IMG/VR virus record: IMGVR_UViG_3300049979_000188
From: a virus
Strand: one strand, 5' to 3'
Length of the DNA: 64,000 nt
The position numbers were made by a program, and so were the translations under genes. Below the pieces are notes generated by a model. That model did not search any database. It was given only the letters and a program-made list of their open reading frames with translations, and was not told the origin of the DNA. This document shows, in pieces, positions 1 to 64,000 of the stretch. How positions within the stretch are numbered: the stretch's first letter is position 1; each line of letters begins with the position of its first letter.

Positions 1-797
1 ACGAGGCCCAACTCCTGGGTTAACATAAAGTCGAGGGTCGCGCCAATTGCGGCCGTTTCCACCCCCTCGTTGACTTCCGCCAGCCACGGCACCAGGCCCA
101 GCTCGGCGCGCTTCTCGTAGAGCGTTCTGCCGTACCAGCGACTCCAGCTCATCGCCTCCGAAAGCCAGCGCGGATACTGAAACTGCTCGCCCTGCGTGCG
201 CAAGTCAATGGGCCCGGCCTGCGGGTAATACCAGCTTACGGCGCCTTCCGCTTCCAGGGTAGGACCCAGGAAGACGCGAAACTCTACCGGGTAGCCGTTT
301 ACGCGAACCGGGGTCAGACGCGGCCGGCCCACAATGGTAATCTCCGGCATCCCCCAGTGCAGCTCAATCAGGCGCGGGTCGTCCAAGAAAAGAGGTAGCT
401 TCTCGGGCAAGGGCTGCCCCTCACTCATAGCGTACTTAACCTGGTCGCCGGCGCAGAGCTCCGTGCGCCAGAACCCCCCCGCTTCCGCATAGGCCTCCGC
501 CTTTGCCAGCTGCTCGGCGTCAACTCCGGTAAGCGAATGACCATCGAGCAACTCAAAGACGGCGGGCATGGAAATAGTCGCGATAACTTCCACGGGGATA
601 TAGGGGACCCCGGCTACTTCGGCAATGCGGCACCAGGTCAAGATAGAGGCCGCCTGCATGAGTCCCGCCTGCTGGCCAACCGCTTCGGGCGCCACGCGGT
701 GCTGACGGTAGTAGGTTTCTACGGCCGCGCAGCGAGCCAGGCCCTCGGCTACCCGCGCGTCCAGCAGTTCATTAAAGTTATCGGGGAAGAACTTCAT
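1..797 (-). CDS. hypothetical protein, possibly ATP-grasp-like (3'-partial, runs off the window edge)
   Basis: Hand translation from ATG at 797 (MKFFPDNFNELL...) stays open to base 1; EFRVF, SWYYPQ and TLDFM segments resemble ATP-grasp strands. Confidence 0.55.
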   Translation of the reverse strand, partial: MKFFPDNFNELLDARVAEGLARCAAVETYYRQHRVAPEAVGQQAGLMQAASILTWCRIAEVAGVPYIPVEVIATISMPAVFELLDGHSLTGVDAEQLAKAEAYAEAGGFWRTELCAGDQVKYAMSEGQPLPEKLPLFLDDPRLIELHWGMPEITIVGRPRLTPVRVNGYPVEFRVFLGPTLEAEGAVSWYYPQAGPIDLRTQGEQFQYPRWLSEAMSWSRWYGRTLYEKRAELGLVPWLAEVNEGVETAAIGATLDFMLTQELGL

Positions 798-1062
798 TAT
801 CGACGCCAGGTACGGGGTTATTGGAAATAAAATAGGCCTCGCGGGCTGCGAGCATATACTGCGCCTGTTGGTAGCACTCCTTGGCCACGTGCTCGAAAAA
901 CTGCTCGGGATGGCGAATATTGATAGCGTTCGGATTCGCCATAAAGCCTTGCAATGCCAGGCCAGCAAAGTGGTCGAGCAGCGTTACTTGACCCGCCGTT
1001 GGGTTCTCCCGCACGCTTTGGGGACTGATTAGCCCTTGGGGCTCAGTTGTGTCGAGTTTCAT
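778..1062 (-). CDS. small phage protein with a 'TLLDHFAGLALQG' motif
   Basis: ORF track, start trimmed to MKLDTT; motif resembles the common phage 'RDYFAAKAMQG' family. Confidence 0.6.
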   Translation of the reverse strand: MKLDTTEPQGLISPQSVRENPTAGQVTLLDHFAGLALQGFMANPNAINIRHPEQFFEHVAKECYQQAQYMLAAREAYFISNNPVPGVDNEVLPR

Positions 1063-1072
1063 AGAAACGGAG

Positions 1073-1435
1073 TTAAAACCAGGCCAGGCCCAGGTTGAAT
1101 ACGAAGATAGGCTTCGAGTCAATAGCGGCTGGCATACCCATTACCTTATTAGTAACCAGGAGCAAGCCCTTTACCTCGTCAAATTGGCAATAGCGCTCGC
1201 ACTGGCGAAAAATGGCTTTCTTACTACCCGCAATTTTCACTTCGATGCCCAGGCCGTGCGGGGCCATAAAGTCGATAATGCTTTCGGGCGAAAGGACTAC
1301 TTCCTGGCCATCGAGCAGGCCTTGGTCACGTAGCAGAGCGGCCAGCTGCGTCTGCAACCCTTTTTCGTTGTGGAGCATGAAGCGCTTACCCCGTAGGGCC
1401 CGGGCAACCTGTTCGTAGGTCTGGCTAACGTTCAT
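1073..1435 (-). CDS. PD-(D/E)XK nuclease-fold protein
   Basis: E..LQ...IIDF....GIEVK....RQCERY pattern; start trimmed to MNVSQ. Confidence 0.6.
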   Translation of the reverse strand: MNVSQTYEQVARALRGKRFMLHNEKGLQTQLAALLRDQGLLDGQEVVLSPESIIDFMAPHGLGIEVKIAGSKKAIFRQCERYCQFDEVKGLLLVTNKVMGMPAAIDSKPIFVFNLGLAWF

Positions 1436-1436
1436 C

Positions 1437-2135
1437 TTAAGCAGGTGTGCTGGGTGAGATAGATTCGCTAAGCAGGTAGGCTTTTCGCAGCAAATCTTGC
1501 GGAAGCTGCTTTTTACTGGGTTCTCCAATGGTATGGACGGCCACACCAGCCAGTAGCTTACGCAGGGAAGCTTGCTGCTCGCGCGTGGTCCCCACTATGC
1601 CGTAATGCCCTTCGAGTCGACCCAGGCTTACCAGATTGGGCGTTTGCCCGCCCCGCATTTTCAGATTGGGGTCGTAATAAGCCGCCACCAGCTGACGCGT
1701 GGTGGGGTAAAACAGGACGAATCCCTGACTGCTGCTGAGCAGGTAGCGCAGATACTTTTCGTCGACTATGCCAGGGCTAGTATAGGCTTTACCCAGGTAA
1801 GGGTCCTGTTTTGCGCCCGCTTCGAAGGTCAGACTATGCTGGGGCTTACCTGAATACAGCGGCCCCTCGTGAACCCAGAAATTACGCCAGCCAACCTTGA
1901 CTTCGCTCAGCTTGCCTCCCCTGGCCAGGTAACCCGATACCATGTCTACGACCCAGCAATTATCGGTCTGGCCGGTGGTGAAGCTTTGACCAGTCTCCGC
2001 GCATTTATACGAGAGGTAGCACGTCTCGACCTCAATACCGTTGAACTCCATAACGTAGAGCTCCGGCTGCAAGTGCACAAGGCCGTGCTCCGAGTACGGA
2101 CTGGGCAAGGTTTGCGGGATACTAAAGGGCGACAT
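1437..2135 (-). CDS. hypothetical protein
   Basis: 232-aa ORF tiling with its neighbours. Confidence 0.7.
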   Translation of the reverse strand: MSPFSIPQTLPSPYSEHGLVHLQPELYVMEFNGIEVETCYLSYKCAETGQSFTTGQTDNCWVVDMVSGYLARGGKLSEVKVGWRNFWVHEGPLYSGKPQHSLTFEAGAKQDPYLGKAYTSPGIVDEKYLRYLLSSSQGFVLFYPTTRQLVAAYYDPNLKMRGGQTPNLVSLGRLEGHYGIVGTTREQQASLRKLLAGVAVHTIGEPSKKQLPQDLLRKAYLLSESISPSTPA

Positions 2136-2142
2136 GGCGAGG

Positions 2143-2532
2143 TTACTTTTTAAGGGGGGCTAGCTTTTTGGCGGCACTCAGCTGTTTCTCAAAAATGGCA
2201 AACGCAGCGTGGAAGGCCGCTGTCTCCGCCTCGGCGCGGGTAGGGAAAAGCAGAAACTTATCTTCTTCCCAATCGAGGCGTTCCTTCACGAGGTCGTGGT
2301 AGGTAATGCGAAACCGAAAGTAGCCGGGTGTCAGGTTAGGCGGATGCCCGTCGATGAAAACCAAGAGTTGCTGCTCATCGAAGAAATAGAAGAGCTTACT
2401 CAAACCCAAGTGTAAAACCAGCGGGAGGGAATGAATCCAGGGTGTTTTCTGAATGTACTCGTGGCTGAGCGGGTAGCGCTGCTTGAGCAAATGCCAGGTA
2501 AGGCGCGCGTAGGTGTTGGTAGTATAAGCCAT
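2143..2532 (-). CDS. hypothetical protein
   Basis: ORF tiling with its neighbours. Confidence 0.7.
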   Translation of the reverse strand: MAYTTNTYARLTWHLLKQRYPLSHEYIQKTPWIHSLPLVLHLGLSKLFYFFDEQQLLVFIDGHPPNLTPGYFRFRITYHDLVKERLDWEEDKFLLFPTRAEAETAAFHAAFAIFEKQLSAAKKLAPLKK

Positions 2533-2753
2533 TAAACTTCAGTTTTACAAAGCGGGCAGAGCCAGCCCCACTTTTTTATGCGTTCCCAATCCTTGGCTCC
2601 AACTTGGACGGCTTCACAACGCCCGCAAACAAACAAGGTCAGGGTAGTTTGAAAGCCAATCCGCCCGCCTTCCGGGTTGCGGTCAGTTGCTTTACGCGCT
2701 GGGTTGGTATCGCGCAGCTGTGAGCTCTGAGTGGGTAGACCTTCAATGCGCAT
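2532..2753 (-). CDS. small Zn-ribbon protein
   Basis: CGRC and CPLC pairs; start MRIEG overlaps the upstream stop (TAATG). Confidence 0.55.
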   Translation of the reverse strand: MRIEGLPTQSSQLRDTNPARKATDRNPEGGRIGFQTTLTLFVCGRCEAVQVGAKDWERIKKWGWLCPLCKTEV

Positions 2754-2965
2754 TAGTATGTTGGTCGGCGTTGAACAGGGCAACGAAAGTTGGGACAACT
2801 GAAAAATTCAACTTGCCGGCAGGCATGTCCGCAGCTACCACATACAGCTATTACCGGGTTTGTATCCATTGGCTTAGCTACCGGCAAGAACTCAATCAGG
2901 GGCACGCCTAAGCGCAGCGCTTTTTGCGCGGGTGTTTCGGCTTGTTCGTTTAGTTCGGTTGACAT
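2753..2965 (-). CDS. small Zn-ribbon protein
   Basis: CGSC, CRQ and CPNFRC; ATG just downstream of a promoter motif. Confidence 0.6.
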   Translation of the reverse strand: MSTELNEQAETPAQKALRLGVPLIEFLPVAKPMDTNPVIAVCGSCGHACRQVEFFSCPNFRCPVQRRPTY

Positions 2966-2971
2966 GAGACG

Positions 2972-3001
2972 GTGTACGTAAAAAAGGTTAGTGCGCGTTA
3001 C
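2972..3001 (-). promoter_or_regulatory. phage ECF-like promoter motif copy
   Basis: minus strand GTAACG-N17-CGTACAC. Confidence 0.65.
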
Positions 3002-3630
3002 CCGCGATAGGTTGTCTGCGTGAGTGTATCGGCTGGCCCCTCCATTCCCCGCGTGTAAGGCCGGCGCGGCTCGCCCTTAGCCGTGTAGAAACTGTTGCCC
3101 ATCGGCTTTGCCTGGTAGGTGTAGTAGGGCGGGCGCCGAACAATATCGAGTACCCAGGTAAACTGCAGCTGAGGGCCGTTAAAATCATAGCCCTGCGCGT
3201 TTGGGTTGAAGCCCTCGGCCATGTGGCGGCGTATGAAACCGTTCTTGAGTAGGAGTTGCCCAATTTCTGTGGCCGCACGCTCTTCCAGGTAGCCCAATAC
3301 ATTTGGTCCATCCATATAGCGCTTACCGCTATCAAATTCATGCTTGCTTACGTGGGCATAGGCCCGAATCTCGTCCAGCTCCTTGGGGAGTTCGGCCGGG
3401 TGCCAGCCGTACTGCTGGGCCGCATTGACCAGCGTCAGCTGTTGAATAAACGTCAGGGCTGGGGGAGCTTGCGCAAAAGTCGGGGCTGGGCGGCCCAGGA
3501 GCTCCTCGAACTGCATGCGCGTGAGCCCGGAACGGAAGTAGACTGAGTCCTGGACCGAATACTCAGGTAGGGCGCGTAACCACTTAATGATGGAATCCAG
3601 CTCGGGCAAAGCAGTCGTAGGCGTACTCAT
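2998..3630 (-). CDS. hypothetical protein
   Basis: 210-aa ORF, coupled to its neighbour. Confidence 0.7.
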   Translation of the reverse strand: MSTPTTALPELDSIIKWLRALPEYSVQDSVYFRSGLTRMQFEELLGRPAPTFAQAPPALTFIQQLTLVNAAQQYGWHPAELPKELDEIRAYAHVSKHEFDSGKRYMDGPNVLGYLEERAATEIGQLLLKNGFIRRHMAEGFNPNAQGYDFNGPQLQFTWVLDIVRRPPYYTYQAKPMGNSFYTAKGEPRRPYTRGMEGPADTLTQTTYRG

Positions 3631-4043
3631 AGATGGGGGGCTAACACCTGCCAGAAACGAGCAGGTAAGTGAACGTTGGGAAGGTCGATGGCGTGCACAA
3701 AAAGCGGGGCAATCTGCTCAGGCTGATAGCCAGCGAGTCCACAGCCCACTTCCGTGACCAGGAAGGTAAGCTCGGGGTGCTGGTAAGCGCAGGCCAGAAA
3801 GGCAGCTACGTGCCAGGCAATCGCCGACAATGGCAAAGATACACTTAAATTGTGAGGTTTGGTAGGCAAGGCGTAAGTTTGCCCCACTAACCCTGTTTTC
3901 CCATACTGGGCGCCAATTTTCATGGCGAATTTAGCAGCCCCGGCCCCGTTAATCATGGCCAGGTTCGCCCCAAACACGAACACCTGCCCCACTTCCACGT
4001 GCGTGATGCGCTCGGACGTAATACGCTGCTGCCAGTTACTCAT
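3627..4043 (-). CDS. A1S_2505-family conserved phage protein (macrodomain-like)
   Basis: VFVFGANL...GAGAA...YG...G..GQTYALPTK and FLVTEVGCGLAGY motifs. Confidence 0.7.
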   Translation of the reverse strand: MSNWQQRITSERITHVEVGQVFVFGANLAMINGAGAAKFAMKIGAQYGKTGLVGQTYALPTKPHNLSVSLPLSAIAWHVAAFLACAYQHPELTFLVTEVGCGLAGYQPEQIAPLFVHAIDLPNVHLPARFWQVLAPHL

Positions 4044-4309
4044 TGACCCGGCTTTACACCTAGCTTTTCCAGCCGCTTACGCGCTTCGCGAATCGTGAAT
4101 TCAGCTTCGGCAATCTCGGTGGTGAGCTCTTCGATTTCTTCGTCGCGCTCCAGTTCGGTTTCTTCTTCCCGGTGACACGTGGCGCAGATAACGATACCAG
4201 GATGCCACTTATCGGAGCCGTAACCATCGTGTAAATCAAACCAGTTGCCGCACTGCACGCAAGGGCAGGGGGCGTCCATGGCATCGGTATCGTCTTCAGA
4301 AGCAAACAT
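4040..4309 (-). CDS. Zn-finger plus acidic coiled-coil small protein
   Basis: CPCVQC and CATC followed by an acidic helix; start trimmed to MFASED. Confidence 0.6.
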   Translation of the reverse strand: MFASEDDTDAMDAPCPCVQCGNWFDLHDGYGSDKWHPGIVICATCHREEETELERDEEIEELTTEIAEAEFTIREARKRLEKLGVKPGQ

Positions 4310-4310
4310 A

Positions 4311-4754
4311 CTAGTGGGAAATAGAGGTGATAAATTCCATCCATACGGGCAGCATGGAGGTAATACGTACGCGGGGATAGCGGCGCTTGAACTCGTCCAA
4401 AGGTAAGGTATGCCACCCGTCGTTGGCCAAGGGGTTGAGTACGTGGCCACTAGCATACACCAGGGCCCACCAACCGGTGCCCCATTCAGGGGGGATGGCG
4501 CAGCGCAGGATGCCGGGCCAGGGTGTCGAGGCCACAAAAGGCACGAAGCGCAGCGTAGTAGCATAGCCGAGCTCACGGGCCGCTCGGACAAAGGTTTGTC
4601 CGCCCCACTTTTTCTTGGGCGGTAGTACGCAACGCAAACGCTCACGCGCTTCTTCCAAAGGAAGACCCGTGAGCGTTGCCAGTAAGGCGAGTAGGTAGTC
4701 GTCTGGGTTACTGGTGGTGACCAGTTCGACTTCGTAAGCAGATTGCTGGGGCAT
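4311..4754 (-). CDS. hypothetical protein (possible papain/C39-like fold, catalytic residues not evident)
   Basis: ORF tiling; weak fold resemblance only. Confidence 0.55.
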   Translation of the reverse strand: MPQQSAYEVELVTTSNPDDYLLALLATLTGLPLEEARERLRCVLPPKKKWGGQTFVRAARELGYATTLRFVPFVASTPWPGILRCAIPPEWGTGWWALVYASGHVLNPLANDGWHTLPLDEFKRRYPRVRITSMLPVWMEFITSISH

Positions 4755-4811
4755 CGGTTAAATTATACGAGTCGACCGGCCTGGCGGAAGAGCTTTCACT
4801 TTTTCTGAAAA

Positions 4812-5870
4812 CTACGCTTGCTCATGGTAAAGAGTATGTAACTCATTAAGTGTATGCCCCGTGAGGGCTACCGCTTTCGCTTGGAAGAAGGCCCCAGGCT
4901 CTTCCCGTATGTTTACTTGCGGGAACTTCACATCGGGGTGAGCTGACTTCATCCAGTCTCGTAAGAGGCGGTATACCATGCGGTGGTTACCCGTGCGCAG
5001 CTGACTTTCGAGCTGGGTGGAAAGATACTGCGCCGCGCGAAAACCGCGTAGCTCATCCTCCAGGGCGTCTAGTCGCGCTACGACATCCTCGTTATGGGGA
5101 AGCTGCAGAAAACGACGGATGCGGCCGGCTAATTCGTCATCTTCCCCGCTTCGGCCATGTCCGGTTACGGTTACCTTCACCCCAGTATTATACGGCGTAA
5201 CTACCCCGTCCTTCTGGCTCGTTCCCTGGGCGTGGAGCGTGCTACCCGCCTGACGCCAGGCCGTTTCTGGTTGGGTTAGGGGTTGCACCAAGATGCTGGC
5301 GAATACGGCGCCTTGTACCTCATCGGTGAGTCCGAGCAAAATGGGCGTGAAATAGTAGTTCTCCACGTCTTCCAGAATAGCCCCCACCTGGTAGCCTTCT
5401 TTCTCAACGTTACTGGCCACCACCCGCCAGTTGTAGCGGTTGACCCCGTTACGGCTTACCAGCTCACAGTCTACTGACTCGTTGTAGCCCAGGCCGGGTG
5501 AGCCGCGGAAGACCACATCAGCATAGACGCAGCTGAGTTCGCCACGACCAGCATACGGGCTACCAGGGGGTAGAAATACCCCTTCCAGGCTCCCCGGTAC
5601 CCGGGCCTCGGTTTGGCGAACAACGAGCTCCGCGCCTTGAAAGATTTGCTTGGTGGTGGTAAGACGCTGAAGCTCTCCACCTTCGTAGCCGAGGCGGACA
5701 AGACCGGCCAGGGAGTCGGCGTTGCCGTCGTAATAGAGTAGCCGATGCTGCAGGTCTTTGTTAACGCAGGTGGCCACAAACCAGCCCGTATTGTAGTCAA
5801 TGGGAAACCCCGGGAGCGTAACATAGTACGCCCCGCTCGGGTGCTTACGCAAATGAGCGAAAAATTTCAT
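4812..5870 (-). CDS. hypothetical protein
   Basis: 352-aa ORF. Confidence 0.75.
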   Translation of the reverse strand: MKFFAHLRKHPSGAYYVTLPGFPIDYNTGWFVATCVNKDLQHRLLYYDGNADSLAGLVRLGYEGGELQRLTTTKQIFQGAELVVRQTEARVPGSLEGVFLPPGSPYAGRGELSCVYADVVFRGSPGLGYNESVDCELVSRNGVNRYNWRVVASNVEKEGYQVGAILEDVENYYFTPILLGLTDEVQGAVFASILVQPLTQPETAWRQAGSTLHAQGTSQKDGVVTPYNTGVKVTVTGHGRSGEDDELAGRIRRFLQLPHNEDVVARLDALEDELRGFRAAQYLSTQLESQLRTGNHRMVYRLLRDWMKSAHPDVKFPQVNIREEPGAFFQAKAVALTGHTLNELHTLYHEQA

Positions 5871-5884
5871 GGGTTACTACAACG

Positions 5885-6175
5885 TTAACGAAGCGTAGAA
5901 AGTAAAAAATGATGGGGGTTCCACTGGTGAACCAAGCCGGGTAGCTGGCGCCGGTCAACCTGGATGAGCATCTTAGCCTGGCGACTACTGGTGGGTGGCA
6001 CAAAGAAGCGTACACCCATTTGCTCCAACGTATAGTGCCCGTAGGCCAGTTGCTGCATGCGCTGAGTGAGGGCAATGAGGGGTGCCGTTTTAGCTTCCTC
6101 AGCAAAGAGTGCGGCGTTGGTGCGGGCGGCCAGTAGGAAAAGCCGGTGAGCGGCGCGGCGATGACGAGCTTTCAT
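5885..6175 (-). CDS. hypothetical protein
   Basis: start MKARHRR 5 nt from a promoter motif. Confidence 0.55.
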   Translation of the reverse strand: MKARHRRAAHRLFLLAARTNAALFAEEAKTAPLIALTQRMQQLAYGHYTLEQMGVRFFVPPTSSRQAKMLIQVDRRQLPGLVHQWNPHHFLLSTLR

Positions 6176-6180
6176 GGCTA

Positions 6181-6209
6181 GTTTACGCAAGGCCATAGGC
6201 CCGCGTTAC
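6181..6209 (-). promoter_or_regulatory. phage ECF-like promoter motif copy
   Basis: GTAACG-N16-CGTAAAC. Confidence 0.75.
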
Positions 6210-6871
6210 TGCCCAACCGGCGTGGCCAATAGGCGCGCATCTACCTGCCCCATACGTAAGCCTTGGTTGAGGTGAGGCATCCCCAGGACGAGCTCGCGGT
6301 GAAGCTTAAGCAGGATGTGCACGTGGCAGACTTTCTGCGCCCGGTTTGGGTCGTCGTGCACGCACCAGCACGCCAGGCGCTTGCCCGTTAACTCGGGCAA
6401 GGCCGCCACCAGATGGGGCGTACCGCGCACATATTGCTCGTAGGCAGCCAGCACGGCCGGCCGGTCAGCTTCGCGCTTGAGCGGAAAAGGATTCGCCCAC
6501 ATACTGGCGGTTAGGCCCCGGTGCTCATTGGCCCGGCCCATGTAGAGGTCATAGCGCGCGTGGGGCGTGCGTTTGAGGTTTAGCAGGGTGACATAGGGAT
6601 AAGCCGGATTCTGAGCGGCTAACTCACGGGCCACAAACCAGCTCTCAAACCGGCACTCCGCTACCGGGTAAAGTCCGCCTTGTCGGCCTCGAACAAACAG
6701 GGTAAGAGATTCGGGTTCGTAGAGGCTGGTTAACCGCTCACCGGGTAAACGATTCGTAATATTGCCCATTAGGGCGAAATCAGCCACCACGTCCGTAATA
6801 GCTTCCTGCTCTTGGGCTAACCAGGTAAAGGGCATTCCGTGGTAGTACCGGGCCAGCTTACTAAGCTCCAT
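6206..6871 (-). CDS. DUF4326 domain protein
   Basis: C-terminal YMGR...S.WANPF...Y..Y...L.EL.GK.LACWC...CH..IL. Confidence 0.8.
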   Translation of the reverse strand: MELSKLARYYHGMPFTWLAQEQEAITDVVADFALMGNITNRLPGERLTSLYEPESLTLFVRGRQGGLYPVAECRFESWFVARELAAQNPAYPYVTLLNLKRTPHARYDLYMGRANEHRGLTASMWANPFPLKREADRPAVLAAYEQYVRGTPHLVAALPELTGKRLACWCVHDDPNRAQKVCHVHILLKLHRELVLGMPHLNQGLRMGQVDARLLATPVGQ

Positions 6872-7262
6872 ACACAAAGTCACGTAGTTGCCCGCCCTTG
6901 GCCCGGAAGTCACGCACCAGGCTTACCACCTTACGGCCGGCATCAGTAATCGAGACAAAGGGGTTTACCTCGGTACCCAGGTTCTTTACCCAGTCAATGT
7001 CTTCCAGGTCTTCGAGTACGTCGAGGTCGTCGTGGTTGGGGTCGGGAATGGCACTGCCCTGGTACTGCGTACCATAGGTTGGCTTCCAGGTGGAGTAGCC
7101 CGTACCCAGGCCATTGCCAAAGCCACGCTTATCGGCATTGATACGCAAGCGCTTATCGTCGACAACCCCTTTTTTATCAACGGCACAGCTCTCCAGGTAG
7201 AGCAGCAAACTGTAGTGGTCACGGCCCCAGGTTTTGGTGCCAACGCGTTCGAGCTTATTCAT
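6861..7262 (-). CDS. hypothetical protein
   Basis: ORF tiling. Confidence 0.7.
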   Translation of the reverse strand: MNKLERVGTKTWGRDHYSLLLYLESCAVDKKGVVDDKRLRINADKRGFGNGLGTGYSTWKPTYGTQYQGSAIPDPNHDDLDVLEDLEDIDWVKNLGTEVNPFVSITDAGRKVVSLVRDFRAKGGQLRDFVYGA

Positions 7263-7276
7263 GTGAAAAGTAAGGT

Positions 7277-7522
7277 TTACGGCTGGGATGTTACCGCCGC
7301 CATGGTAATGGTTATGCGCAGCTCCGAACCTTGCCCGATAGTCATCACGCAGGGAAGAGCCGCGGTCGAAGTAGCCGGTTCACGGAGCAACTGGGCTTGA
7401 GCCGCCTCGGCCTTGTCGAGGTTAACCACCAGGTCAGCAAAAAAGGCGATGCAGGCAAACGCCACCAGCACCACCAGCAGGAAGTAGACTACCTCCTTGT
7501 ACTCAGACAAGAACTTACGCAT
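7277..7522 (-). CDS. small membrane protein
   Basis: single hydrophobic helix VVYFLLVVLVAFACIAFF. Confidence 0.55.
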   Translation of the reverse strand: MRKFLSEYKEVVYFLLVVLVAFACIAFFADLVVNLDKAEAAQAQLLREPATSTAALPCVMTIGQGSELRITITMAAVTSQP

Positions 7523-7817
7523 TCGTCTGCTCGTTAACAACATCACGTGGGTCAACAAAGCTGTCGCGCAGCACCACAAACGCCTGGTGCAGGCGCTTGA
7601 GCCGGGCTACTACCTCCGGACTCCAGCTGTGCTTGAGGGCGAGCTCCTGCATGGCCGATTCCTCGGGAGCATCAGGGTCATCGTAGTCGCTCCAGCCCAT
7701 CACAATGCCGTAGAGCCAGGCATCACGCCGATTAGCGCCCATGTCGCGCGAGGTGAAGGCACAAATGTTTTCCAGCGCAATAAGCGGGTTCTCGGGAAGC
7801 TGGTACGGGTTATGCAT
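7515..7817 (-). CDS. hypothetical protein
   Basis: ORF tiling. Confidence 0.65.
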   Translation of the reverse strand: MHNPYQLPENPLIALENICAFTSRDMGANRRDAWLYGIVMGWSDYDDPDAPEESAMQELALKHSWSPEVVARLKRLHQAFVVLRDSFVDPRDVVNEQTNA

Positions 7818-8658
7818 CGAGGGTTACTTTACGGTAGGTAAGGGAAATACGCGGCCCCACGTCCCCTTTCTGGGGAAGTATGGCGTGGAGGTAGTTTTGC
7901 TGGCACGCGGCGTTCATCATCAGCACGTCGCCGTTCTCCAGCTTCAAGTCGATGCGCTCACCCGACTCTTTCTCCCGAAAACTGAAGGTACGCGTAGCCC
8001 CCAGGTTAACCGTGGCAATGACCGGGGCTGGGCCTAGCTGGGCTTCCTTATCCGAATGCCAGCCAATGGTTTGCTTACCATTTATATAAAGGTTGAGCAG
8101 TACGGAGTTATACCCAAAAGCCGTCGACTCGAATTGCTCCAGCTGCTGGCGAATGCCCGTTAGTACGGGCGTAAAGCCTTGACTGGGCAATTCCAAATCG
8201 GCGTATTGGTAAACGCCTTTATCGAAGGCCGGGTCCACGGCATAGGCCATCGCCCGCTTGATGTGCCGCAGCTGTCCTTGCTTGTCGGTCAGCGTGCTGT
8301 ACCAGGTAATATCCTGGGCCGTCTTGGGGTTGCTGCCACGCAAGGCCTCGAAATAAGTCTGGGCCAGCTCGGGCGCAAAGAACCCGGGCAAGTGCAGAAA
8401 ATCCGGTGATTGACCAGCCCGCGTTGCGTTGTAAACCAGCGCGTCGCGCCGCGCATACTCGGTAATGGCGCCCACTTCCCAGCTCATGGCTTCCAGATTA
8501 ACCGCTCCGGGACGAGTCGGATAATCAGAGAAAACCTGCCCTTCTGTGTCACTATTAAGCCGGCCATCCAAATACCAGGTAGTGCCGTCGTGCAGGGCCG
8601 CCGCAATAGTACCTCCGTCACGGTAACGGGTAATACTCTTAATATCGGTAATATTCAT
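7810..8658 (-). CDS. alkB: AlkB-family 2OG-Fe(II) dioxygenase (ALKBH2/3-like) with an extra N-terminal domain
   Basis: YNSVLLNLY..G..TIGWHSDKE...IATVNLGATRTFSFR...L.NGD.L.M....Q..Y.HAI...RISLTYR. Confidence 0.88.
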   Translation of the reverse strand: MNITDIKSITRYRDGGTIAAALHDGTTWYLDGRLNSDTEGQVFSDYPTRPGAVNLEAMSWEVGAITEYARRDALVYNATRAGQSPDFLHLPGFFAPELAQTYFEALRGSNPKTAQDITWYSTLTDKQGQLRHIKRAMAYAVDPAFDKGVYQYADLELPSQGFTPVLTGIRQQLEQFESTAFGYNSVLLNLYINGKQTIGWHSDKEAQLGPAPVIATVNLGATRTFSFREKESGERIDLKLENGDVLMMNAACQQNYLHAILPQKGDVGPRISLTYRKVTLDA

Positions 8659-8668
8659 TGACTTTTAG

Positions 8669-8944
8669 TTAAAACCCGTTGCTCAGGTTTCGGATGCGTT
8701 GCGCCGTTTTAGCCGCACTCACCAGGGCAGCTTCCTGCATGGCCCGGCGTATTTCCCCGTCGGGGTCACTCACGATGTGGGGGCCGCTCAGGTCTGCATC
8801 GTTGTCATTTTCCAGGTAAAGTGTACCGTGGCTAGGGCTGCCTAGTCGCCGGTCCAGGTAGAGGCTGGTGCCGTTGCGCAGATACGCCCGGATGCTGCCG
8901 CCGTCCTTGTAGGCATGGGCCTCGATGATGTCGTTACTGTTCAT
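8669..8944 (-). CDS. small protein paralogous to the N-terminal domain of the adjacent AlkB
   Basis: YKDGGSI...NGTSLYLDRRL versus YRDGGTI...DGTTWYLDGRL. Confidence 0.7.
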   Translation of the reverse strand: MNSNDIIEAHAYKDGGSIRAYLRNGTSLYLDRRLGSPSHGTLYLENDNDADLSGPHIVSDPDGEIRRAMQEAALVSAAKTAQRIRNLSNGF

Positions 8945-9506
8945 GCGCGTCTTGCTCGAAAATGGCGCGCAGGGCCTGGTGAGCTTTTGCTTCCTGCGCG
9001 ATATAACAGTCTACGATGTTTTTAGCCACGGCGTTACCTGGGTCAGTCAGCGCATCCCTGAGGCGAAATTTATAGTAACATCCTTCGCTGTCAAAGAGCA
9101 ACCCACGCGTTTTAGAGACGGGTTTTATGTTCACGTAATACTCTGACTTATCGGCCAGTAGCCCTAGTATTACAGTATCTCTGTAGAGGTTTGCCCGCAC
9201 AACGGGCACATCCGCCTTAAGAAAGACCGGCAGGTCCTGGTCGCGGTGTGAGGCGTAGGGATGTGCCGACTTCCACAGCTCGCGCGCTACCTCAGCCCCG
9301 GCTTCAACTGGTAAGAGCTCTTCACAAGAGGCACTGTAGACGGCGGCTTGTGCACTGGTACGTGGCCCGGGACCGGGACTGCGATAGAGGCGCCCCATTA
9401 GGGGGCTCTTCGGGTTCAAGTCCAAGACAACTACCGTCTGGTCATGCCGCACGGCATAGACGAGCTTCTCGGGTTCATTACGCACTACTAAGGCAAAAGG
9501 TATCAT
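8934..9506 (-). CDS. hypothetical protein
   Basis: ORF tiling. Confidence 0.7.
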   Translation of the reverse strand: MIPFALVVRNEPEKLVYAVRHDQTVVVLDLNPKSPLMGRLYRSPGPGPRTSAQAAVYSASCEELLPVEAGAEVARELWKSAHPYASHRDQDLPVFLKADVPVVRANLYRDTVILGLLADKSEYYVNIKPVSKTRGLLFDSEGCYYKFRLRDALTDPGNAVAKNIVDCYIAQEAKAHQALRAIFEQDAHEQ

Positions 9507-9511
9507 AAAGA

Positions 9512-10063
9512 CTACTGGTAATAAAACGTATCCTCAGGTTGGCGTACCTGAGTATAGGGTAAACATACCCAGGTGCGCTCCCGTCGGCCCAAACCCAGGG
9601 GATAGCGAGCCGGGTCGAGCTGGCTGAGTAAGTCCTTGGCCAAACGCAGCTCACACCAGGCCACGATGCGCCGGGTGGTCAGCTCGTAGAGAAAATACCG
9701 CGTGCTCACTACCCCGGTCCTGGGCCAGGGTTCCGGCAACCGCCGATTATGCAAAAAGCTGCGCGCAGCCGCTAGCTGAGCCTCCTCATAGCTAGCCTGG
9801 TGCCCCCCGCTAGCGGAGTCGACAACCCGGTAGTTGCGGGCCCGTTTCAAGTACGACCACTCGTAAGTCGTATATTCGAGTTGAGGCGGAATGATGTGAG
9901 GCAACCCAGTGAGCCCCTGAATGCGAATGGGGTCACTGTAGCGCGAATGCGAGGTAATTTGGAACCGGTAACCGCAGTAGCGGCTGGCCCAGCGCAACCA
10001 CACTTGTGGGCGGGCCCTACGCCCGCCAGCCTCCAGGTACGGCGCGTTCTTGAACATCGACAA
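9512..10063 (-). CDS. hypothetical protein
   Basis: ORF tiling. Confidence 0.65.
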   Translation of the reverse strand: MSMFKNAPYLEAGGRRARPQVWLRWASRYCGYRFQITSHSRYSDPIRIQGLTGLPHIIPPQLEYTTYEWSYLKRARNYRVVDSASGGHQASYEEAQLAAARSFLHNRRLPEPWPRTGVVSTRYFLYELTTRRIVAWCELRLAKDLLSQLDPARYPLGLGRRERTWVCLPYTQVRQPEDTFYYQ

Positions 10064-10982
10064 AGTGAGCCGGATTACCGACCTGGTATTTGTGGGCGTT
10101 TATGTTGTGCAACAGTTCCATAGCCTGCAGGTAGCGGTTGAACGTTGCCTGACTTTCGGCCCCAAGCTCGGTGGTGTAGGCCTCCACGCTGCCAAAGTTA
10201 AGCTCGTGGGCGTAGTCAAAGCCGGCCGTGCGCATCTGCAGGTAGAGCTCAACGGCCCAGTAAGGGGCGCCAATCATTTGCTCATCGTCGCGCTCGTCCC
10301 ACACGTCGCCTTGCGGGGTGGCTTCCATAATACGGGTAGGCACGCCTAAGTAAGCGCCTACCTGATAGACTTCACTCTTGTGCAAATCGCCGATAAACTG
10401 CAAGTCAACCATGGCGTCGGAGGCCTTGCCAAAGAAGCCCAGGTAAGCCCCCTCATCCCGGTTGGTCGTGCCGGCTACCAGGGAGCGAAACCCCTCCGTC
10501 TGCAGAATAGCCGCCTGGAAGTAAAACATGGGGGTACGCAACACGGAGGCCATCTGCCCGTTGGCCCAGGCCTGGTGACGATAGGTTTGGCCGACCCCAT
10601 TGACCATCGCCTCGTAGGCGGTAGCCAAGTTGATGGAGTCGTACGTGATAACGCTACCGTTGCGGTGGCGAATGTGCTCGACCACTTCGCGGGCCTTGTT
10701 ACTAGCCTCGGCCTGGCCACTAACCCCGCTCACTCCGTACATGGGTAAGCCCATCGCCGCAATGCGCTTAATGGGCGAGTCAGGTTGACGCGCGGCCGCA
10801 TCGAGCAGGTAAAGCGCAACTGCCGAATCAATGCCCCCGGAAATGCCCAGCACTACCGCATCGAGCGCCTGGGTACGGAAGAAGTTATTGAGGGCCCGTA
10901 GCTTGGCGGCCACGTAGCTTTCGACCTCGAAGCCGCGGGTCTTTTTGAAGCGGGAAATCAGGGCTTGCAAGTCAGCACGCAT
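10017..10982 (-). CDS. nadE: NH3-dependent NAD+ synthetase
   Basis: VVLGISGGIDSAV PP-loop, GTTNRDE, FIGDLHKSEVYQVG..LGVP..I....PQGD...DE..IG. Confidence 0.92.
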   Translation of the reverse strand: MRADLQALISRFKKTRGFEVESYVAAKLRALNNFFRTQALDAVVLGISGGIDSAVALYLLDAAARQPDSPIKRIAAMGLPMYGVSGVSGQAEASNKAREVVEHIRHRNGSVITYDSINLATAYEAMVNGVGQTYRHQAWANGQMASVLRTPMFYFQAAILQTEGFRSLVAGTTNRDEGAYLGFFGKASDAMVDLQFIGDLHKSEVYQVGAYLGVPTRIMEATPQGDVWDERDDEQMIGAPYWAVELYLQMRTAGFDYAHELNFGSVEAYTTELGAESQATFNRYLQAMELLHNINAHKYQVGNPAHFVDVQERAVPGGWRA

Positions 10983-10987
10983 AAGGC

Positions 10988-11671
10988 TTAATCAAGGGGG
11001 ATAAAAGGAGAGGGAACTATGCTATGGCTCAGGCCGTCTTTGCCACTGTACTCGGTCGTAACAGTGTAGATTTTTTCACTTTCGGCCGCGGCCACGACCT
11101 CGTCCCAGCTTAGCTCAACCAGCGAGTCGGGAACGACGCCTTTACCAGGCTCAAACTCGTAGCACCAGTAATGGCGGTACTCGGCCTTATACTGGTGCAT
11201 CGCGTGGTGACTCTGATAGAGCTGGCGGGCGTAGCGATAGGTGCCATGGTTGTAGAAGGGATGAAAACCCGCTTCGAGCTGACCTGGCCACTGCGCACCA
11301 TAGCCGTACCACGTTTGCGTGTTGGAACGAGCTGCCACGGGCGGTAGGCCCAGCGGTAGAAACCCAAGACGCTGCAGCTCCAGGAAAATACTAAGCTGAT
11401 TGAGGGCTTCCTTCAGTACGGCGGTCCCCCCGTGCTCGGGGTAGTAGACAAAGCGCTGTAGCTGGTAATCCGAGTTGAGTTGAACGTGCTCCTGGTAGGG
11501 CTCACGGTGAGGCAGCTTGCGCAAGCTGGTGTAAGGCAGACACGTGCGCAGCGTCACAAACGTGCTGTCCGTCTTGACCAGTTCAAAGGGCAGGCCATAG
11601 CCCAGGGCCTGCCCCAAAATACGCTGTATTTCAGCTTTAGGCAAGTCGACAAATTCTTGGAAGGGTCTCAT
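10988..11671 (-). CDS. hypothetical protein
   Basis: 227-aa ORF starting 5 nt from a promoter motif. Confidence 0.7.
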   Translation of the reverse strand: MRPFQEFVDLPKAEIQRILGQALGYGLPFELVKTDSTFVTLRTCLPYTSLRKLPHREPYQEHVQLNSDYQLQRFVYYPEHGGTAVLKEALNQLSIFLELQRLGFLPLGLPPVAARSNTQTWYGYGAQWPGQLEAGFHPFYNHGTYRYARQLYQSHHAMHQYKAEYRHYWCYEFEPGKGVVPDSLVELSWDEVVAAAESEKIYTVTTEYSGKDGLSHSIVPSPFIPLD

Positions 11672-11676
11672 GCCAA

Positions 11677-11705
11677 GTATACGCTTAACCTGGGCTATCC
11701 GTTAC
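11677..11705 (-). promoter_or_regulatory. phage ECF-like promoter motif copy
   Basis: GTAACG-N16-CGTATAC. Confidence 0.75.
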
Positions 11706-11987
11706 CAGGCGTCCCCACCCCAGTTCGTCGAGCTGACGCAGCAAGTCAGCAGCATCCGTAAAGCTAAAGCCCGCGTACGGGTAAGGACCTTGCTCCGGGT
11801 AATTGGAAAGGGGCTGCTTAAGCACGGCTACCCCGGATGCCCAAAGCTCCAGCTCGCGCTTCTCGGGGCTAATAGATTCGCCTTCCCAGCGAAAGCCGCC
11901 TGGCCAACCCGCGCCACTGAGCAAGTCTACTCCCCGGGCCTGCAGTTCCTGCTGCAGCATACTATCGACAAAAAAAGAACGTGTCAT
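11685..11987 (-). CDS. hypothetical protein
   Basis: ORF tiling. Confidence 0.6.
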   Translation of the reverse strand: MTRSFFVDSMLQQELQARGVDLLSGAGWPGGFRWEGESISPEKRELELWASGVAVLKQPLSNYPEQGPYPYAGFSFTDAADLLRQLDELGWGRLVTDSPG

Positions 11988-11993
11988 TTTAGG

Positions 11994-13550
11994 TTAGTTT
12001 TCAGGTTGAAGAGCTTGTAAACGGGTTAGTTCTGCGAGGGCTTGTGTATGAAAGGCAGGGTCCGTATCAGCGTGATACGCCACGTTGGCTTGCCAAACCG
12101 CGAGTGAAAAAGCCATCGGCTCGCTAATTGACGCCCGGTAATAGGGGCAAACGTAGGGGTAGACGTAGGGAACCCGGGTGCGCACCTTGACGGAGTCCAT
12201 ATCGCCCTTTTCCACGACGAGTCCCCCAAAGGGGGCCCCCAGGATAAAGTCACGCGCATCGAGTACTTCCGTATCGGAACCTGATTCAACCAGGGCCCAA
12301 GTCTTGCCGATGGTGACGCCACCCTTCGCCAGGGCCTCGGTGACGAACCGGAAGGTCGCCCCGCCTTGCACATCGTCATCAAATAAGTCGTAGCTACCGG
12401 GGGGAATCTGCGCGCCCCAGCGCACGTACTCTTCGACCGTGCAGGTAGCGTGCATTTCAGGTCGCACCCCGAAGCTAAGAAAGCGCAGGCCAAAGGTATC
12501 GTAGACCCGGCTTACGGCAAAGACATGGTCCGCCTTATTAGGTGGGTCACTTCTCACGTAAGGGTCCAGGCTAATGAGGGGTTCGCGGCGTCCGTACAGG
12601 GGCCCAAAAGGGGAAGGGTGGTCTACGCTGGGACGACGGCGACGCGCAAAGTCGAGTTGCTGCTCCTGCAGTCGCACTACCTGAACTTCGTCAAAGTAGG
12701 GACGCAGCAGTTCCACGAAGGGCAGCTCCCGCTCCTGCGTTACCCGTACCACAAGCTTGCGCGGGGTAGGTGGGTACGTAAAAGCTTGGCGCAGCTGGGT
12801 GGAAGAAAGACTGCTGGTGTTTACGGCTTCGAGAATCACACTCGGATAGGGGCCGTCGAGTAAGGAGCCTACGTTAGGGCCGTGGTAGTGCTGCTGCAGG
12901 GCCCGCACCTCGGCCATGGCCTGGCCATACATGGCTTCGTAGCCAGGCCGGCTTACCACGACCGCCTGGCCGTGGTGGGCAAAGGCGTTGGCAAAGCGGG
13001 CGTTATCACCGCCACAGACGTAAAAAACGGGTACGTGGTGGCCCGTGCGCAACTGTACGTAGCGTTCGAGTCGCATAACCAACTCCGTAAAATTAAGCGA
13101 GCCCGGGGCAAATACCCCAGCCCAGGGGTCTACATTAAGCCAGGGCTCAAACTTGGTAGCATCGGCCAGCAGGCGAATACGCTGGTGAATGGGCAAGGCT
13201 TGCTCACCGAGCTTGTAGCGGATGTACTCGTCGTGGTCGGGCGCCAGAAAGCCCCCTACGCAGGTATAACCAGCCGCGTTCACCGCATCGCGCGCTACGC
13301 GCATCATTTGCAGGTGACCCTCGTGCACGGGGTTAAACGAGCCCGTCCCCAGTACGATGGCCGGCCGCTTGGCCTGGGCTAACTGCTCGCGTACGTAGCT
13401 CAGGGGGGTGCAGTCCAGCGCCAGGCTTTGCGGAATGTTGAGCGGACTGGCAAGCGAATCAGTAAAGAAGCCAGCCTGCGCAATACCGGCCTCCCCAAGC
13501 TCCCCGACGACGGTGCTAAAGAAAGGGTCCTGGGCGATTTTGTGGTTCAT
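11994..13550 (-). CDS. NadD/NMNAT-like nucleotidyltransferase fused to a C-terminal PRTase-like domain
   Basis: GSFNPVHEGH (HxGH), FYVCGGDN, SLSSTQLR; C-terminal DLFDDDVQGGATF resembles a PRPP-binding loop; start trimmed to MNHKIA. Confidence 0.8.
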   Translation of the reverse strand: MNHKIAQDPFFSTVVGELGEAGIAQAGFFTDSLASPLNIPQSLALDCTPLSYVREQLAQAKRPAIVLGTGSFNPVHEGHLQMMRVARDAVNAAGYTCVGGFLAPDHDEYIRYKLGEQALPIHQRIRLLADATKFEPWLNVDPWAGVFAPGSLNFTELVMRLERYVQLRTGHHVPVFYVCGGDNARFANAFAHHGQAVVVSRPGYEAMYGQAMAEVRALQQHYHGPNVGSLLDGPYPSVILEAVNTSSLSSTQLRQAFTYPPTPRKLVVRVTQERELPFVELLRPYFDEVQVVRLQEQQLDFARRRRPSVDHPSPFGPLYGRREPLISLDPYVRSDPPNKADHVFAVSRVYDTFGLRFLSFGVRPEMHATCTVEEYVRWGAQIPPGSYDLFDDDVQGGATFRFVTEALAKGGVTIGKTWALVESGSDTEVLDARDFILGAPFGGLVVEKGDMDSVKVRTRVPYVYPYVCPYYRASISEPMAFSLAVWQANVAYHADTDPAFHTQALAELTRLQALQPEN

Positions 13551-13804
13551 GATGTAGCGAGTAAGCAGGTAAGAAGTAGATGCAGAAACTTGACCACCAG
13601 AAAGTAAGGCCAGAATAAGACAACCACTACCTGACTTATCAGGTAAGATAGTAGCAAGGCCCACTCGGGCGCGGGTAGGGCCAGTTTCTCTACGAAGTGG
13701 GTCCAGAGCGACGTGCGGTACGCCACGTAATGGCAGGCCGGTAAGACGACCAGGGCGTAGTAGAGGCCAGCTACTAGCCAGTAGGTGAACACAGTTGTTA
13801 CCAT
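13547..13804 (-). CDS. small membrane protein
   Basis: two hydrophobic helices. Confidence 0.55.
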   Translation of the reverse strand: MVTTVFTYWLVAGLYYALVVLPACHYVAYRTSLWTHFVEKLALPAPEWALLLSYLISQVVVVLFWPYFLVVKFLHLLLTCLLATS

Positions 13805-14007
13805 GCGATGACATTCCCTTCGAGCCACTCGTAAACACTGTCTCGCCAGCCCGTGTCATTCATGCCGTACGCCTGGGCATCGTAGCGCAGGGCAGCGGGG
13901 AGCTGGTCAAAAATACGCTGCAGCTCACGGGGGGAATAGCTATCGCCCGTGGCATCGACCAGTACATCGTGGAAGTGGTCCCAGTCGTTTCTTGTGAATT
14001 CAGCCAT
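13798..14007 (-). CDS. hypothetical protein
   Basis: start MAEFTR; tiles with its neighbours. Confidence 0.55.
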   Translation of the reverse strand: MAEFTRNDWDHFHDVLVDATGDSYSPRELQRIFDQLPAALRYDAQAYGMNDTGWRDSVYEWLEGNVIAW

Positions 14008-14014
14008 AAGGTGC

Positions 14015-14827
14015 TTACTTGCTAAAGGGGGCAATGGCTTCGAAAATAACGTCGAAGCGAATGATAATGCGCGGGCCTTCCCCGCCTTCGTATTTGGACA
14101 CGTCATGCGCCAGGCGGTGGTCAAACAAGAGCACCGAACCCATTTGAGGAGTATAGGCGTCGCGCACCAGCTCCGGGTCGCTTACCTCGTGGTCCCAATC
14201 CTGGTGACGACGCATGGCGACGGGTACCAGGTTCTGTCCATCCGCAATAAAGCGCGTAGCGCCCGTCGAGTTGGTTGTCAGGTAGAGTACCCCCGACATG
14301 AGGGTACGTTGCAGGCCTCCGGGGTAGATGTAGCCGGCATCGTAATGGGTGAAGTGCTGGCCGCCCTGGTCGTAGCGCATATAGCGCGCCATCGGAGAAA
14401 CCCCTACTGGGGCCCAGTAACGGTGGCCATGGGGTCCTTTTCCTTCGGCATCCGCGTCAAACCAATCGGTAGCTGAGTACGCACCCATCAGGCGTCGAGC
14501 AGGCAGAAAAGGTTTAATAAGCGGCCAGAGCGCTTCCCCAAAGCCTGGGTCCCAGCACGTGATGCGTTGCGAGCCAAGCTCACTGGTGGCCGCCGTTACC
14601 GGTCCACCCGGCGCCATGCCTTGAATGGTTACCGGGGCAAAGCTACCCTGCCGCTCGAAGTAGGCCCGAAGTAGTTGGCAGCTGGCTGGGGTCAGCAGGT
14701 CGCGTACGTAGATTTTATGGTCCAGTGCACGCAGTAGGGCGGCGCCCGGATTGCCTGAAAGCTCGGGAAATACTTCTTGGCTTACGCAGCCGCCGGGAAT
14801 GCGGCTCATGTCAGGAGCACTGTTCAT
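14015..14827 (-). CDS. 2OG-Fe(II) oxygenase (prolyl-4-hydroxylase-like)
   Basis: RYMRY..GGQHFTHYD (HxD), SGVLYLT..GATRF, LLFDH...HDV, RIIIRFD. Confidence 0.85.
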   Translation of the reverse strand: MNSAPDMSRIPGGCVSQEVFPELSGNPGAALLRALDHKIYVRDLLTPASCQLLRAYFERQGSFAPVTIQGMAPGGPVTAATSELGSQRITCWDPGFGEALWPLIKPFLPARRLMGAYSATDWFDADAEGKGPHGHRYWAPVGVSPMARYMRYDQGGQHFTHYDAGYIYPGGLQRTLMSGVLYLTTNSTGATRFIADGQNLVPVAMRRHQDWDHEVSDPELVRDAYTPQMGSVLLFDHRLAHDVSKYEGGEGPRIIIRFDVIFEAIAPFSK

Positions 14828-14855
14828 AAAAAAGCAGGAGGTTGGTTACAAGGAA

Positions 14856-14884
14856 GTTTACGTAAAAAAGCCCTGCGCTGTTAC
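14856..14884 (-). promoter_or_regulatory. phage ECF-like promoter motif copy overlapping a terminator hairpin
   Basis: GTAACA-N16-CGTAAAC; GCCCTGCG/CGCAGGGC stem plus U6 on the minus strand. Confidence 0.7.
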
Positions 14885-14904
14885 TAACGCAGGGCTCGCA
14901 GAAA

Positions 14905-15123
14905 TCAGGGCTTCGTATAATTTGCCAGGTACGAGGCACTCAGGCTTAGCTCAGGGTCTACTTCGCGCCCGGTACGCCGGCTAAAGGTCCAGGGCCCGCA
15001 GTGAATAAGGTCCTCGTCGACCAGGGTTACGTTGAGCTGCATCGGAACGCGGCCGGCTAAGAGCCGCAAGACAGTATCACCTGCTTCGACGGCCATAAAA
15101 TCTACGCGTGTGGGCTTTTCCAT
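14905..15123 (-). CDS. hypothetical protein
   Basis: ORF tiling. Confidence 0.6.
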   Translation of the reverse strand: MEKPTRVDFMAVEAGDTVLRLLAGRVPMQLNVTLVDEDLIHCGPWTFSRRTGREVDPELSLSASYLANYTKP

Positions 15124-15401
15124 GGAAATAAGTACGGGTCGAGTAAAGCAAGTACTTCAGCTTGGCTGCGAGTAGCAGGCTGGTGGGTAGCCAGCAGGTT
15201 ATAGCCGGTAATGGCTACCTGCAGCTCAGGGGTTTCGAGTATGAAAACCTTTTGGTAGCTTAGGGCAAAGCTTACGTTCACTTGCTCGGCCTCGAAGGCT
15301 AGCACCGACTCAATCCGGCAGGGTCCTTGCGAGATGAGGATGCTTTTGAGCTGCTCGCCGGCAAAGGTGTCGGGGGTAAGCTGGGGGATATTATTGGTCA
15401 T
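15102..15401 (-). CDS. hypothetical protein
   Basis: ORF tiling. Confidence 0.6.
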   Translation of the reverse strand: MTNNIPQLTPDTFAGEQLKSILISQGPCRIESVLAFEAEQVNVSFALSYQKVFILETPELQVAITGYNLLATHQPATRSQAEVLALLDPYLFPWKSPHA

Positions 15402-16146
15402 GTTGAGCTTCGGGTTTGGGAAGTAGCGCTTCAGGTAAATCGTCCGGGACCTGGCCCTGCATGACCTGGTCGGCGTTGTGCAGAATAAAGGCTACGTACT
15501 GCAGGGCTACCTCCGCATTGCCACTTTTACTTAGCACCCGGCGAATACGTTTGACCAGTAAGGCCACGCTTACGCGGTGAACTCCTACGCGGTGCGTGTC
15601 GGTAAGGGCATCGAGTTTAGTTCGCAGCTGCAGCACCTCGTTGCGTAAGCCAGCTTCCACCCCGTGGTTATCGGCAGTGGGCAGACCGAGCTGTCGCAGA
15701 TTGGTTTCCAGTGATTTAATGCGCGTGCGTAAACTACCGGCCTCGCTATTAGCTTCGAGTAGCTTCTGGCGAAGTTCACGTACGGAGCTGGGTTCCGCCT
15801 TAGCTTGTGCGCCTTCCGGGCTTACCGCGGATTTGCTGAGTAGGAGTTGGACCTGGCCCTGGGTGTTTTTAAGCTGCCCTTGCAGGTTACTAACCTGTTC
15901 GTTTAGTCGGCGTACGTGGTCTTGAAAGGCCGTATTCTCCCGACTTAAACGGCGTGCCAGCCTTTCGCTCTCGCTTAACTGTCCGCTTATTTTATCGGCG
16001 TCAATCACGTCTTTACGGGCACTGAGCTTGGCGCCTACTTCCCGCAACGCGTCCACGCCACCACGAATATACTGCGCGTGTTCCGTGTCGTTGTCACGGC
16101 GCCAGGCGCCAATCTGGTTTCTAAAAAAGGAAAGAACGTTAAACAT
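15391..16146 (-). CDS. coiled-coil protein
   Basis: long heptad stretches. Confidence 0.7.
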   Translation of the reverse strand: MFNVLSFFRNQIGAWRRDNDTEHAQYIRGGVDALREVGAKLSARKDVIDADKISGQLSESERLARRLSRENTAFQDHVRRLNEQVSNLQGQLKNTQGQVQLLLSKSAVSPEGAQAKAEPSSVRELRQKLLEANSEAGSLRTRIKSLETNLRQLGLPTADNHGVEAGLRNEVLQLRTKLDALTDTHRVGVHRVSVALLVKRIRRVLSKSGNAEVALQYVAFILHNADQVMQGQVPDDLPEALLPKPEAQHDQ

Positions 16147-16852
16147 GGGTAGGGGAATTAGGTGAGACCGAATCTGCGGCCAGTGCCTCGGTAATGCGCA
16201 GGGCTAAACTCGGGAAACACGCCGCTAGCACTGGGTCGATTTGTGCAAGTTGCACCTGCGGGTAAACCGGGGGCTTGTAAAACGTAGTGGGCTGGTTGGG
16301 CTTCAGATTCAAGTGCGTTTTAAACCACTCCGCCTGCGCGTGCAAGTCCCGCCAGTCAATCCAGGCGTTGAGCACCTCGTACTCACGCGCGGTGGCGCCA
16401 AACTCTGACTCACGGCGTAGGGTCTGTATCGTGTCACCGAGTTTGAGCAAGCGCCCCGTAAAGCTGGCCAATTGCCGAAACTCCCCGGGCTCGGTACACA
16501 CCAGGCGCGTTTCGAGCCAGCGCACAAAGGTCAGGCACAACACGTCAGCTGCGCGCAACCCAAAATCAGGGTCTGTGTCGACCATGAAGTCGAAAAAGGT
16601 CTCCCCCTTCTTGCCCCGGGTAAAGGTAACCAGGCCTTTTTCATGCAGTAACAGCTTTAGCTCCTGGCTGATGGACTGCTCGGGGTAGTGCTCGTGCAGA
16701 AAAAGGGTATAGCGCTTTTTTAAGCGCCGCTCCATTAGCCTCGCCCAGGCCTTATTATTGAGTGGGGTCAGCAAATGCTTGGCCACGAGCTTAGGCCAGA
16801 AGTCCTGCAGACTTCGGCAAAAAGCATAGAACGTCTCGCGATGGTGAACCAT
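16139..16852 (-). CDS. hypothetical protein
   Basis: 237-aa ORF. Confidence 0.7.
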   Translation of the reverse strand: MVHHRETFYAFCRSLQDFWPKLVAKHLLTPLNNKAWARLMERRLKKRYTLFLHEHYPEQSISQELKLLLHEKGLVTFTRGKKGETFFDFMVDTDPDFGLRAADVLCLTFVRWLETRLVCTEPGEFRQLASFTGRLLKLGDTIQTLRRESEFGATAREYEVLNAWIDWRDLHAQAEWFKTHLNLKPNQPTTFYKPPVYPQVQLAQIDPVLAACFPSLALRITEALAADSVSPNSPTHV

Positions 16853-16890
16853 TGGGTAGCGTAGGGTAAGCTAGTGAGTAAGGAGGATGG

Positions 16891-17247
16891 CTAAAAACAA
16901 CGAATGGCAATATCACCCTTATCCACCCGAACGACCAGTCCGTTGCTGTAGGTGTGTTCTTCCGGACCAGTGACGATGCGGAAGCCACCGTAAACGGTGG
17001 AAAAACGCGGGGATGCGGGGTGATAGCCGTTGGTAAACTCAATGCGGTCGTAGCGGCGCAGAGACCCCAGCGTACGCTTCCCCAGCGCATCCTTCGGCCC
17101 ATCCCGCTTATAAAGCCGGCTCAAGAGCCAGGGGGAAGGACGACGAAATCCTTCTTTTTTCTCCCCCGACTCCATTACTTGGTAGGGGCCGGGACCTTTA
17201 TGGGTTGTGCCGCTCAAGGTAAGACGTAGTACTTGCTCTTTTTCCAT
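16891..17247 (-). CDS. ASCH/PUA-like domain protein
   Basis: LRLTL...SGEKKE.FR....W...RL...YD.I.F.NGY pattern. Confidence 0.7.
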   Translation of the reverse strand: MEKEQVLRLTLSGTTHKGPGPYQVMESGEKKEGFRRPSPWLLSRLYKRDGPKDALGKRTLGSLRRYDRIEFTNGYHPASPRFSTVYGGFRIVTGPEEHTYSNGLVVRVDKGDIAIRCF

Positions 17248-17256
17248 AGGTACCAA

Positions 17257-17285
17257 GTATACGCCTTAAAACAAGTACGCGTTAC
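17257..17285 (-). promoter_or_regulatory. phage ECF-like promoter motif copy
   Basis: GTAACG-N16-CGTATAC. Confidence 0.75.
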
Positions 17286-17299
17286 GAGCCTATTTAAGT

Positions 17300-18025
17300 G
17301 TGTCAGGACCCGTTACACTGACCGCAGCTATGGCCAAAGAACTTAATTTTTCACCCGACGTCTCGCCCCTTGGCAGCTCCGCTGTTACGGGCACTGTTCG
17401 ACAAGAAAAACCCGTCTTCGTAAGCAAAAAGACGCCTCCCAGTGTAGTTCGCCAGGTAGTAGTTACCGCCTTAAGCCAAGGCTATCAGGTCACGGCTGTT
17501 GCCCCGGCTTCGAGTGGCAACGCCCCGCTTAGCGGCTACGTCATCTACCGAAACGACCGCCCCAGCCCCCTGGCCACTGTTTCGCAGCTGCCCTACCTGG
17601 ATTTAACCGCCCCCGCCGGTAGCCTACCTGGCTACCGCATAAGCGCGTTGAACCTCTCGGGTGTGGAAGGCCCTAAGTCAACGATGACTACGGTAAGTGC
17701 GGGCGGCCCTGTCGTTACCGTTCCGACGCCAAGTCTACCCACCAGCGTCACCATTGACGGCAGTGTGGTGGTAAGCGGAGAAACTATTTTTAGTGCCGAT
17801 GACCAGGTCCTGACCCTCTCGGCCGCCGGTCTGCTCACCGCTAGCTTTAGCAGCGGCAGCGGGACCGTTGAGATTAGCTACCCGCCGGCTACGAGCTGGT
17901 CCGCCCTCAATGCCACAACCGGCCTGAACGTAGCCGCTAACCGCAATTTCATTCTACGCGTGAAGCACCCCGTGAACACGGCTTTTACGGCCGTGCTGAC
18001 CATCAACTATGTGCCAGCTACTTAA
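17300..18025 (+). CDS. FN3/Ig-like virion accessory or tail-fibre protein
   Basis: GYVIYRND...YRISALNLSGVEGPKS FN3 signature; S/T/P-rich. Confidence 0.7.
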   Translation: MSGPVTLTAAMAKELNFSPDVSPLGSSAVTGTVRQEKPVFVSKKTPPSVVRQVVVTALSQGYQVTAVAPASSGNAPLSGYVIYRNDRPSPLATVSQLPYLDLTAPAGSLPGYRISALNLSGVEGPKSTMTTVSAGGPVVTVPTPSLPTSVTIDGSVVVSGETIFSADDQVLTLSAAGLLTASFSSGSGTVEISYPPATSWSALNATTGLNVAANRNFILRVKHPVNTAFTAVLTINYVPAT

Positions 18026-18041
18026 AAAGTTAACCACCTCT

Positions 18042-19025
18042 ATGTCGCTCATTATTACCCGCCGCGTAGCCCCGGCGGCGCCCAACCTGGACCCTTTGCT
18101 CACGGAGCAACTGCAAGCGCGCCCTACCACGGTGCAGGTGCAGAACTTGATTGCCAACGCAGTGTCCAGCATACCAGGAAGCGACGAGTCACTGACGGAG
18201 GCCTTACTCATTCGCCCCACCACCACGCAGGTGCAGAACTTAATCACCCAGGCAGCTTTTGAGGCAGGCATCGGCACAACCCTAACGCCTTTCACCCCTG
18301 CCGCCCTGGCTGGGAGCCTCCCCCTCTGGCTGGATGCCGGTGATAGCACTACCCTTACCATAAGTGGCGGTAGCGTAAGTAACTGGCGTAACAAGGGAGA
18401 CGCGGGCGGTAGCTTCGTCCCCGTACTGAGTGCCCCACTCTTTCAGGATAACGAAGTAGTCTTCAACGCTACGCCCCTGAGCAGCGACGTGGCGTTTCCC
18501 ACCAGCTTAAACTTTATAGTACTGGCCGTAACCCGGCAATCGGATTACAGCACCGAAGCCCACGTGCTTAATGTAGCCGGCTACATTACCACCCTGGGGG
18601 TTAAAAACGGAACCGTATATGGGTTTACCCAACCTGACTTCCAGAACCAAGTAAGTCAAGCAGTTGGTCCTGGAACGACGCTGCGCGGAACCGTTTTTTC
18701 CCGGGAAGAACGCCTAAGTCGCACGCGTATTGGCCAGAACGGCGCACCTGGCGCTCTTATTACGGCGACTGCAGTTACCCTGGCGCAAGGCCCCGCCCTA
18801 CTCGGCGGAGAGCGACAGTCAAACAATAGCGTAGAGAATCCTTTCAAAGGGAATATTGTGGAATTGGTGTACTGCACGACCAGTTCCATGGCTCTCATCC
18901 GTAAGCTCGAAGGCTATTACCGCCTCAAGTACGGCATCGCCTTACCGCCCACGCACCCCTACGCGACGACGCCTCCTTACGTTGAAAACCTATCCCCACC
19001 CGATTTAACGCCCCAGGTAGTTTAA
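18042..19025 (+). CDS. LamG/concanavalin-like lectin, putative receptor-binding protein
   Basis: LWLDAGD...VSNWRNKG and FKGNIVEL...IRKLEGYYRLKYG motifs; N-terminal duplicated RPTTxQVQNLI. Confidence 0.75.
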   Translation: MSLIITRRVAPAAPNLDPLLTEQLQARPTTVQVQNLIANAVSSIPGSDESLTEALLIRPTTTQVQNLITQAAFEAGIGTTLTPFTPAALAGSLPLWLDAGDSTTLTISGGSVSNWRNKGDAGGSFVPVLSAPLFQDNEVVFNATPLSSDVAFPTSLNFIVLAVTRQSDYSTEAHVLNVAGYITTLGVKNGTVYGFTQPDFQNQVSQAVGPGTTLRGTVFSREERLSRTRIGQNGAPGALITATAVTLAQGPALLGGERQSNNSVENPFKGNIVELVYCTTSSMALIRKLEGYYRLKYGIALPPTHPYATTPPYVENLSPPDLTPQVV

Positions 19026-19026
19026 A

Positions 19027-20967
19027 ATGCCCTCTATTAACAGTCTTATCGTCAAGTTTGGGGTACTGATGAATCAGTACTCGCTTACCTCCTACCGGCC
19101 CAAAGTTGCCCGTGAAACCACGACCTGGAAAGACGGCACCTTACTGGTCACCACGCGCCTGAATGACGCCTTAGGTACGCTCGTGCCTGACCCACGCACG
19201 CAAGGCCCCATTGGCAGTGTGCTTTATACCACGGCCTACGCGGACGAGGAAATTATCTACTACGAACAAGTTTTCCCACGGGAAGAGCTGGATGTTCGTG
19301 ACTTTGGGCTGAGTGGTAAAACACCCGATTGCAGTCCACTCTGGGAAGCACTCAGCAATTACTTCCCCCCAAGCTTACCCCAGTGTTTTCTTTTCCAGCC
19401 AGGGACTACGTATACCTTCAAAACGGGTCTCAAGGTTGATTCGCGGGGGCATCGTCTCTTCGCGCCCAACCCCAAGCGCCCGGCCGTAGTTAGCGTACCA
19501 GGGGGCATAACGTCGCTTGAGAGCTACGGTCCGAACGGGACAACTGGTTTGCAGATTGAGAATTTTAGGTTCGGAGCCTCCAGCCAGGTCAAAGATGGTG
19601 CGGCTGACCAGGATGGCAATGTGTACCCGAGCACGGACATTCGCAGCGATGACCCTTATGCCTGTCTCTACCACGGAGCTCTTATCAGCAACGTGGTTCA
19701 GTTTAAGAACGTGGAATTCGGTGGCTTTAGCGGCAACGGTCTTAAGGCCATCGCCTACATCGACCCCAATAGCACGTATACGGCAAACACGTCGCTAAGC
19801 ACCTTTATTGGGCTGAAAATTACGGGTTGCGGTGGCGATGGTATTCTTATCAACGGCGCCGATGCCAACCACATGCTCTTCATGGACCTTGACATCCGTG
19901 ACAACGTAGGCTTTGGGTATACGGACGACAGCTTACTGGGCAACCACGTCATGTTTGCCCACTTCAACAACAACAAGCGGGGCACTTTCCGGGTGCGTGG
20001 GCCAGGCAACTCGGCCTTGTTGAACATGATTTACACCGAGGAGATTCAGGACTACCTGACCTTGCCTTCCACCAATAAGGAAAAGGGGTATGGCGGCTAT
20101 CTTTACGGCAATGCGAAGTTGAGCGGCGGGACAGTTTCGCCCGAAGGGTCGGGCATGCCTGGTAGCAAGGTTTTCTGCTACAACCAGGCTGAGGCCTGCG
20201 TCGGCAGCTTTAGCTCAGGCATAAGCTTTGGGACGGTAAGCATCGGCAAGGGTGGGCTTTACTTCAACGGTGGACTCACCTTCACCCCCGTCAACGAAGC
20301 TGAAGGCTATCGCTACCACCAGGGTAGCAGCTTTACGGGCAACATTGCCGAGTACCTGACCCGCAACCTGAGTTTAGCACAGACAGGCCGGCCAGCTCAG
20401 AGTGATGCCGTCAACTTGGTCACGCCCTTCATCAACGGGAATCGACACCTGTTGGTGCGTGTCTATGAAGAACTGACTACGTATAAAAACCAGTCGGGGG
20501 ACAACTTCACGTTCTTTGCCGGTGACCGCATAACCGAGCACTACCCCAATGCCTGGCGCCCACTTGCCCTGCTCTGCGTCGGCGGTGGGCAGTACCGCGA
20601 TGACTATACCACCTCAATGACGCTCACGCCGACTGCACGCATCGACGGCAACTATGAACACGTGTTCTCAGGTACCGACCCGATACCTGCCATTGGCTCC
20701 TTCATCACCGTTGCCGGAATTGGCCCGTTCCAGGTAGCAGGCCGCGGCCTCGACCCCCGGGCCATTACCTTAGCACCCAGCTCGCTGCCCATCACGGGGG
20801 GAAGTCACGCGGTGGGATACGCTAAACCTACTTTCCGCCCGGAAGGCGCCGGCTCGGGCTCCACGGAGCAGCGACCGGACCTAACCGGTTACGGCGGGCC
20901 CTGGCAGTACTGGAACACAAGTACCAATACGCTGCAGACCTGGACCGGTACTAACTGGATAGGCTAA
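19027..20967 (+). CDS. pectate-lyase-like beta-helix tailspike/depolymerase
   Basis: DVRDFG..., repeated 'I..C.GDGI.I.G' beta-helix coils; C-terminal YWNTST..LQTWTGTNW. Confidence 0.8.
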   Translation: MPSINSLIVKFGVLMNQYSLTSYRPKVARETTTWKDGTLLVTTRLNDALGTLVPDPRTQGPIGSVLYTTAYADEEIIYYEQVFPREELDVRDFGLSGKTPDCSPLWEALSNYFPPSLPQCFLFQPGTTYTFKTGLKVDSRGHRLFAPNPKRPAVVSVPGGITSLESYGPNGTTGLQIENFRFGASSQVKDGAADQDGNVYPSTDIRSDDPYACLYHGALISNVVQFKNVEFGGFSGNGLKAIAYIDPNSTYTANTSLSTFIGLKITGCGGDGILINGADANHMLFMDLDIRDNVGFGYTDDSLLGNHVMFAHFNNNKRGTFRVRGPGNSALLNMIYTEEIQDYLTLPSTNKEKGYGGYLYGNAKLSGGTVSPEGSGMPGSKVFCYNQAEACVGSFSSGISFGTVSIGKGGLYFNGGLTFTPVNEAEGYRYHQGSSFTGNIAEYLTRNLSLAQTGRPAQSDAVNLVTPFINGNRHLLVRVYEELTTYKNQSGDNFTFFAGDRITEHYPNAWRPLALLCVGGGQYRDDYTTSMTLTPTARIDGNYEHVFSGTDPIPAIGSFITVAGIGPFQVAGRGLDPRAITLAPSSLPITGGSHAVGYAKPTFRPEGAGSGSTEQRPDLTGYGGPWQYWNTSTNTLQTWTGTNWIG

Positions 20968-21010
20968 AAAAAAAAGCGGTACGTCCTGGGTGGACGTACC
21001 GCTTTTTTTT
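20966..21010. terminator. bidirectional intrinsic terminator
   Basis: A-tract, GCGGTACGTCC/GGACGTACCGC 11-bp stem, T8; lies between convergent units. Confidence 0.9.
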
Positions 21011-21019
21011 CTGCATGCT

Positions 21020-21660
21020 ATTCCGGTCACAGGAACCCGGCGCGTGAGCGGGCGGAATGCACGGCCGGGTCGAAAGCCGGTAGTTAGTTAAGCCAAGCGC
21101 TAAAGTACGTTTCACTGGAGGCTTCGCTGAACTCGAAGCTTTCTACCTGACGGGCAAACCGCCGGGTCACAGCTACACCGACCAGTGTCCGTTCCCCCCG
21201 CCCTGGTCGGTACAACTGGGGGTGCACGGGATTTCAAAGGGGTCTCTCGCTCCCCTATCCAGCAATCAAACCAGCGACTACACCCCCTTATGGGATAAAC
21301 GTACGCTACAGTCCGACTGGTCGAGCTGCGCTTTTTTCGCCGCGTAGCCTGCTAAAAGCCACCCCTACGGGCAGTCACATAGGCGTCCTTGACGCTAACC
21401 CGGTCAAGGAGTAACCGATTTCCCACCTCGGTTGGGGACGGTTTGGATTGCCTGTTACCAGCCTCGGGTCGTCGTACCCCATGCACTTGCTGTCACCAGC
21501 GTTCATCGACTGCGCGTTCCAAGCAACAGGCCGACTTCGGTAGATATGTCACGCAGCCACCTCACCCATGCGCGGAGATGGTTCCCGATTTAAGCTGACC
21601 TGTGTACGGAGACCAGCTGCGTGTCTTGCCCTGTCCGTTCACCCAGCGGTAGTGGACGAC
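21020..21660 (-). ncRNA. large structured ncRNA candidate, ROOL/GOLLD class
   Basis: ~640-nt gap with no convincing ORF; closing helix GGTCA..GGGAACC / GGTTCCT.TGACC ~550 nt apart; many internal stems with G.U pairs. Confidence 0.7.
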
Positions 21661-21666
21661 GGGGGA

Positions 21667-22005
21667 CTAGCTCCAATCACGGGGTATCAAGTTCTTGGCC
21701 CAGTGATTTACTTCGTTCATGTCGGCTGCTTTACTAAAATGCACATAGCCTTCGTCTCGAATGACTTCTACCGAGCCACAGGTCAAACAAGCTTTGCCCT
21801 CCATGTAAAAGCCGCTACCGTAGTCCGAGTAGATGTCAACTTCTTCTTCATTACCACAATCACAGCTAAGCGGGTAGTGCTGGCGCCAATTGGCGTTGAC
21901 TTCCTCTATCGTTTCGTAGTGATGCGAGATAACATAGTCATCTCCGGTCTCACAATAGCGAATATGACCGTCAGGGAATTGAATGGCGCCAAGTGCGTGT
22001 GACAT
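21667..22005 (-). CDS. hypothetical Cys-rich protein
   Basis: CDCG and CLTCG; downstream of a promoter motif. Confidence 0.65.
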   Translation of the reverse strand: MSHALGAIQFPDGHIRYCETGDDYVISHHYETIEEVNANWRQHYPLSCDCGNEEEVDIYSDYGSGFYMEGKACLTCGSVEVIRDEGYVHFSKAADMNEVNHWAKNLIPRDWS

Positions 22006-22031
22006 GTAGGAAGCTGCTCGTAGTGTAGCAA

Positions 22032-22060
22032 GTATACGTACGAGCAGCTTCCTGCGTTAC
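22032..22060 (-). promoter_or_regulatory. phage ECF-like promoter motif copy
   Basis: GTAACG-N16-CGTATAC. Confidence 0.75.
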
Positions 22061-22065
22061 CACAC

Positions 22066-22938
22066 CTAGTCCAGAATAAGCCAATCGGTGGCCAGCCAGT
22101 CTGCCTGGTAGGGTTGCGCCGCTTCCATAGTCCCGTTTTTGAGCACGGCCACCACAAAATTTACCCCCATGGCAATGCCCGAAACCGGTAGGTTATCTAC
22201 GGCAAGCACCTCGCTTACTGTGGGAACGAAGACGGCGCTGTCAGTAAGCAGCCAGTAGCCATCCCAGTGCAGACGTGCAATGCGCTTGCCTCGTTTGAGG
22301 GCCTCGATGGCCGCCCCGAAGGAATATAAGCGCTGGTCAGGCCGCCAGTTAATACTCTCCCGGCGCTCTAAGTCAGCGGGTTCTGCAGCTGGCGCTGGTT
22401 GGCGTTCCGGAGCAAAAGGCAAGTCAAAGGCCGCATCACTGCCGTAGGAGGTTCCGTCGTCGTACCAGCGGCGCGTGCGGTAGGCATTCGCGCGCCACAC
22501 GTCCCCGATAATACCGGCCCAGCTTCCGTCCGGGTACACGGCGTAGCTTAACTCATGGGCCTTGAGCTTATGCCCGCCCTTGGTGCGCTCAACTTTGCCC
22601 AGGTCGTGTTTGAGGCGACTCTTACGGTAGACCTGGTACTCGGCCTCCCCGCCCTTGATAAAGTACTTCCCAAAGTCCCCTTCCGAGAAGAAATGACTGC
22701 TGGCCCCGGACCCATCCGGGTTACGTCGCACCACCGAATAGGCAATGCGTCCGTCACCCTGGGGGGTCACGTAAGCTTCGCACGCATCGCCTACGAAGAA
22801 CCTGTTCCAATCGTTAGAGGCAACTTCGTCACACTCGCCCATGAAATGGCTGGGATGGGGTTCGCGCACGCACATGCAGTTGAGGAGTACGCTCTGGGTT
22901 GGCACATCTTGGGTGTGCTTGAGGTCTGAGTTTTCCAC
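22066..22938 (-). CDS. multidomain protein with a C-terminal DUF2829/Tad2-like domain
   Basis: SFGAAIEALKRGKRIARLHW ... PYQADWLATDW. Confidence 0.75.
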   Translation of the reverse strand: MENSDLKHTQDVPTQSVLLNCMCVREPHPSHFMGECDEVASNDWNRFFVGDACEAYVTPQGDGRIAYSVVRRNPDGSGASSHFFSEGDFGKYFIKGGEAEYQVYRKSRLKHDLGKVERTKGGHKLKAHELSYAVYPDGSWAGIIGDVWRANAYRTRRWYDDGTSYGSDAAFDLPFAPERQPAPAAEPADLERRESINWRPDQRLYSFGAAIEALKRGKRIARLHWDGYWLLTDSAVFVPTVSEVLAVDNLPVSGIAMGVNFVVAVLKNGTMEAAQPYQADWLATDWLILD

Positions 22939-22952
22939 GGTAGAAAGACTAA

Positions 22953-23153
22953 TTAAATGGGTTCAAAACGGATGGTGAGCTCTTTCTCTGGGTAGCAGGC
23001 CAGCGGCAGGTACTCAGCCAAGGCCTGCAAGACTGCCTGGCGCAGGCCCTGCGGAGTCGGGGCTTCTACGGCGATAAGCTTGTCGGAAGTCGTGGCCTTA
23101 AAGCCCTTGACCGTACGCTCCATGTGGAACGTGATGTGATGGCTGCGCGTCAT
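22953..23153 (-). CDS. small hypothetical protein (weak HicB-like fold)
   Basis: start MTRSHH; beta-beta-beta-alpha pattern only. Confidence 0.45.
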   Translation of the reverse strand: MTRSHHITFHMERTVKGFKATTSDKLIAVEAPTPQGLRQAVLQALAEYLPLACYPEKELTIRFEPI

Positions 23154-23296
23154 AAGTAAAGCTAGTTCACCAGCAGGAATCCCCGCGACGTTGGTCACCG
23201 AGGGTTCCGTAACGCACTCGACACCTGGTCGATGCGCTGAAGTGATTGGTCTTACAAATATACGGGTAAACTTGGTTTGGACAACTACGTAAAGAA

Positions 23297-23328
23297 AAAA
23301 CCTCAACCAAAAAATTGGTTGAGGTTTT
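23297..23328 (-). terminator. intrinsic terminator
   Basis: AAAACCTCAACCAA/TTGGTTGAGGTTTT stem with U-tract, just 3' of the tRNA-like RNA. Confidence 0.75.
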
Positions 23329-23338
23329 AACAAAGAAG

Positions 23339-23451
23339 GCCGGGTGCCGGGAGTCGAACCCGGACGTCAGGTTGCAACCCTGACCGGAGCGCGTTTGCGA
23401 GGTAAGCCTCCGGCGTCTGCATCACTGCGCACCAATTTCGCCACACCCGGC
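23339..23451 (-). ncRNA. tRNA-core RNA: Leu/Ser-type scaffold, hairpin inserted in D-loop, 18-nt anticodon loop
   Basis: GCCGGGTG/CACCCGGC acceptor, TTGG D-loop, CCGGAG/CTCCGG stem, long variable arm GTCAGG/CCTGAC, CCGGG-TTCGACT-CCCGG. Confidence 0.75.
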
Positions 23452-23458
23452 TTTTTCG

Positions 23459-23770
23459 TTACCCTGGCGCAGGCGCTTCGGGTAGGGGTGTGATAATAAC
23501 TTGTCCCGTTAGCAGGATACGCCTGCCGCTATCCAGGTCAAAAAACGTATAGTGGACATTATCGGGCGCGAGGGTGACTTCGCCCTGGGCGAGGTAGGTC
23601 CGAAAGACCAGGCCATTCTGGATGAGCTCGACGCACGTACGCTTGCGTGCATTACGTGCCCGCTCCCGGGCATCGAGCTGTATTACCACAAAGGCCGAGA
23701 CGAGCAGCGCGCCCATTGTGGTAGCGAAATAGATGGCGTCGTAAAAGAGCGAATCAGGTTGGTAGCCCAT
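23459..23770 (-). CDS. small membrane-anchored protein
   Basis: N-terminal hydrophobic helix. Confidence 0.6.
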   Translation of the reverse strand: MGYQPDSLFYDAIYFATTMGALLVSAFVVIQLDARERARNARKRTCVELIQNGLVFRTYLAQGEVTLAPDNVHYTFFDLDSGRRILLTGQVIITPLPEAPAPG

Positions 23771-23771
23771 T

Positions 23772-24431
23772 TTAACTGGGTGAAAACTGGTAGTCCGGAT
23801 GGAAGTTCAACCGAATCAGGGTCCGCTCCACGGGACCCGCGATAGGCAGACTCTCGTGAATGCCGAGTGAATTGAGAAAGTAGACTTCGTTGGCCGGCAT
23901 CACGTGCGTGGCCAGGTGGTCGGTGCTGATTGCCGCGCAGCAGCCCCCGGGTCCGAACTCGCCGTCGTATTCCCCCTCGTAAACCTGGCAGCCGGCCACA
24001 TTGGAGACCAGCAGCATACCACCAGGCTCCAGTCCCGGCTTCCAGTAACCACCGGTCTGCGCCCAGTTGCGCGGCATACGATGCTGGCCGGCCGGTGCCG
24101 GGCGATGTGAGCCACCGGGAGTGGGACAGGGTGTGGCGATATGCGAGCCCTGGGCCACGTGCATGCCCGGGGTTTCGTACCAGTTGTAATCCACATGCTT
24201 GCCCCCGCGCCGGTGGGTCGTGTTAATGATACGCTTCTCGTCGATGGTGACGTAGCCCACAGCGTTGCGGGCACTGACCTGCGTGAGCATCTGCTCCAGT
24301 ACGGGTACGTAATCAGCAAAGCCTTCGGGCAGCTGCAGCGTGTCGAGCCCCACGCGGTGCATGTAGAGACTACGCTGCGCAAAGGCTGGCATGGCGCGGA
24401 TTTGACCGACGGGCTGGGCGACACTAAGCAT
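23772..24431 (-). CDS. phage 2OG-Fe(II)-oxygenase-like (DSBH) protein
   Basis: THRRGGKHVD (HxD), GGML.VSN, IHESLP....RTLIRL. Confidence 0.6.
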   Translation of the reverse strand: MLSVAQPVGQIRAMPAFAQRSLYMHRVGLDTLQLPEGFADYVPVLEQMLTQVSARNAVGYVTIDEKRIINTTHRRGGKHVDYNWYETPGMHVAQGSHIATPCPTPGGSHRPAPAGQHRMPRNWAQTGGYWKPGLEPGGMLLVSNVAGCQVYEGEYDGEFGPGGCCAAISTDHLATHVMPANEVYFLNSLGIHESLPIAGPVERTLIRLNFHPDYQFSPS

Positions 24432-24455
24432 ACAAAAAAGGGCTGATTTTAGCTA

Positions 24456-24484
24456 GTTTACGGGTATACGCAGTACTGCGTTAC
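24456..24484 (-). promoter_or_regulatory. phage ECF-like promoter motif copy
   Basis: GTAACG-N16-CGTAAAC. Confidence 0.75.
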
Positions 24485-24492
24485 GCCCTGAG

Positions 24493-25020
24493 TTAGTAAG
24501 CCCAGTTATGGGTAACAATAGCAGGGATACCTAACTTAGCAAGTAACAAATCCAGGGTTTCCTTGTCGAGCCGGCCGTACTGAGTCAGCTCTTCTCCGTC
24601 CACAATAAGGTCCGTGCCCGTGGTATAACAGCACCCATCGCCGCAAGTGTGGTCCCATTCACGAATGGTAATACGATGAGGCTTTTTCGAATCCACAAGG
24701 GGATACGGCTTTTGGGTTTGAATTTTACCGGGGCCGAGCCAATAAATAATTGGCAGACTACCCGTCTCGTAATCGAGAGTGTCTGCTATGGTTAGCAGTA
24801 GACTCTCATCAGCAAAAGCAGCCTCGAATTGGGCAACGGTGTCGTAGACGAAGTTGTCCCAACTTTGAGTGCCCACATACAGCTGCTCAGCTGTATCAAC
24901 TGCTTCCACAATATGGGTTTTGGTCGACTGGTCGTAGGTATACTTGAATTGCAGCTTGGGGTGCTCAACTAGTTGAGCATCAAGTAAGGCAATGAGGTAC
25001 TTCTCAGCTTCCTCGTTCAT
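24493..25020 (-). CDS. hypothetical protein
   Basis: 175-aa ORF. Confidence 0.65.
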   Translation of the reverse strand: MNEEAEKYLIALLDAQLVEHPKLQFKYTYDQSTKTHIVEAVDTAEQLYVGTQSWDNFVYDTVAQFEAAFADESLLLTIADTLDYETGSLPIIYWLGPGKIQTQKPYPLVDSKKPHRITIREWDHTCGDGCCYTTGTDLIVDGEELTQYGRLDKETLDLLLAKLGIPAIVTHNWAY

Positions 25021-25037
25021 AGTAGGTAAAAAGTATG

Positions 25038-25110
25038 TCGGGGTACTCGGGCTCGAACCGAGGACCTCTCCCTCATGAGGGGAGCGCTCTACCAGCTGAG
25101 CTAAGGAGGC
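25038..25110 (-). pseudogene. chimeric tRNA-Met(CAT)-like gene with an unpairable acceptor stem
   Basis: perfect D, anticodon (CT CAT GA) and T arms, but 5' GCCTCCT versus 3' TACCCCG gives 0/7 pairs. Confidence 0.7.
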
Positions 25111-25116
25111 AAAATT

Positions 25117-25335
25117 TTACTTACCGTAGATGGTTGTCTTGCGGCCGTCTACCCAGTACGTGGTGCTTACGCTGTCCTGCTGGGTACTGTCCGCTTCAAT
25201 CGGGTAGTTGAGGCCTTGCTGATAAAGGGTTACGGCTCGACGCTTGCCAAAACGGGTCCCACTACCCAATGAGAAAAAATAAAGCACCAGCAGGGTTAGA
25301 ATCAGTGCTAACAATAGGGTACGTTTGTTTTCCAT
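25117..25335 (-). CDS. small membrane-anchored protein
   Basis: MENKRTLLLALILTLLVLYFF. Confidence 0.55.
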   Translation of the reverse strand: MENKRTLLLALILTLLVLYFFSLGSGTRFGKRRAVTLYQQGLNYPIEADSTQQDSVSTTYWVDGRKTTIYGK

Positions 25336-25513
25336 TGAGAAAGAATAAATAACTTGAAAGTCAGCGTAGCGGTCTTCCATGGTTGAACCTGGGAAGAGAT
25401 TCTGCCGCCTGGCTCTACCGCTGAGCATCCCGTGCAACCGTACAACTGGTCAGGCAGGCGAGGGGTAACCTCCCGCCGACGTACGACTTGGCGGGGTTTT
25501 CCATTCAAGTTTT

Positions 25514-25846
25514 CTACTTAATCCACTCCGCCAGACCTGCTTCCATCGCTTCAGCGATGGTGTGCGTGGGATTAGCCTGCAAATCCTTCATAGCCCAAAG
25601 CAATACTTCTGCCTCCAGCTTAAAGGCGCGGGCCTCCGTAAGGCCATTGTCAATGGCGGCAAGCTCTTGCTCAACCGGCACCTGATTCGAGGAGGGGTTT
25701 GCCGCACAAAAAGCTTCGTGGGTGAGGTTGCGCCCCGTCTCAGGGTCGAAGCCGGTGCCCCAAAAATCAGGTGCGCCGGGCAGCGCTGAGTTAAAAAGTG
25801 TTTTGGAATCACCTGAGCTCAGGTGGTCGTTGCGGTAAGTTTCCAT
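25514..25846 (-). CDS. hypothetical protein
   Basis: 110-aa ORF between RNA genes. Confidence 0.6.
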   Translation of the reverse strand: METYRNDHLSSGDSKTLFNSALPGAPDFWGTGFDPETGRNLTHEAFCAANPSSNQVPVEQELAAIDNGLTEARAFKLEAEVLLWAMKDLQANPTHTIAEAMEAGLAEWIK

Positions 25847-25860
25847 GATGAAAAATAAGG

Positions 25861-25962
25861 TGGCGCAGACAAGTGGACTCGAACCACCGACCTCCTACCG
25901 TACCGTTGAAGAATTGAACTCCGGGGCCAATGCAGGCGCTCTACCGACTGAGCTACGTCTAC
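25861..25962 (-). ncRNA. tRNA-core RNA with a 33-nt anticodon loop and encoded CCA
   Basis: GTAGACG/TGTCTGC, GCTC/GAGC D-stem, CCTGC/GTAGG, GGTGG-TTCGAGT-CCACT, G-CCA. Confidence 0.8.
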
Positions 25963-26166
25963 TTACGTGCGGCTTACGTTTACCGCGAGAACACTTCCAC
26001 AGTTCCCCGACCTATCCGTTGAGGCGTTTGCATCCCTTGCCCAAGCAACCCAGGCCTTGGCTACTTGCACTTCGTGTGTATTGCACGCCCTCACCTAGCA
26101 CATTTTTCGGAAAAACAAGCGGCACGTGACCTCCGCCCCCCTCAGTTAGAACTGGATAAACTGATG

Positions 26167-26239
26167 CACACGAGATAGGGTTCGAACCTATGACCTGCGG
26201 TTTTGGAGACCGCCGCTCTACCAGCTGAGCTACCCGTGT
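26167..26239 (-). tRNA. trnW: tRNA-Trp(CCA)
   Basis: full cloverleaf, loop CT CCA AA, G73. Confidence 0.93.
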
Positions 26240-26694
26240 AAATGTACTGGTGGACTTATCAAGGGTTCGTCCATGAGCCAGCCAGTACCCCGTAAAACTT
26301 GTCATCCTCCACGGTGAGGGTATTTCTTCGCACTAGTCAGGCTGTTCTTCCCCGTTTAGAAGGTCAATCGCGCATCACTGCGGGACGGCCTTCCGTTGGC
26401 CTCGAACCAACTGAATTTACTGGCGCCTTACTCAGGCTACCTACCTGTTCTCTGCCTTAGGTTACCCCAACCCTTGTCGTGAGTTGCCCGGGTGGGTGAC
26501 CCGTACCCGTGCTCGAAGGAGTCACAAACATACGGGCGCCAGCCAAGACGCAACTCAGTGTCCAAGTGCTAAGATAGCTTACCAGCCCTCTCGGCGGTAG
26601 CGTAAAGGTAGTCGGGCGTGAACTGCGAGGCGCAAGGCCAGCAAATCCAGTTCACGTAACTACCTGGTAGGGTTTGCCTACCGTAAAGTTGTAC

Positions 26695-26952
26695 TTACCT
26701 ATCAGCGAGACTATGCTTGGTAAGGGCTAGAAAGTTACCTAGCTCCTCGAAAAACTCCTCGCCGGCCAAGGCAAGTTGAGCCGTAGCATCCCCCATGGTA
26801 GCTCCTCGGGCATGAAGCAAGCGCACGGGAGTCTCTCCCACCAGTGTCAGAATAGCCACAAAGGGCTGCTCAACTGAGTCGTTCATGTTATAGCAAGTAA
26901 CACTGAAGGGGGAGACAGCAGGGGCCGTCAACGTAGGAAGCGGGAGTGTCAT
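26695..26952 (-). CDS. small hypothetical protein (weak HicB-like)
   Basis: ARGATMGDATAQL resembles the HicB 'GxTxEEA' helix. Confidence 0.5.
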   Translation of the reverse strand: MTLPLPTLTAPAVSPFSVTCYNMNDSVEQPFVAILTLVGETPVRLLHARGATMGDATAQLALAGEEFFEELGNFLALTKHSLADR

Positions 26953-26968
26953 AAAGGAAAAGTAAGTG

Positions 26969-27054
26969 TACGGATGAAGGGAATCGAACCCTCAAGCCCG
27001 GTCAAGGGCCAACACAGTTTAAGTATGTCGTGTATCCCATTCCACCACACCCGC
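26969..27054 (-). tRNA. trnL: tRNA-Leu(TAA)
   Basis: type II cloverleaf, loop CT TAA AC, A73. Confidence 0.9.
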
Positions 27055-27058
27055 ATAG

Positions 27059-27217
27059 AGACAGTAGCTGGAGTCGAACCAGCGGCAAGTACCCAGGGGA
27101 CAGGTTTTATTTACTCCTCTTGTTGCCCGGCTTGCGGCCCGGCTCAAAGGTCCCCCTAAGCTGGATACCAGGTGCATCCTGACCCTCCCGCGGACTAGTC
27201 TGGGGTGTCATACTGCC
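27059..27217 (-). ncRNA. tRNA-like RNA: acceptor stem and T-arm with a ~110-nt branched body
   Basis: GGCAGTA/TACTGTC, GCTGG-TTCGACT-CCAGC, internal GTATCC/GGGTAC and AGGGGGAC/GTCCCCT helices. Confidence 0.7.
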
Positions 27218-27237
27218 AGGTTAAGCGCGTGCCCGCG

Positions 27238-27582
27238 CTAGTTCTTTGTCGCGACGAGTTGCTCGGCTAGCAGCTCCGCAACTTGTCGCAATGTATTGAG
27301 TGGCACAAAATTGTAGTCAAGCACGTTTCGCAATGCCCGGGCCAGTTTAACACGGTCCCACTCATCGAGTATTTCTTGCTCTGTAAGGTGAAGGCGAAAA
27401 TGACCGTGCTCCGTTTTCATTGTGGTTAGCAAGTAGCGCTCGCCCGGCTGTTCTACCAGGGTAAAGTACTTAGTGCCCACCGTTGCAACGGTAAACTCGT
27501 CGATTTCCCGCTCCTTAACTGGCCCGCGACTACGAAGTGCCTCGCGGTAGAGGGTCTGACCCTTTACAAGTTTTGCTGCCAT
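27238..27582 (-). CDS. hypothetical phage protein
   Basis: 114-aa ORF with a TVATVGTKYF beta motif. Confidence 0.65.
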   Translation of the reverse strand: MAAKLVKGQTLYREALRSRGPVKEREIDEFTVATVGTKYFTLVEQPGERYLLTTMKTEHGHFRLHLTEQEILDEWDRVKLARALRNVLDYNFVPLNTLRQVAELLAEQLVATKN

Positions 27583-27722
27583 CGCGACTGATTAATAAAG
27601 GTAATAGTAGACGGGGGCGTCCCCCCTGCAAAAAGCGCATTTACAATTTATGCTATGGCCCGGACCCTGGGTTGTACCAGCGGTGTTATACTCCGCATCA
27701 TTCTTTCCGCAAATCTACTAAG

Positions 27723-27800
27723 CGGTCCCTACCGGGGTCGAACCGGTCTGATAACTCCCGTGACAGGGGAGTAGCCACGCCTACCGCAGCCCCAGGGACC
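27723..27800 (-). tRNA. trnD: tRNA-Asp(GTC), atypical D-arm
   Basis: GGTCCCT/AGGGACC, CTCCC-CT GTC AC-GGGAG, G73. Confidence 0.85.
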
Positions 27801-28053
27801 AGAATTGCCCGGAATTTGACCAGTAACCTCCCACACCGGGCTGGTGGGTTATCGCCTGGCACCCACATGAAGGGCTAGTCAAGGTCTTCCCCTTGCGTCG
27901 TCCCGTTATACCTCAATTGGCGAGGGTAGTGCCTGCATCTAAGAGCGCCATGGCGGAGTGTCTACGGGAACACTCACTTCAAGAGGGTGACCAGTTATAC
28001 GATACTAGTCGAAAACGCCGTGCCTCCAGGCTTACTGCTTAAACAGAAGGATT

Positions 28054-28281
28054 CTATTCCGTAAAGACCAGTGTGTCATGTTCATTGACCACCGTGGGCG
28101 GGTATTCGCCAGGAGCACACACGTAGGGCAGCTCATTCCAGGGGGTCTGGCCATCACCCACTTTGAGTTGCCGCGTCGTTTCGTCGTAGGCCGGCTCGCG
28201 TAGGCCCAGAATCGGGTTTACTTGCTGCCAGTTTTCGCTGCTGTCGCCACGTAGGCGAATGCGCGTGGGGGTGTCATCCAT
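28054..28281 (-). CDS. stand-alone Mtd_N-like (tail-fibre N-terminal) domain protein
   Basis: IRLRGDSSENW..VNPIL...EPAYDETT..LKVGDG.TPWN.LPY. Confidence 0.8.
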   Translation of the reverse strand: MDDTPTRIRLRGDSSENWQQVNPILGLREPAYDETTRQLKVGDGQTPWNELPYVCAPGEYPPTVVNEHDTLVFTE

Positions 28282-28416
28282 GGTCGTAGAAGTTAAGTGG
28301 TTGAAGGAGGGAAAACTAGTACGGTATCACCCACTACTAGAATTACAGGGTCATCGTTGACCGTCGTTTTAGGTTTATCAGTCATGGGCAAACTTACAGT
28401 ACCTACTTAAAAGGTG

Positions 28417-28527
28417 CCCAAGCCGAGTACAGACTAGCGCGTAATGGCTGGCCTTGCGAGCCTTGCCGACGAACCAGTCACTGGAATCGAACCGTAAAGT
28501 ACTTCACTGACTTTCGGCCGGCTTGGG
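28417..28527 (-). ncRNA. small structured RNA with an internal T-loop (permuted-tRNA/Y-RNA-like candidate)
   Basis: terminal 9-bp CCCAAGCCG/CGGCTTGGG stem enclosing GG-TTCGATT-CC; abuts the CCA of tRNA-Gly. Confidence 0.4.
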
Positions 28528-28529
28528 TA

Positions 28530-28605
28530 TGGAGCGAGAGAACGGGTTCGAACCGTCGACCTGCTGCTTGGAAGGCAGCCGCTCTACCAACTGAGCTACT
28601 CTCGC
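28530..28605 (-). tRNA. trnG: tRNA-Gly(TCC)
   Basis: full cloverleaf, CT TCC AA, U73, encoded CCA. Confidence 0.95.
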
Positions 28606-28850
28606 AAAGTGGACTGGACTTATTAGCTCCAGCCCCTCCGACTTGCGCAGTGTTGTTACGACCCCTTGACCCGGGCTACACGGTCAAGCCGTAACCAAGT
28701 GGGCTAGCACCACTTCACTGGGAGTCCGCATCGTCACCAGCACATACGTCCGGGAGAGGCTAGGCGGCGCACCGATTAGAAGAGGACCGATTCGACGGTC
28801 TCCCTGGGCCCAGGGACCACTGAGAAGAGCTACTTTACGCCGCGCTTATA

Positions 28851-28874
28851 CCATTGTCTGGTACCAGACAATGG
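28851..28874. repeat. perfect 24-bp palindrome
   Basis: CCATTGTCTGGT|ACCAGACAATGG. Confidence 0.9.
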
Positions 28875-28923
28875 AGCTACGTTGACTCTTGTTCAGTGTG
28901 CTGGTCTATCCCAGCTGCTCTTT

Positions 28924-28997
28924 TGGTCACAGAGATGGACTCGAACCACCGACCACCCTCCTTGCGGGGGTACTCTACCACCTGAGCTACCTGCAAC
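28924..28997 (-). ncRNA. tRNA-core RNA with a GNRA tetraloop in place of the anticodon loop
   Basis: normal D and T arms; anticodon arm CCCCC-GCAA-GGAGGG; ends in ACCA. Confidence 0.7.
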
Positions 28998-29145
28998 AAA
29001 CAAGGTTCTGTTAATCCAGTACCCACAACCGCTTCAAACGAGGCTCCCCGCTTACCTGGGAACCGGATGGGTAAGCATCCTGAGTTACGTTTTCTACTCA
29101 TTTACCGTAGGGTATTATGCTTGCGCAGCGGCTACCACGGTAAGT

Positions 29146-29231
29146 TAGGACGTAGGGGAATCGCACCCCTGCTTGGTTCAGCCTGGGCGCCTGCCCGGGG
29201 ATGGGCGCCGTCAAAGGCTTCTCTTACTCCT
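29146..29231 (-). ncRNA. tRNA-like RNA resembling an isolated tmRNA tRNA-like domain
   Basis: no D-stem, ...CTTTGAC then GGCGCC/GGCGCC helix, AGGGG-TGCGATT-CCCCT; weak acceptor stem. Confidence 0.4.
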
Positions 29232-29365
29232 GGGATTTGGAGCGTGCTCTCTACTACACCAACGTCTTTTTATGGTGATAACTTGGTGTTGCTTACATAC
29301 CTTACCGGTCTGAATTCGAACCAGTTAAGTAATTTTGCCGACCTTTACGGGACAAACCACGTTAC

Positions 29366-29610
29366 CACCTGAGCCAAGGGAAGGACTCGAACCTCCACAG
29401 CTGCTGAGAATCCTCTTAAGCAAGACCCCGTCGGGTTATTCACTTGCAGCTTATGTTGAATTTACGGTTTGCCATACCGAACCCTGACTTGTTCTGGAAT
29501 TTGGCCGCGTATTCTGTTCTTTGCGACGGGTCTTAGTTCACGTATATTCCAGTTACCCAGCTGTCGAATCAAGGCGGCGTGCATCCCGCACACCTGATGT
29601 TCCCCGACCT
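29366..29610 (-). ncRNA. tmRNA-like structured RNA candidate
   Basis: GATTCGAC then ACAGCTG/CAGCTGT helix, AAGACCCGTCG/CGACGGGGTCTT helix, GGAGG-TTCGAGT-CCTTC T-arm; acceptor 5' strand unclear. Confidence 0.3.
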
Positions 29611-29880
29611 TGTCCTGACACATCTTCGGACAAACAGAGACTCCAGCTCATAAGGGTCGGCCTGCCAGCTCAGGTATGCCCCAGGCCTTCGCATGCAAAC
29701 CAAACCCTTACCTCAGTACCCGACAGCTTGATTTACATCAGGGGCTGCCGGGAATAGGCGTTGAAAAAGTAACCGGTGGGTTGCAAATTAACCGATTTTC
29801 CTAGTCCCCCCACCTACTACCGTGCAACTAGTAGTAGGAATCTCGCGGTATCAGAAGATGCTGCCATCACTTTTTCATCG

Positions 29881-29953
<73 letters not shown>

Positions 29954-30384
29954 TTGTGTAAGTTCTACTACTTTTACGCAGCCTCAAAAGTTCACCAGAA
30001 CTAGTAAATCTTTAAGGCTGCGTAGGCATAGTGGGTGCTGCTGAGGACTTTCACCTTCTTTTCCTTTAGCTACCAGGTGGGGCGTACCCTTTACCAGGCT
30101 CCTCCCCTCGATTTCCCGTCTCGAAGGGCCGGCAGCACAATGCATGTGCGTCGACTGACATTAGCACTGCGTAGGAACGGCTAGTAACCGTACGCGCAGT
30201 CAGTTGAAGTGTCCACCGTTACCGGCGACTCACAAAAAGTTTGAGGGCGTACGTGCGGTACGCAACCACGCGGGATTTTTACCCGCCAAGGCGACTGACC
30301 CTGAGCCACTACAGCTCAATTGGTTGTGCTCTCTTCAAGCCACTATTACCTAATCGCCCCGGTGTTCGTTCCACTGCCTCAAGT

Positions 30385-30520
30385 CAATTCGGGATGGCTT
30401 TGAACCATCGCCCTACCAGGGATAAGCTGGTAGTACCCGTTTTCAGCTTGAAGTATCACCTTCAGACTGGGGGTGTCGCAGGCCTTGAGCCCGCCGCTCT
30501 GACCACTGAGCTACCGAATG
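30385..30520 (-). ncRNA. tRNA-core RNA with an intact CAA (Leu) anticodon arm and a ~60-nt multi-hairpin variable region
   Basis: ATTCGG/CCGAAT, GCTC/GAGC, GCGGG-CTCAAGG-CCTGC, CTACCAG/CTGGTAG, GATGG-TTCAAAG-CCATC. Confidence 0.7.
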
Positions 30521-30599
30521 ATTTTTTGAAAGAGCTTGTCTTTCATCCTTTTGCCAACAAGTCAAAGACCTTTGCGACTTCAACCTGCTGCCGAAGTAC

Positions 30600-31235
30600 C
30601 TAGTTTACGCTATTTGGGACCGGCCCGTTACCACTTTTGGTAGAAAAAGTGCGCTCGAAGTTGTTTTCGTGCGTACTAGCGGGCGGAATCAGCCCGAATC
30701 TAGCTTCCAGTGGGGGGTGCGCCAAAAGACGGTCCTCGTAGAGTGACACGGGCACCCCATGCTGCGTGATGACCTTGTAAAGAAAGTTACCGCGATGAAA
30801 TTCTCGGTCATCGACTGTGGCACTCACGTAAGTCTCGTCCGCAATGCGGGCAATCACGTACTGGTTAAGTCCGTAGAGAGGACCCGGGAGGTCTTCATTC
30901 TCCTTACTTTTGAGTGGCTCAGGCTCAGCTATCTGATAAGAGCGGCGCCGGGTAACGCGCTGGGTCGGCACTTGGATGAGTTGCAACCCATCCTGGGTGA
31001 TGAGGTCATAATGCCAGCCACTGGCATTAAGCCCGCTCAGAAAGACGGCATCTTTGACCATGCCGTATACATATTGTGCATTCGGACTGTCAAGGGAACC
31101 TAACCGAATAATGACAAAAGCGCCCTTACCCAAGGGTGCGACGCTTGCGTCTAAATCAGTTACAAGGACAGGGTCACCCGGCCCATTCGGGTGCCAGGGA
31201 TTGCGGGTATCGTCGAGCGTTGCTTTTTCAAACAT
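30600..31235 (-). CDS. hypothetical protein with repeated SH3-like beta modules
   Basis: two 'G..VIARI...V.G.V.D..F...YK/YD.IT..G' segments. Confidence 0.7.
   Translation of the reverse strand: MFEKATLDDTRNPWHPNGPGDPVLVTDLDASVAPLGKGAFVIIRLGSLDSPNAQYVYGMVKDAVFLSGLNASGWHYDLITQDGLQLIQVPTQRVTRRRSYQIAEPEPLKSKENEDLPGPLYGLNQYVIARIADETYVSATVDDREFHRGNFLYKVITQHGVPVSLYEDRLLAHPPLEARFGLIPPASTHENNFERTFSTKSGNGPVPNSVN
30603..30631 (-). promoter_or_regulatory. phage ECF-like promoter motif copy directly upstream of ncRNAs
   Basis: GTAACG-N16-CGTAAAC. Confidence 0.75.
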
Positions 31236-31253
31236 GAGACAAAATTGAATCGG

Positions 31254-31442
31254 TTAAGCAGGCAATAAGTTAAGCTCACGTGCGAGCGCATCCTGCAGCA
31301 GGCGTCCAAGACGCAAACGAGCTGGCTCATCGAGGTTGTTAGCCTCGGCCGAGAAGCGAAGCTCGACCAGGGGGCCCTCGTCGTGGAGGTCAACGATACT
31401 TACGCTGCCATTGACGTGCAACTGAGTGGTGATTTCAAGCAT
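31254..31442 (-). CDS. small hypothetical protein
   Basis: 62-aa ORF. Confidence 0.5.
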   Translation of the reverse strand: MLEITTQLHVNGSVSIVDLHDEGPLVELRFSAEANNLDEPARLRLGRLLQDALARELNLLPA

Positions 31443-31471
31443 AAGGGGTTAGGGCTGGTTGTAAAAAAAAG

Positions 31472-31586
31472 TGGTACGGCGGTAGGACTCGAACCTACAA
31501 CCCTCCAGGGTCGGGCCTGATGCGCATCTCGGTTATCCATCTGAAGGGCCCAGTCAAGGGTGGTTGCCGATTTCACGACACCGTAC
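31472..31586 (-). ncRNA. tRNA-core RNA with an elongated anticodon helix
   Basis: GTACGGTG/CGCCGTAC, TCGG D-loop, CCCTT/GAGGG then GGGCC/GGCCC then GATG/CATC, GTAGG-TTCGAGT-CCTAC. Confidence 0.75.
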
Positions 31587-31647
31587 TTTTCCACCCGGTC
31601 CATGTGTCGCCGGGGTACCATAGAAGCCCACTACGAGCTTCACTAGT

Positions 31648-31828
31648 CGAGGATGTCAGGAGTTGAACCTGAATGGACGAGCCCTGGGCAACTAGGGCAA
31701 TGTGTACACCAACTACCGTACCCTGCCGCAGGAGTCATTGTCCGGAAGCTCTTTTTACGTCCCCACCCCGTGTACAAAGCGGAGGCGCTACTTCGAACTT
31801 CTGTGTCTACCAATTCCACCACATCCCT
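31648..31828 (-). ncRNA. tRNA-core RNA (Leu-like D-arm) with a ~125-nt multi-helix insert
   Basis: GGGATG/CATCCT, GTGGAATTGGTAGACAC D-arm, GAAGTTC/GAGCTTC, TGTACAC/GTGTACA, TCAGG-TTCAACT-CCTGA. Confidence 0.75.
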
Positions 31829-31847
31829 AGAAGAAAATACCTACTAA

Positions 31848-32243
31848 TCACTTACTTACTACTGTCGCCAGCGCCGGCGCTGGCTGAGTAGCCTCCGCCT
31901 GCAGTAACCTGGTCATCCGGCAGTAGTTGGTTACAATGCGATAAAAACTAGCCAGATGATGCAGCGTGTGCACCTCAGCTCGCGCTAAACCTTCGCCCGT
32001 ATGCCCAGGGAACAACGAGTGCTGGTGGCCATCAAGCTGCAGCAAGTCGTGCAGTGACACCCAGAACAAGTCACTCAGCATGGTAAGCTCACTCAGACTC
32101 GGCCGCTGCGTACCCGCCAGGTACGCTTCCGCCTTAGCCAAGTCAACTTGCAAATAAGTGGCTAATTGCTCGTTCGTGACGAGAAAGCGTTGCTGCAAGG
32201 CCCGTAAATTAACGCTGATATGCTCGTTAAGCTGCGTATCCAT
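31848..32243 (-). CDS. XRE-family HTH protein
   Basis: NLRAL..RF..TNEQLA.YL.V...AEAY..G...PSL.EL..LSDLF; start MDTQLN. Confidence 0.75.
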   Translation of the reverse strand: MDTQLNEHISVNLRALQQRFLVTNEQLATYLQVDLAKAEAYLAGTQRPSLSELTMLSDLFWVSLHDLLQLDGHQHSLFPGHTGEGLARAEVHTLHHLASFYRIVTNYCRMTRLLQAEATQPAPALATVVSK

Positions 32244-32262
32244 AGTAAATACTATCGTTGAG

Positions 32263-32401
32263 CTGACAAGATAGGGCTCGAACCTATGACCTGCGTACTT
32301 GGCAGAAAAACTGACTGTATTTTGACACCCTAACGGGCGCTTACTCACGTAAGTACAGTTCTGCTGCGGTTCTGCTGCTCTACCACCTGAGCTACTTGTC
32401 A
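32263..32401 (-). ncRNA. tRNA-core RNA with a branched anticodon domain
   Basis: TGACAAG/CTTGTCA, GCTC/GAGC, GCAGAA/TTCTGC, CTGTA/TACAG, TTAC-GTGA-GTAA, ATAGG-TTCGAGC-CCTAT. Confidence 0.75.
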
Positions 32402-32731
32402 AAAGATGACCGCGGGTAAGACCTACTAGAACCCCACGGTCGACGCATCCTATTGTCCAAAGTGCCCCCTCTTGTGGGTAAACACTTAGGGATGCTTTGC
32501 CCTACACCCTATGGTGGCCGGTACCCTATCTGAAGGGGTCCACCCTAAAAGTGCATGGCACATCCTCCTTGTCGACTGACGGTTCCCGCTACCCAAGGAG
32601 GTCGGCGCGGGAACTACACCAGCAGCTCACCTGCTGGAACCCGGTAGATAAGCGCGGGTCGTAATTATCACTTTCCAGTATTTCAAAGAGCACGTTTACC
32701 CGCGTCAAGGGGTACGTAAGAGTGAATACGA

Positions 32732-32898
32732 AATCCACGGTAGGAGTTGAACCTACAAAGCTAGTCGCGCTACTGCCAGCGACTAGCGGCCAGGCCATTG
32801 CCTGGGGCTCTCGCCCCTTGAGCAGTAGAGTCGGTGTTCACCCGAACCCCATCCTTTGGCTAGCTACCCCGCGCGTTTACCCATTTCGCCACGTGGCT
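32732..32898 (-). ncRNA. tRNA-core RNA (Leu-like D-arm) with an expanded anticodon arm and three variable hairpins
   Basis: AGCCACG/CGTGGAT (6/7), GCG-AAATGGGTAAA-CGC, GGGGC-GAGA-GCCCC, GCTAGTCGC/GCGACTAGC, GTAGG-TTCAACT-CCTAC. Confidence 0.75.
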
Positions 32899-32951
32899 TC
32901 GTATTCAGTAACAAGCCCTTCGTTTAAGGACCTTTAACTAAGAACTGCCGA

Positions 32952-32980
32952 GTATACGTATAAACTACGTTACGCGTTAC
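32952..32980 (-). promoter_or_regulatory. phage ECF-like promoter motif copy directly upstream of an ncRNA
   Basis: GTAACG-N16-CGTATAC. Confidence 0.75.
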
Positions 32981-33462
32981 ACCGTAGTTCGCTTTTTTTG
33001 CGTATCCTCGTAAAGTTCAAGGCTTTTGCTTAGCAAGGCATCCAGGCCTTCCACGACGTGGAGTTGGGGAAGCTTCACTCGGTCGGCGTGGGCGAGCACA
33101 ATCGCACGGGCGTTGTTGGAATCCTTCCCACCGCCGGGGTTTGCCGCCAGTAGCTCCGCACTCACACGCTTCTCGATGAAGACAACCACCGTCCGACGCT
33201 CATACGATTTGATGGCCCCAATAACGGCAAAGCCAATTTCGGCCAGCGAGGCCGTGCCCGTCGTTTCGCCCGTAATGGCAAAGACCACAATGCCGTCACT
33301 GGCCAGGTGCTCGGCTTCGAGCAGGGCGTCGTCAGGCGACCAGTCAGCCTTATTAGGGTTAAAAAAGTCAATACCCAGCTCCTGATAGCGCTGCGTAAAA
33401 GCATCCCGCCACTGAGAGTTACCGCAAGTCCCGAATAAACCAATTGAAGCTTGAGCCGCCAT
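32977..33462 (-). CDS. nucleoside 2-deoxyribosyltransferase-like protein
   Basis: LFGTCG.S.WR...I.FFNP...DW...E..HL....F.IT.ET.G..SL.EIG; start MAAQAS. Confidence 0.75.
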   Translation of the reverse strand: MAAQASIGLFGTCGNSQWRDAFTQRYQELGIDFFNPNKADWSPDDALLEAEHLASDGIVVFAITGETTGTASLAEIGFAVIGAIKSYERRTVVVFIEKRVSAELLAANPGGGKDSNNARAIVLAHADRVKLPQLHVVEGLDALLSKSLELYEDTQKKRTTV

Positions 33463-33523
33463 GTAAAAAGAAAGGTAGAATGAAAAAAGGATGCGGAAAA
33501 GAGTTGAATTTTCAGCAAATAAG

Positions 33524-33597
33524 TGGCTACTACTGGATTCCAACCAGTAACCTACACCTTCGGAGGGTGTCGCTCTATGCAGTTGAGCTAAGTAACC
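33524..33597 (-). tRNA. trnR: tRNA-Arg(CCG) with swapped 19:56 pair
   Basis: full cloverleaf, CT CCG AA; D-loop ACTGCATA and T-loop TTGGAAT. Confidence 0.88.
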
Positions 33598-33604
33598 AAA
33601 TAAG

Positions 33605-33802
33605 TCAACCGGCCAGTAACCGGTTGACTTCTGTTAAGGTAACCTCTTCGCTAAGTCGGCCAGCTTCGTACTGAAGCAGAAGCTCCTTGATACGGGGCTT
33701 GTGCTCGACTTCGAGCAGAAACGGATACTTGCGCCGTAGCTGGCGCCCACGTAGAATGGAAACCAAGAGTGCATCACGGAAATAAACGGACGTTTCAGCC
33801 AT
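33605..33802 (-). CDS. small hypothetical protein
   Basis: 65-aa ORF. Confidence 0.5.
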   Translation of the reverse strand: MAETSVYFRDALLVSILRGRQLRRKYPFLLEVEHKPRIKELLLQYEAGRLSEEVTLTEVNRLLAG

Positions 33803-33827
33803 CTTGACTAACTGCGTAGCGCGTACA

Positions 33828-34502
33828 CTAAGAACGTACTTCGAAACCTTCCTGCAAGACCTGGGCCCCGGTCAGCACCCATATCTCGTGGCGGTTAGCC
33901 GGGTTTTTAATGGCCTTCCCACTCAGGCGGCCCATGTTCTCGGCCGATTCTTTGAGTAGCGAACCCGTCTTGGCATTCACCACTCGCTTACCCTTGTCCT
34001 GGCTCACGTAATAGAAAAGCTCGGGCTTGAGCTGCTCGGTGAGCGTAGCCGCAGCTGTTTGCGGCGCTGGCTCAGCGGCGTTAACCGTCGGCTCGCTCAT
34101 CAACCGCATGCGCTCCTGCACAGTCAGCAGGAACTCACGAACGGCTTTGGGGGCGGCCGGCGACATGAGGCGCACGATGGAGAGTAGGAACGGCTGGTAC
34201 TCGGGCTCGTCAAGCAGGGCGGCCAGCTGCTCGATAGTTTTGAAGCGTACGGAGGGCACCGGCGCGCGGCCTTTGTCGTGGATGTGAATCACGTACCCGT
34301 CGTTACGCGGGTCTACCATAAGGCTAAAACGAGCCGTGCCCCAGGCAAAAGAAGATTGGTCTTCCAGCGACATTGGGCCCGTGGGTTCCATAAGCTGCCC
34401 ATTACCCGTACGAGCGGCTTCGAGTTCAGCACGGGTCTGCAGCGCCTCCTCCAGACGAGCTGGCAGCGACTGCTTGGTTTCTTCTTTCTTATCGGGTTGC
34501 AT
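33828..34502 (-). CDS. hypothetical protein
   Basis: 224-aa ORF. Confidence 0.7.
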   Translation of the reverse strand: MQPDKKEETKQSLPARLEEALQTRAELEAARTGNGQLMEPTGPMSLEDQSSFAWGTARFSLMVDPRNDGYVIHIHDKGRAPVPSVRFKTIEQLAALLDEPEYQPFLLSIVRLMSPAAPKAVREFLLTVQERMRLMSEPTVNAAEPAPQTAAATLTEQLKPELFYYVSQDKGKRVVNAKTGSLLKESAENMGRLSGKAIKNPANRHEIWVLTGAQVLQEGFEVRS

Positions 34503-34515
34503 AGAGAAGAGGTGT

Positions 34516-34556
34516 AAAAAAACCTGGTACCCAGGTTTTTGGCCATTGGTACCAGG
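34516..34556 (-). terminator. probable intrinsic terminator
   Basis: CCTGGTACC/GGTACCAGG arms followed by U7 on the minus strand. Confidence 0.55.
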
Positions 34557-34566
34557 TATGGTAATG

Positions 34567-34600
34567 TAGCCCGTAGGGGAATCGAACCCCTACGTTAGCT
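34567..34600 (-). ncRNA. tRNA minihelix (acceptor stem plus T-arm only)
   Basis: AGCT(AA)CGT-AGGGG-TTCGATT-CCCCT-ACGGGCT-A: 12 bp with a 2-nt bulge, immediately 3' of tRNA-Glu. Confidence 0.5.
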
Positions 34601-34601
34601 G

Positions 34602-34675
34602 TACTGCGCACGGGGCTCGAACCCGTACTCCCCGCCGTGAAAGGGCGATGTGTTAGCCAGTTACACCAGCGCAGC
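34602..34675 (-). tRNA. trnE: tRNA-Glu(TTC)
   Basis: full cloverleaf, CT TTC AC. Confidence 0.93.
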
Positions 34676-34696
34676 ATTTTTCAAAAAAAAAACCTA

Positions 34697-34938
34697 TTAC
34701 AGTAACAACGACACGAAGGGCGATTCCTTTTCGTCAAACGAATCCAAATGCTGCGTAAAACCGGGGAACCACCCCCAGTAATAACCTCAAAACCATGCTG
34801 CAAGCAGCACAGAGACGGAAATCTTGAGGCGCTTGAAACCAACCGCATGCCAGAAACAGCCACTAGTAGTGAACTGAAACCCCCTTTGAAGAGTCATTGG
34901 AAAAGGAATCGTTTATTCCTTCGTGTCTGATACTGTAA
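34697..34938 (-). ncRNA. 242-nt RNA closed by a ~30-bp interrupted terminal stem
   Basis: TTACAGTA/TACTGTAA, GACACGAAGG/CCTTCGTGTC, CGATTCCTTTTC/GAAAAGGAATCG; U-tract follows; promoter motif ~28 nt upstream. Confidence 0.6.
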
Positions 34939-34965
34939 AAACCACCTTAGTGGCTTTGTGAACTA

Positions 34966-34994
34966 GTATACGCAGTTTGCGCTGGCTGCGTTAC
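34966..34994 (-). promoter_or_regulatory. phage ECF-like promoter motif copy heading the RNA island
   Basis: GTAACG-N16-CGTATAC. Confidence 0.75.
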
Positions 34995-35208
34995 GTGTGG
35001 CGTATCTTTTTTTGGTGCAAGCTTTAAAAAAGGGTTAACCACTCTACCAGAAGCCGGTTGTACTTGGTGCCAATCGGCTAAACCTAAGGGGATTGGTTCT
35101 TCCCGGTCTGCCCGGGTATGTAAGACAAGCAGCAGTAGCCACTTCATAAGCAGAAAAACAGGTTGGCGAAGTAAATTATGCAAAAACCAGCCAGGTCCTC
35201 TTACCGGG

Positions 35209-35667
35209 TTAGCTCAGTGAATAGGCATGGCCTGGTACACTGCGACTGCGTCCTTGTAAACCCAGCGCCTCGTCGAGCAAGTGAATAAGCTGTAGACGAC
35301 TATCGTTTTCACTTACTGGGGCTGCCAAAAATCTGGCTTCCTGCGTATTGAGCCAATAAAGCGAGAACCCCAGCATTCGCAACTGCTCGACAGCCGAACT
35401 GTAGCGAATGGCGTAGTAAAGGTGGTGCTCACATTGGCGGGGGAAATAGAGCTGCTCATCGGGCGGCCCGTTGAAGTGATGCAATTCGATGGCCGCTAAC
35501 ACCAGAACCCCTAACAGGCACCCGCTAACGCGCCGCTTGTCAGCTGCCCCCTGGTAGGCAAGGGGCAGCTGCAAGTAGTCGTTTTTATCCACCACAAAGG
35601 TAGGGCGCTGAGCAATAGTACGCGCGTGCGCGAGTACCTCCAGGCGCAGGTACGCAATATCGTTCAT
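35209..35667 (-). CDS. hypothetical protein
   Basis: ORF tiling. Confidence 0.65.
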   Translation of the reverse strand: MNDIAYLRLEVLAHARTIAQRPTFVVDKNDYLQLPLAYQGAADKRRVSGCLLGVLVLAAIELHHFNGPPDEQLYFPRQCEHHLYYAIRYSSAVEQLRMLGFSLYWLNTQEARFLAAPVSENDSRLQLIHLLDEALGLQGRSRSVPGHAYSLS

Positions 35668-35673
35668 GCAGTA

Positions 35674-36189
35674 CTAGGCGACTTCAGCCTCCGTTTCTTC
35701 ATACTCAGGGTAGGCCGCTAGTATGGTCCGGTACTCACTGGCTAGCATCTCCACGAGCCCGGCTACTGGTTGAAAGTCGTCAACCAGGTCACTGAGGCTG
35801 ATAAGGATATGCGGACCCCGGTAGTGGAAGCTAGCCGTACGTATAAAACGGTCCTGGTAAACATCGGCCTTAAAGCCGATGAGCGCATTTACCTCAGCCA
35901 GCGTGACAAGCGGAAGGTTAGTCATGCGCGCTACCACTTCAGGGGCCACTTTTACGCCGGGCCGGTAGAAGCCCCCACCAGCCGATACCCAGTGTTTAGG
36001 TACTTTGCCTTTCTCGAAGGCAAGGGAGACAAGGCCACCGGCTGCGTTATCGTACGAATTATGACGGTACTGCGTAGCACCTAGCTCTTCGGCAAAGGCA
36101 TCGGCTTTGACGCGAGCTTCGTTCATGCGGGTCTGCACGGCGAGCAGCTCCGTATACAAGGAGCTGTTGGGGTCAACTTGGTAAAACAT
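35674..36189 (-). CDS. hypothetical protein
   Basis: start MFYQVD; ORF tiling. Confidence 0.7.
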   Translation of the reverse strand: MFYQVDPNSSLYTELLAVQTRMNEARVKADAFAEELGATQYRHNSYDNAAGGLVSLAFEKGKVPKHWVSAGGGFYRPGVKVAPEVVARMTNLPLVTLAEVNALIGFKADVYQDRFIRTASFHYRGPHILISLSDLVDDFQPVAGLVEMLASEYRTILAAYPEYEETEAEVA

Positions 36190-36199
36190 GGAGGTAAAA

Positions 36200-36571
36200 T
36201 TAAGTGGTTTCCCAGACAACCACTGGGCTGGTTAAAGAAGCAACAACAGGAACTAGCAACTTATCGGGGGGCCAGCAGCGCCCCATAATCCCGTTCTCCA
36301 GGTAAACCTTCCAGCATGGATACACTGAATCCAGTGCCGCGTCGTGGGCATCGTACATGGCCACGCCTAGAAATTCCAGCGTATACCAGTGATGCACCCG
36401 GTCCCCTTGCTTAATCTCAAAGCCCTTTCGCCAGGTGAAGTACTCCCCGTATTGCTTACGCTCCGCCGCACGCTGGCGACTAACCCGTAGCCGGCGCAGC
36501 TTCTCACCCCGGTAGAGGCGCAGCTGGTAATCAGCATCGAGCAGGCGCTCTAAACTTAGGTCAGGTAGCAT
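36200..36571 (-). CDS. hypothetical protein
   Basis: start MLPDLS; ORF tiling. Confidence 0.6.
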   Translation of the reverse strand: MLPDLSLERLLDADYQLRLYRGEKLRRLRVSRQRAAERKQYGEYFTWRKGFEIKQGDRVHHWYTLEFLGVAMYDAHDAALDSVYPCWKVYLENGIMGRCWPPDKLLVPVVASLTSPVVVWETT

Positions 36572-37001
36572 GATGGGAATGATGGAGGTTGATGAAATCG
36601 GCAATCTGCGTCGGGGTAAGCGCGGGGATGCCGTAGACCGAAATAAGCAACGGGTCGGTGGTTGCCAAAATTTTACGGCCTTCGTAGACCCAATTTACGC
36701 CTTCGCCTTCGTACCAACACGGATTTTGCGGTTCTTGCCGGCCAATGCCTACCACATAGTAGTCATTCACCTCAGCCCCCATGTCGTAGCAAACTGCCCA
36801 ACCACCGGGACCAGGGTCCACTTCTTCTTCAGCCACTTCGTGCAAATGAAAGAAGTGAAAGCCCCAGCCGGGAGCTGGGCGTTGCGTACTCGGCAAGGGA
36901 CCCTTACGAGGATTTGCGGTAAGCAGCAACAGAGCCCCCTCCGGGGTAGACCTTCGATGGGGGGCGGCTACAAGCGTCTTATGGATGGGGATGGGCGGCA
37001 C
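36561..37001 (-). CDS. hypothetical protein
   Basis: ORF tiling. Confidence 0.6.
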   Translation of the reverse strand: MPPIPIHKTLVAAPHRRSTPEGALLLLTANPRKGPLPSTQRPAPGWGFHFFHLHEVAEEEVDPGPGGWAVCYDMGAEVNDYYVVGIGRQEPQNPCWYEGEGVNWVYEGRKILATTDPLLISVYGIPALTPTQIADFINLHHSHHAT

Positions 37002-37446
37002 GTATAGACAAGGGTTGAATGTAAGCTAAACCAAATCCGCCGGCCTGACCTTCTACACTCACGAGTACGTCCTCCAGGTTAGGGACCCAGGCTGGTGAGC
37101 GTGTGCGGGTAGGTTGACTAGTGAATACGGTAGTTGCTTCGTCGCAATTGACCACCAGCACGGAAGTGCCAACTGGGTAGGCTGCGTTAAAGGCATCAGC
37201 CTGGGCCTGCAGGCGGGCGAACTTATGCGTATCACGCCAGTAGCGACGTGCATCTTCAGCCGCTTCTACCACGGGGATGTCAGCCTCCGGTGCCCGTTTA
37301 ACTTGCAGCTCAATGTAGGCCAGCGTGTGACCGCAGTCACGGGCCTCACGGTGCGCCGTTGCCCGAGCTTTGCTAGCCGAGACAGCGGCTAGTAGGATAG
37401 GCCCAAAACCCGGCGCCTGGCACCGAAAAGCCTTAAGCTTGCTCAT
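36979..37446 (-). CDS. hypothetical protein
   Basis: FNAAYPVGT.V...TRTRSPAW.. phage-type motif. Confidence 0.65.
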   Translation of the reverse strand: MSKLKAFRCQAPGFGPILLAAVSASKARATAHREARDCGHTLAYIELQVKRAPEADIPVVEAAEDARRYWRDTHKFARLQAQADAFNAAYPVGTSVLVVNCDEATTVFTSQPTRTRSPAWVPNLEDVLVSVEGQAGGFGLAYIQPLSIRAAHPHP

Positions 37447-37873
37447 CGGCGGTACGGATAGGCAGAAGCGTGCGACCCCGGTTATAGTGGGGGATAGGGT
37501 CAGGCACGGGAATGAGTACCCGGTAATCGTAATCTACCTGCTGGCCCTTGTAGTAGTAGGCACTATCGGAATAGCTGCTTTCGGTCTCTTCATTCTCGTC
37601 AGGCTCTACTACAACCACATCTAGCAAGGCAATTTCTTCGGGCGAGAGTTCACTAATTTCGCATTCACGAGCCGCCGTAACCTCGTACACACTTGCCTGC
37701 GGGTGATGACCCAGGGCCGCATCAAGCTCGTGGAGCTGAGCCACAAAACGGTGTTGCCACTCCAGGGGCATGGACTGCAGCAAGGTGCGCGGCAAGACCA
37801 GGTAGTTGGAGTAGGTAAGCGAGAACCACGTGTGGATGTCCATCGGTTCTTCCGGCAAAGATTGGGGGTCCAT
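37433..37873 (-). CDS. conserved phage hypothetical protein
   Basis: IHTWFSLTYSNYLVLPRTLLQSMP.EWQ.RF motif, ending in PHYNRG. Confidence 0.7.
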   Translation of the reverse strand: MDPQSLPEEPMDIHTWFSLTYSNYLVLPRTLLQSMPLEWQHRFVAQLHELDAALGHHPQASVYEVTAARECEISELSPEEIALLDVVVVEPDENEETESSYSDSAYYYKGQQVDYDYRVLIPVPDPIPHYNRGRTLLPIRTADEQA

Positions 37874-37903
37874 GAGTAACCTAACTGAAGTGAGAATCTC
37901 CCT

Positions 37904-37932
37904 GGTTACGTAAAAAAAGGTGTCTTCGTTAC
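37904..37932 (-). promoter_or_regulatory. phage ECF-like promoter motif copy
   Basis: GTAACG-N16-CGTAACC. Confidence 0.7.
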
Positions 37933-37945
37933 CGGCCCTAAAGCC

Positions 37946-37973
37946 AAAAGCCCTGCTTAGATAGCAGGGCTTT
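37946..37973 (-). terminator. intrinsic terminator
   Basis: AAAGCCCTGCT/AGCAGGGCTTT. Confidence 0.75.
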
Positions 37974-38009
37974 CAACTAGATACTGACCACGATGTTCGT
38001 ACGAGAAGG

Positions 38010-38648
38010 TTACCGCCGCGGGTTACGAGCTTTGCGACGAGCGTTCTTTTCGTTAAGTGCCCAGTTTTGCTGACCCTCAATTTCAAAAAGACGCATGCCC
38101 GGGCGACTGGCTAACGGCCGCGGCGCAGGCGGGACTGGCGCAGACAAGCTGGTGCTCACTTGTGCCCCCGTGGAGAGGGCCGCGCCTGGCCCGAGCAGCA
38201 AGCGTTGTAAATTACGTAGTTGATTCATGGTTTCGTTTCCTATGGATTCACTGTAGCTAGTAAGCATGTGCTGCGTATGCGTAAGCTGAGCTTGGGCTAA
38301 GACCACCTGCTGCTGGTACTCAGTCTGAGGAGTAGCTTGCATAGCGCTTCTTTTTAAACTCGGCGTAAGGGGTCTAAGCAACTCGGTTAAGGATACGAAA
38401 GGTCGCAGGGCCGTAAAGTCGTACTGCGTAAAACGTTTTGACCTTACCCGCCCATAGTCAAGTTGAGCGGCCGGGACCTGAGCCAGGTTCTTACGGGCGA
38501 CGTGGTCAGCTTGATATGTCCAGCCAGCAAGCATAACCGCGGGTGCTAAGCCCATGTAGCCGTACTTACGTGACTCGGGCTCCGGATTAAGCGGCGGTAG
38601 TAGCAAACCCAAGGGCATTTTTTGCTCGAAGCTGGCGTGATTTAGCAT
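38010..38648 (-). CDS. hypothetical protein
   Basis: 212-aa ORF. Confidence 0.65.
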   Translation of the reverse strand: MLNHASFEQKMPLGLLLPPLNPEPESRKYGYMGLAPAVMLAGWTYQADHVARKNLAQVPAAQLDYGRVRSKRFTQYDFTALRPFVSLTELLRPLTPSLKRSAMQATPQTEYQQQVVLAQAQLTHTQHMLTSYSESIGNETMNQLRNLQRLLLGPGAALSTGAQVSTSLSAPVPPAPRPLASRPGMRLFEIEGQQNWALNEKNARRKARNPRR

Positions 38649-39232
38649 GGACGAAGCGCTTGTAACTGTTGACGTATAAGATGGCCATCGGTGCCAGGCA
38701 GGCGGGAGAGAAGCGCATTAGCATGCAGGTAGATAGCGACCAGGGCACAGGGCCACATCCCGTCGAAGAGGGGGTGGTAAAAAAGCGCCGTGCACCAGAG
38801 TAAACTGGCCGTTAACCCACTTAGCGGACCGGCAGCGTAAACAACTAGCAAATGAGCCGGTCCAACGCCTTCGTGGGAACCACTCACCTCACCGCACATC
38901 TCACGCAATGAAAAGTAACAAGCTATACCCAGTAAGTGACAGGTCGGGGGAGTATGCGCACTGGCTCGACTGTCGGTACCCACGCAAAACTTATTAGGCT
39001 GCATGCCCAGGTGCAGCGCGGCCAGTAGATGGGCGAGCTCATGCAGAAAACAAGTGCCCCACATTAACAGCCACCCAAGTAGGGAATTCACTATCACTAG
39101 GCCCACGAACGCGGCCACCGTACGATACTCCTCAAAGACGTGCATGAGTAAGTATACGAAAAACAAAGCCAGCATGTTACTGCTGGCTCGGAGGGAATTA
39201 GTGACCTGCGCTGCTGAGCACGAGTTTCGCAC
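38642..39232 (-). CDS. M50-family (site-2) intramembrane metalloprotease
   Basis: FLHELAH (HExxH), F.VG, YAAGP, ...PGTDG. Confidence 0.75.
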   Translation of the reverse strand: MRNSCSAAQVTNSLRASSNMLALFFVYLLMHVFEEYRTVAAFVGLVIVNSLLGWLLMWGTCFLHELAHLLAALHLGMQPNKFCVGTDSRASAHTPPTCHLLGIACYFSLREMCGEVSGSHEGVGPAHLLVVYAAGPLSGLTASLLWCTALFYHPLFDGMWPCALVAIYLHANALLSRLPGTDGHLIRQQLQALRPC

Positions 39233-39476
39233 CGACGTCCTGCAGCTGGACCTTGTGGTAGCGATAACCAGGGGTGGGTGGCGTTTGCTGATAAGCGGCC
39301 AGAATACGGGTCGCCGTATCAGGCCAGGGTTTACCGAAGGTACCTTGCTCGTAGCGCATGGCCTCTACGCCGGCCTGGCCGTTGGGGGCGGTATAATGGG
39401 CTTCCACTACGAGGCGACGGGGACGGTCAACGCTACGGTCTGCACGAGCGGAGGAAACGGAAGGGCGAGGAAACAT
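39198..39476 (-). CDS. hypothetical protein
   Basis: ORF tiling. Confidence 0.5.
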   Translation of the reverse strand: MFPRPSVSSARADRSVDRPRRLVVEAHYTAPNGQAGVEAMRYEQGTFGKPWPDTATRILAAYQQTPPTPGYRYHKVQLQDVGAKLVLSSAGH

Positions 39477-39501
39477 GGGAGAATGATGTTGGAATTAAGT
39501 A

Positions 39502-39529
39502 AAGTACGAAAAAACCCTGTCGTTGTTAC
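39502..39529 (-). promoter_or_regulatory. phage ECF-like promoter variant inside a terminator hairpin
   Basis: GTAACA-N15-CGTACTT; AAAACCCTGTCGT/ACGACAGGGTTTT stem. Confidence 0.5.
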
Positions 39530-39547
39530 GACAGGGTTTTGATAAAC

Positions 39548-40252
39548 TTACGATTTAGGACCAAAGACGTCATTGTAAAAGCCTGCCACCAGTAGGCTCA
39601 AGACAATGAGTATGCCTATAATAGTAAAGCAGGTAATCAGCTTGCTATTTGCTCGACGCCCAGTGGCTAATTGGTAACCAGCAATTACAACACGCCCGCC
39701 ATCAAAGGGTAGAACGGGGAGCATGTTGAAGATGGCCACCGAAATAGAGAGCAAGGAGACTTGCACGCAAAACTTGATGAGTGTGGCGTTTTCCATAAAG
39801 GTATAATTACCTTTAATCGTATTGTGGCGGTAGATGTCACCTGGCTGGTGCGCAAATAGCTGGTAAATACGCTCCAGCAAGAGCGTGAAGATATGCCACC
39901 CGCCGCGGACAGCATCCAGGGGGCCGGCGCCGTGAAGTAACCCGGCGGCAAACAAGGCGAGTAAAGTTAACCCTACACTCGCCGCTGGCCCAGCCAGGGC
40001 CACCAGCAATTGCTGCCAGGCTGGCACGTCAACGTATTTACGGTGCGTGTCATCGTAGCGCACATAGCCGCCGAATAAGATGGGTGCAATGCGAAACGCG
40101 GTACCACCCTGATTGAAAAGGGTGTAAGTTGGGCCGATGCCGATGGTGAGGTCTCGCACCGGGAGCTTGAAGAGCCGCATGGTAAAGAAATGCCCGAGTT
40201 CGTGAAAGAGGATGGCCAGACTGATGATGAGCTGCGAGAGGATTAAATTCAT
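39548..40252 (-). CDS. M50-family RseP-like site-2 protease without a PDZ domain
   Basis: LFHELGHF, IGIGP, GGYV, LAGP, FNMLPVLPFDGG. Confidence 0.9.
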   Translation of the reverse strand: MNLILSQLIISLAILFHELGHFFTMRLFKLPVRDLTIGIGPTYTLFNQGGTAFRIAPILFGGYVRYDDTHRKYVDVPAWQQLLVALAGPAASVGLTLLALFAAGLLHGAGPLDAVRGGWHIFTLLLERIYQLFAHQPGDIYRHNTIKGNYTFMENATLIKFCVQVSLLSISVAIFNMLPVLPFDGGRVVIAGYQLATGRRANSKLITCFTIIGILIVLSLLVAGFYNDVFGPKS

Positions 40253-40260
40253 AGCTATGC

Positions 40261-40527
40261 TTAATCCTTGGCTTCGAGTGCTTGATTAAGCGTGGCAACG
40301 AGCTTACGTGCTTTCTCGTAAGCAGGGCCCGGGTCCTTGCTCTGACCTTTCACCTTTTGAATGATTTTACTACGCTTCAGGCCCTTACCGCCAGACTTGG
40401 CCACCCACTGGAAAATACCCAGCGTGAAGCTTTCCCAGTTAGCTGTTAACCCCGTATGCGGGGCACAGGCGCCGTCAAAATCATACTGGTTTAGTTGCGG
40501 ATTAACCGCGTGTTCAGTGGCGTTCAT
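40261..40527 (-). CDS. hypothetical protein
   Basis: ORF tiling. Confidence 0.6.
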   Translation of the reverse strand: MNATEHAVNPQLNQYDFDGACAPHTGLTANWESFTLGIFQWVAKSGGKGLKRSKIIQKVKGQSKDPGPAYEKARKLVATLNQALEAKD

Positions 40528-40546
40528 GCGAAAAATTAAAAGAAGA

Positions 40547-40918
40547 TTACTGGTTAGTAGACTCAGCGGGAGCCGGGGGTTTCAGGTCCAGGTTAGGTCG
40601 GATGCGATGGGCCCATTTCTGGTAGAAGCCATGGACCTCGGCCACCTTGCTTTCAACTAGTTGGCGGATTCCTTTGCTGCGTTTGTTAGCTGTCTGCAAG
40701 AAGGTCTGCATGGTGAGCTGCATGTTCATGTCCAGCACCAACTCCCGGTTCTCAGCGCGCTCAGCGGCCAAGAGGCCCAAAAGATTGGGGACAATTTGCG
40801 CATCTTCGGAGAGCCATTGAAATGCCGCTTCTTTAAGCGTAGACTCGTCGATAACTCCTGCGCGAAAGAGCAAGGCTGCTTCCACAAAGGTATCTAGTTT
40901 ACCGGAGGTGTTTGCCAT
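40547..40918 (-). CDS. hypothetical protein
   Basis: ORF tiling. Confidence 0.65.
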   Translation of the reverse strand: MANTSGKLDTFVEAALLFRAGVIDESTLKEAAFQWLSEDAQIVPNLLGLLAAERAENRELVLDMNMQLTMQTFLQTANKRSKGIRQLVESKVAEVHGFYQKWAHRIRPNLDLKPPAPAESTNQ

Positions 40919-40929
40919 TGTGGTAGGAT

Positions 40930-41667
40930 TTATTTCTCGGGTAATGGCTCGCTAGCCGGCAGCAACTTGCGCGAGACGTAGAACCAGTAGCGCTGGTAAG
41001 TGGTCTGAATAGCCTTGAACTGCTTTTCCAATGCTTTGTGAAACTTAGACTCCGGCCCTTTGCTTTCGAGTAGATGACCCAGTAAACTGTGCTGCTTCAT
41101 GACGCCGGCAAACATGTGGATAAGCTCGTGCTCGCGCTGCTCTTCCAGAATTTCACGACCTGCTTGACAAAGTTGGCCTAAATCATAAACTAGTTGTTTA
41201 CGGGCCGCTTTGGGGAGTTTATTATCAGGTGTTTCTACGGTGTATATCTTAATCTTCTTGGTATGCAGCTCATGGGCAAAGGTTTCAATCCGGTTGAAAC
41301 TTTCGCGCAAAGTAGGGTACTGCTGCAGGTAGCTCGGGCGCTCACGCTCCTTATTGGCCTGTAGGGCATTAACCAGCATCGTTACATGCATAAGGGGAAG
41401 CTCCCCGTAACCAATGTTTTTAAGTACGGGTTCCTCGCTCAGGGGCCCTTCGCAACGGACAACCAATTTGGGCTCCCACAAAGGGTCCCCTTCCAAGGTG
41501 GGACTTACGCTGAAGAGGCGCACGGCGTATACTTGCACCAGTTCACCACGGTTAGTTACTAGCTGGTGGTAGAAGGGAAGTGCGTAGTCCTGGTCAGTGG
41601 TGGCCGAGAGCACAAAGCGTTCGAGCTGGAGCCAAGGTTCATGCTGGGGGTCTGTGGTGTGTGGCAT
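40930..41667 (-). CDS. hypothetical protein
   Basis: 245-aa ORF downstream of a promoter motif. Confidence 0.7.
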   Translation of the reverse strand: MPHTTDPQHEPWLQLERFVLSATTDQDYALPFYHQLVTNRGELVQVYAVRLFSVSPTLEGDPLWEPKLVVRCEGPLSEEPVLKNIGYGELPLMHVTMLVNALQANKERERPSYLQQYPTLRESFNRIETFAHELHTKKIKIYTVETPDNKLPKAARKQLVYDLGQLCQAGREILEEQREHELIHMFAGVMKQHSLLGHLLESKGPESKFHKALEKQFKAIQTTYQRYWFYVSRKLLPASEPLPEK

Positions 41668-41694
41668 GGTACAAGAATGGTTGGTTTCTGATTA

Positions 41695-41723
41695 GTTTAC
41701 GCTTTCCCGGAGCCCGGCGTTAC
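41695..41723 (-). promoter_or_regulatory. phage ECF-like promoter motif copy
   Basis: GTAACG-N16-CGTAAAC; near-identical to the copy at 55204. Confidence 0.78.
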
Positions 41724-41733
41724 GCCCCTAACC

Positions 41734-41767
41734 AAAAACAGCCCCGGACGCTGGCCCGGGGCTGTTT
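41734..41767 (-). terminator. intrinsic terminator
   Basis: AAACAGCCCCGG/CCGGGGCTGTTT after DUF932. Confidence 0.8.
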
Positions 41768-41788
41768 GCTAGCTTAGCGGTGCGCTTA

Positions 41789-42796
41789 CTACCGGCCCAT
41801 GGCCAGGGCCATGTTGAAGGACTTTTCCATCAGGCGCGCGTCATCACCGAGCAGCAGCTGGCTCATGGTGCCCTCCGTGCTCCGGTACTCCTTCACGTTT
41901 TGGAAGAAGCCGGTGATGCCCTGGTACGCCTGGTAGGCTGTGCCGGGGAACATTTGCTGGCCACCGCTCTCGCCGTAGAGGTAATTTTTCACCTCGTTGC
42001 GAATATTGGTCGCGCGGGTGGAGGTATCCTTGCCCTTTTCCTCAGACTCCGAAGAGAACAAGGCTTTGATGTAGGCATCTACCTGGGTTTCACTAACTCG
42101 GGTGTGAGCCATTTGGGTAAGGGCGGCACCCATTTCCTCTTTGAACATGTCGTAGAGACCCATGAGCTGGCCAGCCTGCTTAAGGCGCATCTCGGCCGTT
42201 TTGGTGTGGGAAATACGGACCCGGTTGCTGTTGTTTTTCATGGCCATCATCAGCGTGTTTCGGCATACTGTGCGTACTGGTGACAAAAGTGCCTGAATGC
42301 TACCGCTACCATCGTGAGAATTGATAAGTATTACGTAGGGTTCAATCTCATCGCCGGGTACAAAAATGTGCGGAGGCATCTTGGCGGTAATGAACGTCTG
42401 ACGCCCGCCACCCAGCACCCCGGCGGTTTCGATAACGGCCTCGCCAGCACCCACGATGGAATCAAAGAACGAGAAGGCTGCCTCATTCTGGCAGATAGCA
42501 TACTTCTTACCTACGACACCCAGGGGCTCATTTGTGTCGGTGCGGTAGTTTACGAACTGGTCTGGGACCATGCGCATGATAGATTGCTTTTCGTCGCCGA
42601 AGTCCACCATGACCGGGCGACGGTCCACCTTAAAGTCCATGCCAGCCAGGTGCAATGCCTCGGCAACCGTAGCCGGGCGGTCCAGGCGCTGACCAAGCCC
42701 GTGCCAGGGTAGCTCGCGGATTGCTTGGTTGGCGGAGAGCATAGCGGTTTTACCGGCGAGGTCTCCCTTCTGGATAGTGGCTAAATCGTGGGCCAT
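41789..42796 (-). CDS. DUF932 (LGT_TIGR03299-like) phage/plasmid protein
   Basis: LPWHGLG...YRTDT...LGVVG..Y...QN..AF.FFD...ETAG.L.GG...LINSHDGS..R.VC.NTL...HT. Confidence 0.9.
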   Translation of the reverse strand: MAHDLATIQKGDLAGKTAMLSANQAIRELPWHGLGQRLDRPATVAEALHLAGMDFKVDRRPVMVDFGDEKQSIMRMVPDQFVNYRTDTNEPLGVVGKKYAICQNEAAFSFFDSIVGAGEAVIETAGVLGGGRQTFITAKMPPHIFVPGDEIEPYVILINSHDGSGSIQALLSPVRTVCRNTLMMAMKNNSNRVRISHTKTAEMRLKQAGQLMGLYDMFKEEMGAALTQMAHTRVSETQVDAYIKALFSSESEEKGKDTSTRATNIRNEVKNYLYGESGGQQMFPGTAYQAYQGITGFFQNVKEYRSTEGTMSQLLLGDDARLMEKSFNMALAMGR

Positions 42797-42815
42797 GTGA
42801 TGTGGTAGGTTTTTT

Positions 42816-42880
42816 ATAAACGCTGTGTTGCGATTATAGGTCAGTTTACGGAGAGCCCGCGGGTTATGTTACGCGAGCCC
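42816..42880. repeat. imperfect 65-bp direct repeat, copy 1 (contains a promoter motif at 42844-42872)
   Basis: about 50/65 identical to 44056-44120 by hand alignment. Confidence 0.8.
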
Positions 42881-43791
42881 TGCGTTTTTTTTTCTACTCG
42901 CTTCACAGCCCAATCCCACTTGTAACCATAATCACGCACAATAGCTTGGGGACACTCCCCTATAAAAGCAAAGAACTTGGCTGTATTTTCTGCGGGGCGA
43001 GGTAAATGAAGCTGTGGATTGTAGGAAGCGACCCCCTTGAACGTTTGCCGGTGCTTCTGCACACGAAATGGTAGACCTAGTGTATTGAGCTTCGCAGCGA
43101 GCGCCTCACATTCATTCCACGTGAATCCATTTGTGCATAGTACAACTCGACTGTACTGATACTCCCCTTTTCCTCGGGAACGACTACTGGTAATCTTAAG
43201 CAATGTCCCATCACCAATAAACCAGTGTAGCAAAACAGTTGCTGTAATAAGTAAATCAGTGGGTGGATGCTTTACCCCGTTCACGTACCATCGTTGTCGA
43301 TAGTCGAGTAACTCACGGTAGAACCTAGTCTTAGCTCGAAAGGAGTATGTATCACGCAAGTTATACAATCCATTTGCATGGGTGGTAGGTGGTGTTACAC
43401 GCGAGGTGATATTACCGGCACGAGCAAGTCCAAGCTCACCCAGGCGCGAGAAGAGCCATTGCAAATAGCCCTCTTTCGCAGTGCAGTAAGAAAACACACC
43501 AGAGCGACTTGCTTCTTTACGCAGACTATCCCCCCACGTAATAGAACCATCCCCCAGTAGTTCACCTGTCAGAATTTCATCCAACTCTGGTGTGATGGTG
43601 ACATAATTAGCTGGGGCATAAGTTAGGTTCACCCCAGATGGATTAGCGAGTATCCCGTAGTGGTTAAGCCACTTCTTTACCAAGGGTACACTACCTTGGT
43701 AATATGCAGCTACGCCTCGCAAACTCAAACCTTGCGTCTGGTAGAGGTCAACTAATTCTTCTTTTAGGGGTACTTCACGTAGTTTTGGCAT
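42841..43791 (-). mobile_element. free-standing LAGLIDADG homing endonuclease gene with an N-terminal HTH
   Basis: ILTGELLGDGSI and LLHWFIGDG motifs, LCTNGFT..E...L...L; visibly more AT-rich than its flanks. Confidence 0.85.
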
Positions 43792-43838
43792 AACACAAAG
43801 TTATGTATTAGTTGTCACTCTCACTAATAGGTGTTAAT

Positions 43839-43870
43839 AAAAAAAGTCTTCCTGGTAACCAGGAAGACTT
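43839..43870 (-). terminator. intrinsic terminator
   Basis: AAGTCTTCCTGG/CCAGGAAGACTT plus U-tract. Confidence 0.75.
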
Positions 43871-43890
43871 CCACTATAATAAGAAAGTAC

Positions 43891-43926
43891 TATTGAACAC
43901 TGTCAGTATATTGAATACCGTCAGTA
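43891..43926. repeat. 18-bp tandem repeat x2
   Basis: TATTGAACACTGTCAGTA / TATTGAATACCGTCAGTA. Confidence 0.75.
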
Positions 43927-44055
43927 TCGAGACGCAGGTAACAGGGGGGACTATTCTTTGTCAGCTTACGCAGAATAGCTTTAGCACGAGTAGTTATACG
44001 GCGTGCCGTCTTTGGGTCATAAAGAATTACCTTTGACATAATAAAACGGTTTATC

Positions 44056-44120
44056 ATAAACGCTGCGTTGCGCTGACAAAGAAGTTTACGCAGAGCCCGG
44101 CGATAGTGTTACGCGAGCTC
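44056..44120. repeat. imperfect 65-bp direct repeat, copy 2 (contains a promoter motif at 44084-44112)
   Basis: see 42816-42880; GTAACA-N16-CGTAAAC on the minus strand. Confidence 0.8.
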
Positions 44121-44144
44121 GGTCTTTTTTCGGGTCAGCACATA

Positions 44145-44179
44145 AAAAAAACCATCCACCTTACTTGGATGGTTTTTTT
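44145..44179. terminator. intrinsic terminator
   Basis: AAAAAAACCATCCA/TGGATGGTTTTTTT. Confidence 0.8.
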
Positions 44180-44189
44180 GACTCGTAAA

Positions 44190-44531
44190 TTACCGGTATT
44201 TGGTAACCAGGTGAAATTCTGGCTCGACGTGTAGGCCGTAGTGCTTGGCTATCCCACGCTTGACGGCTAGCATTTGCTCGTAGCTGGGTTGCTTCAAGCA
44301 AAGGGGGCCGCTATCGGCCAGGTACTGGTCAGCCGCACTTTTAGCGATAACCATGCCCACTACATGAAATTCACCCGACATGTAATCCACTACGGGGAAG
44401 ATACCATCCAAGTGCTCGGGTAAGAGGGCCTGGTAGGGATTATCGCGCAGCTCCTCCAACGCTTCCGGGGTGGACGTATCAGCCGGCAGACTCACCCCGT
44501 AGACGAGGTATTGATTGACACTCGTGCTCAT
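44190..44531 (-). CDS. hypothetical protein
   Basis: ORF tiling. Confidence 0.7.
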   Translation of the reverse strand: MSTSVNQYLVYGVSLPADTSTPEALEELRDNPYQALLPEHLDGIFPVVDYMSGEFHVVGMVIAKSAADQYLADSGPLCLKQPSYEQMLAVKRGIAKHYGLHVEPEFHLVTKYR

Positions 44532-44537
44532 GAGAAG

Positions 44538-45128
44538 TTAAGCTAAAACGGCTAATTCATTGCGAAGCGTAGCAGCCAGTTCGTAATCTTCACTGGCTAC
44601 GGCCTGCAGCAAGCGCTCGTGGGTACGCGCGCGGCTCTGGGCCCGGTAAGCTGGGGTATCGTTAGGTTCCGCTTCCAGGATTTTAATCCAACCCGTCAGG
44701 TAACGGTAAACGTCCAAGGGACTTTTATAATTGGGTTGTTGAGACACCGTAATCGTACGCCCGTACCAGGTTTTCTTTTCGTAAGTGAAGCCCGCAGTGC
44801 GTAGAATAGCCGGGTTTTCCAGAAATTCCAAGTGCACCATGTCCATGGGGGTAAGACCCGCTTCCTGAAGCTCCCGCAGGATGGCAGCCTCACTGAGTCC
44901 GGTGAGCGGGCAGTAAGTTTGTACAACAGTTTTCCAGGTATGCTTTTTGGTGGGCACCTCCTGGTTGATACGTTTCTGGAGTTCATGCTCGTTAATCCCG
45001 AGCAGGGCCTGGGCTATCAAGCCGCAGTTGCAAGCGTTTGCTTTCGTCCAATCGTAATGAGCCGTATCATTTTTGAGCGCGTTGGCCACAACCTTGATGG
45101 CCTCCAGCAAGCGGTGTTTCTTCGACAT
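44538..45128 (-). CDS. hypothetical protein with a C-terminal UVR-like motif
   Basis: ends LLQAVASEDYELAATLRNEL; YDW....CNCG motif. Confidence 0.7.
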   Translation of the reverse strand: MSKKHRLLEAIKVVANALKNDTAHYDWTKANACNCGLIAQALLGINEHELQKRINQEVPTKKHTWKTVVQTYCPLTGLSEAAILRELQEAGLTPMDMVHLEFLENPAILRTAGFTYEKKTWYGRTITVSQQPNYKSPLDVYRYLTGWIKILEAEPNDTPAYRAQSRARTHERLLQAVASEDYELAATLRNELAVLA

Positions 45129-45154
45129 GTGTTTAAGCTAGTTAGGTAGAACCA

Positions 45155-45183
45155 GTATACGCCGAACTCACCTGGTACGTTAC
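45155..45183 (-). promoter_or_regulatory. phage ECF-like promoter motif copy
   Basis: GTAACG-N16-CGTATAC. Confidence 0.75.
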
Positions 45184-45209
45184 CAGTGAGCTCGACGTAT
45201 GAGCTTGGA

Positions 45210-45725
45210 TTAAGCGGCAGCCCGGCGCATCTGCTCGATGTAGGCATCGAGGCGGTCATCCACTTCAATGGCCTCGACCAACTGGCGCTCGGGGCACACC
45301 AGGTAAGCGGGTAGGTTAAGCAACTTGACTTCCGACTTGATGTGGGCCGAGTCCCGGTAAGGCATGGGAATGACCCCGGCATCGAGCTGCTGCTCGTACC
45401 CTCCACCACTGACTTTGGTACGGCTGAAAGGAATAAACAAGACCTTATCGCCCTCAAGCTCACTGAAATGGCGGTAAACCAGTCCGTAAACCCAGGTAGC
45501 TTGGTACCAGAAGCCGCCGGGCTCGGGTTGGGTGAAGCGCATTTCCAGCCGCGGCAGGGGTAAGTGGCGTAACCAAACCGGCTCGGTGGTCAGCTCATGG
45601 GCCATCCACCTTAGCTCACTCACATCGGCTTCGTCTTCGTACTTGGCAAGCTTGGCGGAGAGCTCCTGCAGCTCTTGCTCTCGCAAATCCAAAAGCTCGG
45701 TTAATCGTTGTTCCGTATTGGCCAT
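45210..45725 (-). CDS. hypothetical protein
   Basis: ORF tiling. Confidence 0.7.
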   Translation of the reverse strand: MANTEQRLTELLDLREQELQELSAKLAKYEDEADVSELRWMAHELTTEPVWLRHLPLPRLEMRFTQPEPGGFWYQATWVYGLVYRHFSELEGDKVLFIPFSRTKVSGGGYEQQLDAGVIPMPYRDSAHIKSEVKLLNLPAYLVCPERQLVEAIEVDDRLDAYIEQMRRAAA

Positions 45726-45743
45726 GGGGCTAAAAATAAAGGA

Positions 45744-46496
45744 TTAGGCGCCAAGCGCGTCGCTTTGGGTGTCAGTAGCGGGGAAACCACCAGCTTCCTG
45801 CGCCCTAAGGTGAGCCCGTAAATTGGTAATGAGTTGATTGACATCTTCGGCGCTACCTTCTTCGAGTAGCAGCTGAGCCCGCACGCGCGCACCCCTGCTT
45901 AGCAAGGGATGCGCCAGCAGCTCCTCCACGAGTACCCGCTGCTCGGGCAAACAGCCCTCGGCAATTGCCGGAATAAGTGGCAGGCGGCTGAAATCAGGCT
46001 CCGGGCCACGCGGGATGTCAATACGCCGGTACACCTGCTGAGGAGTACGCCCTTCGAGCCACTTAGCTAGGTAATTGGAGACGAATATGCCCGGGAACCC
46101 CTCCTGCTCCTCGTCGTAACCGGCGGCGGCCAGGGCTTTAGCCAAGTACTCCATGTCTTTGAGGCGCCCAACGAGTTGGTCGTCAAAGAGACGGTAAATA
46201 ACCAAATCAGCCTCCAACTGCTTGCTGTATTCTTTGTAGGCCGCCGGACTCAGGTTGTTTAGCTGCTCATCCGTAAGGTCCGAGCTACTGTCGAGGTGCG
46301 GCGGCTGTTTGAAGAGCAGAAACGGGTCGTTGGCGATAGTAAGCCCAAAGCACCCGTCGGTCAGACTCACCCCGTTAGGAGTCGTAAAGGGTTCGCTGTG
46401 GTGGCCGGTAATCACTTCCCGGTACTGCATGAGGTGAATACCCGGAAAAGGGCTCCCCCAGCAAATTTCGGTGGCGAAGCAGTTAATAACGGACAT
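45744..46496 (-). CDS. hypothetical protein
   Basis: start trimmed to MSVINC to fit the upstream stop. Confidence 0.6.
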   Translation of the reverse strand: MSVINCFATEICWGSPFPGIHLMQYREVITGHHSEPFTTPNGVSLTDGCFGLTIANDPFLLFKQPPHLDSSSDLTDEQLNNLSPAAYKEYSKQLEADLVIYRLFDDQLVGRLKDMEYLAKALAAAGYDEEQEGFPGIFVSNYLAKWLEGRTPQQVYRRIDIPRGPEPDFSRLPLIPAIAEGCLPEQRVLVEELLAHPLLSRGARVRAQLLLEEGSAEDVNQLITNLRAHLRAQEAGGFPATDTQSDALGA

Positions 46497-46497
46497 G

Positions 46498-46971
46498 CTA
46501 GAAACGTGAATAAGTGGGTCGGTAAAAAGTAGCGACCAGTTTGAAAACGAAAATACCGTAGGGAATACAACCCATCCAGCCAATACCCGTCCAGGCACCA
46601 ACAGGGTACCAGAGCGCGTAGACACTGCACACAATAAAGAGCAGCACGAGCGGGACCAGGCAAAAAGCTTGGCCGTAACCAAGCAAACTACTTAACACAA
46701 TGAAGGGCAGCAGGACTACTACCAACCCTTGGCCAACTTCACCACTATACCAGGCTAGCAGAGAGCCCACTAACACCAGTAAGGGAAAGAGTCCGGGTAT
46801 GCGCAGGGCCACGCGGCCGACGCGGTCTACGACGGGCGCTAGCAGGCGGTAGAAACCCAGCAGGACCCACCCACTAAGCAAGGCATAAACCAGCGTAATG
46901 AGCAGGATAGTAACGTAGTTGGCAACCGTAAAATCGGTAGCCGTACCGTGAAACAGTGGCTGGGTAAGCAT
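46498..46971 (-). CDS. integral membrane protein
   Basis: four or more hydrophobic helices. Confidence 0.65.
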   Translation of the reverse strand: MLTQPLFHGTATDFTVANYVTILLITLVYALLSGWVLLGFYRLLAPVVDRVGRVALRIPGLFPLLVLVGSLLAWYSGEVGQGLVVVLLPFIVLSSLLGYGQAFCLVPLVLLFIVCSVYALWYPVGAWTGIGWMGCIPYGIFVFKLVATFYRPTYSRF

Positions 46972-46976
46972 ACCTG

Positions 46977-47005
46977 GTCTACGGGACGACTACCGACTCC
47001 GTTAC
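46977..47005 (-). promoter_or_regulatory. phage ECF-like promoter motif copy
   Basis: GTAACG-N16-CGTAGAC. Confidence 0.65.
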
Positions 47006-47238
47006 TTAGCGGGGGTCACATCTTTGAGCAAGGCCTGCAGCCAGGTACGCGCGTCCCGAACACGGGTACGCGTAGGCTCAGCTGCTTTCTCAAAGGCCTC
47101 TACCGCAACGCTGATAGTGTTTTCGTCGACGCCAGCATTGCGCAGCAGCTCACGCATGGTGATGTTTATCTGGTAGAACTCAATCTTACCCAGTTCATCG
47201 TCGACGTGGCTAAGGGCTTTTTGCTGAATGGCCATCAT
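47002..47238 (-). CDS. small hypothetical protein
   Basis: ORF tiling. Confidence 0.6.
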   Translation of the reverse strand: MMAIQQKALSHVDDELGKIEFYQINITMRELLRNAGVDENTISVAVEAFEKAAEPTRTRVRDARTWLQALLKDVTPAK

Positions 47239-48032
47239 ACTTCGTGGAGGGGAAGGTTAAGTTCTGTACGGATAGCCGCAACCAGGGGCAGGAGCTGGGG
47301 GTAGCGATTGGCCACGTCGAGCTTGTACTCGAAGTCGTCTTCTTCCTGCCGGTATTGGGCCCGCATGGACTTGCTCTTGGCGCTGCCATCGTTGTTACTG
47401 ACATTGGCCAGGCGGTCGCAGAGCTTGTCGTAAGTCGTAACGAGCTCCGAGGCTACCCGGTCGTAGTAGGCCTGGTCGTGACGCTCTTTGCGCGTGGCTC
47501 CCGTAGAGGAAACCATGAGCTGCGTGAAGCGGGCAATGAGCATTCCGGCGAACTTAGCCACGTCGTTCATCGTACCGTAGCCATCCTCGATGTAGTCGTG
47601 CAGCCACTCCACCGCCACGGCAATATCACGCAACTCCTCGGGCAAGAGGTAATCATACTGGCGGGCAACGGTAGCAGCCGCAAGCAAGTGCGTGGAATAA
47701 GGCTGATTGCCGTAAACCTGGCCGGCTCCGTCGTGGGCTCTTACGGCAATTTGCATCACGCGGCCCAAGAGACCCTCGGGGCCATCGCCATAGTCTACTT
47801 GCATGAGCAGGTCCAGCTCGGTTGGGTTATAAGCCCGCTCGATAACTGAGGCCCACTCGGCTGAGGCCCCATCGGCCGCTTTAGCGGCAATGGCCGTAGT
47901 AGTGGCAAGCGGCAGCAGATGCCAGTAGCGCAGCAGCCAACTAACGAAGCTCTTGGCGCCGGCGGGTTTAGCCAGGTAGGCATCTGCCAGCTCCGCGGCA
48001 AAGGCAATGGGTAAGGGCAGGTTATGGGACAT
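47235..48032 (-). CDS. HD-domain hydrolase, RelA/SpoT small-alarmone-hydrolase (Mesh1)-like
   Basis: AH.G..Q.YG..PY..H, WLHDYIED, KLCDRLAN. Confidence 0.8.
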   Translation of the reverse strand: MSHNLPLPIAFAAELADAYLAKPAGAKSFVSWLLRYWHLLPLATTTAIAAKAADGASAEWASVIERAYNPTELDLLMQVDYGDGPEGLLGRVMQIAVRAHDGAGQVYGNQPYSTHLLAAATVARQYDYLLPEELRDIAVAVEWLHDYIEDGYGTMNDVAKFAGMLIARFTQLMVSSTGATRKERHDQAYYDRVASELVTTYDKLCDRLANVSNNDGSAKSKSMRAQYRQEEDDFEYKLDVANRYPQLLPLVAAIRTELNLPLHEV

Positions 48033-48037
48033 AGTAG

Positions 48038-48442
48038 TTAGATGACGGGCAAGCCCAGGGTGATAAGAATGCTGCGCAGCTGTGCGGCCGCCTCGCCGCG
48101 GCCCTGGGCCAGGCCACGGGCTCGGGTACTTTCCAGCCGCGAGAGACTACCCGGCTCAACGGGGCTCTCCTTCTGCTCGCTCTGCAGCAAGGCGCGCCGT
48201 AGAAGCTGCTCAACCAGTTGCTGGTAAGCGAGCTGATGGCTGAGTAAGGCGCCCACGTCACGCAGGTAATACTCGTAGTTGGTTCGCGGGGGCTGCTGCG
48301 TCCAGTCGCGGTCAGCCGGGATTTTCATTTGCGTGCGAATAGCATCCACCTTGTAGTGGATGGCCAGTAGCTCCGGGGCCGAGAGGAGCGGGCTTTGTTC
48401 AATAAGGGCTTGCATCGGCTGGAGTATGGCGTAGAACGGCAT
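48038..48442 (-). CDS. hypothetical protein
   Basis: ORF tiling. Confidence 0.6.
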   Translation of the reverse strand: MPFYAILQPMQALIEQSPLLSAPELLAIHYKVDAIRTQMKIPADRDWTQQPPRTNYEYYLRDVGALLSHQLAYQQLVEQLLRRALLQSEQKESPVEPGSLSRLESTRARGLAQGRGEAAAQLRSILITLGLPVI

Positions 48443-48890
48443 CGGTGAATCGAATCAGCCAGTCGCCAGGGGTAAGGCGCGAGAAAGGCTCGTCTCGGGT
48501 GATGGCGTAGGCCTTAGCCGGCAACTCCTCCACCTGGATAATACCCGCCTGAAGCAGAAAAATGAGCATACCAGCCCGGGCCTGGGCCTCACTAGCTCCA
48601 TACTCTTTAAGCTGACCGGGAAATTCACAGTACCAAGCCATCGGCCCCAGGTGGCCAACTGACTTGCCGCTTACCCAGTAAGGTGGCAGCATTTCTCCGA
48701 GCTCAGCCGCCGTAAAACCCACGCAATCGTTGCCGTGGGCATCAACTGGGGCATTGAAGCTGCTGCGGGTGTAAGCACCGGACGAACCTTCTTCAACCCA
48801 GAGGTTAACCCCATGCTGGGGGACACCGAGTGACTTTAACTGCAGTGCCTGCTCGCTGGTGCAGCACTGCTCAACGTGGTAGAGTACCAT
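48399..48890 (-). CDS. hypothetical phage protein
   Basis: EQA..LK.LGVPQ...FT.AELGEMLP...EAQARAGMLI.L family pattern. Confidence 0.65.
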   Translation of the reverse strand: MVLYHVEQCCTSEQALQLKSLGVPQHGVNLWVEEGSSGAYTRSSFNAPVDAHGNDCVGFTAAELGEMLPPYWVSGKSVGHLGPMAWYCEFPGQLKEYGASEAQARAGMLIFLLQAGIIQVEELPAKAYAITRDEPFSRLTPGDWLIRFTDAVLRHTPADASPY

Positions 48891-48904
48891 GAGAGAAAAA
48901 GTAA

Positions 48905-49192
48905 TTAAGCGGTGGCAGCTGACGTCAAATACGTGGCCTGAAAGTCCTCCCAGTCCATTTCTTCGTCGTCGTTGTAGTAGTCAACCCAGCCCTCGCCTTC
49001 GACCCACATAGTCACGAAAATAGCGTTGCAGTAATCAGGGATAATGTGGTTTTCGTAGAGAAACAAGTGCTGCATGGCCAGCACGTTCATAATGCGCAGC
49101 GCATCGTGCTCGTCAGTTACCTCCACCACGAACGTCGGACAGGGCACTTGCGGCATGTGCTCCACACGGAGCTTATGGGGGACTTTTTTCAT
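48905..49192 (-). CDS. P22 gp17-like (superinfection/abortive-exclusion counter) protein
   Basis: LRV.H.PQVPC..F.VEV.......L....F.YEN.I.PDYCNA...W.DYY.D. Confidence 0.75.
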   Translation of the reverse strand: MKKVPHKLRVEHMPQVPCPTFVVEVTDEHDALRIMNVLAMQHLFLYENHIIPDYCNAIFVTMWVEGEGWVDYYNDDEEMDWEDFQATYLTSAATA

Positions 49193-49197
49193 GACAA

Positions 49198-49226
49198 GTT
49201 TACGTAGTGAATGAGATGCCCGTTAC
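49198..49226 (-). promoter_or_regulatory. phage ECF-like promoter motif copy
   Basis: GTAACG-N16-CGTAAAC. Confidence 0.75.
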
Positions 49227-49646
49227 GAAGGGCCAGAAGTAGCGATGTCCCGTCGAGGGCAGCCCCTGGGTAAAACGTAAGTTATTGAGCAGGTGAAGAA
49301 TATTCTCACCGCCGCCGGGATTAGCCGAGTGGACCGTAAAGTCAGGGGCCAGCACGTCGTGGTCGAGGCAATAGTTGACCAGCCACTTGGCGCTGTCCAT
49401 GCCCGTTGGCAAGGGCAAGTAAGCCGGGTCCTGACTTAGGGGTGGATTACCTTGATGAATGCGAATGGCTCCCAAGTCGTGGTCAAACGAGAGGAAGCGC
49501 GGCAAACCGTGCTGCTCGATGTACTCGACAAAGGCATGATGAGAGCGCACCACGACCCACGTGAAGTACGGCGTGGGCTCGGGCGTGCGCTCGTCATCAA
49601 GGTAGAGCGCCGGCTCGCTCGGGTCAAAGTGGGCGAAATCTAACAT
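49200..49646 (-). CDS. cyclic-phosphate-processing receiver-domain protein
   Basis: LYLDDERTP...VRS...F...I...G.P..SFDHDLG...TG.D.AKWL...VHSANP.G..NI. Confidence 0.8.
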   Translation of the reverse strand: MLDFAHFDPSEPALYLDDERTPEPTPYFTWVVVRSHHAFVEYIEQHGLPRFLSFDHDLGAIRIHQGNPPLSQDPAYLPLPTGMDSAKWLVNYCLDHDVLAPDFTVHSANPGGGENILHLLNNLRFTQGLPSTGHRYFWPFVTGISFTT

Positions 49647-50092
49647 ACCAACGTGCGTTTAGGTGGGACGCCGCGGCGTCGGGCCCGGCGCTTGGGGCTA
49701 TTTTTACGAAATAAACCAGTCTCTACCGCGTGGCGCACATTAGCAAGGGGAGTAACCCATTCCAGGTTAGTACGCCGGTTGTCCTGCTTGTAGCCGTTCT
49801 TGTGGTTAACCTGGGTGCGAGTTACCGGGTCAGGGTTCGGGACGAAAACCAGGGCCACCAAGCGGTGAATCAAATGCGTCACACTCACGCCATCCTCCGA
49901 TAAAGCGACGGTCAGGTAACCCTCCCGGTCAGTTTGGTGGTGACGGGCACTAAGCAAACGCTGGCGGTGCGTGGTGTAGACCTGGCCCTGCGCATTGAGA
50001 AAGTAATGTGCATAGCCCGGAATGGGCCGAAAGTGAGAGTGCGCGTAGTAAAACCCCTTCTGAGAGCCGGCGTAAGGCACCTTGAGTTTCAT
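49640..50092 (-). CDS. NUMOD4/HNH homing endonuclease
   Basis: IPGY..Y.LN..G.V, GYL.V.L, IHRLVA..F.PN, VNHKNG.K.DNR..NLEW.T...N..HA. Confidence 0.9.
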   Translation of the reverse strand: MKLKVPYAGSQKGFYYAHSHFRPIPGYAHYFLNAQGQVYTTHRQRLLSARHHQTDREGYLTVALSEDGVSVTHLIHRLVALVFVPNPDPVTRTQVNHKNGYKQDNRRTNLEWVTPLANVRHAVETGLFRKNSPKRRARRRGVPPKRTLVC

Positions 50093-50658
50093 GTTTTCTT
50101 GTTTTTATGCGCCTTAACTAAGGCGCGATGCTTCTTGCCCAGCTCCTGCAGGTAAGCCTTTACCTGCACGGGTTCACCCAGCTCGGGTACCCACCACTTG
50201 AACATAGCTGCCGGGTAAGTATGGCCGCCACCGGCTACCCAATGAGGACCTCTACCCAGGTAATTCTGCTCGTATCCCGCATTAAACCAGCCGGCGCTCT
50301 GAAAGGGCGTGTAGACAAAGCAGCGCTGCCCATCCATGGGTGGCTCCGTGGCTGTCTCACGAGGCCGTATCAATTCCCAAGCCGGCTCCACGGCCTGCAC
50401 GCGTAGCCAAAGGGCAAGCTCTGCGCTACGAATGGGGGAGATGTGGCTCAAATAACCGGCCAGGGTCTTGCTTGTCACGCAGAAAGGCTCGTGCAAGCCT
50501 TTGCAGTGCTGGGTGTAGGTGTGCGCTTCCTTGCGAGTGTAGAAAGCAGCTTCGGTAATCGAGTCGGTATAGGTCTTACCACCGGGTAGCCAGTAGGGGG
50601 CCACCGTGGTCTCCCGATACCCCACGGCCAGGATGACATAATCTTTGCGCGCGCCCAT
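50089..50658 (-). CDS. hypothetical protein
   Basis: start trimmed to MGARKD. Confidence 0.6.
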   Translation of the reverse strand: MGARKDYVILAVGYRETTVAPYWLPGGKTYTDSITEAAFYTRKEAHTYTQHCKGLHEPFCVTSKTLAGYLSHISPIRSAELALWLRVQAVEPAWELIRPRETATEPPMDGQRCFVYTPFQSAGWFNAGYEQNYLGRGPHWVAGGGHTYPAAMFKWWVPELGEPVQVKAYLQELGKKHRALVKAHKNKKT

Positions 50659-50662
50659 CTGT

Positions 50663-51334
50663 TTACGCAATGGGATTGGCCAGCAACCAGGCATCCGCCT
50701 CGTGGCGCTTGCAACGGTGCGCAATCGTCACGCCGTGGGCAAAACCATTATCGGCCTCGATGCGGTCAGCGTCCTGCTTAGGCAGAATGTAGTAGGTAAA
50801 GGTTTGGTTACGCCCAAACGGACCCTTGAGAATAACCACCGGGGCCTGGGTATCCTGATACGCTTCAGAAAGGTAATTCAGAACTTCCTGGGACGTTGGC
50901 TGCTGGCCGGGCCCGTACTCTGTGTCAACAAGGATGAGTTTACCCAGGAGCTTAAAGTAGTCCAGCTCACCCTCGCGCACCATACCGCCGAAGGCTTCAT
51001 CCAGGAAAGAGGCGGCATAGCCTGCCGTCCCATCGAGGTCAACCACCAGTACTTGGGCGGGGGTAGCCGGGTCCAGGCAGTCACGCAGCAACGGTACTAG
51101 TCGGGCCCGCAGTTCTTCGCCACTGAAGCCGGGCTCAGCATGCATCTGCCGGGTACGCCCACCAGGCGTATCCGTGAAATCCCGAGCCACGGAGAAGTAG
51201 TGCACGCGGGGCTCGTCTACCACGAGCTCAGCTAAACTCAGGCCAGCTACGGTATGCTGGGGCTCAGGGGAGTTATCGGCTAGCACGGACAGGTGCTCCA
51301 GCAGAGTAACCGTATCAAAACGAGAAGTGGACAT
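50663..51334 (-). CDS. STAS-like (DUF4325) domain protein
   Basis: FSVARDFT.TPGGR...SGEE.R...VVDLDG..GY..SFLDEAFGG. Confidence 0.8.
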   Translation of the reverse strand: MSTSRFDTVTLLEHLSVLADNSPEPQHTVAGLSLAELVVDEPRVHYFSVARDFTDTPGGRTRQMHAEPGFSGEELRARLVPLLRDCLDPATPAQVLVVDLDGTAGYAASFLDEAFGGMVREGELDYFKLLGKLILVDTEYGPGQQPTSQEVLNYLSEAYQDTQAPVVILKGPFGRNQTFTYYILPKQDADRIEADNGFAHGVTIAHRCKRHEADAWLLANPIA

Positions 51335-51361
51335 TAACGTAAACAGGTTGGTTTCCCCTTA

Positions 51362-51390
51362 GTTTACGTTAATGTCCACTTCCGCGTTAC
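51362..51390 (-). promoter_or_regulatory. phage ECF-like promoter motif copy
   Basis: GTAACG-N16-CGTAAAC. Confidence 0.75.
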
Positions 51391-51893
51391 CAGGGTAAGA
51401 ACCTAGCGGTGAAGTAGCGGGCCAGCTCATGCACGTAGTGCAGCTCGTGGCGGATACCAGCTTGGTCGAGCTCGTCGATGACCCAGCGCTCGTTATTGGT
51501 TTGCCAGATGTCCACCCCTTGACGAGACCAGGTATAGGGCTCATCACCACCAGGGTCCCGGTAATCAAATCCCAAGCGAGCCAGGACTTGCTCGGTGAGC
51601 AGCTCGGGGGCGGGCGCAAACCCGGTGGCATAAAGTAACTCGTCAAAAAAAGCCTCGCCGGGTAGTACAAACTCAAAGGCGGATTCATCGACATCCACCA
51701 AGGTAACGTTCCCATCCGTTGGCGTTACGTAGATGTGACGCCGACCCTTGGTGAGCAGCGTGAGGAAGGGCTCGTGGGCTACCGACTCGTGGCTTTGAAA
51801 GTAGATGTTGTTCTGCCCCGGCTCGTGGGACCAAACTGGCCAAAAGCCACACGCCCGCATTTTAGCCTCATCAGGAAGATAGGTTACGCGCAT
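51387..51893 (-). CDS. hypothetical protein
   Basis: LTEQVLARLGF...LHYVHEL..Y phage family pattern. Confidence 0.65.
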   Translation of the reverse strand: MRVTYLPDEAKMRACGFWPVWSHEPGQNNIYFQSHESVAHEPFLTLLTKGRRHIYVTPTDGNVTLVDVDESAFEFVLPGEAFFDELLYATGFAPAPELLTEQVLARLGFDYRDPGGDEPYTWSRQGVDIWQTNNERWVIDELDQAGIRHELHYVHELARYFTARFLPW

Positions 51894-52147
51894 TCACCCA
51901 GCTCCTTTAACTTGGCGTTGACTTCTGCCACAATAGCCTTGAGCTTGGGGGTCTCATCTTCGGCGTAGTACGTTACCTGGTTCCGCTCGACCCAGTACTT
52001 GCCCCCAAAGCCCAGGGCCCCGCCAAAGCGAAACTCGTGGCAATCGTTACGCACGTGGTGGTAGATAAAGCTTTCCCGGCAGGACTCGGGGGCGCTGACC
52101 AGTACGGCCAGTACGTCGTAGATTTTATTGGCTTGCTCCGGACTCAT
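51884..52147 (-). CDS. hypothetical protein
   Basis: EFRFGG.LGFGGK motif. Confidence 0.65.
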   Translation of the reverse strand: MSPEQANKIYDVLAVLVSAPESCRESFIYHHVRNDCHEFRFGGALGFGGKYWVERNQVTYYAEDETPKLKAIVAEVNAKLKELGECA

Positions 52148-52376
52148 GGGCTTCTTTACTAAGGGTGATGCTAACACTGTAACCCAGTACCCCGAATACC
52201 TTGTAGAGGGTACTCAGGGTCACATTCAAGCTATTACACTCAATCTTGGATATTTGATTTTTCTGGACCCCAAGCCGTTCACCGAGCTGGGTTTGGGTGA
52301 GGCGCTGGGCCTTGCGGTATTCCCGTACTTTGGCACCAATAAGCTCGCGCTGGAGGGTAACTTGCTGGTCTTCCAT
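52125..52376 (-). CDS. XRE-family HTH regulator (HigA-like)
   Basis: IG..VREYRK...LTQ.QLGE.LGVQK.QISKIE. Confidence 0.85.
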   Translation of the reverse strand: MEDQQVTLQRELIGAKVREYRKAQRLTQTQLGERLGVQKNQISKIECNSLNVTLSTLYKVFGVLGYSVSITLSKEAHESGASQ

Positions 52377-52381
52377 TGGTT

Positions 52382-52762
52382 TTAGCGCCGCTTGATGTCA
52401 CCCGAGACCGTCTTAACACTACCAGCCACGGTTCCGCAGTGCACATCACCCGAGGTAGTCGTAACAGAGCCGGTTACGTTGCCTTTCACCCGCACGTCAC
52501 CCGACGTATTCTCCACCGAGCCGCTGACCAGACCGCCCACCTCGACGTTGCCCGACGTAGTGCGCAGGGTGCCCACGTCACCCGTGACAATACACTGCAC
52601 GCAGGTATCGACGCTGAGCGTAGCTACCGGACCGGTGATGTAGAGGTTAACCTGCTTTTTATCCGCACCGGGCGGGAAAATTTCCCGCCCGTCGATAAAA
52701 TACTGACCGTCTTTGATGCTGAGGTTATTGCCCTCAAAACTCATGTTATTGATGGTCACCAT
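52382..52762 (-). CDS. beta-solenoid repeat protein (DUF4097/bactofilin-like)
   Basis: repeated (V)xTTSGDV.V.G units. Confidence 0.75.
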   Translation of the reverse strand: MVTINNMSFEGNNLSIKDGQYFIDGREIFPPGADKKQVNLYITGPVATLSVDTCVQCIVTGDVGTLRTTSGNVEVGGLVSGSVENTSGDVRVKGNVTGSVTTTSGDVHCGTVAGSVKTVSGDIKRR

Positions 52763-52765
52763 ACC

Positions 52766-53224
52766 TTAGTGAAGCGAGAGGTGGGGAATGAGCTGGACAA
52801 ATTCGCTGCCCTCGACTTGGTTAGGCCCGAAGCGGTCGATGGCGTACGAATTAAAGTAGGGCGCATTAGCTGAGAAGCCCATGATGCGAATACCGGGAAT
52901 CCCATCAGCGCGCGAGTTAACGGGACGCGTGGCATACCACTGGCCCTGCTCGGGCCAATCCCCGACGTGATTGAAGGGACGGTTGTCGTCGCGCTCGCAG
53001 CGTACGTACGTCAGGTGCGCGTCGTAGACGCCAATGTCGCGGCACACGAAAGGCTGGCCACAGGCCAGGAGCCGGCGCGCGTAGGCGGAGAGAAAGTATT
53101 CGTCGCGCACTACCTCGCGCGGTACGTGCATGGCGTCGGCCATGGTAAAGTCACCGGAAATTTCCCGACCTGAAGAATGCATGGGGTTCATGTGGTTAGT
53201 CATTGCTCTATACGTAATAGCCAC
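52766..53224 (-). CDS. hypothetical protein
   Basis: ORF tiling; start uncertain. Confidence 0.6.
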   Translation of the reverse strand: MAITYRAMTNHMNPMHSSGREISGDFTMADAMHVPREVVRDEYFLSAYARRLLACGQPFVCRDIGVYDAHLTYVRCERDDNRPFNHVGDWPEQGQWYATRPVNSRADGIPGIRIMGFSANAPYFNSYAIDRFGPNQVEGSEFVQLIPHLSLH

Positions 53225-53535
53225 TAGGCGGCCACCCGGGCTGGGTCAATCTGCAGGGCCTGGGCCTCGCGCACGGTTTCCACAAACACCCACTCCACGC
53301 CGGCCAAGCCATTGGTGCCGTTGAGTCGCGGATGAATCTCGCCGACCCACCAGGCCGTAAAGTCGGCCACGGCCGCGGCGATAATGGCGGGCTGAAACCC
53401 GAGGTAGCGCTCTGAGCGCGGGGTGACAAGCAATGGCTTGCTCAAATCCAGGTGGGGGCTGGTGAACTCGTAGCTACTGGCTTGGTAACGCAGGGGCTTG
53501 AGGCGTTCGGCGTCGGTGAAGAAGGGAAGTTGCAT
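53224..53535 (-). CDS. hypothetical protein
   Basis: ORF tiling. Confidence 0.6.
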   Translation of the reverse strand: MQLPFFTDAERLKPLRYQASSYEFTSPHLDLSKPLLVTPRSERYLGFQPAIIAAAVADFTAWWVGEIHPRLNGTNGLAGVEWVFVETVREAQALQIDPARVAA

Positions 53536-53539
53536 CGCA

Positions 53540-54070
53540 TCAGGCGGCTTGACGTAGCAGCAAACGTAAGGGTTCGAAAAGGGGTACTAAACTAGCCAGG
53601 CCCTGGGTCACGACTTGCTCCATCACCCGGGCCTGGGAAAAGGGGAAGCTGCCTTCAAAAATATCCTCGTATCCGTCGTAGCCTTGGGCGTGGGTAATGA
53701 GCTCGGGGTGAGCCCCTAAAAAGCGGTACCAAAGGGAAATATAATACTGGATAACCAAGTCATCCATGCTTCGGTTGCTCGTCCCCAGGGTAACCCCGTT
53801 CGGGAGCTCAAAGTAGAGCAGCTCCAGCCCAGCCCGCTGACGTTCTTTGGCCTGGCGCCAGTCCTGGGCTTTGAGTAACTGCTGGTCCGCGCTCAGAAAG
53901 ACCTTGGTCGATTGGTAATGGTCTTCGATGGAACGCAGCTGCCCAAAGGAGACGACAGGGCAAAAGAAAGGGGAGTATTCCTTGGCGCCCCTGGAATGAC
54001 ACTGCAACAAGCGGCGCCCCTCGGAGTCGATACGCACCCGGCCGTTATCGACGTACTGGCTGTAGCGCAC
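53540..54070 (-). CDS. NADAR-like protein (DarT1-associated type)
   Basis: L.CHS.G...YSPF...SIEDHYQSTKVF...AK...YY..LW...L..HPEL...YDGYEDIF...SQAR. Confidence 0.65.
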   Translation of the reverse strand: MRYSQYVDNGRVRIDSEGRRLLQCHSRGAKEYSPFFCPVVSFGQLRSIEDHYQSTKVFLSADQQLLKAQDWRQAKERQRAGLELLYFELPNGVTLGTSNRSMDDLVIQYYISLWYRFLGAHPELITHAQGYDGYEDIFEGSFPFSQARVMEQVVTQGLASLVPLFEPLRLLLRQAA

Positions 54071-54467
54071 GGTGACGAGGCGTTAGGGGAAAAAAGAACT
54101 GGGTGAACACTTCCCAAAAGGCCTTCGCCTGGGGTAACTCCAGCAGGGTATGCAGCAGGCTGTCGGCCAGGCCTTCCCCCAGGGAAAAGGCATCTACTTG
54201 GCGCAGGGCTTTGTGAAACTCGTGGGTACTGGTCTCACCCGTTTTGTAGTAGAGGCCTACGCGCAGCATTTTGCCAAAGTCAGCGTGCCCCACTAGCTTG
54301 ATGAAAATGCTGACGCTGACCAGAAACGTGGTCTCGTCCTCCGTGTAGGGGCTATAGCGGACGGGCTCCTCGGCCCGCAGGCGTAGCTCCTGGTAAAATT
54401 GCTTGCTCAAGTCCTTATCAGAGAGCAAGCGCAATTGTTCGCGTACCTGGGTGGTATAGTCGTTCAT
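54045..54467 (-). CDS. hypothetical protein
   Basis: ORF downstream of a promoter motif. Confidence 0.65.
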   Translation of the reverse strand: MNDYTTQVREQLRLLSDKDLSKQFYQELRLRAEEPVRYSPYTEDETTFLVSVSIFIKLVGHADFGKMLRVGLYYKTGETSTHEFHKALRQVDAFSLGEGLADSLLHTLLELPQAKAFWEVFTQFFFPLTPRHRALQPVRR

Positions 54468-54494
54468 ACACTAAAAAAGAAATCGGCCACTTCT

Positions 54495-54523
54495 TTTTAC
54501 GGAAAATGGCCGATTCACGTTAC
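54495..54523 (-). promoter_or_regulatory. phage ECF-like promoter motif copy overlapping a terminator hairpin
   Basis: GTAACG-N16-CGTAAAA; AATCGGCCA/TGGCCGATT stem. Confidence 0.7.
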
Positions 54524-54558
54524 CTCTACTTGATGAGCGGTGCGGGTAGAAACCCTTG

Positions 54559-54834
54559 CTACATTTCAATAACTTTACCGGTTTGCTTATCCCGGTAGTA
54601 ATTCGTGCCATCGAGGGCGTTGTAGCCGAGGTAATCGTAGTTTTGCTTGATACGCACTTCCTCGCGCAAGTCACCAAAGGTGAGCGGGTTGTACTTGGCT
54701 TCAAACAGAACAACCCCGGTGATAAAAAAGGGGATAAGCACAATTAACCACCAGCTATACTCGTGGGCCAGAAACACGAGGCCGATGAAGCCAACGGGTA
54801 TAGCCAGCGGGGACCACTTAGCGAGCGTCTTCAT
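54559..54834 (-). CDS. small membrane protein
   Basis: two N-terminal hydrophobic helices. Confidence 0.6.
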   Translation of the reverse strand: MKTLAKWSPLAIPVGFIGLVFLAHEYSWWLIVLIPFFITGVVLFEAKYNPLTFGDLREEVRIKQNYDYLGYNALDGTNYYRDKQTGKVIEM

Positions 54835-54838
54835 CGGC

Positions 54839-55177
54839 TTAGAGTGTTTTTACCCGTACGCTGGCTCCGAGCTGTACTTCCTCAAAACGCGAAGCCGGAA
54901 TTTGGATGGGGTAGCGGGCAATAAGACTGGCCACCGTGGGCGACACCTTCGGGTAGGACTTGAGGCTAGTTTGCTTGATGCGCAAGGCATCGCGCTTGGT
55001 GCTGATTTCTGCAACCATTACTTTCTCCAAGCGGTCAGGCAAGTGGGTGTACATGACTGGGACCAGACTTACCACGGCTCCGGTCTTGGGCTCCTGGCCG
55101 TAATAAGGGAGTTCGAATTCGTGGGTCGTAACCTCGGTTACTTCACGGACAGCTTCTACGTTTACCGTAACTTTCAT
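54839..55177 (-). CDS. hypothetical protein
   Basis: ORF downstream of a promoter motif. Confidence 0.65.
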   Translation of the reverse strand: MKVTVNVEAVREVTEVTTHEFELPYYGQEPKTGAVVSLVPVMYTHLPDRLEKVMVAEISTKRDALRIKQTSLKSYPKVSPTVASLIARYPIQIPASRFEEVQLGASVRVKTL

Positions 55178-55203
55178 ACTGGTTGGGGATTGGTTTCAGC
55201 TTA

Positions 55204-55232
55204 GTTTACGCTTTCCCCGAGCCCGGCGTTAC
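55204..55232 (-). promoter_or_regulatory. phage ECF-like promoter motif copy
   Basis: GTAACG-N16-CGTAAAC. Confidence 0.78.
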
Positions 55233-55846
55233 CGTCGGTCTAGCAAAAGTCCCAGGCTTTGCGTGTCTGCCTTGGCCAGACGCAGGTTACTGTAGGCTTT
55301 ATTACCGGTGACTTCCACGCTGCCTACCCCGTGAAACAGGGCCGGGAATACAAGCTGCTCGTCCTGCGTGGCCAGTTCACGCTCAGCCACCACCAAGCCC
55401 TCGTGACGTCCGTGGTAGACGTCGATGGCCCAGTCCTCGATAACAAAGCGGCTTTTGAGTAGCTTGTGCGGGCTATTTTGGTAGAGGAGCACCCCAGCGG
55501 CAATGGTGGTGACTTCCTCCTGCTCTTCGCGCACGAGGCCACTGCCTTTTTTGTGCGTTACCACGGCTCCCGAGTAGTTAACCCCATTGATATTGACGTA
55601 GCTACTGGGCTCGGCTCCCTGGTAGCGATAGAGGCGCACGCGCAGCTCGCTGTCCCCGTCGTCAAGCAAGTAACCCTGCCAGATGCGAATGGGCTCCACG
55701 TAAGGCTCCAGCAGCAGCAGGCGGCTCAGGATAGTTTCGTCGAGCACGTACTTACGCTCAATCTCCAGCTTGGGGGCGATAGTTACCGGGTGCACGAGCG
55801 TGCCCAGCGTCTCAAGGGTCTGGTGGGGGTGTCGTTTGGCTACCAT
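55229..55846 (-). CDS. CYTH-domain triphosphate tunnel metalloenzyme
   Basis: EIERKY, QGYL, RVR, K.R, IDVY.G...GLVVAE.E, EVTG...YSN. Confidence 0.9.
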   Translation of the reverse strand: MVAKRHPHQTLETLGTLVHPVTIAPKLEIERKYVLDETILSRLLLLEPYVEPIRIWQGYLLDDGDSELRVRLYRYQGAEPSSYVNINGVNYSGAVVTHKKGSGLVREEQEEVTTIAAGVLLYQNSPHKLLKSRFVIEDWAIDVYHGRHEGLVVAERELATQDEQLVFPALFHGVGSVEVTGNKAYSNLRLAKADTQSLGLLLDRR

Positions 55847-55858
55847 AGTACTAGCTGC

Positions 55859-56299
55859 TTAATAAGGGCGGTGACGCTTAAGAGTAAGTGCCAGCTTAAA
55901 CGTGCGCAACAGCCGCAGTAGCCGCGAGGGTTGGTAAGCTGGTACGCTGACGGGGTCCGTGAACTGAATGACGGGCATACCGGTACCACGGTAATAGAGC
56001 CCATCCCAGAAAAGCGCCAGGTGACGCCCACTCACCCAGTGCACTTCGGCCTGGGGGTCAAAGCGGATACCCTGGCGGAGCAAAAAAGTAAGCAACTCCT
56101 TCTGCAGGCAGATGGGCACTTCACTCAGGGCCGTATAGCGCTGCAAGCCTCGGACCACCAGGTCTTGCATATAGCGGACCAAGTCCGTGAGGCTTCCCTC
56201 GTAGGTTTTATACCCCCCCACTAGCTCGACAGGCGGGGTAGCGGCGCCCCAGATGTGGACCAGGTCTTGCTGGAAGCTATGGACAACTGTATCAGTCAT
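55859..56299 (-). CDS. hypothetical protein
   Basis: ORF tiling. Confidence 0.6.
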   Translation of the reverse strand: MTDTVVHSFQQDLVHIWGAATPPVELVGGYKTYEGSLTDLVRYMQDLVVRGLQRYTALSEVPICLQKELLTFLLRQGIRFDPQAEVHWVSGRHLALFWDGLYYRGTGMPVIQFTDPVSVPAYQPSRLLRLLRTFKLALTLKRHRPY

Positions 56300-56311
56300 A
56301 CTAGGTAGTAG

Positions 56312-56950
56312 TTAATCGAGTTGAGGTGTTTTGGGTGGGGCTTCTCCCCGCTTGATGGCCTGGTGGGCATCGCCAAGCGCAGCCTGGTACGTCTGCTGGC
56401 TACTGAAGTAAGCCGTTGGGAAATTGAGCGGTGCGGGGTGGCTTTGACGCCGGCGTAGCAACCGGTCGATTGCCGCGGCAAGTAGCGAGCCGGCCTTCAT
56501 CAGCGCGCGTACCGGGTCGGCGGTGGGCTTAAAGCCTTCCACCTCCCAGGGCCAGTAACGTAGTCCTTTACGACGACTACGCTCGTAGTCAACGGGAACC
56601 TCACACTCCTCTCCGAAGACGTGGTAATCGGCAACTTCCAGGTAAGCCTGGGAAGCAACCATTAAGTCAACGTGGTTATGCTGGTCGTCGTGGGCCGCAT
56701 CGTACTGGATTTGGTCACGCAAGCGCTGCGCCAGGATGAGACCGGCACCTGAGTTCTGCGCGTTAAGCAGCAGTTGCAGCTGCTTGGCCAAGGTCCGGGT
56801 GGCTTGCTGGGTCTCCCCGAAACAGCTGACATCTACGAGGAATCCCTTTACATATTGCCCATCGTCGGTATTGCTGAGCACATCCTGGGGCACCAAGGTG
56901 TAGAGGCGGGTACCATCAAGGTACCAGTGGTTTTGGGTCGGGTCTACCAT
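56312..56950 (-). CDS. conserved phage protein ('HDD..H...WPW..FKP..LxKAGxLxAAxIxR' family)
   Basis: AHDDQH...YWPWEVEGFKPT...LMKAGSLLAAAIDRL. Confidence 0.75.
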   Translation of the reverse strand: MVDPTQNHWYLDGTRLYTLVPQDVLSNTDDGQYVKGFLVDVSCFGETQQATRTLAKQLQLLLNAQNSGAGLILAQRLRDQIQYDAAHDDQHNHVDLMVASQAYLEVADYHVFGEECEVPVDYERSRRKGLRYWPWEVEGFKPTADPVRALMKAGSLLAAAIDRLLRRRQSHPAPLNFPTAYFSSQQTYQAALGDAHQAIKRGEAPPKTPQLD

Positions 56951-57510
56951 TTGACGACAATGCTGTGACGGCCAACCTTGACTTTGTAGCCGTGGTAATT
57001 GAAATAAGCCAGGTCGGCGAAAAGGTCACCCTCGCAGCGTTCGATGAGAATACGCAGGCGAAATTGCTTTTCAGCCAGTGCCCGTTGAAACAGTTTCTCC
57101 GTACTCGGGGAGAGTGCCTCGGGAATAGGCTTGCCATAACTGGCCTCGATGACGTGCTTACGGGCTTCTTGGGCATTCATAGTAAAAAAGGTATGTTGAT
57201 GACGTATACGTTGCCAGACATCGTTGTACTGCTCGGGCGTAAAGTGCAGCACCGGGCGTAAGAGTTCAATGGGCACCGCCTCCGGTTCGGCCCGCAAACT
57301 GGCGTAGTCTTCCTGCATGCGACGGATAATGCCTTCCACTTGCTCGTGAATGGTCCAGAGCTGGTTGTTGTCGCGCCGGCTGATAAACGAAGCCCGGGGC
57401 ACATTACGGCCCCGGGCAATGCGTACCACGAGCTGAAGCAGGGCAATCTCCCACTGCTTGCGCGAATGACGTAGCCAGTGCCTGGGCTTAAGCCACAGAG
57501 GGCACTTCAT
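56944..57510 (-). CDS. hypothetical protein
   Basis: start trimmed to MKCPLW. Confidence 0.6.
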   Translation of the reverse strand: MKCPLWLKPRHWLRHSRKQWEIALLQLVVRIARGRNVPRASFISRRDNNQLWTIHEQVEGIIRRMQEDYASLRAEPEAVPIELLRPVLHFTPEQYNDVWQRIRHQHTFFTMNAQEARKHVIEASYGKPIPEALSPSTEKLFQRALAEKQFRLRILIERCEGDLFADLAYFNYHGYKVKVGRHSIVVKW

Positions 57511-57913
57511 GGAGCGGTGGCTGAGGTGAAGTAGCCCAGCCCACAAGTGGGGCCAGGCGGGTAAGGCCGTCGGCTTCGAAGCCATTGAGCAGGTGCTGGA
57601 TGGCCTGCAGCGTGGGCATGGGTTCTTGCCCCAGGCTTAAGCTTCCCGATTGGAAGTGCTGCTCGTTACCAGACCCAAAGATAATGTCGCGACGGACCTG
57701 GTTGAGGTACTGCTGAATGCCTTGAAAGCGGGTAGTCATCACCCGCAGCGTATCGAGCGTGGAGGTATGGGCTGCTTGTACCAGCGCCAGTTGCTTGGCT
57801 GCCTCAATGACGAGTCCTACCTGGGGATTGGCGGCAATGAAATCGGGTGAGCTGAAGTTGAGAATACCCAGTTCCAGCTCCACGATGGCTTGCTCAAGAG
57901 GTGTTCTATCCAT
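57488..57913 (-). CDS. hypothetical protein
   Basis: ORF tiling. Confidence 0.65.
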   Translation of the reverse strand: MDRTPLEQAIVELELGILNFSSPDFIAANPQVGLVIEAAKQLALVQAAHTSTLDTLRVMTTRFQGIQQYLNQVRRDIIFGSGNEQHFQSGSLSLGQEPMPTLQAIQHLLNGFEADGLTRLAPLVGWATSPQPPLHEVPSVA

Positions 57914-58520
57914 GGGTAGCGGTGGCTTCGGCCAGGACCGTAGGTTGAAGAATATAGTTTTCGGGGCTCAGGCCAGCTGGAAACCGGCGCCGGCGCAAAA
58001 AGTCGAGGTAGAAGGGACTCATATCCCAGTCACTGCGACTCGTGTTAGTCACCCACCCACGATTCAACCAGAACATGGACCGACGCTCGCCCATTCGCGG
58101 GTTATAACCCGTGACGTAGATTGCCGTTTGCTCGCCATCGAAAGGACGAAATTCCCCTTCCAACTCCGTCCAAGTCTCGGGGTTGTTGCCCTGAGTAATG
58201 CGCAGTTGCAAGTAGGATGCCAACCCAGTGAGTACGCTGGGGGTGGCTACTTCTTCAAAGGGCCGCAGGACCAGGATAACCGATTCGGGGGCTGCCCATT
58301 CCACCCCTACTTCCTCGCCCGTTTCCTTGTCGTAAAAGGTGATACGCACCGGGAAAGGTGCTTCGTCCTTGCTAATGCCCGTCAGGCGGCAGCTAAGCTT
58401 CCGGCTAGAATATTTTTGCGGGTTCGTCTTGAGGCGAACTTCGGGTCGAGCCGTGACAAAGTGGGCGAGCTGGTCGAGGCTGGCGCCGAGTTTACCGTCG
58501 AGTTGTTTTTTTGTTGCCAT
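57906..58520 (-). CDS. hypothetical protein
   Basis: ORF tiling. Confidence 0.7.
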   Translation of the reverse strand: MATKKQLDGKLGASLDQLAHFVTARPEVRLKTNPQKYSSRKLSCRLTGISKDEAPFPVRITFYDKETGEEVGVEWAAPESVILVLRPFEEVATPSVLTGLASYLQLRITQGNNPETWTELEGEFRPFDGEQTAIYVTGYNPRMGERRSMFWLNRGWVTNTSRSDWDMSPFYLDFLRRRRFPAGLSPENYILQPTVLAEATATHG

Positions 58521-58526
58521 TACTTC

Positions 58527-58751
58527 TTACTGAATGGGGTGGTCTTCCTTGAGGCGCTGCATATTCACCCCGTTGTACTTACGCCGAATATCGGCTACAT
58601 TCTCACCAGGCTTCACAAAGACCGGGTACTGCTCGTAGCTAAACGTGTCGCTTACGTAGCTAAACGTGTCGCTTACCACGAACAAGTGAATAGCGCCTTC
58701 GGCCTTGCCGCGCGCCAACCACTGCTTGACTTCCTCCCGAGTAATGCACAT
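58527..58751 (-). CDS. small conserved phage protein carrying a 7-aa duplication
   Basis: W..RG...GA.H..VV.DTFSYE.YPV.V motif. Confidence 0.7.
   Translation of the reverse strand: MCITREEVKQWLARGKAEGAIHLFVVSDTFSYVSDTFSYEQYPVFVKPGENVADIRRKYNGVNMQRLKEDHPIQ
58634..58675. repeat. perfect 21-bp in-frame tandem duplication
   Basis: CGTAGCTAAACGTGTCGCTTA x2. Confidence 0.9.
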
Positions 58752-58760
58752 AGTAAAAAA

Positions 58761-59102
58761 TTAATAATCCCAAAAATAAGCAGCGTAGAGCTGCCCGTAG
58801 TAGGCGTGTTTACGGTCAAGTTCAACTTGGCGGCCACTACTTTTGGTCCCTTCCTCTCGACGCCGCGCCTCCCGCTGAAAGGCAATACCAGCCGCCTCGG
58901 CCATGGGCTCGGTGGAGTAAAAATACGTATTGCCCATGTAGCCGTAGTGGTAGCAAACCGCCAACTCCTTGGCCTGGTTGAAGGTGAGCTCCGCAGTACC
59001 AATAGGGCCTAGCTTCTTAGGCGTCGTGGTGAGTTTGGGCGCCATGTCCCGGTACGTGATGAGCGGCGGGGGCGTAGTAGCCGGTAGGTTTGAGTGGGGC
59101 AT
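58761..59102 (-). CDS. hypothetical protein
   Basis: ORF tiling. Confidence 0.65.
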   Translation of the reverse strand: MPHSNLPATTPPPLITYRDMAPKLTTTPKKLGPIGTAELTFNQAKELAVCYHYGYMGNTYFYSTEPMAEAAGIAFQREARRREEGTKSSGRQVELDRKHAYYGQLYAAYFWDY

Positions 59103-59107
59103 AGCAC

Positions 59108-59425
59108 TTACTGTAAATGAGCCGGGAAGGGTAAGCCGGCGAGCTCAGGCTCCAGGCGGCGTAGCTCCCGCTCGGCCTCCCCAATCTTGCGCCAGGCAAT
59201 TGCCTGCAGGGCCTGCCAGATTTCGGGCTCCTCGCCCAGGGGCATGAGGGTTTTATCGGGCAAGTGCAGCTGCAGGTGGTGAATATGTGAGTAGGGCGGG
59301 TACTGGCTCGACCCAGCGGCGAGCATGGCCAGCAGCGTCTCGTTGGTACGGATAACGAGGTACTGCCCCCACTCTTCCGTCGAGCGCATCTGGTTAAACG
59401 GTTTACGCAGGGGCAGCAGCTCCAT
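59108..59425 (-). CDS. hypothetical protein
   Basis: ORF tiling. Confidence 0.6.
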   Translation of the reverse strand: MELLPLRKPFNQMRSTEEWGQYLVIRTNETLLAMLAAGSSQYPPYSHIHHLQLHLPDKTLMPLGEEPEIWQALQAIAWRKIGEAERELRRLEPELAGLPFPAHLQ

Positions 59426-60033
59426 TAGGCCTGAGTGGGGAAAAGGGTGGTCAAATCAGCCGCGATGTAATGGGCATTTTTAAGCACTTTCTTATCGAGC
59501 TTACGCAAAATAGCGGCCGGATACATCTCGGGAAAGAAAGGGGTACTCACCCACACTTCCACCCCTTCAGCGGCGTACTTGGCCAGCGTGTCACGCACTT
59601 CCTGCTCAGTGTGGCAAAATTTGCTCATATTGCTGGCCTGCACAATGGCAAAGCCGGGGTAAAAGGCGTCCTGCAGACCGCAAGCGAGTACCGTTCCGTC
59701 CTGGACGTAGCGCTGGTCAATACAGGCATCGAGCAACGCAATGGGGTCGTAGGCGTCCGTGTCTTTACTGGTAATAATACCACCTTCGTAGAACTTACCG
59801 TACTTGTAGTCGGCGACGTGCTTCAAGCCGGCTTTCTCGGCCAGCATACCGGAAAAGGTCCCCTCCAGGCCCATTGCCTGGGCTTTTTCAAAAAGCTCTT
59901 CGAGCTCCAGCGAAAGACGCAGCAGTAAGGTTTCCCGCGCGGGCTGCGTGGGTTCGGTCGGGACGTGCTGACCAGCAGTGGTCATAAACAGGCGCACCTG
60001 CTCAAGGGTATCGGGGACAGTTTGTATCGTCAT
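59425..60033 (-). CDS. MazG-like/PRA-PH-like NTP pyrophosphohydrolase
   Basis: V..F...GQ..P..P...LR..L..EEL.E, DA..D..YV..G, V..SNMSK, K.LK. Confidence 0.82.
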   Translation of the reverse strand: MTIQTVPDTLEQVRLFMTTAGQHVPTEPTQPARETLLLRLSLELEELFEKAQAMGLEGTFSGMLAEKAGLKHVADYKYGKFYEGGIITSKDTDAYDPIALLDACIDQRYVQDGTVLACGLQDAFYPGFAIVQASNMSKFCHTEQEVRDTLAKYAAEGVEVWVSTPFFPEMYPAAILRKLDKKVLKNAHYIAADLTTLFPTQA

Positions 60034-60039
60034 AGGTAG

Positions 60040-60068
60040 GTTTACGAAGTAAAAAATACGCGCGTTAC
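60040..60068 (-). promoter_or_regulatory. phage ECF-like promoter motif copy
   Basis: GTAACG-N16-CGTAAAC. Confidence 0.78.
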
Positions 60069-60105
60069 CTGGGCCTGGTAAAACTTACCAGGCCCAGGTA
60101 ACGCG
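60061..60105. repeat. perfect 21-bp inverted repeat (3-nt loop) overlapping the promoter -35 element
   Basis: CGCGTTACCTGGGCCTGGTAA-AAC-TTACCAGGCCCAGGTAACGCG. Confidence 0.9.
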
Positions 60106-60106
60106 G

Positions 60107-60625
60107 CTACTGCGTGTCAGCCGCAATCAGGCAAAGGGCAACGGTGCCGGCCGCGGCCGAAAGCGCCAGCTGCAGGTCCAGGCCAGCCTGGCGGAGCTTA
60201 GCCTGCTGAAAGTGCTCAGGTTTGAGGGCATTGGCTTGGTCGAGGACCTGACTAACCAAGGTATGGAGCTCCCGTAGATGAGCGCCCGCCGCCAGGGGTT
60301 GCTGAGCTTGAGTTTCTCGTTGAGGTAACAAGCCAAGTTGTTGTTCCAACCGGGCGTTGTCCTGGGGTAGGTGATAAACGTTCTCAGGTGCCCAGCCGCC
60401 AAAACCGCTTTCACCGCGAACAAGGATTTCATATATTTTCGTGCCTGGTATCACAACCAGGGCCATATCTGTCCAGGACGTGAGTTGCATCATACGACCG
60501 GGGGTACCGCGGGTATAGCCATTAGCGTGAAGGCGGTTCTGTAAAGTTGCCGTCTGAGCCACCTGTTTTGACTGTACTATTAAGAGCATGGGGGCTACAT
60601 GCTTGAGTAGGGTTGCAGTGTCCAT
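60107..60625 (-). CDS. hypothetical protein
   Basis: ORF tiling. Confidence 0.65.
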   Translation of the reverse strand: MDTATLLKHVAPMLLIVQSKQVAQTATLQNRLHANGYTRGTPGRMMQLTSWTDMALVVIPGTKIYEILVRGESGFGGWAPENVYHLPQDNARLEQQLGLLPQRETQAQQPLAAGAHLRELHTLVSQVLDQANALKPEHFQQAKLRQAGLDLQLALSAAAGTVALCLIAADTQ

Positions 60626-60651
60626 TGATAAAAGGTTAAGTTGATACGTAC

Positions 60652-61836
60652 CTAAACAAGCGGCTCATCAACGGAGCCGGGTAGGGGGGTAGCCAGCATG
60701 AGGGCGCGCTTAGCGGCCTGCTTGGCCTGAATGCGGGCGCGCACCTCGGGTTGCTCGCAGCGGCGCTGCTCCGTATCACCGGCCTGGGCCATGTCAAGGC
60801 CACGCGCGTGGCAGAGCGCAGCCAGGGTAACGAGCGTGCCGCCCACCTCCTGGTGAAACTCCCCGATGGGCCGGCCAAAGACGTAGTCGACGAGCTTGAG
60901 TACGTCTTGCTTGCTCGTGCCGTTGGCCTGCAGCAACTCAATAGCTTCTTCCCCAAAGCGGAAGCCTCGCTCCTGGTAGTCCTCTGACACATCGGGCCCA
61001 AACGTTTCCTGCATCCAGGCCCCAACTCGGGCTTGGAAACCTGGCTCAGATGCTGTCTGCTCGCTGACTAGCTCCGGTATAGTGGCTGCCCTGGCCAGGG
61101 TGGCGTGCAGCGAGAGGGCCTTGTCACGAACGTAGTCGCAGCAGTGGGCTTCGAGCAAATCCTGGTCAGTCCAGGTCTTAATTTCTTCTTCCATCAAAGC
61201 GTCCATCACCGGCCAGAGCCAGCGCATGGTAGCCGCAAGCGTGTGGGCCGTGATGGTACCCAGCGGCAGTTGCGCAGGAGATACTTGGTCTGAAGGCGAG
61301 CGCTCGCGCTTGGTATAAATGGGCTGCCAGTTCTCGGCCGGTGTATTGTCCATTCCACCCGGCACGATGCCGTAAGGCCCCAGCCAGCCAATCTGCACCA
61401 ACTCACTCGGGCGGGCCGTGGTCTGGCGACTTTCCTTACGCAGCCTGACCGCGGTGAGCGCTTGCTGCAGCAGCGAAATCTCGGTAAGGGCCGTGGTGAG
61501 CGCTTGCCGCAGCAGCGAAATCTCGGTAAGGGCCGTGGAAGCTTTCTCACGGGAGATACTACCGGGCTCGGCGTTATGCAAGTAACGCTGATTAGTTGCC
61601 CAGCGCGAGTCAAGCCGGTGCTGCATGGCCATGAAAAGGGTGTCCTCGACGAGCGGGCCGCTCAGGCTGGCCGAGAGTTCGTAGCCCGCCTTAAAGCAAG
61701 CCCAGGCCAGCGAGCCCTCGCTGGTGTACTGCAAGTCGTCGGTGGCCCAGCGTTCGGCTGTACAGGCGGCACTATATGCCGCGCGCATTTCCTCGTCCGT
61801 ATGACGCAGACGGGCAGGGGGAGTCAGGTGTTCCAT
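60652..61836 (-). CDS. multidomain protein with a C-terminal MazG-like pyrophosphatase domain
   Basis: FQARV..W....FG...ER..RF.EEA.EL.QA...YVF.RP.GE..QEVGG..VTLAALC. Confidence 0.75.
   Translation of the reverse strand: MEHLTPPARLRHTDEEMRAAYSAACTAERWATDDLQYTSEGSLAWACFKAGYELSASLSGPLVEDTLFMAMQHRLDSRWATNQRYLHNAEPGSISREKASTALTEISLLRQALTTALTEISLLQQALTAVRLRKESRQTTARPSELVQIGWLGPYGIVPGGMDNTPAENWQPIYTKRERSPSDQVSPAQLPLGTITAHTLAATMRWLWPVMDALMEEEIKTWTDQDLLEAHCCDYVRDKALSLHATLARAATIPELVSEQTASEPGFQARVGAWMQETFGPDVSEDYQERGFRFGEEAIELLQANGTSKQDVLKLVDYVFGRPIGEFHQEVGGTLVTLAALCHARGLDMAQAGDTEQRRCEQPEVRARIQAKQAAKRALMLATPLPGSVDEPLV
61453..61536. repeat. 42-bp in-frame tandem duplication (1 mismatch)
   Basis: encodes TALTEISLLRQALT / TALTEISLLQQALT. 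Confidence 0.85.
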
Positions 61837-61847
61837 AAGGAGGGTAG

Positions 61848-62327
61848 TTAGTGATTGCTTTCCGGGTCGGATTCTTCTTCGGGTCGGAACCAGTAACCGG
61901 GGCGCTCGGTAAGACCCAGGCGGGAGGCAATGGCGTAATACCCGTCCTGGAAGAAGTGGTTGTTCTCGCGCTTGGCATGAAGGTCGAGCGTTTCAAGCGG
62001 GGCGGTCGCAAACTCAATCTGCGACCAGCTCAGCACCGGCTTATCAGGGCTCGTGGTCAACTCCACGACGGGTTTTCCGCCCTCCGGACTCAGGGTAGAG
62101 TTGACCACCGAGGCGTGGTCGTCAATCCAGACCATGGACTTTACCAGCAGGGGCGGCGTGTCGATGCCCCGGTTCGAGGCGGCTTGCTGAAGCAAAGCTT
62201 TTTGCATGACCAGGTGGCCCAGGAAGAGTTTGAGGTCACGGGCCAGGCGTACGAAGTTTTCTTCAGTGGCCAGATTAGCCAGGTCCTGCATGGTGGCCAC
62301 TTCGTGGCGAGGGGCAGCTGTTGCCAT
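61848..62327 (-). CDS. hypothetical protein
   Basis: ORF tiling. Confidence 0.65.
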   Translation of the reverse strand: MATAAPRHEVATMQDLANLATEENFVRLARDLKLFLGHLVMQKALLQQAASNRGIDTPPLLVKSMVWIDDHASVVNSTLSPEGGKPVVELTTSPDKPVLSWSQIEFATAPLETLDLHAKRENNHFFQDGYYAIASRLGLTERPGYWFRPEEESDPESNH

Positions 62328-62333
62328 CGTAAG

Positions 62334-62543
62334 CTAAGGGGTTAAGTCCGTGCCGGGTGCACAGGGGGAGGGGGGAGTAGTAAAGCGGTAGCTTCGGCAG
62401 AAGCGAAGCACTTCCAGGCATTCCGGGCAAGTGACCTTGGCGCTGGTCAAGGGCCCCGTCATATCATCGAGGAAGCCGCAGAGCGTGGCCAGGCCGCGGG
62501 CTGGGGTAACGATGTGTACTTGGCGAGCGATACGCATATTCAT
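62334..62543 (-). CDS. small Zn-binding protein
   Basis: H...TLCG...VTCPEC. Confidence 0.55.
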   Translation of the reverse strand: MNMRIARQVHIVTPARGLATLCGFLDDMTGPLTSAKVTCPECLEVLRFCRSYRFTTPPSPCAPGTDLTP

Positions 62544-62548
62544 CGGCC

Positions 62549-63097
62549 TTACTCCTTACGCTCGTAGTCGATTCCTTCTAGCAGCGTTCGCCCGTGGGAG
62601 GGCAGGGCAAATTCATTGGCTCGCAAGTAATCGAAGATGGCCACCTGGTTGCGAATGGGCGCGGGTTGCATGCGGCGCTCACCTTCCGTGGCCGTTAAGT
62701 CGAACGTGTGGGGGTTCACACTCAGGCGCAGGCGAAATCCGCGGCTACGCATCGAGCAGCTATAGCCATCAGCTTCCACTTCGAAGCCTTTGGTCATGAA
62801 CGTGAGCTCGGCGATGTGGCAAAGCGGAATGACGCCGTTCTCCAAGGGCTGGGCCAGCTGGTCGGCGGAACGCAGACGGGGTAAGAGCGCCATCAAGGCC
62901 AGCGAGCCATTGAAGACGGACTGCGCGCTGTAGTAAACGTAGTCGCGGCTCACATCCAGGTGCAGGGCCGTCAGGGGGAAACGTTTTCCTTCCTCATTTT
63001 GCAGCTCCACGCCAGTCAGCAGGTACGGGGCCAGGACACTGGCCAGAATGGAGCCCGTATTGTTTGAACCGGTCAGACGTTTTCCGTTTACTAGCAT
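62549..63097 (-). CDS. hypothetical protein
   Basis: ORF tiling. Confidence 0.7.
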   Translation of the reverse strand: MLVNGKRLTGSNNTGSILASVLAPYLLTGVELQNEEGKRFPLTALHLDVSRDYVYYSAQSVFNGSLALMALLPRLRSADQLAQPLENGVIPLCHIAELTFMTKGFEVEADGYSCSMRSRGFRLRLSVNPHTFDLTATEGERRMQPAPIRNQVAIFDYLRANEFALPSHGRTLLEGIDYERKE

Positions 63098-63112
63098 AAG
63101 GGGGAGGGCGTA

Positions 63113-63604
63113 CTAAAAAGGTAAATCGTTGGCGCCGCTGCGGGCATTGTAGTCGGCTTCCAGGCTGCGGATACCCTGCATGAGCTGGTTCCACCAGTAG
63201 GTGAGGTCCGCATGACCCAGGTAAGCCGCCGGAATACCGCTTACCTGCTGGGCCAGCTGCTTGAAGTGCTTGTTGACTTCCATGAGCTGGTCCAGGCTCT
63301 GCTCCAGCTGCAAGTCGATAGTGGGCGCGTTTACCCACGGGTCGTCGCCAAACTCAAAATCTGTCAACAGCGCCGGGTATTGCTCGGGTAGGTTAAAAAC
63401 GCGCAAATCCACAGAGGGGCGCAGCTCATAGCGACCAGCCGGCAGCACGGCGTAGGTGCCCTCGTCGTAGTTGAGGAGCAGTACATTGTGCTCAGTCCAC
63501 GGCTCACGCAGGGGAATGGAAGGCAGGCAGCCGGCTCGACGCAGGTTGTAGAGTACCGCCTGGCGGTCGATTTCCGAGGGTGCCTTGAGAATGATAATGG
63601 CCAT
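63113..63604 (-). CDS. hypothetical protein
   Basis: ORF tiling. Confidence 0.65.
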   Translation of the reverse strand: MAIIILKAPSEIDRQAVLYNLRRAGCLPSIPLREPWTEHNVLLLNYDEGTYAVLPAGRYELRPSVDLRVFNLPEQYPALLTDFEFGDDPWVNAPTIDLQLEQSLDQLMEVNKHFKQLAQQVSGIPAAYLGHADLTYWWNQLMQGIRSLEADYNARSGANDLPF

Positions 63605-63677
63605 ACTGTTCTTTATTCAGCTAAGGTGAAAGCTTCGTGGAAGTCAAAGATGTCGGTTGCCATACGAGGACAGTAGG

Positions 63678-64000
63678 CTACGCCGCGGGCCAGATAAGAG
63701 CCCCAATCTTTTGCGCTTTCTCGGTATGGCCGAGCTCTTTGGCAGAAGTGGCCTCGTAGACCAACACCGCCGTTAGCTCGTAGAGGGCCGCGTGAACCTC
63801 TACGTTAAAGGGATGCGTACCCTGAAAAAGAAAGAGGGCGTTATGCGCCAGCAGTAACGGCTCCCAGAGCGGATACTCGGGATGGAAACCTTGGCGGAAC
63901 ACTAACTCCAACTCCTGGAGTACTGCCGCCAGCTCACTTTCCAACGCCGTCCCACAATTAGTATAGGCTACACCCAATGCCTTTACGACAAGCGGCAGAC
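63678..64000 (-). CDS. hypothetical protein (5'-partial)
   Basis: frame is open to the window edge. Confidence 0.5.
   Translation of the reverse strand, partial: LPLVVKALGVAYTNCGTALESELAAVLQELELVFRQGFHPEYPLWEPLLLAHNALFLFQGTHPFNVEVHAALYELTAVLVYEATSAKELGHTEKAQKIGALIWPAA

Follow-up and report, generated by a model that had tools for sequence, protein, structure and literature searches.

A NadE paralogue, an NMNAT–PRTase-like fusion and an oxidase form a mobile module that most likely rebuilds NAD+ with one extra oxidative step

The window analyzed here, a 64,000-nucleotide stretch of jumbo phage DNA sampled from a leaf metagenome, encodes on its minus strand a NadE-family protein, a fusion of an NMN/NaMN adenylyltransferase (NMNAT) with a phosphoribosyltransferase (PRTase)-like domain, and a P4H-like 2OG/Fe(II) oxygenase. 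These genes and the features around them are as follows.

10017..10982, minus strand: NadE-family PP-loop amidase, 321 aa (Pfam, TIGRFAM, PP-loop motif)
10988..11671, minus strand: orphan protein, 227 aa, between the fusion gene and nadE, outside the conserved module
11680..11705, minus strand: second GTAAC-N17-CGTA promoter motif, heading the nadE unit and lying 9 nt upstream of the gene for the 227-aa protein
11685..11987, minus strand: ORF of 100 aa, coding status uncertain, with the preceding promoter motif in its 3' end
11994..13550, minus strand: NMNAT and type I PRTase-like fusion, 518 aa (motifs, fold matches, AF2)
13547..13804, minus strand: small hydrophobic protein, 85 aa, probably membrane-bound (sequence); its stop overlaps the fusion start as ATGA
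13798..14007, minus strand: small gene, 69 aa (sequence; PHROG 10191); its stop overlaps the start of the next gene (ATGGTAA)
14015..14827, minus strand: P4H-like 2OG/Fe(II) oxygenase, 270 aa (near-cut-off Pfam, invariant triad, fold), the conserved oxidase partner
14859..14897, minus strand: terminator-like hairpin (14897-14868) overlapping a promoter motif GTAAC-N17-CGTA (14884-14859); the start of the oxygenase is 32 nt downstream

The window contains 22 copies of the promoter motif, where 0.5 would be expected, and every copy is on the minus strand. A weak match to Rfam NsiR1 at 14859..14897 falls short of the gathering score (28 versus 39 bits) and corresponds to the terminator-like hairpin. 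Among the smaller genes, the 69-aa gene matches PHROG 10191, a family of unknown function, at 5.8e-6, and is a phage-specific insert with the oxygenase on one side and the fusion gene on the other. A family search found none for the 85-aa hydrophobic protein, the 100-aa ORF matches neither a Pfam nor a PHROGs family and lacks relatives in all of the loci fetched, and the 227-aa orphan is without a match in Pfam, PHROGs, NCBIfam or PADLOC and without a relative among 29 related loci, its Atlas scores all being below 0.9. A generic 2OG domain model (1.5e-7) is the sole PADLOC match of the locus; NadE, the fusion and the neighboring genes match none of the PADLOC defence-system models. A Tad2-like anti-Thoeris domain protein is encoded 7 kb from the module.

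The NadE protein matches PF02540 (1.2e-25; 90.5 bits, cut-off 21) and TIGR00552 (86.3 bits, above the cut-off of 63.65) and contains the PP-loop SGGIDS, which places it in the NadE/NAD synthase family. Its scores against the full-length equivalog models are all far below the cut-offs (for example, 102.7 versus 255 for NF010587), the glutaminase domain is absent, and a C-terminal extension of ~60 aa ends in VPGGW. The best solved relatives are the Francisella tularensis NMN synthetase (3fiu, 1.7e-15) and Pyrococcus horikoshii NadE (2e18, 4.1e-14), and the operon-encoded NadEs of 22 loci share 38–50% identity with the phage protein. A PGGW-type motif is found both at the NadE C-terminus and at the N-terminus of the oxygenase; in the NadE tail the proline varies, with VEGGW, VKGGW and IRGGW also occurring.

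The fusion gene lies within a mechanical ORF of 621 aa (to 13859). Its true start is the ATG at 13550, which yields 518 aa: 114 of 114 full-length homologues begin at the matching point, and the ATGA overlap with the stop of the 85-aa gene supports this start. In the AF2 model (pLDDT 90.7), residues at about 44–262 form the adenylyltransferase domain and those at about 262–512 the type I PRTase-like domain. The former carries the motifs GSFNPVHEGH (HEGH) and SSTQLR (SST..R), with G70, H76, G78, H79 and S250 invariant and R254 nearly so; it matches human NMNAT3 (1nup) at 1.4e-9 and superimposes on fungal NMNAT 9iw1 with a Z-score of 18.9 (rmsd 2.6 over 196 residues) and on 5z9r with 17.6. By fold and motifs, it is predicted to be an NMN/NaMN adenylyltransferase of the eukaryotic type (NMNAT1–3, Nma1). 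As a bacterial NadD it can be dismissed, TIGR00482 giving only 46 bits versus a cut-off of 112.45. The original prediction had described a NadE and a ~518-aa HxGH fusion with a PRPP-loop-like C-terminus, and both genes are present, with the motifs and start confirmed.

The C-terminal domain contains, in the window, the loop LFDDDVQGGAT (DDD-x2-GG-x-T); the family consensus, LxDDDIxTGxT, is a canonical PRPP loop, and HMMER aligns the loop position for position with that of APRT (VVDDLLATGGT). Invariant residues include D329, R348, D393, G397, D431, D434, R459, Y462, P465 and R472, with T399 nearly invariant, and an equally invariant proline-rich motif, RxPYxYPYVxP, is also present. The family comprises at least 519 clusters at 50% identity. 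Modeling of this domain had been proposed as a check: the domain matched type I PRTase structures with mid-range scores (OPRT 2yzk, Z 8.7 over 111 aa; HGXPRT 4z1o, Z 8.3 over 149 aa), and all 33 of 33 PDB profile matches are type I PRTases, all of them weak, with a borderline best E-value of 0.0034, but a Pfam search of the fusion detected no Pribosyltran domain (PF00156). On the strength of the fold score, the borderline profile and one loop motif, the domain is best described as type I PRTase-like. Two Leptospira genomes that contain the operon encode no NAPRT/Nampt-family gene at all; therefore, the C-terminal domain is the only candidate predicted for the phosphoribosyl step. The earlier observation was that the window holds no clear nicotinate PRTase; our search of it revealed no Nampt/Namat, nor any Adps, PnuC or NadR kinase domain.

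The oxygenase falls just under the Pfam cut-off of 27 for PF13759 and PF13640 (25.7 and 23.6, respectively), and its fused relatives pass (31.2 bits). The iron- and 2OG-binding residues (H161-x-D163, H237/H241, R253/R257) are invariant in 16 homologues, as are R88, R148 and R192, whereas W92, W122 and W211 are nearly so. The AF2 model (pLDDT 89.6) matches OGFOD1 (Z 14.3), several P4Hs (~13.8), PolD (13.4), AlkB (13.0) and PasI (12.4); PolD is the best Foldseek match (4.5e-7), and among solved proteins the oxygenase is closest to protein prolyl hydroxylases (OGFOD1, PHD2, the EF-Tu hydroxylase PPHD and collagen P4Hs). The predicted DSBH fold, the HxD...H triad and the 2OG-binding arginine assign the protein to the P4H-like 2OG/Fe(II) superfamily. 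It is 33–43% identical to the operon oxygenases of 21 loci.

The genes for NadE, the oxygenase and the fusion are arranged as a tight operon in many jumbo phages and in 13 of 14 bacterial loci; they are adjacent in these 13 as well as in L015, L016 and L018, and most of the related phage records contain all three. They lie within about 10 kb of one another in the window and in seven other loci (L017, L019, L023, L025, G009, G012, G034); in the last three of these, NadE and the oxygenase are adjacent though the fusion gene is 8–11 kb away. Furthermore, NadE and the oxygenase share a single ORF in L011 and L013, and all four domains do so in L014, P0160, P0173 and P0166. Another protein (P0241) joins NadE, the oxygenase and the PRTase-like domain, with no NMNAT domain detected, two (P0228, P0181) are oxygenase–NMNAT–PRTase fusions without NadE, and one (P0110) is a NadE–NMNAT–PRTase fusion without the oxygenase domain; the single-protein fused versions span 1,050–1,430 residues. 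The oxygenase that the original prediction noted upstream is indeed present with its triad intact, but it is not a mere neighbor: it is a core, integral fourth activity of the module, and many proteins carry it fused with NadE or with the full set of other domains. In bacteria, the operon adjoins genes for Nampt, the regulator NrtR and an ADP-ribosylglycohydrolase. The host genomes retain a canonical NadD, which passes the TIGR00482 cut-off, and a glutamine-type NadE, and the module is therefore accessory. In the tree, phage copies and bacterial copies intermingle. The module is not phage-specific and, in bacteria, is an accessory, patchily distributed operon beside NrtR and Nampt.

Two phage loci (L022 and L028) possess NadE and the fusion but no oxygenase. 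In both, an adjacent gene encodes a protein of ~370 aa with a Cx4Cx2C motif that matches TIGR01210 (RaSEA) at 4.7e-49 and 1.9e-48; the score, 167 bits, is below the equivalog cut-off of 212, and the protein is therefore regarded as a paralogue. The RaSEA-like gene is absent from the oxygenase-bearing records searched, and the exchange of one oxidase for the other is seen in two records only, with completeness of 41% and 76%. Another phage (L046) has a RaSEA-like gene but neither NadE nor the fusion. The presence of a RaSEA-like enzyme beside NadE in the two oxygenase-free phages points to a real oxidative C–N cleavage coupled to NadE.

The presence of NadE implies a deamidated intermediate, and to that extent the earlier proposal of a third, Preiss-Handler-like route stands; its novelty in jumbo phages does not, given that a pncB-nadD-nadE cluster has been described in one (PMC11662467). 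Nor is the plain NaMN to NaAD to NAD+ scheme sufficient, because the oxygenase is integral and is swapped for a RaSEA-like enzyme in two phages, neither of which that scheme explains. Most likely, the module rebuilds NAD+ via a route with one extra oxidative step. The reading that we favor, and to which we give about an even chance, is that a conserved, mobile module of four activities starts from a free pyridine carboxylate and builds NAD+, or else supplies NMN for NAD+, with the oxidase and NadE finishing the amide. The substrates and products named below are those that we infer from the domain identities, gene linkage, domain fusions and oxidase exchange. The PRTase-like domain would join a base, most likely nicotinate, to PRPP, yielding NaMN, which the fused NMNAT domain would adenylylate to NaAD; the NadE paralogue would then activate the carboxylate with ATP, and the oxygenase and NadE together would complete the amide. 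In this last step, NadE would most likely ligate an amine donor in place of free ammonia, for example a lysine through its side chain, and the oxygenase would hydroxylate the carbon beside the amide nitrogen, so that the adduct would break down to the primary amide, NAD+, and an aldehyde. During infection, the module, transcribed from two predicted copies of the phage promoter, would sustain NAD+, and its putative role is probably against NAD-depleting defences.

More tentatively, NadE and the oxidase could possibly constitute an ammonia-independent amidation of NAD+, in which an amino-acid amine (e.g. lysine) is ligated to the adenylated nicotinate carboxylate and the C–N bond is then cut by the 2OG oxygenase or, without oxygen, by the RaSEA-like radical-SAM enzyme, leaving the nitrogen as the primary amide. 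If true, this, together with a fusion of a type I-fold nicotinate PRTase to NMNAT, would supply a universal cofactor by a self-contained route not recognized before, one that jumbo phages spread and that does not depend on host nitrogen control; no description of the widespread NadE, oxygenase and NMNAT–PRTase-like gene set was found in the literature searched. Several observations count against the favored explanation. Ordinary NH3-dependent NadE enzymes work without a partner, the nearest solved relatives of the oxygenase hydroxylate proteins rather than small molecules, P0110 combines NadE with NMNAT–PRTase in the absence of an oxygenase domain, and in the window NadE and the oxygenase are not adjacent, with 3 kb and five ORFs between them.

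The oxygenase might instead act ahead of the PRTase, freeing the base, for example by AlkB-type N-demethylation of trigonelline or another N-alkyl pyridinium to nicotinate, with NadE using free ammonia in a plain Preiss-Handler-like route. The P4H/AlkB-type fold (AlkB Z 13.0), the oxygenase–NMNAT–PRTase fusions that lack NadE (P0228, P0181) and the leaf origin of the sample, trigonelline being a plant compound, are all compatible with this, and a radical-SAM substitute could likewise cleave a C–N bond. Neither plants nor mammals have a known trigonelline demethylase (PMC10963276). We nevertheless consider it unlikely: the tightest and most persistent pair is NadE with the oxidase, not the PRTase with the oxidase, the substitute belongs to the RaSEA family, known to act after an amine-transfer enzyme (PMC11298593), and no conserved transporter or methyl-handling gene was found near the module. 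The product could also be an oxidized or otherwise modified pyridine dinucleotide, derived for instance from hydroxylated NaMN, NaAD or base, that might resist host NADases or serve as a signal. The best Foldseek match of the oxygenase, PolD (4.5e-7; Z 13.4), acts on a nucleotide, PasI also matches (Z 12.4), the extra invariant arginines and the invariant or nearly invariant tryptophans would suit an anionic aromatic ligand, and canonical NadD and NadE are already complete in the host genomes. This we judge to be rather improbable, as the neighboring NrtR and Nampt genes suggest ordinary NAD homeostasis and no second PRTase for salvage exists in the operon-bearing Leptospira genomes; moreover, we know of no RaSEA-type radical-SAM enzyme that hydroxylates and of no such NAD analogue.

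Lower again in our ranking is a regulatory role for the oxygenase, as a protein hydroxylase or O2/2OG sensor acting on NadE or the fusion, with the C-terminal domain binding PRPP or a nucleotide as a regulator instead of catalyzing, so that only NMNAT and NadE would work, on host mononucleotides. It draws on the kinship with protein prolyl hydroxylases, on the PGGW-type motifs of NadE and the oxygenase and the RxPYxYPYVxP motif of the C-domain, and on the existence of PRTase-fold regulators such as PyrR, which is among the weak C-domain matches. Yet the proline of the NadE tail is variable, a radical-SAM enzyme would not replace an oxygen sensor, the many invariant charged residues of the C-domain are as in an active site, and the Leptospira genomes offer no alternative salvage PRTase. 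Finally, the window genes are broken up by five unrelated small ORFs and a second promoter, as would befit unrelated neighbors in a gene-dense phage genome; this reading is almost certainly wrong, being refuted by the existence of fusion proteins, and the genes recur jointly across phyla and in phages.

Among known systems, the Preiss-Handler pathway (PncB, NadD, NadE) resembles the module in its logic of base plus PRPP to mononucleotide, adenylylation and NadE-family amidation, and its pncB-nadD-nadE cluster is likewise borne by a jumbo phage. The module, however, lacks PncB, a type II PRTase, and has in its place a type I PRTase-like domain fused to the adenylyltransferase, which is of the eukaryotic NMNAT type and not a bacterial NadD; its apparently obligatory oxidase, whether 2OG oxygenase or RaSEA-like, has no counterpart there. 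The genes belong to NAD metabolism and, as predicted originally, lie outside NARP1, which consists of Adps (PRPS-like) and Namat (Nampt-like), and NARP2, which consists of Nampt and NMNAT (bioRxiv 10.1101/2024.02.11.579819); nor do they fit the more recent NARP3, formed by PnuC and a NadR-like kinase/adenylyltransferase (PMC13464706). Adps and Namat are both absent from the locus and the window, the NMNAT domain of NARP2 is present in the window without Nampt, and for NARP3 there is no PnuC and the NadR model TIGR01526 gives only 16.6 bits versus a cut-off of 341. What they share with the module is that phages carry them for NAD+ supply, in the present case with an anti-Thoeris-like gene nearby, and NARP2 and NARP3 have NMNAT activity in common with the module, but none of the three employs NadE, a type I PRTase-like domain or an oxygenase, and the module is a bacterial operon as well.

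In Francisella tularensis, NadE* is an NMN synthetase that converts NaMN to NMN, followed by NadM (PDB 3fiu; PMC12143786). Among solved structures, this enzyme is the closest in sequence to the phage NadE, both are short and lack the glutaminase domain, and a route that first amidates the mononucleotide and then uses a dual-specificity NMNAT would serve equally well here; the margin of 3fiu over ordinary NH3-type NadE (2e18) is negligible, and only the phage has the ~60-aa C-terminal extension and the oxidase partner. In archaeosine synthesis, RaSEA trims a lysine adduct such that the nitrogen stays on the base, and its partner ArcS uses no NH4+, Gln or Asn (PMC11298593). The module differs in that its partner enzyme is NadE, not ArcS, its substrate would be a carboxylate-derived amide and not a nitrile-derived amidine, and in the window the place of the radical-SAM enzyme is taken by the oxygenase. 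The oxygenase-free modules nevertheless have an enzyme of the TIGR01210/RaSEA family beside NadE, and the delivery of nitrogen as a lysine adduct that is unmasked by C–N cleavage is the model for the mechanism proposed here.

The window comes from an uncultured jumbo phage, represented by a 202,851 bp contig from a leaf metagenome, and is rich in small minus-strand genes, with eight tRNA genes; searches against cultured phages by tblastn (the fusion protein and a 646-aa neighbour) and by megablast (25 kb) gave no match. Three of its genes, encoding a NadE paralogue, a 2OG/Fe(II) oxygenase and a fusion of an NMNAT with a PRTase-like domain, probably constitute an NAD+-building module, which is laid out as follows.

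14897-14859, minus strand: terminator-like hairpin and phage promoter motif GTAAC-N17-CGTA
14827-14015, minus strand: oxygenase gene
14007-13798, minus strand: small gene (69 aa), overlapping the 85-aa gene
13804-13547, minus strand: small gene (85 aa), overlapping the 69-aa gene
13550-11994, minus strand: fusion gene
between the fusion gene and the second promoter motif, minus strand: doubtful 100-aa ORF
11705-11680, minus strand: second copy of promoter motif GTAAC-N17-CGTA
11671-10988, minus strand: 227-aa orphan gene
10982-10017, minus strand: nadE

The window has 22 copies of the promoter motif (6184 to 60068), every one of them on the minus strand, whereas chance alone would give 0.5, and each inspected copy lies immediately upstream of some gene start; with two copies in this stretch, the module is therefore transcribed as two units under one promoter type. 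The mechanical ORF of the fusion gene is 621 aa long, and its start was placed at 13550, where it overlaps the preceding gene as ATGA and where 114 full-length homologues also begin, which upholds the 518 aa of the original prediction. The 227-, 100-, 183-, 190-, 69- and 85-aa ORFs were rejected as parts of the module, having neither an informative family nor relatives in the related loci. The sole Rfam match in 9000-15500 was a sub-threshold hit to NsiR1 on the terminator hairpin, and a search of sequencing runs matched only the probable source sample, with no RNA data set among the matches. Elsewhere in the window, the last ~85 residues of a 290-aa protein (22066-22938, minus strand) form a Tad2-like anti-Thoeris domain (PF11195, 4.4e-9), preceded by an N-terminal ~200 aa without a known family. 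A DUF4326 protein (6206-6913, minus strand; 4.3e-15) is encoded 3 kb from the module, and an AlkB-like 2OG oxygenase gene (7810-8658, minus strand; PF13532, 2.8e-29) adjoins a 91-aa ORF (8669-8944, minus strand); the first 43 residues are alike in both proteins (BLASTP about 2e-9), which suggests that the ORF is a partial duplication.

The NadE paralogue scores above the curated cut-offs for PF02540 and TIGR00552 and contains the PP-loop SGGIDS; it falls far under the cut-off of every full-length NadE equivalog model and lacks the glutaminase domain. Its closest solved relatives, effectively tied, are the Francisella NMN synthetase 3fiu (1.7e-15; PMC12143786) and the NadE of P. horikoshii (4.1e-14). 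The N-terminal domain of the fusion is an adenylyltransferase, as originally predicted, of the eukaryotic rather than the bacterial NadD type, with matches near 1e-9 to human NMNAT1/NMNAT3 and to plant and fungal enzymes compared with 0.26 for a bacterial NadD. It superimposes on the 9iw1 fold with a Z of 18.9 (rmsd 2.6 over 196 residues), and its two catalytic motifs are intact, with H76, H79 and S250 invariant and R254 nearly so. The C-terminal domain is detected by no Pfam family. The consensus of its relatives, LxDDDIxTGxT, lines up with the adenine PRTase PRPP loop at every position, bearing out the PRPP-loop-like segment that had been noted there. All 33 of its weak matches among PDB profiles are type I PRTases (best 0.0034), and in a high-confidence predicted model of the fusion (pLDDT 90.7) residues 262-512 resemble orotate and purine PRTases with Z of 8.1-8.7. 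On these alignments and this model, we read the domain as a divergent member of the type I PRTase fold, one that would bind a ribose 5-phosphate group and is presumably catalytic.

The module is common, occurring in jumbo phages and, here and there, in bacteria: the profile of the PRTase-like domain matches at least 519 clusters in a 50%-identity library with E below 1e-30, nearly all of them 450-620-aa proteins with the domain C-terminal. A 705-aa relative (P0130) has a GNAT acetyltransferase domain added after it (PF00583, 6.9e-14). The loci recovered by a pattern search for the fusion family were 14 from bacteria (Bacteroidota, Gammaproteobacteria, Myxococcota and two Leptospira) and 15 from phages, the latter with full-length relatives. 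Of the 14 bacterial loci, 13 have nadE, oxygenase and fusion contiguous in this order, as do three phages; the remaining phage records mostly have all three genes inside ~10 kb, including both complete phage genomes checked, and in three phages the fusion gene lies 8-11 kb away with nadE and the oxygenase gene still adjacent. Two loci (L011 and L013) encode NadE and oxygenase in a single ORF, and another (L014) encodes all four domains in one ORF of 1,193 aa. About a dozen matches to the PRTase-like domain have 1,048-1,429 residues; the four that were scanned all carry NAD_synthase and 2OG-FeII_Oxy_3 domains ahead of it, and three, P0241 being the exception, also a nucleotidyltransferase domain. 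Oxygenase-NMNAT-PRTase and NadE-NMNAT-PRTase forms also occur, and such multi-domain fusions rule out a chance neighbourhood of the three genes. In a Cellvibrio MAG (L005) the fusion gene is broken into ORFs of 115 and 363 aa (7107-8570), suggesting either a frameshift or a misassembly, and an extra small P4H-like gene (185 aa; PF13640, 6.5e-8) lies immediately upstream of nadE.

A further sequence feature is common to NadE and the oxygenase, as compared in the window and in L002-L028. In most of 19 homologues the NadE C-terminus (10017-10040 in the window) closes with R-x-(V/I)-P-G-G-W, and the oxygenase N-terminus (14780-14800) opens with K-P-x2-S-K-L-P-G-G-W-E-P; in NadE-oxygenase fusions the two PGGW copies stand ~20 residues apart. 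The shared motif may serve as a docking tail. Hydroxylation of the proline in the NadE tail was considered and set aside, as this proline is not conserved.

Among the bacterial operons and related loci, neighbouring genes encode Nampt (L003, L005, L006, L028), the NAD regulator NrtR (L003, L006, L009, L028) and ADP-ribosylglycohydrolase (L003, L017, L023), which places the module in NAD homeostasis; none of these, nor the RaSEA-like protein described below, has a tblastn match in the window. All five host genomes searched encode a long glutamine-type NadE, and four of them a canonical NadD above cut-off, which makes the module an accessory route. No NAPRT/Nampt-family gene was found in the two Leptospira genomes, where the PRTase-like domain would be the sole candidate PRTase if the NrtR-linked operon starts from the free base. 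The distribution is patchy, with a single carrier among 22 species of the L. weilii genus. Phage and bacterial copies are intermixed in the tree, where well-supported branches require three or more switches; the window copy is sister to that of a phage (L017) with identical gene order. The module matches none of the known defence systems. Other operon neighbours (polysaccharide deacetylase, hydrolase, MatE, Smr and a MoaA/viperin-like radical-SAM protein) are not widely recurrent. The last of these, with the motif CNLRCAEC, is encoded on the opposite strand upstream of the operon in two closely related Gammaproteobacteria (L003:3777-4580; L004:4781-5632), adjoining it in L004.

Only two of the records, L022 and L028, both incomplete, have NadE and the fusion without the oxygenase, and each encodes a ~370-aa protein with a Cx4Cx2C motif, its gene overlapping the end of nadE in L022 and directly following the fusion gene in L028. 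These proteins match TIGR01210, the archaeosine radical-SAM enzyme RaSEA, at 4.7e-49 and 1.9e-48, with scores under the equivalog cut-off, and are therefore RaSEA paralogues; no such protein was found in the oxygenase-bearing records searched. The alternation of an O2-dependent and a radical enzyme beside NadE points to a real C-H-activating step coupled to amidation, and speaks against both a stray gene and a sensor of oxygen. A search for further phages with a RaSEA-like enzyme found only L046 (IMG/VR, 341,648 bp, 97%-complete), whose gene product is 31% identical to that of L022. NadE and the NMNAT-PRTase fusion are both absent from that record, and its RaSEA-like gene probably belongs to a different pathway, perhaps one for archaeosine in DNA.

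In TilS, a PP-loop enzyme, lysine is the nucleophile that attacks an adenylated intermediate. ArcS joins lysine to a nitrile, using none of ammonium, glutamine or asparagine, and RaSEA, with which it forms an obligate complex, cleaves the lysine off to leave only its nitrogen (PMC11298593). By analogy, the NadE paralogue would attach an amine donor to adenylated NaAD (or NaMN). Hydroxylation by the oxygenase at the carbon adjoining the amide nitrogen would follow, giving a carbinolamide that would break down into an aldehyde and NAD+ (or NMN). Such a mechanism would explain why NadE is fused to an oxidase in some proteins, why one oxidase takes the place of another and why the glutaminase domain is absent; as specific chemistry, amine ligation followed by unmasking of the amide is a tentative proposal, much less secure than the assignment of the genes to NAD+ building.

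Other roles have to be weighed beside it. The oxygenase keeps its iron triad and 2OG arginine in all 16 homologues, and its fold, of the P4H/AlkB group, ties at Z 12-14 with protein hydroxylases, AlkB and the nucleotide oxygenases PolD and PasI, and therefore gives no pointer to the substrate. An enzyme with protein hydroxylases among its ties could itself be one, with a regulatory function. It could instead be a feeder, for instance by N-demethylating trigonelline, a compound with no known demethylase in either plants or mammals (PMC10963276); no conserved feeder or transporter gene was found beside the bacterial operons. Alternatively, the module could make a modified dinucleotide.

To our knowledge, textbook NAD pathways have no place for an oxidative step tied to NAD synthetase, and our literature search turned up no account of NadE being paired with either a 2OG oxygenase or a radical-SAM enzyme, nor of an NMNAT-PRTase fusion. 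The module may hold two pieces of new enzymology, a type I-fold PRTase acting on a pyridine base and an oxidation coupled to NAD synthetase. If the oxidase does unmask the amide from an amino-acid adduct, this would be a new way of forming the last bond of a universal cofactor, and the ArcS/RaSEA strategy would have a second use. As for applications, the genes are candidates in NAD/NMN bioproduction and in counter-defence tests, a counter-defence role being plausible.

NAD+ depletion is a major weapon of bacterial immune systems. Three of the pathways by which phages restore NAD+ have been characterised, and to these the module would add a fourth solution, from different enzymes. The original prediction that NARP1 and NARP2 do not use NadE agrees with the original NARP paper, in which NadE is not mentioned, and NARP1, NARP2 and NARP3 all lack NadE, the PRTase-like domain and the oxygenase (PMC13464706). 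Canonical pncB-nadD-nadE clusters of jumbo phages have been published (PMC11662467), and the deamidated route, previously put forward as a possible third pathway, is therefore not new to phages by itself; what is new in the module is its enzyme set and its oxidative step.

What the first reader, a model, noticed from the sequence alone, without database searches (positions are those of the whole stretch)
21020..21660. ~600-nt ornate ncRNA (ROOL/GOLLD-class candidate) at the end of the RNA island
Seen: ~640 nt without a credible ORF, ending at a bidirectional terminator. Minus-strand pairings include GGTCA/TGACC plus GGGAACC/GGTTCCT joining 21580-21600 to 21025-21037, GCCTGTTGC/GTAACAGGC, GCTGCGTG/TACGCGGC, CATCTC/GAGGTG, TCCTTGAC/GTCAAGGA, TACCGACCAG/CTGGTCGGTG and GCTTCG/CGAAGC, rich in G.U pairs. 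Established: GOLLD and ROOL are large phage- and tRNA-associated RNAs of unknown function, and ROOL is about this size. Inference: a member of one of these classes or a new one, here in a probable Bacteroidota phage.
Basis: partly seen in the sequence, partly recalled or inferred. Interest (0 to 1): 0.75.

Follow-up and report, generated by a model that had tools for sequence, protein, structure and literature searches.

The report
New large folded jumbo-phage RNA
The gene-free stretch encodes a roughly 650-base, intricately folded non-coding RNA that a distantly related jumbo phage keeps at the same place with compensating base changes; it matches no catalogued RNA family, including ROOL and GOLLD, and its job is untested.

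Summary
A real structured RNA gene, minus strand about 21670 to 21013, ending at a bidirectional terminator (21010-20968), in a 203-kb jumbo phage from a leaf metagenome. The window copy alone folds no better than shuffles (z about -1). The decisive evidence is a homologue in a related phage (L149, about 570 nt) at the same position behind a Tad2-like gene. One block is 93% identical while neighbouring proteins are 38-55% identical. Substitutions show no codon pattern, and nine chosen helices keep all 63 pairs, 12 by double changes. Two pseudoknots tie the 5' and 3' ends to internal loops. No Rfam family matches, while ROOL and GOLLD controls score 261 and 287 bits, and their signature words are absent. 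Group I, group II and RNase P cores were not found. It is not a tRNA-island member but the 3' end of a separate transcript next to anti-defence and NAD-salvage genes. Best reading: a new family of stable trans-acting phage RNA. Limits: two distinct sequences, no expression data. This scan had not seen it on other DNA.

The parts
21013..21670 (-). Large structured non-coding RNA (about 655 nt; homologue about 570 nt at L149:3781-4352)
21658..21670 (-). Conserved 5' end (invariant CUAGUCCC, overlapping the UAG stop of the 112-aa gene); 21666-21658 is the 5' strand of pseudoknot PK1
   Evidence: 9/9 pairs in both copies, 2 double and 2 single changes
21593..21620 (-). Variable hairpin kept in shape with a different sequence; its loop (21604-21599) pairs with the 3' tail (PK2)
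   Evidence: 6/6 Watson-Crick pairs in both copies, 4 differing; shuffle p 0.03 and 0.024; needs a 4-column shift of the sequence alignment
21539..21594 (-). Most conserved block (92.9% identical over 56 nt), containing the compensated hairpin 21581-21557 and a long invariant strand with several possible partners
21386..21410 (-). 8-bp stem with 4 double changes and an invariant 9-nt loop; the loop can pair with 21169-21163 or with the 5' end (unresolved)
21220..21266 (-). Conserved module: 5-bp stem with one double change (21256-21252/21242-21238), invariant purine-rich loop, followed by a conserved UUGAAA
21170..21218 (-). Long hairpin (16 bp here); its G-rich loop (21202-21194) is the 3' strand of PK1
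21079..21149 (-). Conserved 3' domain: invariant GGUAGAAAG, a hairpin with 3 double changes (21139-21121), and conserved strands to 21079
21028..21047 (-). Conserved 3' segment and the 3' strand of PK2 (21033-21028)
20968..21010 (.). Bidirectional intrinsic terminator; the homologue has a different terminator at the same place
21667..22005 (-). 112-aa orphan gene directly upstream; unrelated to the gene that precedes the homologue
22033..22060 (-). Phage-specific promoter-like motif, likely start of the transcript that carries the RNA (inferred)
   Evidence: 4 copies in the window, all on the minus strand in intergenic DNA, 0.01 expected by chance
22066..22938 (-). Gene with a Tad2-like (anti-Thoeris) domain; also just upstream of the RNA position in two related phages

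Best explanation
A new family of large, pseudoknotted non-coding RNA of a jumbo-phage lineage. It is made as the 3' part of a short phage transcript (promoter-like motif at 22060, one small gene, RNA, terminator). It folds into a compact multi-domain shape in which both ends are locked to internal loops, and most likely persists as a stable RNA that works in trans as a scaffold or decoy during infection, in the manner proposed for ROOL and GOLLD. SHOWN: non-coding, conserved more than its neighbours, compensated helices, wobble-type changes that fix the strand, fixed position, terminator in both phages. INFERRED: transcription from the motif, release from the mRNA at the stop codon, stability through buried ends, action in trans. 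SPECULATIVE: a counter-defence role (from its neighbours, a Tad2-like gene and an NAD-salvage cluster; about 0.25), and that some loop pairings join separate molecules into a multimer (about 0.2).
For: Homologue at the syntenic position; blastn blocks 92.9%/56 nt (E 4e-17) and 74.7%/194 nt (E 1e-24) against 38-55% protein identity for Tad2-like, 2OG oxygenase, adenylyltransferase and NadE. Mismatches spread evenly over codon positions (21/23/26) and indels of 1, 2, 11, 14 and 44 nt. 63 of 63 pairs kept, 12 double changes, 5 one-sided changes all through G-U wobble; slid controls 34-53% paired. Unbiased helix count against column shuffles: helices of >=8 bp with a double change 3 vs mean 0.22 (0/100); >=6 bp with >=2 double changes 4 vs 0.85 (1/100). 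Consensus fold z -5.05 against column shuffles. Homologue MFE z -2.39 without its terminator. Upstream and downstream genes differ between the phages while the RNA stays. A third relative has about 0.94 kb without a called gene at the same place (no DNA available).
Against: Only two distinct sequences (L151-L153 are identical to L149), so covariation cannot be tested statistically, and the helices were picked from these same two sequences. Column shuffles do not keep stacking context. The window copy folds no better than shuffles. Several invariant strands have rival partners, so the full fold is unresolved. There is no dedicated promoter at the 5' end. The link to Tad2-like and NAD genes may be plain synteny in one lineage.
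Confidence: 0.62

Rival explanations
1. A cis-acting 3' untranslated structure that stabilises or regulates the mRNA of the upstream small gene(s) and never acts as a free RNA.
For: It starts at the stop codon (window) or 2 nt after it (homologue) and ends at the terminator; no promoter-like site lies at its own 5' end.
Against: The upstream genes are unrelated in the two phages. 570-655 nt with long invariant single strands is far more than a stabilising 3' hairpin needs. It cannot be a riboswitch-like leader, because no same-strand gene follows before the terminator.
Confidence: 0.14
2. A ribozyme, new or remotely derived from group II introns, that cuts itself free at the 5' boundary or acts on another RNA.
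For: Sharp conserved 5' end bound by distant loops, reminiscent of exon-binding sites. A loop-to-3'-tail pseudoknot is also described for circularly permuted group II RNAs (PMC8637638). Long invariant strands are typical of catalytic cores (own knowledge).
Against: No domain V (catalytic triad, 5 bp, bulge, capped stem) in either copy and no conserved GUGYG. Group I-like words in the window copy are lost in the homologue. No Rfam intron or ribozyme hit.
Confidence: 0.12
3. A very divergent ROOL or GOLLD.
For: Similar size to ROOL (average 581 nt, PMC5737381), phage location, tRNA island in the same part of the genome, several pseudoknots; one shared 8-mer with the ROOL consensus (GUGGCUGC).
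Against: No hit to either model at E<=10 for two copies; 0/7 and 0/7 signature words; the two-sequence profile does not hit ROOL or GOLLD loci. ROOL's long terminal helix has no conserved counterpart.
Confidence: 0.06
4. A DNA-level signal (origin, packaging or recombination site) or a relic kept by descent, with no RNA function.
For: Poor folding z-score of the window copy; no transcript data.
Against: One-sided changes keep pairing only through G-U wobble on one strand; double changes in stems; conservation above neighbouring coding DNA; position between a stop codon and a terminator.
Confidence: 0.06

Closest known systems
ROOL RNA (Rfam RF03087; PMC5737381, PMC12286853)
   Same: About 580-660 nt, phage-encoded, multi-junction fold with pseudoknots, no ORF, tRNA island in the same genome region, function unknown.
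   Different: No model match; none of seven ROOL signature words; no conserved long 5'-3' terminal helix; 59-60% G+C; sits at the 3' end of a protein-coding transcript rather than among tRNA genes; nanocage formation untested.
GOLLD RNA (Rfam RF02032; PMC12286853)
   Same: Large phage RNA of unknown function with variable and conserved domains.
   Different: Shorter; no match to the conserved GOLLD 3' domain; not directly behind a tRNA; here the 5' and 3' parts appear to be tied together by pseudoknots.
Circularly permuted group II RNAs (PMC8637638)
   Same: ORF-less large RNA with a pseudoknot from a 5' hairpin loop to the 3' end.
   Different: No domain V or VI, no internal AY/GUGYG splice-site pair; smaller than the 850-1000-nt constructs listed there.
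Group I introns and group I-like ribozymes
   Same: The window copy has words resembling the P, Q, R and S elements in the right order.
   Different: The Q-, R- and S-like words are not kept in the homologue, P4 and P6 do not pair, no host gene, no RF00028 hit.

Membership tests
ROOL (RF03087) | Match to the covariance model (gathering score 99.1 bits) | tested here: not met
   No hit at E<=10 for window or homologue; control EFDG1 scores 260.6 bits
ROOL (RF03087) | Conserved signature words of the consensus | tested here: not met
   0 of 7 exact in both copies, 7 of 7 in the control
ROOL (RF03087) | Length near 580 nt, phage location, several pseudoknots | tested here: met
   About 655 and 570 nt; PK1 and PK2
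ROOL (RF03087) | Long helix joining the 5' and 3' ends (P1) | tested here: not met
   The proposed closing helix keeps 3 of 7 pairs in the homologue; terminal duplex at chance level
ROOL / GOLLD | RNA-only multimeric nanocage | not testable with these tools
   Needs mass photometry or cryo-EM
GOLLD (RF02032) | Match to the conserved 3' domain model (gathering score 150 bits) | tested here: not met
   No hit; control scores 287.3 bits
GOLLD (RF02032) | Conserved signature words | tested here: not met
   0 of 7 exact in both copies, 7 of 7 in the control
ROOL / GOLLD | Location in or next to a tRNA array | tested here: inconclusive
   Nearest tRNA-like element 1.7 kb and nearest Rfam tRNA 3.4 kb upstream in the window; nearest called tRNA 8.4 kb upstream in the relative; protein genes in between
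OLE | Match to the Rfam model | tested here: not met
   No hit in the all-family scans; no positive control run
Group II intron, canonical or permuted | Domain V with catalytic triad and bulge | tested here: not met
   No D5 words in either copy; compared by eye with the CP alignment; no Rfam hit
Group I intron | Conserved P3-P7 core with G-binding site and P4-P6 | tested here: not met
   Core-like words of the window copy are deleted or changed in the homologue; no Rfam hit
RNase P RNA / tmRNA | CR-I and CR-V words; T-arm and acceptor ends | tested here: not met
   Absent even with one mismatch; ARAGORN and Rfam negative
Any stable ncRNA | Discrete transcript | not testable with these tools
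   No RNA run holding the stretch was listed; this says nothing either way

The most novel reading that the evidence does not exclude
A third, unrelated class of large ornate phage RNA, released from the 3' end of an anti-defence transcript, whose loop pairings build a compact or multimeric RNA-only particle that counters host immunity alongside Tad2-like and NAD-salvage genes. This would give the first functional handle on giant phage RNAs.
Probability: 0.15. Interest if true: 0.88.

Novelty: new variant of a known kind. Interest (0 to 1): 0.62.

Why it matters
Large, intricately folded bacterial and phage RNAs are rare, and those of known function are mostly ribozymes or core machines. The functions of ROOL and GOLLD, now known to form RNA-only cages (PMC12286853), remain open. 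This RNA is an independent family of the same size with end-locking pseudoknots and two natural variants about 63% identical over aligned columns (355 of 563), ready for synthesis, probing and cryo-EM. It can test whether cage building is general among large phage RNAs. Its fixed place beside a Tad2-like gene and an NAD-salvage cluster suggests a concrete counter-defence experiment.

Tried and rejected
Rfam scans of window, region and homologue: only tRNAs and chance hits. blastn against cultured phages and plasmids: chance only. Exact-pattern and back-translation scans of IMG/VR and JGI contigs: all hits chance by nhmmer. Searches of about 1,100 sampled genomes around a Cytophagales MAG (its family, order and phylum, plus one further family) and of seven large phage records with DNA, pattern or a 141-position model: not found in those searched. 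No RNA holder listed among public runs: no evidence on expression. Two other studies hold single short near-identical fragments of 21165-21411; too small to use. Group I reading built from P/Q/R/S-like words: rejected, not conserved. A tRNA-like element at 21287-21218: no T arm, 5' strand not conserved. L1-stalk or double T-loop reading of 21262-21228: resembles the ribosomal motif from memory but conflicts with the compensated 5-bp stem and is weaker in the homologue; left open. Group II domain V on either strand: not found. Antisense ORFs of 69 and 144 aa: negative codon scores. NadE relatives outside the clade (L009, L150, L161) show other gene orders and no RNA match in the DNA fetched. 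Literature searches found no description of this family, but the library is incomplete.

Full report
Setting. The window is part of a 202,851-bp contig; the one run that holds the whole stretch is a leaf metagenome. Gene content is that of a jumbo phage: a tRNA array at 25-35 kb, NadE, a cytidylyltransferase-like protein, a LAGLIDADG nuclease and many orphans. No cultured phage is close. The Bacteroidota host is not established: the TAnnTTTG motif occurs near chance level (36 vs 28).

Observation from the window alone. Between the stop of a 112-aa minus-strand gene (21667) and the stop of a convergent 646-aa gene (20967) there is no credible ORF, and a 19-bp perfect inverted repeat with A/T runs forms a bidirectional terminator at 20968-21010. 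Terminal duplex, tetraloop count and local folds are all at chance level. Rfam gives nothing. On this evidence alone the finding would have been weak.

Finding a homologue. Direct DNA searches failed (see Tried and rejected). I therefore took the NadE gene 10 kb downstream, collected relatives and built a tree; the window protein groups with P0003, P0004 and P0018 (SH-aLRT 98, quick tree). The P0018 contig (L149, JGI) has the order Tad2-like gene, two small genes, a 690-nt gap, and further on a 2OG oxygenase, an adenylyltransferase and NadE. The gap is homologous to the finding: 92.9% over 56 nt and 74.7% over 194 nt, against 38-55% amino-acid identity in the shared proteins. Three more contigs carry the identical copy, so there are two distinct sequences.

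It is RNA, not protein. In the 3' half mismatches fall 21/23/26 on the three codon positions and the alignment has indels of 1, 2, 11, 14 and 44 nt. Nine helices chosen from the two copies keep 63 of 63 pairs, 12 with both sides changed and 5 with one side changed through G-U wobble, which fixes the minus strand; sliding the partners drops pairing to 34-53%. Because that structure was picked from the same sequences, I ran an unbiased count: conserved helices of at least 8 bp with a double change number 3, against a mean of 0.22 in 100 column shuffles (none reached 3); helices of at least 6 bp with two or more double changes number 4 against 0.85 (1 of 100). The consensus fold has z -5.05 against column shuffles, a control that does not keep stacking. 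The homologue alone folds at z -2.39 without its terminator.

Anatomy (minus strand). The conserved sequence begins at 21670, on the stop codon of the upstream gene; in L149 it begins 2 nt after an unrelated gene's stop. Best-supported hairpins: 21581-21557, 21410-21386 (4 of 8 pairs swapped, loop invariant), 21256-21238, 21211-21177 and 21139-21121. Two long-range pairings involve the ends. PK1 joins 21666-21658 to the G-rich loop 21202-21194 (9/9 in both, 2 double and 2 single changes). PK2 joins the loop of a variable 5' hairpin (21604-21599) to the tail 21033-21028 (6/6 Watson-Crick in both with different sequence; shuffle p 0.03 and 0.024; needs a shift of the alignment). Unresolved: the partner of the invariant loop 21402-21394 (21169-21163 or the 5' end), whether GGUAG at 21147 pairs with 21543-21539 or 21083-21079, the partner of the invariant strand 21560-21549, and a rival pairing for the PK1 loop suggested by RNAalifold. 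The middle (21530-21415 and 21325-21270) is variable in length and sequence.

Transcription unit (inferred). A motif GTAACGC-N15-CGTATA occurs four times in the window, always intergenic and on the minus strand, against 0.01 expected; one copy at 22060-22033 precedes the 112-aa gene. The simplest unit is promoter, small gene, RNA, terminator, about 1.05 kb. The RNA is thus not part of the tRNA array: a terminator-like hairpin at 23328-23297 and protein genes intervene, and in the relative the called tRNAs lie 8-10 kb upstream. What stays with the RNA position in three phages is the Tad2-like gene upstream and the NAD-salvage cluster downstream; the gene just beyond the terminator differs (a three-gene plus-strand cassette here, a GIY-YIG nuclease in L149).

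How it most likely works. A transcript ending in a 570-655-nt folded domain with both ends paired to internal loops should leave a nuclease-resistant RNA once the short coding part decays or is cut (inference). With no downstream gene it cannot be a leader switch, and its independence from the upstream gene argues against a gene-specific 3' element. I therefore favour a stable trans-acting scaffold or decoy (0.62). In ROOL a pairing first read as tertiary from covariation proved to be intermolecular (PMC12286853), so PK1 or PK2 could be bridges between molecules; this is untested. A counter-defence role is suggested only by neighbourhood.

Comparison. ROOL and GOLLD controls score 260.6 and 287.3 bits; neither copy of this RNA hits any family, none of 14 signature words is present, and the two-sequence profile does not hit the control loci. 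Group I, group II (including the permuted form), RNase P and tmRNA cores are absent. It works, if my reading holds, like ROOL and GOLLD, but is not a member of either. Literature searches found no matching description, and this scan's index has no look-alike in other genomes, although it holds many other uncatalogued large phage RNAs whose sequences I could not compare.

Verdict. Real feature (about 0.9), new family (about 0.85), function open. Interest 0.62: a solid new large-RNA family with a testable fold, limited by two members, no expression data, and the growing number of similar orphan RNAs.

Noticed in passing
window 17258-17285, 22033-22060, 32953-32980, 34967-34994 and about 45155-45183 (all minus strand): Repeated phage-specific promoter-like motif GTAACGC-N15-CGTATACT in intergenic DNA (4 exact copies, 0.01 expected; a fifth variant). 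No related phage was found with it in IMG/VR or JGI scans.
   Followed up: partly
window 22009-22022 and 22039-22052: A perfect 14-bp inverted repeat overlaps and flanks the promoter-like motif upstream of the 112-aa gene; could be an operator or a hairpin that controls this unit (seen).
   Followed up: no
window 23339-23451 (minus); L160:6227-6313: The tRNA-shaped element with an enlarged core has a 77.5% identical counterpart in the related phage, so at least one of the island's odd tRNA-like RNAs is conserved.
   Followed up: partly
window about 29370-29600 (minus): Words resembling tmRNA ends (a GAUUCGACAGC-like 5' motif, a T-arm-like 3' end and a short reading frame between them); not called by ARAGORN or Rfam, fold z 0.0.
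   Followed up: no
window 32400-32730 (minus): A further ORF-poor stretch of about 330 nt between tRNA-like elements folds better than shuffles (z -2.55); candidate second structured RNA.
   Followed up: partly
L160:3381-4445, 6708-7581 and 7807-8495: The related phage's island holds long gene-free, hairpin-rich stretches (one of about 690 nt ending in a terminator-like hairpin), a tRNA with anticodon UCA, and a second Tad2-like gene.
   Followed up: no
L149:4465-5058 (minus): A free-standing GIY-YIG homing-type nuclease gene converges on the RNA's terminator in the related phage, where the window instead has a three-gene plus-strand cassette (17300-20967); the site looks like an insertion hot spot.
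   Followed up: no
window 10017-14827 (minus): NadE, an adenylyltransferase-like gene and a 2OG-Fe(II) oxygenase form a cluster shared with many large phages and some bacteria; a likely NAD-salvage module.
   Followed up: partly
L150:8810-9214 and L161:14579-14983: Two other large phage-like contigs carry an SmpB gene next to the same NAD cluster.
   Followed up: no
L158:1501-1906 (LR745206) and L159 (IMG/VR 420-kb record): GOLLD matches (287 and 148 bits) in two huge phages, used here as controls.
   Followed up: partly

Follow-up and report, generated by a model that had tools for sequence, protein, structure and literature searches.

A cluster of tRNA-like genes with inserts in place of the codon-reading arm in the tRNA island of an uncultured jumbo phage

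Known tRNA-Like RNAs and tRNA Genes with Inserts

Three RNAs of phage T5 (RNA1, RNA2, and RNA3) are annotated in GenBank AY543070 as "tRNA-like stable RNA with unknown functions". Their genes lie within the tRNA cluster of the phage, share its strand, and are interspersed with tRNAs, small ORFs, and several promoters. RNA1 has the acceptor, D, and T parts of a Leu-type frame, an insert for the anticodon arm, and a variable-arm hairpin, and is regarded as unspliced because the annotated stable RNA of 144 nt includes the insert. It occurs in 487 phage records, with 11 of its 36 pairs being compensatory. Phage T4 likewise carries two small stable RNAs at the end of its tRNA cluster, referred to as species 1 and species 2 (rnaC and rnaD; 139 and 119 nt, respectively).

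A similar layout has been created artificially. Ponchon and Dardel reportedly described engineered tRNA scaffolds in 2007, in which the anticodon arm is swapped for a recombinant RNA cargo. In such scaffolds, a foreign RNA attached to the anticodon stem is meant to be processed and stabilised by the cell because it is mounted on a tRNA core. Two further kinds of non-decoding RNA imitate a tRNA in its acceptor/T-arm portion: Y RNAs of the YrlA type and tmRNA, through its tRNA-like domain.

Aside from these RNAs, oversized tRNA genes with short "enigmatic introns" belonging to no intron class have been found in Lak megaphages, and Devoto et al. (bioRxiv 10.1101/356790) suggest that large phages may often carry genes of this kind. 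The Lak inserts, which are identical across cohorts, were taken as introns from presence/absence alignments, and a protein-spliced reading was proposed for them (bioRxiv 10.1101/356790).

The tRNA Island and Its Insert-Bearing Frames

The window analysed here is a 64-kb stretch (64,000 nt) of an uncultured jumbo phage genome (IMG/VR record IMGVR_UViG_3300049979_000188), which contains a tRNA island of 12 kb at 23.3-34.7 kb. At least nine island genes keep the outline of a tRNA with a unique insert (33-130 nt) replacing the codon-reading arm, and all of these insert-bearing frames lie on the minus strand, beside seven ordinary tRNAs. Such a density is uncommon, as two reference jumbo-phage clusters contain 0 of 23 and 2 of 19 frames of this type. 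No relative close enough to compare was found for the phage in any collection searched, and no insert sequence has detectable relatives.

ARAGORN in intron mode (-i) called seven insert-bearing frames, all on the minus strand within the island (23338-23450, 25861-25962, 29371-29488, 30383-30521, 31473-31585, 32262-32401, and 32730-32899), and gave zero calls elsewhere in the 64 kb on both strands. The chance level was far lower, with one call in 20 dinucleotide shuffles of the island (14 kb), or 0.05 per shuffle. Two further frames, 31646-31829 and 27058-27183, were called solely at the looser -ps85 threshold. The original prediction had listed eight minus-strand elements with a tRNA core, and these proved to be real: the sequence of all eight contains a D stem, a GG in the D loop, and a closing acceptor helix, together with a 5-bp T stem and TTCRA loop at 23358, 25883, 28945, 30404, 31493, 31667, 32282, and 32751. 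The acceptor helices of elements 30385, 31648, and 32730 each have one mismatch or bulge, and that of element 28925 has three G-U pairs. The Rfam tRNA model scored above its gathering score for 25864-25962 (47 bits), 30385-30520 (35.7 bits), and 28926-28996 (32.1 bits), and tRNA-Sec gave weak matches to elements 23339 (26.5 bits, below the gathering score) and 31474 (19.7 bits).

The modules had also been described as well paired, which held for part of the set: five of the nine inserts reached z <= -2, as compared with 5% of coding controls (binomial probability 3e-5, or 4e-3 under a cautious background rate), whereas the remaining four showed no structural excess over shuffles. The excess was mostly confined to the transcribed strand. 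In eight of the nine inserts the sense strand gave a strictly better fold than its complement, and in none a poorer one. Core pairs were more probable with the native than with a shuffled insert in five of eight elements (ranks 0, 1, 4, 7, and 9 of 100; combined p = 0.002) and the other three showed no such effect, all of these insert-structure signals being modest and dependent on energy models.

Individual Elements

Element 25861 (25861-25962, minus strand, as are all elements below) has canonical acceptor, D, and T arms, an encoded CCA, and a 5-bp anticodon stem carrying a 33-nt loop with a T-loop-like hairpin inside. Rfam aligned it to the tRNA model with 47.1 bits by placing a 30-nt insertion in this loop; its core compatibility ranked 7 of 100, and its fold energy was -12.2 kcal/mol in the sense versus -5.7 kcal/mol in the antisense orientation. 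Element 29371 (29371-29488) combines a 7-bp acceptor, a 4-bp D stem, and a T arm with a 66-nt branched insert (z = -2.4 in one run and -2.0 in another; core compatibility rank 9 of 100). Element 30385 (30383-30521) retains its anticodon arm intact (5-bp stem, loop CTCAAGG) and bears an insert of about 68 nt with two hairpins in the variable region (z = -2.5; rank 4 of 100).

The largest insert, of 130 nt and in two domains, is found in element 31648 (31646-31829), a Leu-type frame whose D arm is nearly identical to that of the island tRNA-Leu(TAA). This insert (z = -2.4; rank 0 of 100) folds to -51.1 kcal/mol in the sense versus -35.2 kcal/mol in the antisense orientation, a gain of 16 kcal/mol, and its fold has 11 G-U pairs. 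Element 32730 (32730-32899) consists of a class II D arm, an acceptor with one G-A mismatch, a 116-nt multi-hairpin insert (z = -2.1; rank 1 of 100), and a T arm. The antisense strand of this insert folds equally well, which shows its helices to be palindromic. Element 32262 (32262-32401) has a perfect 7-bp acceptor, D and T arms close to those of tRNA-Trp (28 of 30 positions identical in the 3' part), and an 89-nt central region with an 11-nt tandem duplication; here the insert z was -2.0 to -2.3 and core compatibility was not significant.

Two elements share an 8-bp acceptor and an insert z of 0. Element 23339 (23338-23451) has a 3-bp class II-type D stem, a T arm, and a 63-nt central region formed by a hairpin with a 13-18-nt loop and then a 6-bp hairpin with the loop GTTGCAA, and its core compatibility was not significant. 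Element 31473 (31473-31586) displays a class II D arm, a 5-bp stem with a 33-nt loop, a variable-arm hairpin, and a T arm, and is followed by a T8 run. The ninth element of the original prediction, element 27059 (27058-27214), indeed lacks a canonical D arm: an acceptor helix (GGCAGTA/TACTGTC) and a T arm enclose three hairpins (insert z about 0), next to tRNA-Leu(TAA). Element 28925 (28925-28997) is of normal tRNA length, its anticodon arm being a short, GCAA-capped stem that contains a C-A mismatch; here, 9 nt stand against 11 in the Rfam model. Its acceptor contains G3-U70, and the ARAGORN call of "Leu caa" has G at position 33.

Transcription Units, Likely Paralogues, and Remnants

A promoter motif, GTAAC-N17-CGTAWAC, is present in 20 copies, all on the minus strand, where about 0.6 are expected. 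In agreement with the original prediction, copies lie directly upstream of two elements: 32946-32980 (GTAAC-N17-CGTATAC, minus strand) is 46 nt from element 32730, which is the first gene after it, and 30597-30631 (GTAAC-N17-CGTAAAC, minus strand) is 75 nt from element 30385. Another copy at 24450-24484 (minus strand) heads a unit of a 219-aa ORF, a 103-aa ORF, and element 23339, which begins 7 nt past an ORF stop and ends 10 nt ahead of an intrinsic terminator (23297-23328, minus strand; 14-bp stem and T run). Every insert-bearing frame is contained in a promoter-to-terminator unit.

Likely paralogues of two elements are preserved as canonical minus-strand tRNAs. Relative to tRNA-Trp(CCA) (26166-26239), three acceptor pairs of element 32262 are altered on both sides with the helix kept, and the same applies to three T-stem pairs of element 31648 relative to tRNA-Leu(TAA) (26968-27054). 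The body at 25040-25110 (minus strand, element 25046) has the D, anticodon, and T arms of a tRNA-Met(CAT)-like gene with unpaired acceptor strands; its Rfam match of 42.7 bits covers model positions 8-63 only, and it looks like a remnant or pseudogene. Further remnants are an additional T arm (26406) and, near 25430, what is left of a decayed D arm.

Comparison with Described Systems

The genomic setting of the T5 RNAs is like that of the island frames, ARAGORN -i parses T5 RNA1 as it parses these frames, and T5 RNA2 has an internal T-loop-like hairpin, as does element 25861. Past the generic Leu frame, however, neither sequence nor model indicates homology: the T5 RNA1 model gave 20.5 bits on element 31648 via the Leu frame only, no better than the 18-27.6 bits of ordinary tRNA-Leu genes. 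T5 encodes three such RNAs and the island nine or more; conservation and covariation are proven for T5 RNA1, whereas the island elements have no relatives for comparison. In T4 rnaC, a terminal helix closes the molecule and a T arm is present, as in the island frames, but no D arm is recognisable; rnaD was not tRNA-shaped when folded here, and neither is similar in sequence to the window. Although no named family had been thought to match the elements, T5 RNA1, RNA2, and RNA3 and the T4 species 1 RNA are annotated precedents; the frames resemble these long-known tRNA-like stable RNAs rather than a novel type of RNA.

The layout of element 25861 exactly matches that of the engineered tRNA scaffolds, a likeness to man-made molecules that shows feasibility only. 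The island frames share the acceptor/T-arm part with the Y RNAs and tmRNA, but the protein-binding stem of YrlA is formed by the RNA ends, with no acceptor there. Rfam gave no Y RNA or tmRNA match, ARAGORN no tmRNA, and the scanned ORFs included none resembling Ro60.

Interpretation and Alternatives

Most frames may be unspliced, non-decoding tRNA-like stable RNAs, counterparts of T5 RNA1, RNA2, and the T4 species 1 RNA, an explanation to which our analysis gives about an even chance. We think that elements 25861, 29371, 30385, 31648, and 32730 are its firmest members; some insert-bearing members may simply be decaying. Briefly, the phage tRNA cluster would be transcribed from the phage-specific promoters on the minus strand, and the frames keep the acceptor helix, T arm, and D/T elbow, the parts recognised by tRNA-processing enzymes, with the decoding arm lost to the insert. 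By analogy, RNase P and 3' tRNA-processing enzymes would cut the frames out of the polycistronic transcript, and the tRNA core would stabilise the excised RNA. One may guess that the insert diverts host defences aimed at tRNAs, as a decoy or sponge, or offers an RNA-binding protein a handle. The original prediction of a tRNA chassis is supported in kind by the failure of the simple-intron model, the strand-specific excess folding and intact core fold seen with several inserts, the promoter units, and the T5 RNA1 analogue, but no specific cargo role (decoy, protein scaffold, or T-box ligand, for example) gained support from the present analysis.

An unlikely alternative holds that the frames are decaying tRNA genes of a cluster in birth and death, i.e., pseudogenes from duplications or insertions in the anticodon region, maybe still transcribed through tRNA operons without function. 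The broken remnants demonstrate that tRNA genes do decay here, yet the lesions of the frames are all in the anticodon/variable region, and eight frames keep every elbow determinant, namely the D-loop GG, the TTCRA loop, and the G53-C61 pair at the closed end of the T stem. While the tandem duplication in element 32262 and the palindromic helices in element 32730 resemble DNA-level accidents and four inserts lack excess structure, the structure signals that do exist are strand-specific. Acceptor mismatches occur in three frames, but the acceptor and T-stem differences from the likely paralogues are compensatory. That every insert is unique fits decay; the kilobases of packaged genome devoted to the frames and the conservation of the T5 analogue speak against it.

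Two other explanations were considered. In mitochondrial transcripts, tRNAs serve as cleavage punctuation, and the tRNA core could matter alone in the island as well, as RNase P and 3'-end cleavage sites separating mRNAs and tRNAs, with the insert free to drift. Such a role, which we regard as improbable, accounts for a constant core with wholly different middles and for the closeness of frames to ORFs (besides element 23339, 14 nt between element 25861 and the next ORF, 31 nt after element 31473, 18 nt on each flank of the ORF that separates elements 32262 and 31648, and 6 and 19 nt from element 25046 to the two ORFs between which it is wedged). However, an ordinary tRNA, or a minimal helix, could fill this role, and both the strand-specific excess folding of the larger inserts and the ORF-less neighbours (32730 then 32262; 31648 then 31473) are left unexplained. 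It is very unlikely that the frames are intron-bearing tRNAs, from which a protein endonuclease removes the insert and a phage RNA ligase joins the halves to give working tRNAs, despite the acceptance of seven frames by the ARAGORN intron mode and the oversized tRNA genes known from Lak megaphages and from a further metagenomic tRNA array. No single deletion yields an N-U-NNN-R-N loop in four of the five closing-stem frames (25861, 31473, 32262, and 23339), so the inserts are not simple anticodon-loop introns; unlike in the Lak reading, insert removal leaves no normal loop, and the island is known from a single genome. Moreover, the position of the predicted intron varies between frames, the insert of element 30385 is in the variable region beside an intact anticodon loop, and T5 RNA1, of the same design, is annotated at full length as a stable RNA. 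None of the scanned ORFs was recognised as a splicing endonuclease, and Rfam matched no group I intron or ribozyme family to the island elements.

Additional Features of the Island

The original prediction did not include the frame at 29371-29488, the body at 25040-25110, the T arm at 26406, or an acceptor/T-arm minihelix at 34567-34600 (minus strand), which was detected directly 3' of tRNA-Glu by T-arm scanning and folding. A 114-aa ORF with a Phage_ProQ_C_like domain (27238-27582, minus strand; Pfam PF24203, E = 4.4e-9; score 37.4 bits, cut-off 27) sits inside the RNA island, 23 nt upstream of element 27059.

tRNA frames carrying inserts

With default settings, ARAGORN finds eight tRNAs in the tRNA gene cluster of the window (the island), at 26.1-34.7 kb and every one on the minus strand. 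When introns are allowed, seven additional frames are recovered on the same strand, that is, tRNA outlines whose core of acceptor, D, and T arms is accompanied by an extra segment, or insert, in the anticodon/variable region (23338-23450, 25861-25962, 29371-29488, 30383-30521, 31473-31585, 32262-32401, and 32730-32899). This search gave no further frames on either strand of the rest of the 64 kb, and 20 dinucleotide shuffles of the island produced one intron-mode call in total; frames at 31646-31829 and 27058-27183 are called once the threshold is relaxed. A search for 5-bp stems capped by a TTCRA loop returned 20 minus-strand hairpins, of which 19 fall within the island, and a single plus-strand hairpin. 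Of the odd elements, three pass the gathering score of the Rfam tRNA model (RF00005), namely 25864 (47.1 bits), 30385 (35.7), and 28926 (32.1), which Rfam aligns with 30- to 70-nt insertions, while 23339, 29371, 31473, 31648, 32262, 32730, and 27059 score below it. Given these ARAGORN, hairpin, and Rfam results, the tRNA frames are real, and the original observation of tRNA-core elements is confirmed and extended.

The original list of nine elements was incomplete, and four can be added to it: the frame at 29371-29488; at 25040-25110 (minus strand), a body resembling tRNA-Met in which the acceptor strands are unpaired; an isolated T arm at 26406; and an acceptor/T-arm minihelix at 34567-34600 (minus strand), whose helix of 12 bp is interrupted and capped by a TTCGATT loop. 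The minihelix lies immediately 3′ of tRNA-Glu and is followed by a terminator.

The frames retain the D-loop GG and TTCRA elbow of a decoding-tRNA cloverleaf. Measured against a decoding tRNA, with a 7-nt loop at the usual place and a total of ~70-95 nt, a normal anticodon loop (7 nt, U33, R37, 5-bp stem) is present only in 30385, itself 139 nt long, and in the other frames the loop spans 13-64 nt or gives way to a branched domain.

Precedents in T5 and T4

The tRNA-like stable RNAs of T4 and T5 have been known for about fifty years with no known function. The claim that no named family matches the window elements was mistaken, as T5 RNA1, RNA2, and RNA3 and T4 species 1 are all annotated. In the T5 GenBank record, RNA1 (144 nt) and RNA2 (125 nt) are entered as 'tRNA-like stable RNA with unknown functions' and RNA3 as a 'putative tRNA-like RNA', with five other stable RNAs annotated too. 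The T5 tRNA region is built as the island is, from tRNAs and small ORFs with numerous promoters, and in T4 the species 1 and species 2 RNAs are found at the end of the tRNA cluster. The window frames have in common with these RNAs their position in a phage tRNA cluster, on the tRNA strand, and with RNA1 and RNA2 a layout of ~100-190 nt in which a tRNA-like acceptor and T arm enclose a non-tRNA middle. RNA1 has a Leu-type frame with a variable-arm hairpin and an insert replacing the anticodon arm; the ARAGORN call for it is 'Leu, intron 40', and it is annotated at its full, unspliced length. RNA2 contains an internal T-loop-like hairpin, as does 25861.

RNA1 (6502-6645 of the T5 sequence record L008) occurs complete in 487 Demerecviridae records with 74-100% identity, in most of which it is unannotated or overlaid by a 'hypothetical protein' CDS. 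In an alignment of 12 sequences, pairing holds in 99.3% of cells, and both sides are altered in 11 of the 36 pairs, including pairs in the acceptor, the insert-closing stem, and the insert hairpin. The covariation score of 0.308 was reached by none of 500 shuffles and exceeds the maximum of 0.087 given by slid partners. Judged from these sequences, such conservation and covariation argue that, in one large phage family, combining a tRNA core with a folded insert that does not decode is a genuine RNA design under selection. Taken together, the island and the RNA1 result, with its 487 records and clear covariation, suggest that non-decoding RNAs built on a tRNA core make up a phage gene class that is widespread and has been overlooked, its members being missed by default tRNA finders or passing for introns or pseudogenes. 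If these RNAs act against tRNA-directed defences or recruit RNA-binding proteins of the host, they would extend phage counter-defence with an RNA arm.

Membership of the window elements in the T5 RNA1 family was considered and rejected. A covariance model of RNA1 gives 20.5 bits for 31648, 11.9 for 29371, and 11.4 for 32730, and the highest of these is not above ordinary tRNA-Leu genes (18-27.6 bits), so the window elements share the design and not the ancestry of the insert.

Modest signals of RNA-level structure

Against dinucleotide shuffles, five of the nine inserts (29371, 30385, 31648, 32262, and 32730) reach z <= -2, a level attained by 5% of equal-sized coding segments (binomial probability 3e-5, or 4e-3 with a cautious background); the other four have no structural excess. 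In every one of the nine inserts, folding of the sense strand equals or surpasses that of the antisense strand, and in eight it is strictly better. With 11 G-U pairs, the insert of 31648 (130 nt) is 16 kcal/mol more stable than its complement, which favours an RNA helix over a DNA palindrome; the exception in the strand comparison is 32730, whose helices are palindromic.

A native insert makes the acceptor, D, and T pairs likelier than a shuffled one does in 31648 (rank 0/100), 32730 (1/100), 30385 (4/100), 25861 (7/100), and 29371 (9/100), with a combined p of 0.002, and no such effect was detected in 23339, 31473, and 32262. Comparison with presumed paralogues shows that 32262 is like tRNA-Trp in the D arm (17/19) and the T arm, with three acceptor pairs changed on both sides and pairing kept, and that 31648 has its D arm in common with tRNA-Leu(TAA), with three double changes in the T stem. 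These structure signals, obtained from energy models and presumed paralogues, are modest and short of proof.

Interpretation of the frames

The best-supported reading is that other RNA modules use the tRNA fold as a frame for their processing and stabilisation. Drawing on analogy and modest statistics, this has roughly an even chance of being right for the class and a better one for 25861, 29371, 30385, 31648, and 32730. The general chassis role originally proposed is the favoured one, and the specific functions offered with it, such as nuclease or synthetase decoys, ribosome or T-box ligands, and protein scaffolds, are unsupported. A more elaborate version, in which a repertoire of at least nine tRNA-cored RNAs, each with a folded domain of its own, has expanded from the T5 type to act as decoys or sponges against tRNA-attacking defences or as partners of the ProQ-like protein of the island, is unlikely. 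In that version, some frames may be aminoacylated by synthetases indifferent to the anticodon, the candidate features being class II Leu/Ser-type bodies, a G3-U70 pair (28925), and an extra G-C pair atop the acceptor (23339 and 31473).

That the frames are decaying tRNA genes is unlikely. Loss of core pairing or elbow nucleotides, a feature of tRNA pseudogenes, is absent from eight frames, whose core is whole; it is seen in 25040-25110 and partially in 27059, which has no D arm. Some frames may nonetheless be dead or dying, because fragments of tRNA genes lie among them (25040-25110, 26406, and, near 25430, what is left of a D arm), 32262 carries an 11-nt tandem duplication, three frames have an acceptor mismatch, and four inserts show no excess of structure over shuffles. 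The location of frames 6-31 nt from ORF ends fits a use as cleavage punctuation for the surrounding mRNAs, which is considered quite improbable. Very improbable is the reading of the frames as tRNAs with protein-spliced introns. In 25861, 31473, 32262, and 23339, the frames with a closing 5-bp stem, a single deletion never gives an N-U-NNN-R-N loop, and simple anticodon-loop introns were rejected for them. In 29371 there is just a weak single-deletion solution, in 30385 the anticodon stem-loop is whole and the insert is placed in the variable region, and the 'intron' positions assigned by ARAGORN vary between frames.

Several other identities for the inserts were also explored. The smallest known group I introns are ~200 nt, and the inserts, at 33-130 nt, are shorter; the average of ~206 nt reported for Jug phage introns is consistent with that minimum. 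No Rfam match to a group I core or other ribozyme was obtained in the inserts at E <= 10 over 22.5-35.5 kb, nor was there any to Y RNA, tmRNA, small ribozymes, GOLLD/ROOL, skipping-rope, and like tRNA mimics. No TROVE (Ro60) domain was found among the ORFs scanned in the window, beyond which most of the 203-kb genome lies. The inserts were rejected as a mobile repeat, being dissimilar to one another and to the remainder of the window, and exact-pattern scans of viral, metagenome, and genome collections with their sequences gave no match. The idea that they hide a coding sequence read by an alternative genetic code was likewise discarded, there being no convincing open frame on the transcribed strand, as was an anticodon-stem-loop decoy, since a hairpin with a U33/R37-type 7-nt loop occurs in only two inserts.

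Other tRNA clusters

Among the clusters compared, the island has the highest density, with at least nine insert-bearing members among ~19 units. The cluster of Caulobacter phage CcrBL9 comprises 23 tRNAs and no insert-bearing frames, and that of Agrobacterium phage Atu_ph07 17 tRNAs and two weak ones; in Lak megaphages, tRNAs with 'enigmatic introns' have been reported. An unrelated metagenomic array (L007, 40% GC, with a phage YunG-like gene), which turned up by chance in a search anchored on the unusual tRNA-Glu of the window, contains 16 tRNAs and two insert-bearing frames. One of these two, a tRNA-Leu(TAA) at 3315-3451 (minus strand), keeps a whole anticodon loop and has 53 extra nt between the D and anticodon arms; this oversized gene sits 4 nt from the next tRNA. 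A further tRNA of the array (6271-6345) is alike at 56 of 59 bases (D arm, anticodon stem, and T arm) to the window tRNA-Glu(TTC) at 34601-34675, with anticodon GTC and an unlike acceptor stem, so that a single tRNA body has been put to use for a second amino acid.

Promoters and genomic setting

The window is part of an uncultured jumbo phage. Its proteins map to a 202,851-nt contig, and an identical 35-kb contig is present in a Logan assembly of run SRR35533023. In a search of 5.8 billion proteins, the closest relatives were 46% and 61% identical, and their contigs have no tRNA-like elements where the DNA was checked. Megablast of 10 kb of the island against phage isolates matched solely a tRNA-Trp piece, and protein-anchored scans of viral contigs returned no relatives. 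By these sequence searches, the phage has no close sequenced relative.

Almost all genes of the window are on the minus strand, behind the repeated motif GTAAC-N17-CGTAWAC. With a final T allowed, this motif has 20 minus-strand copies (for example at 60068, 55232, 51390, 41723, 34994, 32980, 30631, 24484, 22060, and 6209) and none on the plus strand, versus ~0.6 expected per strand. The two copies originally placed before tRNA-core elements are real, lying 46 nt upstream of 32730 and 75 nt upstream of 30385. The motif looks like an ECF-sigma promoter, and its phage-specific, minus-only occurrence suggests that the phage brings or redirects a sigma factor. Among the starts read, the island ORFs beginning at 25846, 26952, 31235, 31442, and 32243 (all minus strand) have no obvious Shine-Dalgarno sequence upstream, which may be a hint about the host.

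Frame 23339 is the last element of a promoter-to-terminator unit whose first member is a 219-aa ORF (phrog_8970; 23772-24431, minus strand) with homologues of 32-35% identity in Erwinia, Serratia, and other jumbo phages. Atlas features and structure offer, as a lead only, a possible resemblance to 2OG-Fe(II)/PhyH-type oxygenases; assignment as an RlaP-type nucleotidyltransferase was dropped, Pfam and NCBIfam giving no match and the Atlas lead being a 2OG-oxygenase-like fold. Mid-island, a 114-aa ORF (27238-27582, minus strand) carries a Phage_ProQ_C_like domain (PF24203, E = 4.4e-9), which as context is a lead and not evidence; its 61%-identical relatives have no tRNA-like elements nearby, as judged from one 1.2-kb contig and, for the other, a gene map only. 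The island is flanked by a Tad2-like (anti-Thoeris) domain protein (22066-22938, minus strand) and a nucleoside 2-deoxyribosyltransferase-like protein (32977-33543, minus strand).

Within the island, tRNA-Asp(GTC) at 27722-27800 (minus strand) has a 7-bp D hairpin with a 5-nt loop and is called by ARAGORN and missed by the Rfam tRNA model even at E <= 10. About 3.4 kb of the island has neither an ORF nor a recognised RNA, and 90-nt stretches of the inter-tRNA spacers fold with z scores of -5.6 (29954-30043), -5.0 (~26600-26690), -4.0 (28831-28920), and -3.4 (32582-32671) on the minus strand.
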